Positions 1 through 10,197 are shown, numbered from the stretch's first letter. The stretch: 10,197 nucleotides of DNA from Promethearchaeati archaeon (GCA_013166835.1 JABLTI010000136.1:1-10197), one strand, 5' to 3'. Notes: generated from the letters alone by a model not told the origin. Numbers and translations: made by a program.

Positions 1-813
1 AAGTGAGCTCAGCTCTTCATAAATATCATTTGCAAAAGATTTGATTTTCCTAGGAGAATCAATTGACCAGTACATAATGTCTTCTTGAAATTGTGTGAAT
101 TTTACATAAGATCTAAATGGCCATAATTCTATATATGACGAGTAAATAGAAGATAGTTTAGTTAAAGGTAAAAAGATTATATTATAGACATTATATAAGT
201 AGTGGTACTCCACAAAGTCTCGATAGAAGTGAGGGAATAAATTGTTCAAGGAGCTTTGATTTACATAATCTGTTATTTTAAGAGTAAACGTGTGATTAAC
301 TATGGTATCAGTGAACAAGTAATCCCCTGAAAAAAAACTGGAATCATTTGATAATATATATGCCTCCGCATCCAGATTTTTAACTGAAATATCAGCAAGC
401 TTCGCAAAGAGATTTGCATCAATTCCATAGAGGGTTGTGCTATTATCTGTTAATGTAAAATTGTTGCCAAAAACATCCTGATCTATTATTGAACCAATTT
501 CTTCAACTTCAAATAATTTATAATTTTTCATCGAAGATTTTTCAATGGCTGAATTAAAACTATTAAGAAATTCAATTGAGTCGGATACTCCTCCCAAATA
601 AATATCTGGAAATCCTTCTATATCATGTTCACCAAGAAAATAGCTGATAGAGCCGTTTTTGAAATTTTGAAAATACTTACTTAAATTATGCGGATTAGCA
701 ATTTGTGGGACAAATAATACTGTAATAGAAGAGATTAGTAGTAAACTGAAGATAACTAGTGCTTTAAAAATGTCTTTTCGTTTTTCTAGAAGTTGGTAAA
801 TTATTAAAACCAT
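1..813 (-). CDS. Membrane protein, probable divergent FtsX/MacB-family ABC permease, N-terminal part (runs off the window start)
   Basis: Hand translation: ATG at 813 preceded by GGAGTGA-TAAAT, then 271 open codons to position 1 (MVLIIYQLLEKRKDIFKALVIFSLLLISSITVLFVPQ...STTLYGIDANLFAKL...NHTFTLKITDYV...NIIFLPLTKLS...). It has one N-terminal TM helix followed by a large soluble domain, the same layout as the start of the 940-aa permease. It is absent from the ORF track because no stop lies in the window. The family call is inference. Confidence 0.8.
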   Translation of the reverse strand, partial: MVLIIYQLLEKRKDIFKALVIFSLLLISSITVLFVPQIANPHNLSKYFQNFKNGSISYFLGEHDIEGFPDIYLGGVSDSIEFLNSFNSAIEKSSMKNYKLFEVEEIGSIIDQDVFGNNFTLTDNSTTLYGIDANLFAKLADISVKNLDAEAYILSNDSSFFSGDYLFTDTIVNHTFTLKITDYVNQSSLNNLFPHFYRDFVEYHYLYNVYNIIFLPLTKLSSIYSSYIELWPFRSYVKFTQFQEDIMYWSIDSPRKIKSFANDIYEELSSL

Positions 814-865
814 ATTTATCACTCCTTTACTCTTTCCATATTATTTCTTCTTTTATTGAATTTAG

Positions 866-873
866 AAAAAAAA
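866..873 (-). terminator. Oligo-T (T8) archaeal-type terminator candidate
   Basis: A8 on + (T8 on -) about 16 nt downstream of the stop of the 890..1450 gene. Confidence 0.4.
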
Positions 874-889
874 GTAGAGTATGAAAACG

Positions 890-1450
890 CTACATTAAAA
901 CTATTTTCAATTTTACTTTAATTTGACCACCGCCAAAAACTAAATAATTCAAATAATCTGTCAAATAATATGTTCCATAATTCTCATTATCACCAAAATA
1001 CCGTCCTATTGTATAAGATGAAGATTCTTGCCCGATGTGCTTAATGAGTTTAAAACCAATGTAAAGCTCATTTGCTGTAGAATCACTAAACTCTAAGCAA
1101 TAAGAGTACTCAATCTGCAGGTTATTAGTGTAGGTCTTTGGATAATAAACAATACCAGGCGGATAAACGTATTCGCGTCCATACCAGTCTTCATAATCCG
1201 AATCTGAATTTTGTAATCTGTCACCATAATAGCCAAATAATCTCTTATACTCAGGGATAAATCGCATTTCATACCATTCACTATTAGTGTAGTCAAGATA
1301 ATCGTTTACTTCAAGTTCTGTTACATAGATGTATATTTTGTCCATTTGTTTATGTGTGGAATTCATTATTTGTAGATTAGTTATTAATAGAGGTAAAAAT
1401 AAGAGTAAAGATACAAATAGGAATTTAATAATCCCATTCCTTTTTCTCAA
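890..1450 (-). CDS. Hypothetical Tyr-rich secreted or membrane-anchored protein (186 aa)
   Basis: TTG start preceded by AGAGGA. Basic N-terminus plus hydrophobic helix (MRKRNGIIKFLFVSLLLFLPLLI). About 25 Tyr residues. No recognisable family motif. Confidence 0.8.
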   Translation of the reverse strand: MRKRNGIIKFLFVSLLLFLPLLITNLQIMNSTHKQMDKIYIYVTELEVNDYLDYTNSEWYEMRFIPEYKRLFGYYGDRLQNSDSDYEDWYGREYVYPPGIVYYPKTYTNNLQIEYSYCLEFSDSTANELYIGFKLIKHIGQESSSYTIGRYFGDNENYGTYYLTDYLNYLVFGGGQIKVKLKIVLM

Positions 1451-1465
1451 TATATCCTCTCCGAT

Positions 1466-1493
1466 TTTATTTGCGGATTTTTCCGCACATAAA
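1466..1493. promoter_or_regulatory. Inverted repeat (12-bp arms, 1 mismatch, 4-nt spacer); candidate operator upstream of the 890..1450 gene
   Basis: TTTATTTGCGGA-TTTT-TCCGCACATAAA. It lies between a TTTAAA box (1511-1516) and the RBS/start at 1450. Confidence 0.5.
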
Positions 1494-1544
1494 CATAAGC
1501 TGTTTCATATTTTAAATTTTTTCGACTTTTGTCAGAAGTTAAAA

Positions 1545-1840
1545 ATGTTAGAGCAGATAGTATACAAAGACGGATTCGACAGTAAATAACCTAAAGAAGC
1601 GATTTGTTCAAAATACACTGATTTCTTGTCTGAGATATTAGCAATAAACAAGCTCATTATAGCCATACTCATACACCTTACCATGAAGTAACTAACGGAG
1701 TGTTTGCTATAGGAGGGTGGAAAGTAAATGAAGTTTGTTTTAAGGAGAACATTCGATGAAATGTTGGAGTGTACATTCTCATTGATGATGAGGAGAGAAA
1801 TAATCCAGTAAAATTGAAAAGATGGTTAATGAAGAAATAA
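1545..1840 (+). pseudogene. Degraded C-terminal fragment of a calcineurin-like metallophosphoesterase
   Basis: Joining two frames across a 1-nt shift near 1658 gives ...FLSEILAINKLI(Y)SHTHTPYHEVTNGVFAIGGWKVNEVCFKENIR*NVGVYILIDDEERNNPVKLKRWLMKK*. This resembles the family's C-terminal hhhGHTHxP...GxW motifs (AGC in place of GGC). Internal stops at 1587-1589 and 1757-1759, final TAA at 1838-1840. The left boundary is approximate. Confidence 0.5.
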
Positions 1841-1880
1841 AGGGAACTGGTGCGGGGGGCACAATTTGAACGCACGAACT
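1836..1880 (-). repeat. Direct repeat copy 1: degenerate tRNA-Leu 3' fragment (att-like)
   Basis: Minus strand reads AGTTC GTGCG TTCAAAT TGTGC CCCCCGC A CCA GTTCCCTTTATT, i.e. end of variable arm, T-arm, 7-nt acceptor strand, discriminator A and CCA (1848-1850). 36/45 identical to the copy at 5075-5118. Confidence 0.8.
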
Positions 1881-2112
1881 TAATGGCAGAACTGAAGATA
1901 AGATTGCACAGTCGAGGAAAAAGCGTACACCATGTAGGTTAGTTATTCACTAATTTTTTCCTGAGAGTAATTTTATCTTCATGAGCAATACTTATTGTTG
2001 GGTAATAATTGTAATTTAAAGTAAAAATTAGCTGTTCTAAACACAATTTTTTTACTTTTGATGTATGATATATATTATAAAGAAAATCAAGTCAATAAAA
2101 AGGGGGATTATA

Positions 2113-3711
2113 ATGTCACAAAACTCATTTGTGCAAATTGTAAGAAGGAGAGGAATTATTTTTTTAATTTTGTTATGGACATTACCATTAATAGGATATG
2201 TTTCATCACAAGGGCAAATCGCAAAAATAAATAATGAAGTAGAATCGAATGCCCTACATCCTACTTTAGATTTTACCATGATACTTGGGGGAAATGAGTC
2301 TGATATGGGATTTGCTATTGCAGTAGCAAGTGATGGAAACTACTATGTGACAGGTATAACAGAGTCATCTGACTTTCCCACAAAGAATGCTTACGATTAT
2401 ACCTTTAATGATAAAGAAGGTATTTATTCATATGGCGATGTTTTTGTTGCTAAAATAAGTGTTAATGGGGAGCTGTTGTGGAGTACCTTCTTAGGAGGAA
2501 GTATAAAGGAGGAGGGAAGTGGTATTGCACTTGATACTGATGGTAGCTGTTACATAACAGGTTGGACTGATTCAGAGGATTTTCCCACACAAAATGCATT
2601 TGATAATTCTTATGGTGGGGGTCAATATGGGGATGCTTTTGTTGCAAAGTTCGCTTCAAATGGGGAGCTTCTATGGTGCACTTTTCTCGGGGGAAGTGAA
2701 ACAGATGAAGCTAACGGAATTGCTGTTAGTGATGGGGTTTGTTATGTAACAGGTAGCACTGCTTCCTCTAACTTTCCAATGAAAAATGCGTATATTAGCA
2801 CTTTCAGCGGAGGTGAGAGATATGGAGACGCTTTTGTATCAAAGTTCTCTACTACAGGCGAGCTACTTTGGAGCACCTTTATAGGAGGTAGTGAGGATGA
2901 CTATGGAGATGATATAACTATAGCTAGTGATGGTAGCTGCTATATAACGGGAACAACTGAATCAAATAATTTTCCAATGAAAGATTCATTCGACGATAGT
3001 TTTAACGGGGTGATTGATACCTTTGTATTACAATTTTCCAAAAGGGACGCTCTTCGATGGAGTACCTATTTAGGAGGAGATGGAGCTGATTTTGCGAGTG
3101 GGATTGTTGTTGATAACAAAAATTGTTATATTGTAGGATCAACAAGCTCATACAATTTTCCTACTAAGGATGCTTCTAATAGTAGTTTTAGTGGATGGTA
3201 TGATGCCTATATTACAGCTTTCTCATTAAAAGGTTTAATGCAATGGAGTACTTATCTTGGAGGAAATTATTGGGATAAGGGATTAGGTATTGCTAAAGCT
3301 CTTGATGGTGGTTGCTATATTACAGGCACTGTTGAGTCAGAGGATTTTCCAACCTTAAACACACTTAATAATACATTTGCTGGTGTTTCAGATGCTTTTG
3401 TAGCAAAATATTCTTCTAAAGGTTTTCTTTTGTGGAGTACTTATTTAGGAGGAAAAAGTTTTGATATTGGAAGGGGGATTGCAACATCCAACAGCGATAG
3501 CTGTTATGTAATAGGAGAAACATCCTCAAGTGATTTTCCCATAGCAAACACTAGTAATAGCTCATATATAGGCAATGGAGATGTTTTTATAACGAACTTT
3601 AATGGATTAGCTACAATCACACCAACAATAACTATTTCTGGGTATGGCTATATTGGATTTGTATTTGTTATCCCTCTGTGTGCGTTTGTTTTCCGAAAGA
3701 GGAGAAAATAG
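2113..3711 (+). CDS. SBBP-repeat (seven-bladed beta-propeller) cell-surface protein with C-terminal membrane anchor
   Basis: Seven ~60-aa repeats (L/I)GG-x3-D-x-G-xx-IA...Y(V/I)TG-x-T-x-S-x-(D/N)FP...GDAFV-x-K...G-x-LLWST. N-terminal signal/TM segment (RRRGIIFLILLWTLPLIG). C-terminal TPTITISGYGYIGFVFVIPLCAFVFRKRRK. ATG 2113 is preferred over 2065 because it follows AGGGGG. Confidence 0.92.
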   Translation: MSQNSFVQIVRRRGIIFLILLWTLPLIGYVSSQGQIAKINNEVESNALHPTLDFTMILGGNESDMGFAIAVASDGNYYVTGITESSDFPTKNAYDYTFNDKEGIYSYGDVFVAKISVNGELLWSTFLGGSIKEEGSGIALDTDGSCYITGWTDSEDFPTQNAFDNSYGGGQYGDAFVAKFASNGELLWCTFLGGSETDEANGIAVSDGVCYVTGSTASSNFPMKNAYISTFSGGERYGDAFVSKFSTTGELLWSTFIGGSEDDYGDDITIASDGSCYITGTTESNNFPMKDSFDDSFNGVIDTFVLQFSKRDALRWSTYLGGDGADFASGIVVDNKNCYIVGSTSSYNFPTKDASNSSFSGWYDAYITAFSLKGLMQWSTYLGGNYWDKGLGIAKALDGGCYITGTVESEDFPTLNTLNNTFAGVSDAFVAKYSSKGFLLWSTYLGGKSFDIGRGIATSNSDSCYVIGETSSSDFPIANTSNSSYIGNGDVFITNFNGLATITPTITISGYGYIGFVFVIPLCAFVFRKRRK

Positions 3712-3761
3712 CTTCTCCACATTCCATACAAAAAGAAATATCACAAACGAAAGAATCAAAA

Positions 3762-3769
3762 TTTATATA
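3762..3769 (+). promoter_or_regulatory. Candidate archaeal TATA box (TTTATATA) with purine-rich upstream BRE-like sequence
   Basis: GAAAGAATCAAAA-TTTATATA in the intergenic region before the LVIVD gene, followed by a short palindrome TAAATC-N5-GATTTA (3772-3788). Weak evidence in AT-rich DNA. Confidence 0.3.
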
Positions 3770-3880
3770 GCTAAATCTAAATGATTTATTAAAATTTAAA
3801 CACTAAATTCAGTAAAATAGAATAAGGAATACTATGTAAATAATAATAAGAGAAGCAATTTGTTTGTGGTGATGGGAGTT

Positions 3881-5050
3881 TTGAAAAAAAGTGGAAGAAA
3901 AAAATCAATATCTACCTTATTTAAACTGTTTTGTATTTGTTTTCTTATCTATTCTATTTCAACGAATAATACAATCATTATAGGTAAGGGATTTTTCCTC
4001 ATAGATGAAATTAGTTTTACTTTGCTTGAAGAAGAACGTGGATATGTATTAGCTTTACAAGATGATCTACTTTATATTTTTGTATCAAATTCAACACAAG
4101 AAGGGTCATTTGCAGATTCTATTCGGATAATTGATGTTCAACAACCTGAAAATCCAGAAGTTGTTGGAAAGTATGATTTAGATAAAGATGATTGGGTTGT
4201 AGATTTAAAAATTAAAGATAATATTGCCTACATTCTAAGACAAATTTCCTTTTCAGGAGGGATTAATTGGACAGTAACACTTCTTAACATTACTAACCCA
4301 ACTAATCCTATTGAATTGGGGATTTCAGCTGTAGAAACAGCAACAAGTTATATTTTTGGTCTGGGTTCCTGGTGTTTGGTTAATTACAAAAACTACACTT
4401 ATGTTAGCACAGATTTCGAGTTGATAATTTTTAACACAAGCAATCCATCTTTACCAGAGAAAGTGACGAATTATACCTCCACTGGTGGGGAATTACATAT
4501 TAATAATGAATACTTATATCTTGTTTCTAGTGGAGTTAAAATCTATAATTTAATGAATCCAGTAAATCCCTTATTTTTAGGAGAAGTGAATACCACCAAA
4601 CATATTGTTGCTGGGAGTGAATTGTATGGAAATTATATTATCAACGCTTTTTGGTATTATGGGATACAAGTCTATAATTGCACTAATCCATATCATCCAA
4701 CTATTTGCTGGGATTTCGATTTTCCCGACAAAGAATTCTTTCCGGAAGGAACTATACATGACGTGGAGATAATCGGTGATAAGTTATTTACTGGTGCAAA
4801 TAGATTAAATGTCTTTGATCTAAGCGATCTACAAAAAGTGAAAAGGATTGCTCGATTAAGAATTGGAGATAAGTATATAGATCGATTAGAAGTTTCAGAG
4901 GATTATATTTATCTAACTGCTTGGGGAAGATTCAAAATCTACTCATACAAAGAGAACAATCTTCCACGTAACATAGGTATAGGAATTAGTATTGGAGTAC
5001 CAGTTGTAATTGTTGCTTCTCTTTTAATTTGGAGAAAAAAAAGGAAATAA
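3881..5050 (+). CDS. LVIVD-repeat beta-propeller cell-surface protein with C-terminal TM anchor
   Basis: Repeats IRIIDVQQPENP, VTLLNITNPTNP, LIIFNTSNPSLP, VKIYNLMNPVNP, IQVYNCTNPYHP, LNVFDLSD. N-terminal basic plus hydrophobic signal. C-terminal IGIGISIGVPVVIVASLLIWRKKRK. The start is uncertain (3860, 3872 or 3881); TTG 3881 follows GGTGA. Confidence 0.88.
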   Translation: MKKSGRKKSISTLFKLFCICFLIYSISTNNTIIIGKGFFLIDEISFTLLEEERGYVLALQDDLLYIFVSNSTQEGSFADSIRIIDVQQPENPEVVGKYDLDKDDWVVDLKIKDNIAYILRQISFSGGINWTVTLLNITNPTNPIELGISAVETATSYIFGLGSWCLVNYKNYTYVSTDFELIIFNTSNPSLPEKVTNYTSTGGELHINNEYLYLVSSGVKIYNLMNPVNPLFLGEVNTTKHIVAGSELYGNYIINAFWYYGIQVYNCTNPYHPTICWDFDFPDKEFFPEGTIHDVEIIGDKLFTGANRLNVFDLSDLQKVKRIARLRIGDKYIDRLEVSEDYIYLTAWGRFKIYSYKENNLPRNIGIGISIGVPVVIVASLLIWRKKRK

Positions 5051-5058
5051 GATTTCCT

Positions 5059-5066
5059 AAAAAAAA
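5059..5066 (-). terminator. Oligo-T (T8) terminator candidate downstream of the ABC operon and tRNA fragment
   Basis: A8 on +, between the convergent LVIVD and ATPase genes. Confidence 0.35.
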
Positions 5067-5074
5067 GTATTATT

Positions 5075-5139
5075 AATAAAAAGAACTGGTGCGGAAGCGC
5101 AATTTGAACGCGTAAACTCCTACGGAACCATAAACTCAA
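5075..5139 (-). repeat. Direct repeat copy 2: degenerate tRNA-Leu 3' half, from the anticodon loop (GAG?) to CCA plus trailer
   Basis: Minus strand reads TT GAG TT TATGG T TCC-GTA-GGA GTTT ACGCG TTCAAAT TGCGC TTCCGC A CCA GTTCTTTTTATT. Spacing matches archaeal tRNA-Leu, including the long variable-arm hairpin closed by GTA. The acceptor strand is 1 nt short and no 5' half or D-arm is present, so it is not a functional tRNA. Confidence 0.8.
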
Positions 5140-6797
5140 TTGTGTTTAGGAGTTATAACAAGCCCATCACTTTTTATCTTTCCATCTTCTAGAACTATTG
5201 CTCTATAACCATCTCTAATTAGGTTTATATCATGGGTTGCAAGAATGAAGGTACTAGTGGTTGTAGAATGCAAGTTGTATATTTTTTGAATCGCTTTCTC
5301 TGCAAGCTCTGAATCAAGATTTGCTGTAGGTTCATCTAAAATAATTAATTCTGGTAAATGGTATGATGCTATTGCTAACGAAGCTCTTTGAAGTTCACCA
5401 CCAGAAATTTCTAAAGGATAAGAGTCTTTCCTGCTAGTAATGTTGAATCTTTCGAGGGAATCAAACACTTTTTGACTCTCTAGATTTTTAATTATTTTAC
5501 CTGAAAACAAATCTTTTAGGTAAAAACTTTCAGTGATTGTTAAAAATGGATATAAAATTCCTTGTTGCGGGACCAAACTCATATGTTGTTTTCTAAACAA
5601 CGATTTTTGGGAATTGGATAAGGCACTAAAAGAGTTATCCAGAATTTGAATTTTGCCAGATGTTTCGTCTTCTAAGCCTGCCAATAATTTTATGAGAGTA
5701 GTTTTACCAGAACCACTTGGACCTAGAATAAATACCAATTCACCTGTTTTAATTTGGAGATCAATATTCGATATAGCCTTTACAACATTTTTGTTACTAG
5801 AATATTCCTTAGAGAGATTGTCTAATTTAATAATGATATCTGATTGTTGAAAATAATCAGAAGGAAGATCAGTCATTAAAAGCTCCTTTCTAGAGAATTT
5901 TATTTTGTCTAATTGTGGTTTATTAGGAGCTAGTCCATCAGGATGAGTTATTTGTACTTCACCTGTTTCTGTTACTATTATTTCAGCATTTTTAGTTAAA
6001 TTTAATACATTCATGACATAATCAGGCAAATGTATATTGTTTGTTGAATCTATTTGTAATTTAAACCTTAAAGGAAATTGCTTTTTTTGACCGAATGTTA
6101 ATTGCTCAGTAACATCCAACACTGAAGAAACTCGACCGTTCTTTATTTCACAAGTCTTATCCACTCCATCATGGAATCGGAGATCATGCGTAACTACTAC
6201 AAAGGTAGTGCCAAATTCAGAAGCAATTTGTTTTAATAGTGTTTTTACATTCAAAGTATTAACATTATCTAATTGACCAGTAGGTTCATCACATAATAAT
6301 AAAGGAGCTTCTTTTACAAGGGCACAAGCAATAGCAGTACGAATCAGTTCTCCTCCGGAGAAATTTCTTACAACACGATTTTTCAAATGAGTTATACCCA
6401 ATCTCTTGAGTATTTCATTAGTGCTTTTCTGAGAGTCAGTAAGAGAATTACTTTTTATATTCGATGCGAATTTTAAATTATCTTTAAGGGTTCCATCAAG
6501 GAATAATGTTCGTTCTGCAAATTGGTCAATAATCCCAACCATTTCTAATCTGTAGGTATTCAACTCTTTTAAGGACATTTGAGCTAAGTTGTATTCCCCA
6601 ACAAGTACTTCCCCACTGGAACAAGTGTCCAACCCAGCGAGAATATTAATTAAAGTAGTTTTACCAGAACCAGAGGGACCGATTATAGATAACATTTCTC
6701 CTTTTCGAACAATTAAATCACATCCTCTTAAAGCTGGAACTCGCAAGTTGGTCTCTTCGTCATAATAGATTTTTATAAGGTCTTTACATTCAATCAA
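5136..6797 (-). CDS. ABC transporter ATP-binding protein with two LolD/MacB/FtsE-type NBDs
   Basis: NBD1: GPSGSGKT, FSGGE, LLLCDEPTGQLD, VVVTHD. NBD2: GPSGSGKT, ISGGELQR, IILDEPTANLD, LATHD. TTG start, with RBS GGAGTGA (6804-6810) overlapping the permease stop codon. Confidence 0.95.
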   Translation of the reverse strand: MIECKDLIKIYYDEETNLRVPALRGCDLIVRKGEMLSIIGPSGSGKTTLINILAGLDTCSSGEVLVGEYNLAQMSLKELNTYRLEMVGIIDQFAERTLFLDGTLKDNLKFASNIKSNSLTDSQKSTNEILKRLGITHLKNRVVRNFSGGELIRTAIACALVKEAPLLLCDEPTGQLDNVNTLNVKTLLKQIASEFGTTFVVVTHDLRFHDGVDKTCEIKNGRVSSVLDVTEQLTFGQKKQFPLRFKLQIDSTNNIHLPDYVMNVLNLTKNAEIIVTETGEVQITHPDGLAPNKPQLDKIKFSRKELLMTDLPSDYFQQSDIIIKLDNLSKEYSSNKNVVKAISNIDLQIKTGELVFILGPSGSGKTTLIKLLAGLEDETSGKIQILDNSFSALSNSQKSLFRKQHMSLVPQQGILYPFLTITESFYLKDLFSGKIIKNLESQKVFDSLERFNITSRKDSYPLEISGGELQRASLAIASYHLPELIILDEPTANLDSELAEKAIQKIYNLHSTTTSTFILATHDINLIRDGYRAIVLEDGKIKSDGLVITPKHN

Positions 6798-6803
6798 ATC
6801 ATC

Positions 6804-9626
6804 TCACTCCTGACGTGCTGGTCTATATCTGTGGAATTGATTCCACAGTTCAAGCAACCAACCAATAGAAATACTCACTAAACAAAAGAATAATATAAGC
6901 ACAATAAACCAAACAGGTAACCATGGAACAAATTTCTTGTATGATTGTGGAATGCTAAAAAAGTAATCATAGACCGTATATAGTAACGTCGATGAAGTAA
7001 TTATTGAAATGACTAATGGAACAATTAATGCTAGAAGTAATTCTATTGAAAAATTAAACAAAATTTGATACTTTCTAGCACCAACATTATATTCAGTTTC
7101 AACGATTCGCATTTTTTGCTTGTAAATATTTCTAGCAGTTAGAAAACCATAAAAGATAACTAAAATAAATGTAATAATAGTGACTACTATGAGAAAATCA
7201 AAAGCGAATTTGTTCATAGTTAAATTCAGGGCAGATAATTCATCCTCGAAAGTTGTAACATGAATATCATAAGGTAAATTTTTAATCTCATTGGCAATTA
7301 AAGTGTTGTTAGCTGTAGAAGTGGTCCTTACTAATATGTAAGTATCATTTGAAACACTTGTAGAATAACCAAATTTATACCTTAATTGTGAAAAAGTCAG
7401 ATTACTCATTACAAGATTATATCGATCTTCAACTACTCTTTCAAGGAAGTTAGTTGATTTATAAGGTAAAAGTGGAAAACAATCAAACTTATTGATAAAA
7501 GTCATATCGTAAGAATCCTCATTAGAGGAAGTGATTTCAGAGCTTGTATAGAGTGCTTTTTTATCATAATTTTTTCTCTGGGCATATTTCGAACTCATCA
7601 TATAGGTCATGTTTGTTTCAAGCTTTGCAATATCTGCCAAAGTATATTTGCATGAATCAGGAAAATTAGCTGAAATAATATCGATAAAGTCTGTAACATT
7701 GTAAATATTTAATATGTCTACATAAAATGCTTTTTCAGAACTTGTTGCTTTTGCAATTCCTAATCTAATTGTGACAACTTCAACTTTGGTAAGTAAATCA
7801 ACATTAGTAATTGTAGATATATTTTCCATTAACATAGCATTATTATCAGCCCATGTCTGAATAATAACATCAGAAAAACCGACTTTGAGATTAGCTTCCA
7901 TTTCCAGATGATCATTTGACGATTTCGTCATTACTAAACCGGGAGAAACACAAAGACTGATAAGAAGCATTGCGAAAATGGCCCTTTTATAATCGTTGCT
8001 ATAAATGGATAATTGTTTTAAAGCTAATGTAAAGTAGCTTTTCCTTCGTTGCCAAATCTTTTTCCCAACATAGCGACATAAAAATACAAGCAATCGTGAT
8101 AAGATCAGGAAAAGTGATGTTATTGTTAACAGAATTCCAATGATCATTAGAACCAGAGAGATATTAAGTAATACTATGAATGTTGAGATAGCATAGTAAC
8201 TACTAGAAATATACAGCCAGCTTGGAAGACCAACGACAATGGTAATAACTCCGGAGATAAGGAATAAGGATTCCACAGAGGTAAATAATCTTCGAATGAA
8301 TTTCTTACGTTTAGATTTAAATATTTCAGAAGTGAGTTGTACTGTTCTTTTCGCAAAGACTGTCTCAGTAACAAAACCTCCTATAAGTAAAAGTAAAAAC
8401 AAAGCGAGAAGAATAAGAGAGACAGTTGGTTCTAGGAAAGCAGTGAAGTATAAGTTAATAGGAGTAACATCGAGACTGAACGAAGAAATTGCAAAGCCAA
8501 TAAGTATGCCTAGTGGAACACCAGCGAAGAATCCAATCGAAGCAGTAATGAGATTTTCAGTAAATAAGATTTTCCGTAGGGTAGCAAACTCTAAACCATA
8601 TGTTTTGAACAGCTTAAATTGAGCAGTCTTCTCAAAATTTCCGGTGTTAAATAATTCAATAATCAATAAACCAAATAAGAGAAAAATTGGTACCCCAAGA
8701 ACAAAAATAGTGAGTGTTTGGGAAAGCCAATTTAATTCAAAGCCAAAGATAAAGGATTCCAAATCAGAACATAAGTGAGAAATTTCATTATCGAAATATT
8801 CAAAATCTGAATATGCTTGAATGACATTTAATTCATTTGCAGTTGTTAAAAGATTATGTGAATCTTTAACATCAAATTGATAATTAAAGTCCATCTTGAA
8901 TGTTAAGCTGCCAGTTTGATTATAAGGATAATTTGCTACTATATCAACAAAAAGCTGGGGATTAGTGAAAAATAAATCCATTTTAAAATGATCGAATTCT
9001 TCGCCACTTACTCGAACAAATTCAAAGATATCATTTGAATAGCCATTTTGATAGAGAGTATGAGACACGCTATCAATTATACCAACAATTGTAAAATTGT
9101 GAGTATAGGATGTTCCATCCATTGTGACTTGTAAACCAAGTTGATCACCTACCTGGTAGTTTGGAGTTAACAAATCACTTGGATAGTAAATGAGCTCAGA
9201 CTCTGTGTATGGTAATCTCCCCTCAACAAATCTAGTAGTAAGAATATCAAATGCTTCCTGCTGTAAAGTTAATAAGCTTGCATCATAAATTTGAGTTAGA
9301 TTATAATTTATAGACTCCATTTTATATTGCATTGATGCAGTATAATTATCAAACATACCAGCAGCTAAGTCATCCAATGTTGCGTGGAGTTCATCAACAG
9401 CTAAAGCAAGATACGTATCAGTATCGTTTTTTAAACTTAAATATCCAGTGGAGATACTAACACGACTATCATCATACCAGTCATAATCTGTATAATAATT
9501 CTCAAATGATTTGTACCGATAATTAAACCAAGTTAATAAAAAAGTGGTCAATAATAAGAATAGAAAAAAACTAACGAGAACTGATATTAGCAATCTTTTC
9601 TTACTTGTTTTGAGAAAGACCCCCAT
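6804..9626 (-). CDS. FtsX/MacB-family (type VII) ABC transporter permease with duplicated architecture, 940 aa
   Basis: Two units of TM, large extracellular domain and 3 TM, with FtsX-like cytoplasmic motifs (EKTAQFKLFKTYG...ILFTENLI; QKMRIVETEYNVGARKYQILFNFSIE). MacB periplasmic-core-like motifs (VEGRLP, FTIVGII). Directly upstream of the cognate ATPase. Confidence 0.9.
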   Translation of the reverse strand: MGVFLKTSKKRLLISVLVSFFLFLLLTTFLLTWFNYRYKSFENYYTDYDWYDDSRVSISTGYLSLKNDTDTYLALAVDELHATLDDLAAGMFDNYTASMQYKMESINYNLTQIYDASLLTLQQEAFDILTTRFVEGRLPYTESELIYYPSDLLTPNYQVGDQLGLQVTMDGTSYTHNFTIVGIIDSVSHTLYQNGYSNDIFEFVRVSGEEFDHFKMDLFFTNPQLFVDIVANYPYNQTGSLTFKMDFNYQFDVKDSHNLLTTANELNVIQAYSDFEYFDNEISHLCSDLESFIFGFELNWLSQTLTIFVLGVPIFLLFGLLIIELFNTGNFEKTAQFKLFKTYGLEFATLRKILFTENLITASIGFFAGVPLGILIGFAISSFSLDVTPINLYFTAFLEPTVSLILLALFLLLLIGGFVTETVFAKRTVQLTSEIFKSKRKKFIRRLFTSVESLFLISGVITIVVGLPSWLYISSSYYAISTFIVLLNISLVLMIIGILLTITSLFLILSRLLVFLCRYVGKKIWQRRKSYFTLALKQLSIYSNDYKRAIFAMLLISLCVSPGLVMTKSSNDHLEMEANLKVGFSDVIIQTWADNNAMLMENISTITNVDLLTKVEVVTIRLGIAKATSSEKAFYVDILNIYNVTDFIDIISANFPDSCKYTLADIAKLETNMTYMMSSKYAQRKNYDKKALYTSSEITSSNEDSYDMTFINKFDCFPLLPYKSTNFLERVVEDRYNLVMSNLTFSQLRYKFGYSTSVSNDTYILVRTTSTANNTLIANEIKNLPYDIHVTTFEDELSALNLTMNKFAFDFLIVVTIITFILVIFYGFLTARNIYKQKMRIVETEYNVGARKYQILFNFSIELLLALIVPLVISIITSSTLLYTVYDYFFSIPQSYKKFVPWLPVWFIVLILFFCLVSISIGWLLELWNQFHRYRPARQE

Positions 9627-9771
9627 TAATGATTTATATTTCTTATTTTTTTTTTTCCAACCACTATTTCACAATCCTTGTAAAATAAAGATGTATAAAT
9701 ATTTAATTATATCCTTTTTTTAGAAAATAGATAATAATAAAACATTTAAAATCAAACTAAGTAAAAGAAAT

Positions 9772-9796
9772 AACACTGATGAAATTCATCAGTGTT
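9772..9796. terminator. Perfect 25-bp palindrome downstream of the caspase-like gene; hairpin terminator or protein-binding site
   Basis: AACACTGATGAA-A-TTCATCAGTGTT, about 23 nt after the TAA at 9820. Followed on the minus strand by ATTTCTTTTACTT. Confidence 0.5.
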
Positions 9797-9819
9797 TTGT
9801 CATAACTATATCTTTAGGT

Positions 9820-10197
9820 TTATAGATAAAAGGATAAAGAACCATCACCATCATGTTCTTGAGGTTCGTCTTCATCAGCAAGACCAGGAAAAACTCTAAG
9901 ATACTCGTCATATCCATCAATAAAGATAGTTTCCATTGATACAGTATCAAGTCCACCGTGCTGATTTATCCAAGAATATTCTAAGAAGAAATAAGTCCAA
10001 CGTCCATTACTCTTGAGATCATAATCATACCCAAATCCATCTGCAGTACAAGTTGTTGCAACATATATATAGTCTTCATTTGGCATATCATCTAGTGAAT
10101 CAATAATTCCACCTGAGTTACATGAATCAAAAAAGAAGAATAGATCTACACCAGTTTCAAACTCTTCGAAATCATCCTCAATTTCAGTTTCCTTATA
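9820..10197 (-). CDS. Caspase-fold (clan CD, C14/C13-like) cysteine peptidase, C-terminal part (start outside the window)
   Basis: The frame stays open to the window end: YKETEIEDDFEEFETGVDLFFFFDSCNSGGIIDSLDDMPNEDYIYVATTCTADGFGYDY...NGRWTYFFLEY. It carries the hhhhDxCxSG catalytic-Cys motif (10108-10128) and the downstream NGxxTxxh motif. The 88-aa ORF in the track is an internal piece of this gene. Confidence 0.88.
   Translation of the reverse strand, partial: YKETEIEDDFEEFETGVDLFFFFDSCNSGGIIDSLDDMPNEDYIYVATTCTADGFGYDYDLKSNGRWTYFFLEYSWINQHGGLDTVSMETIFIDGYDEYLRVFPGLADEDEPQEHDGDGSLSFYL

Follow-up and report, generated by a model that had tools for sequence, protein, structure and literature searches.

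Partial tRNA-Leu genes separate integrase-free segments at a probable integration hot spot in a Promethearchaeati archaeon

Integrated elements of archaea were reportedly described by She et al. in 2001 in terms of 'gene capture'. In bacteria, cis-mobilisable elements are flanked by att sites, lack recombination genes of their own, stand in tandem at tRNA or tmRNA genes and can be moved by the integrase of a neighbour. In the tycheposon islands of Prochlorococcus, Hackl et al. (10.1101/2020.12.28.424599) describe elements in tandem with nothing but partial copies of the island tRNA between them; newer elements push older ones outward, and degenerate remnants and scattered partial tRNAs are found. 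They count 937 elements with a tyrosine or serine recombinase and report excision shown experimentally. For archaea, the sections of PMC8371274 drawn on here describe tandem integration at one locus, and explain integrated elements without an integrase by loss of the gene after integration. In Heimdallarchaeum, tRNA genes are integration sites of CRISPR-Cas operons, aloposons and a virus, and one element moved between tRNA sites (Wu et al. 2022, PMC8813620); the sections drawn on here make no mention of small partial-tRNA arrays.

The window analysed here (10,197 nt) is the whole of contig C83 of the source genome G000, a 260-contig bin estimated at 85% completeness and 6.8% contamination. Its right end (10091-10197) is identical to the first 107 nt of contig C189 (1-107, 100%), and its left end (1-421) matches contig C191 over 421 nt at 97.9%, with the permease open reading frame (ORF) of 911 aa unbroken over this join; a 5397-nt contig of assembly X1, which comprises C191 and window 1-1875, also spans the left join from fragment fC191 to repeat rep1. 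The joined stretch of 17.6 kb holds one intact tRNA-Leu(CAG) gene and four co-oriented orphan Leu 3′ fragments within 16.5 kb, in the order tRNA-Leu(CAG), E1, b, E2, rep2, E3, rep1, E4, fC191 when read in the minus-strand (tRNA) orientation (Table 1). The fragments set apart four segments (E1 to E4), 1.6 to 6.1 kb in size and free of integrase genes; each contains 1 to 5 ORFs that make up a coherent unit, and none is a copy of another. The profile search recovered no orphan Leu fragment outside this array in the assembly, its three further Leu 3′ ends belonging to intact genes. Among all well-kept tRNA 3′ ends of G000, 8 of 35 are orphans. Both ends of the 3.2-kb segment E3 are truncated because the intact tRNA sits 7.7 kb rightward on the next contig; a whole tRNA stands at one end of the entire array. 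The repeats are 3′-terminal pieces of tRNA-Leu genes, and the array is probably an integration hot spot made up of islets in tandem, either decayed or non-autonomous. It would be a known kind of genome hot spot, comparable to the Prochlorococcus islands and archaeal integrated elements above, where foreign DNA repeatedly adds islets, here beside a leucine tRNA gene of an archaeon.

Table 1. Features of the array (window positions unless a contig is named; sizes are given for segments)
Feature	Position or size	Strand	Description
rep1	1836..1883	-	orphan 3′ end of tRNA-Leu gene
rep1, T arm, acceptor 3′ strand and CCA	1848-1883	-	
rep1, T-rich trailer	1836-1847	-	~12 nt
rep2	5075..5128	-	3′ part of tRNA-Leu gene, older and more decayed
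rep2, parts	5075..5128	-	variable-arm end, T arm, acceptor strand (1-nt deletion), CCA, trailer
Intact tRNA-Leu(CAG)	C189 2768-2855		array head; flanked by polysaccharide deacetylase gene
E1	1.6 kb		S41 peptidase; between tRNA-Leu(CAG) and fragment b
E2	6.1 kb		ABC transporter module; between fragment b and rep2
E2, double ABC ATPase	5136-6797	-	Pfam
E2, FtsX-type permease	6804-9626	-	Pfam
E2, CarboxypepD_reg and caspase-like secreted protein gene, end	9820-10197	-	runs on into C189; split into two ORFs
E3	3.2 kb		two propeller surface-protein genes; between rep2 and rep1
SBBP beta-propeller surface protein gene	2065..3711	+	548-aa ORF; Pfam SBBP E 1.1e-26
Second beta-propeller surface protein gene	3860..5050	+	396 aa; Pfam Beta_propel 23.5 bits (cut-off 22.4)
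GTPase-like gene remnant	1880..1943	+	64 nt; 78% to C59:7038-7101
E4	5.3 kb		phosphoesterase pseudogene remnant, small secreted-looking ORF, second ABC transporter; between rep1 and fC191
Calcineurin-like metallophosphoesterase pseudogene remnant	1634..1840	+	C-terminal part, ~65 codons, in-frame stops
E4, right part	1..1450	-	186-aa secreted-looking ORF 890-1450; start of 911-aa putative permease 1-822

Helper elements and their integrases have been identified for the bacterial cis-mobilisable elements, whereas no helper was found for this array. SSV-type elements carry split integrase pieces, int(N) and int(C), over their att sites; here the small ORFs overlapping the repeats (1678-1875 and 4939-5139) gave no family matches in Pfam or PHROGs, and a phosphoesterase remnant lies under ORF 1678-1875 on the opposite strand. 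The array is like an integron in that co-oriented recombination sites follow one another in a row and the gene cassettes lying between these sites contain no recombinase, and the earlier suggestion that E3 is one unit of an integron-like array fits as far as a row of segments separated by tRNA-derived sites is concerned. The integron features themselves are absent: the array begins with a tRNA gene and not with an integrase, attI and common promoter, its sites copy the T arm and acceptor strand linearly and are not attC-type imperfect hairpins (no Rfam attC match at E<=10), and a segment may contain as many as five ORFs, on either strand. Compared with the Prochlorococcus islands (10.1101/2020.12.28.424599), our array shares the tRNA-gene sites, tandem units, partial tRNAs, remnants and ordinary cargo such as transport operons, and differs in its archaeal host, in segments and islands that on examination carried no recombinase and in that excision is experimentally shown for the Prochlorococcus elements only. 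It also resembles the archaeal integrated elements of the cited sections (PMC8371274), which attach at the 3′ end of a tRNA, integrate in tandem and may lack an integrase gene, whereas the Heimdallarchaeum elements (PMC8813620) are large, with giant proteins, an integrase and a homing-endonuclease-like gene, in comparison to 1.6-6 kb of ordinary genes here.

Direct repeats had been placed by the first-pass annotation at 1836-1880 and 5075-5118, and global alignment reproduced them with 36 of 45 columns identical, eight mismatches that are all transitions and one gap. Their shared core, GAACTGGTGCGG-N4-6-CAATTTGAACGC, occurs twice in the window and in none of 200 dinucleotide-preserving shuffles. 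ARAGORN found no whole tRNA gene in the 10,197 nt and an Rfam scan of the window gave no tRNA match at E<=10; the proposed tRNA-Leu origin of both repeats was borne out, as rep1 is identical to the intact tRNA-Leu(CAG) on C189 at 36 of 38 positions (blastn E 1.8e-08) and a Leu 3′-end profile (nhmmer, whole genome plus loci) recovered both, with E-values of 8.4e-10 for rep1 and 4.5e-08 for rep2. Similarity searches confirmed the predicted identity of the repeats as 3′ ends of minus-strand tRNA-Leu genes, comprising T arm, acceptor strand, CCA and a trailer of ~12 nt; both lie on the minus strand, as co-oriented tRNA 3′-end direct repeats do in a tRNA-targeting island. At rep1 no 5′ part of tRNA-Leu is present, and the place of the 5′ two thirds is taken by the 64-nt GTPase-like remnant, whose match on C59 is the end of a 436-aa GTPase-like ORF convergent to tRNA-Ala(TGC); the remnant also lies beside rep1 in contigs of X6 and X8. 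The tRNA-Leu likeness of rep2 reaches ~5128, further than had been noticed, and extends into the variable arm (CGTAGGAGTT), with 43/51 identity to the 3′ half of tRNA-Leu(CAG) in the relative G005 and 43/52 to tRNA-Leu(CAA) of G000. Comparison of T arms assigned b, rep1 and fC191 to the G000 type and rep2 to the G005 type of the tRNA-Leu(CAG) 3′ half.

Comparison of the ABC transporter module E2 among relatives indicated that rep2, judged by its position, belongs to this neighbouring module. E2 is a three-gene unit that five of the 12 genomes from the order contain, in six copies altogether (permease 59-92% identical), with the same gene set and edges in the five genomes and bounded by tRNAs or tRNA fragments, while the DNA outside it differs from genome to genome in every one. 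Repeat rep2 begins 8 nt past the stop codon of the ABC ATPase gene and has the orientation of that gene; in G005, G009, G007, G010 and the metagenome contig L055, too, a tRNA 3′ fragment directly adjoins this stop. A whole tRNA bounds one end of the module in G005 and G010: in G005, E2 has intact tRNA-Leu(TAG) on one side and on the other a copy of that tRNA's 3′ end (33/35), and in G010 its two sides are intact tRNA-Pro(TGG) and a 3′ fragment of tRNA-Pro (~24/27 by eye). Both ends are fragments in G009, at a site where G000 has neither tRNA nor island, and the end fragment in G007 is of the G000 type and just 27 nt long, unlike rep2. The tRNA-Leu(TAG) site (C56-like flank) that holds E2 in G005 is occupied in G010 by an unrelated island of 8 kb. 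In G005 and G007, the tRNA-Leu(CAG) locus orthologous to that of the array (deacetylase and M20 flank) contains different segments, accompanied by Leu fragments, and pairs of tRNA and fragment are present in four other genomes. E3 is absent behind E2 in G005, G009 and G007, and G007 lacks E4 there as well, despite flank proteins that are 93-97% identical.

Strain variants in independent assemblies break at the tRNA fragments. At rep1, X12 has 98 other letters in place of 1878-1956, and from the 30 that are shown a tRNA-Leu anticodon arm can be read, with anticodon GAG; rep1 is a truncated tRNA-Leu gene whose X12 counterpart looks full length, judging from those 30 visible letters without the 5′ acceptor strand and from the 98-nt length. 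An X12 contig with the joint 3733->1844 links 3733 straight to a Leu 3′ end, so that the SBBP gene alone lies between two Leu 3′ ends and the second propeller gene is not covered. In X6 the DNA beyond 1844 is different and E4 is absent. Repeat rep2 is bridged by contigs of X1 (4106-7804) and X6 (4493-5242) and the rep1 region by contigs of X6 (1845-2301) and X12 (1380-2968, via the tRNA form), while X1 has a break between unitigs at rep1 with no bridging contig; X1 depth is even over most of the window (~46-81 per bin), with 111 in the rep1 bin.

The two repeats had been read as attL and attR of an SBBP/propeller cassette, and we reject this matched pair on the evidence of position, type and strain variants: rep2 is the positional match of the fragments behind the ABC ATPase stop, rep1 (G000 type) and rep2 (G005 type) best match different versions of tRNA-Leu(CAG), the related strain X12 seems to carry a full tRNA-Leu(GAG) at rep1, the DNA past rep1 differs in strain X6, and no tRNA fragments adjoin the paralogous SBBP/propeller pairs found elsewhere in the genus. 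Contigs of four runs, in which rare forms are dropped, contained no clean single-repeat E3 site, no joint removing E3 and no circle junction.

The absence of an integrase claimed for this segment agreed with all of our searches (Pfam and PHROGs on the array ORFs, with no recombinase match; PF00589 and PF16795 over the genome), and no recombinase was found in the islets and islands examined here and in relatives. The sole PF00589 match in G000, on C61 outside the array, is XerA-like (117 bits against a cut-off of 220), and PF16795 had no match. Of the 24 PF00589 matches in the genus, the only two on the Leu-array contigs that were examined are weak and stand 31 and 43 kb away from E2 (G009:C32). 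As the only recombinase in G000 is XerA-like and none lies near the arrays, site-specific recombination is therefore inferred from anatomy alone.

Elements carrying a copy of the tRNA 3′ end as attachment site would have recombined with the tRNA gene, which was kept whole as the displaced 3′ end came to lie on the far side of the insert. Several such rounds, with later deletions, could then leave partial tRNAs standing in a row and cargo in the intervals, the recombinase having since been lost or having acted in trans. Under this model rep2 would be the displaced older 3′ half of tRNA-Leu(CAG) and the far end of E2, and rep1 a second tRNA-Leu gene that may have lost its 5′ part in this lineage, with E4 inserted behind it. 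E3 would be the stretch caught between two such sites. The type order G000, G000, G005, G000, G000 along the array is no single simple series at one tRNA and needs two neighbouring tRNA-Leu genes or separate events. The exact edges of three-gene E2 at both tRNA-Leu and tRNA-Pro, with no room for an integrase, fit better with mobilisation in trans than with simple decay. A sign of decay is the phosphoesterase pseudogene remnant adjoining rep1.

Alternatively, E3 itself may be a non-autonomous cassette moved in trans, within an integron-like array where cassettes are gained, lost and shuffled at tRNA-derived sites. We regard this as unlikely, even though every segment is coherent (1 to 5 ORFs) and free of a recombinase, E2 keeps constant edges at tRNA-Leu(TAG), the tRNA-Leu(CAG) locus and tRNA-Pro, the two Leu 3′ ends in X12 enclose only the SBBP gene, G007 lacks E3 and E4 behind E2 in a closely similar flank, and the orphan tRNA 3′ ends of G000 are as frequent as noted above. 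An ATC_hydrolase-like gene, which stands behind Leu fragments in G005 and G007 but between fragments of another acceptor sequence on G000 C224, is a further point in its favour. This is opposed by the lack of a recombinase candidate adjoining any array and of an E3-removing joint or circle junction in the contigs of the four runs (rare forms dropped), by the difference in type between rep1 and rep2, and by the fragment-free paralogous pairs; there is also no fragment between the two propeller genes that would account for the X12 form, and the second propeller protein as query found no relatives on viral contigs or in species genomes.

That the fragments are working RNA, either split tRNA-Leu 3′ halves or tRNA-like processing or terminator signals behind minus-strand operons, is scarcely credible: the abutment of a fragment on the ATPase stop, kept in five genomes, and a rep1 T stem that pairs 5/5 (three G-U) would suit such a role, but the 5′-end pattern of tRNA-Leu matches only the intact genes on C106 and C189, leaving no orphan 5′ half in the assembly (85% complete), and fragments vary from 27 to ~45 nt and decay freely between species. 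Furthermore, CCA is replaced by CCT or CTG in G009, rep2 has lost an acceptor base, the tail is absent from 4/4 paralogous ABC modules with readable downstream DNA (C30, C21, C24, C253), and the G010 tail is a tRNA-Pro piece matching the tRNA at the opposite end of its module. Chimeric metagenome assembly at short repeats, or segmental duplication of the tRNA-Leu region without a site-specific event, is very improbable. The fragmented and partly contaminated bin, contig ends at fragments (C191 ends in one, G007:C143 153 nt past one) and the X1 unitig break at rep1 would allow for it, whereas independent assemblies bridge rep2 (X1, X6) and the rep1 region (X6, X12), X1 depth is mostly even apart from the rep1 bin, the segments between fragments are not mutual copies, and tRNA and fragment pairs recur in four other genomes. 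Counting against the integration hot spot are the type order of the fragments and the exact edges of E2 discussed above, the short E2 end fragment of G007 and the two fragment ends in G009, as well as the want of an islet recombinase, the 30 letters on which the X12 tRNA is read and the unitig break in X1.

The ORF map agreed with the claim that the repeats enclose both plus-strand genes, as the two propeller genes are the only long plus-strand ORFs in the window and the remaining long ORFs are on the minus strand. Within E4, the phosphoesterase remnant (SHTHTPYHEVTNGVFAIGGWKV...R*NVGVYILIDDEERNNPVKLKRWL, with stops) has intact homologues adjoining tRNA-Ala (G010:C11) and tRNA-Pro (G005:C33, where Pfam Metallophos matches the protein), and forms the tRNA-proximal end of a decayed helicase-phosphoesterase island. 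The 911-aa putative permease of E4 had no Pfam or PHROG match, and the rest of it on C191 is followed by two ABC ATPase genes (Pfam ABC_tran) and then fC191. With regard to the names given earlier to the E3 genes, SBBP was upheld while LVIVD was not (13.8 bits against a cut-off of 20.2), only Beta_propel passing for the second protein, whose closest relative (G007:C101, 79% aa identity) has another gene context. The SBBP gene product scored 85.7 bits, under the cut-off, with the NCBIfam SBBP lipoprotein family, and its sequence reads as having a hydrophobic segment at the N-terminus and another at the C-terminus with a basic tail; the true start of the gene may be the ATG at 2113 behind GGGGGA.

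Alignment of the two direct repeats, rep1 and rep2, covered 45 columns with 36 identities, eight transitions and one gap, and their shared core was found twice in the window and in none of 200 shuffles. No whole tRNA was called within the window by ARAGORN or Rfam; on the minus strand both repeats read as a T stem, a TTCAAAT loop, the second T stem, an acceptor strand, discriminator A, CCA and a T-rich trailer, and a 13-sequence profile of Leu 3' ends recovered rep1 with E 8.4e-10 and rep2 with E 4.5e-08. The direct repeats of the first-pass annotation, with mismatches that are all transitions, were therefore correctly seen, and the profile identifies them as tRNA-Leu 3' ends. Rep1 was identical to the intact tRNA-Leu(CAG) gene on contig C189 at 36/38 positions (blastn E 1.8e-08), and rep2, which reaches 5' into the variable arm, showed greater decay with one acceptor base gone. 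Across the whole genome (G000) the profile returned three intact genes (CAA on C227, CAG on C189, GAG on C106) and exactly four orphans, all in one array, so that the intact tRNA missed in the first pass is that of the next contig to the right.

The genome bin comprises 3.56 Mb in 260 contigs (84.75% complete, 6.79% contamination, G+C 33.7%), its tRNA genes bear introns and encode CCA, and the window is its contig C83 of 10,197 bases. The first 107 bases of C189 are identical to the last 107 of the window, and the first 421 bases of the window align, reversed, to the beginning of C191 with 97.9% identity (9 mismatches). The permease frame is unbroken over the latter join, giving 911 codons, and one 5397-base contig from sequencing run X1 spans C191 and window positions 1-1875. 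The joined contigs C189-C83-C191 form a 17.6-kb array, listed in tRNA orientation in the table. An alternative raised in the first pass, that the repeats delimit one unit of an array separated by tRNA-derived sites, came close to the mark, since a row of Leu fragments headed by intact tRNA-Leu(CAG) was found. Such fragments are the exact points at which metagenome assemblies break at these islands, which makes them useful for joining contigs.

Coordinates of the 17.6-kb array (first nine rows, in tRNA orientation) and of related features in G000 and its relatives
Feature	Position	Content	Length or match
Intact tRNA-Leu(CAG)	C189, 7.7 kb to the right		
E1		S41 peptidase gene	1.6 kb
Fragment b		tRNA-Leu 3' end	33/37 to tRNA-Leu(CAG)
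E2		Secreted CarboxypepD_reg/caspase-like protein gene, FtsX-type permease, double ABC ATPase	6.1 kb
rep2	window 5075 to ~5128 (-)	tRNA-Leu 3' end	
E3	genes at window 2065-3711 and 3860-5050 (+)	SBBP propeller and second propeller gene, opposite strand	3.2 kb
rep1	window 1836-1883 (-)	tRNA-Leu 3' end	
E4		Phosphoesterase pseudogene remnant, 186-aa ORF, 911-aa putative permease, two ABC ATPases	5.3 kb
Fragment fC191	contig end	tRNA-Leu 3' end	37/39
First E2 gene, G000	window 9820-10197 and C189:108-974	Two ORFs	
Broken tRNA-Leu(CAG), 5' part	L022 (G007:C143) 10819-10900	Decayed after anticodon	
Broken tRNA-Leu(CAG), 3' end	L022 19752-19780	Directly after E2	last 27 nt
tRNA-Pro fragment	C231:3232-3259	2.9 kb behind tRNA-Pro; TldD/PmbA gene pair between	
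Decayed fragments	C224:795-834 and 1968-2010	Leu-like T arm, other acceptor sequence; flank ATC_hydrolase-like gene	
Two orphan tRNA 3' ends	C20:2458-2534 (G000)	49 nt apart	
Orphan tRNA 3' ends	C93:4712-4739; C152:7749-7776		
527-545-aa protein copies	L063:1122-2723; L064:14557-16191; L065:2249-3859; L069:4048-5631; G000 C246:3005-4630		
tRNA-Leu(CAA) locus L007	C227:9664-9830 (G000)	Introns in D arm and after anticodon	
Inverted repeat	C5/C156 junction (joined ~3270-3300, G000); L019 (reverse complement 9805-9842)	CTGAGCGGG...CCCGCTCAG	

Our analysis of the ABC-transporter module E2 showed that its permease type occurs in six copies (59–92% identity) in 5/12 genomes of the order. DNA 3' of the ATPase stop was readable in five E2 copies and in L055, the one contig obtained from a metagenome scan, and in every readable case (G000, where it is rep2, G005, G009:C32, G007, G010 and L055) a tRNA 3' fragment followed the stop immediately. 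The far end of E2 is an intact tRNA-Leu(TAG) gene in G005, whose 3' end is copied by the end fragment (33/35), and an intact tRNA-Pro(TGG) gene in G010, where the fragment matches the 3' end of tRNA-Pro (~24/27 by eye), while G009 has decayed Leu fragments at both ends. The DNA outside E2 differed in each genome. At the E2 site of G009, G000 has two adjacent contigs (144-nt overlap) free of island and tRNA, and at the tRNA-Leu(TAG) site, which has the same C56-like flank in both genomes, G005 carries E2 and G010 an unrelated 8-kb island. Judged from these sequences, E2 has the features expected of a unit inserted into tRNA genes on more than one occasion, and rep2 belongs to this module and not to the surface-protein genes. 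A tRNA fragment as the general tail of paralogous ABC operons was rejected, as it was present in none of the four with readable downstream DNA. The 96% identity of E2 to its G007 copy is no outlier that would signal recent transfer, as the flanks are 93–97% identical in protein, and an empty tRNA-Pro site in G000 was discarded for lack of synteny between the G010 flanks and C231. As a separate observation, the first E2 gene forms one ORF of 408–412 aa in G010, G005 and G009 but two ORFs in G000, owing to a frameshift, a stop codon or an error of assembly.

The origin of rep2 was examined through its closest relatives. A G000-type T arm (GTGCG/CGTGC) is common to b, rep1 and fC191; rep2 best matched either the 3' half of tRNA-Leu(CAG) of G005 (43/51 including the trailer) or tRNA-Leu(CAA) of G000 (43/52). 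The tRNA-Leu(CAG) gene of G005 lies at the orthologous locus, has deacetylase and M20 peptidase genes in its flank as in G000, and is followed by other segments and two Leu fragments. In G007, the closest relative, whose flanks show 93–97% protein identity to those of G000, the 5' part of tRNA-Leu(CAG) adjoins the deacetylase gene and its 3' end lies 8.9 kb on; the insert between them holds E2 together with another, distinct tRNA-Leu(CAG) that is inverted, as if it had brought a replacement tRNA gene. Rep2 would then be the older, displaced 3' half of tRNA-Leu(CAG), a reading supported by the G005 match and by the broken gene of G007. Descent from the two-intron tRNA-Leu(CAA) gene on C227 (81% over 54 nt) is less likely than this local origin, which is favoured by the positional match in relatives and by the inclusion of the trailer in the G005 alignment. 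A split tRNA joined by trans-splicing was rejected, as a search of the 85% complete assembly found no orphan 5' half. The all-transition differences between rep1 and rep2 thus appear to reflect two tRNA versions and decay, and no recent duplication.

Rep1 showed a different history. Contigs of run X12 were mostly 90–99% alike to the window, and one of them covered 1380-1877 and 1957-2968 with 98 other letters between the two stretches. On the tRNA strand, the 30 of these letters beside 1880 read as a fully paired 5-bp anticodon stem whose loop, ATGAGGA, is that of tRNA-Leu(GAG), and then a variable arm; we infer that this gene is intact in X12, as read from 30 of the 98 letters, with the 5' acceptor strand outside them. 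At the same positions G000, X6 and X8 carry 64 nt that resemble, at 78%, the 3' end of a GTPase-like gene adjoining tRNA-Ala(TGC) on C59; an rRNA spacer origin for window 1880-1943 was dropped, as it is the end of this ORF. Beyond rep1, from 3 nt after CCA, X6 has 836 letters unlike E4. Directly behind rep1 in the window lies a metallophosphoesterase gene remnant with in-frame stops, and intact homologues are the first genes behind tRNA-Ala in G010:C11 and tRNA-Pro in G005:C33, where they head helicase-phosphoesterase islands of 21 kb (ending in an Ala fragment) and 14 kb (ending in two Pro fragments). The X12 tRNA form, the 64-nt replacement and the phosphoesterase remnant together show decay by deletion at rep1, which is a truncated tRNA gene.

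These results leave unsupported the first-pass proposal that the repeats are the attL and attR sites of a surface-protein cassette, as rep1 and rep2 are of different kinds and rep2 goes with E2. Evidence on the mobility of segment E3 itself was mixed. In G005, G009 and G007 other DNA lies behind E2 in place of E3, and one X12 contig links 3733, a position immediately past the SBBP gene, through four letters to the 3' end of a tRNA-Leu, with the second propeller gene uncovered there. No tRNA fragment lies between the two propeller genes, and none accompanies paralogous SBBP/propeller pairs (46–49% identity; G007:C196 and elsewhere). No joint removing E3, and no circle, was found in contigs of X1, X6, X8 and X12, which drop rare forms; absence was counted only where a contig joins across, which excluded X6 and X8 over E2 and E4 and X12 over 3741-5100, and the joint from 1876 to 7463 and others with one side below 30–40 letters were set aside as likely repeats. 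The second propeller protein as query found no relative in species genomes or viral contigs. It is therefore unlikely that E3 is a cassette in its own right, and given the mixed evidence we treat it as DNA caught between two attachment-site remnants. For the beginning of the second propeller gene (window 3798-4135) X1 contains two forms, one identical to the window except for a 3-letter insertion after 4027 (depth 56) and one with 34 differences in 341 letters (depth 17). The GAA insertion after 4027 occurs in 3/3 runs covering the site, and the two forms suggest co-existing alleles of this surface protein.

Orphan tRNA 3' ends are general in the genome and the genus. In G000, 8/35 well-kept tRNA 3' ends, among them the tRNA-Pro fragment on C231, lacked a nearby 5' acceptor partner, and a loose Leu 3'-end pattern gave 5–11 matches in 11/11 genomes as compared to 0–4 for the 5'-end pattern, rough counts since the former, at 2 mismatches, also catches some other tRNAs.

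The array ORFs gave no recombinase match against Pfam or PHROGs, which bears out the first-pass remark that the cassette lacks an integrase. The only PF00589 match in G000 was a 352-aa XerA-like protein on C61, scoring 117 bits against an XerA cut-off of 220 and conserved as a single copy in each of six genomes of the genus. An SSV-type split integrase was rejected, as small ORFs over the repeats had no matches and a PF16795 search of G000 returned nothing. In the genus PF00589 had 24 matches in 9/11 genomes; the only ones on the array contigs examined were two weak matches in G009:C32, at 31 and 43 kb from E2, and the integrase contexts examined (G007:C127, G009:C17, G005:C9, G004:C10, G007:C37) showed neither an adjoining tRNA 3' end nor a helper. 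The large tRNA-Ala and tRNA-Pro islands were also without a recombinase. Helper elements are often left unbinned and the bins are incomplete, so this absence is unproven. A protein of 527–545 aa recurred in islands at tRNA-Pro (G005), at tRNA-Ala (G010) and tRNA-Leu(TAG) (G010:C6), on G007:C235 and on G000 C246, usually beside a DEAD-box helicase and a metallophosphoesterase. The two copies scanned had a weak LAGLIDADG_3 match, one of them with HTH domains, and the other copies are 35–40% identical to that of G000. This protein may be part of a defence system or a site-specific nuclease; in the Heimdallarchaeum study, a homing-endonuclease-like gene was suggested as the integration factor of one element, and integration at tRNA genes was reported (PMC8813620).

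Accretion of att-flanked elements without recombination genes occurs in streptococci. The anatomy of the array matches the islands of Prochlorococcus, where elements lie side by side with only partial copies of the island tRNA between them, older elements are pushed outward by newer ones and degenerate remnants are scattered (10.1101/2020.12.28.424599). Its integrase-free tandem form also agrees with archaeal elements, for which a further source describes tandem integration and possible absence of the integrase after loss (PMC8371274). The array is a further case of this known type of tRNA-site island, and a literature search confined to papers proper found no account of partial-tRNA arrays in Asgard genomes.

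A broader interpretation, that the genus runs a cassette system without local recombinases, in which small units bounded by copies of tRNA 3' ends are moved by an enzyme encoded elsewhere and E3 is one cassette, is in our estimation unlikely. The cargo of such a system would be ordinary genes for transporters, peptidases, surface propellers and defence, which would be gained, lost and swapped among tRNA-Leu, tRNA-Pro, tRNA-Ala and other sites; candidates for the enzyme are the integrase of a helper element, the XerA-like recombinase in its enlarged form, and the LAGLIDADG-plus-HTH protein of the larger islands. Every island examined lacks a recognisable integrase, which may be trivial, through loss or unbinned helpers, or may hint at unrecognised cassette movement, and the point of real interest is what moves, or once moved, units that lack an integrase, the ABC module among them, between tRNA-Leu and tRNA-Pro genes. 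The array shows at base level how flexible genes accumulate behind the tRNA genes of an Asgard archaeon, with a cargo of transporters, peptidases, cell-surface propellers and defence remnants that varies even between ~95% identical strains, and the fragments help to flag recent gene gains in genomes widely used to reconstruct which genes the archaeal ancestor of eukaryotes had.

Two further loci were noted during the tRNA survey. At L007 ARAGORN called a tRNA-Pyl(CTA) with a 939-nt intron, which looks spurious, as by eye the gene is tRNA-Leu(CAA) just behind a SecY-like gene. The conserved inverted repeat listed in the table precedes the same gene in G000 and G009 and may represent a terminator or a small RNA.
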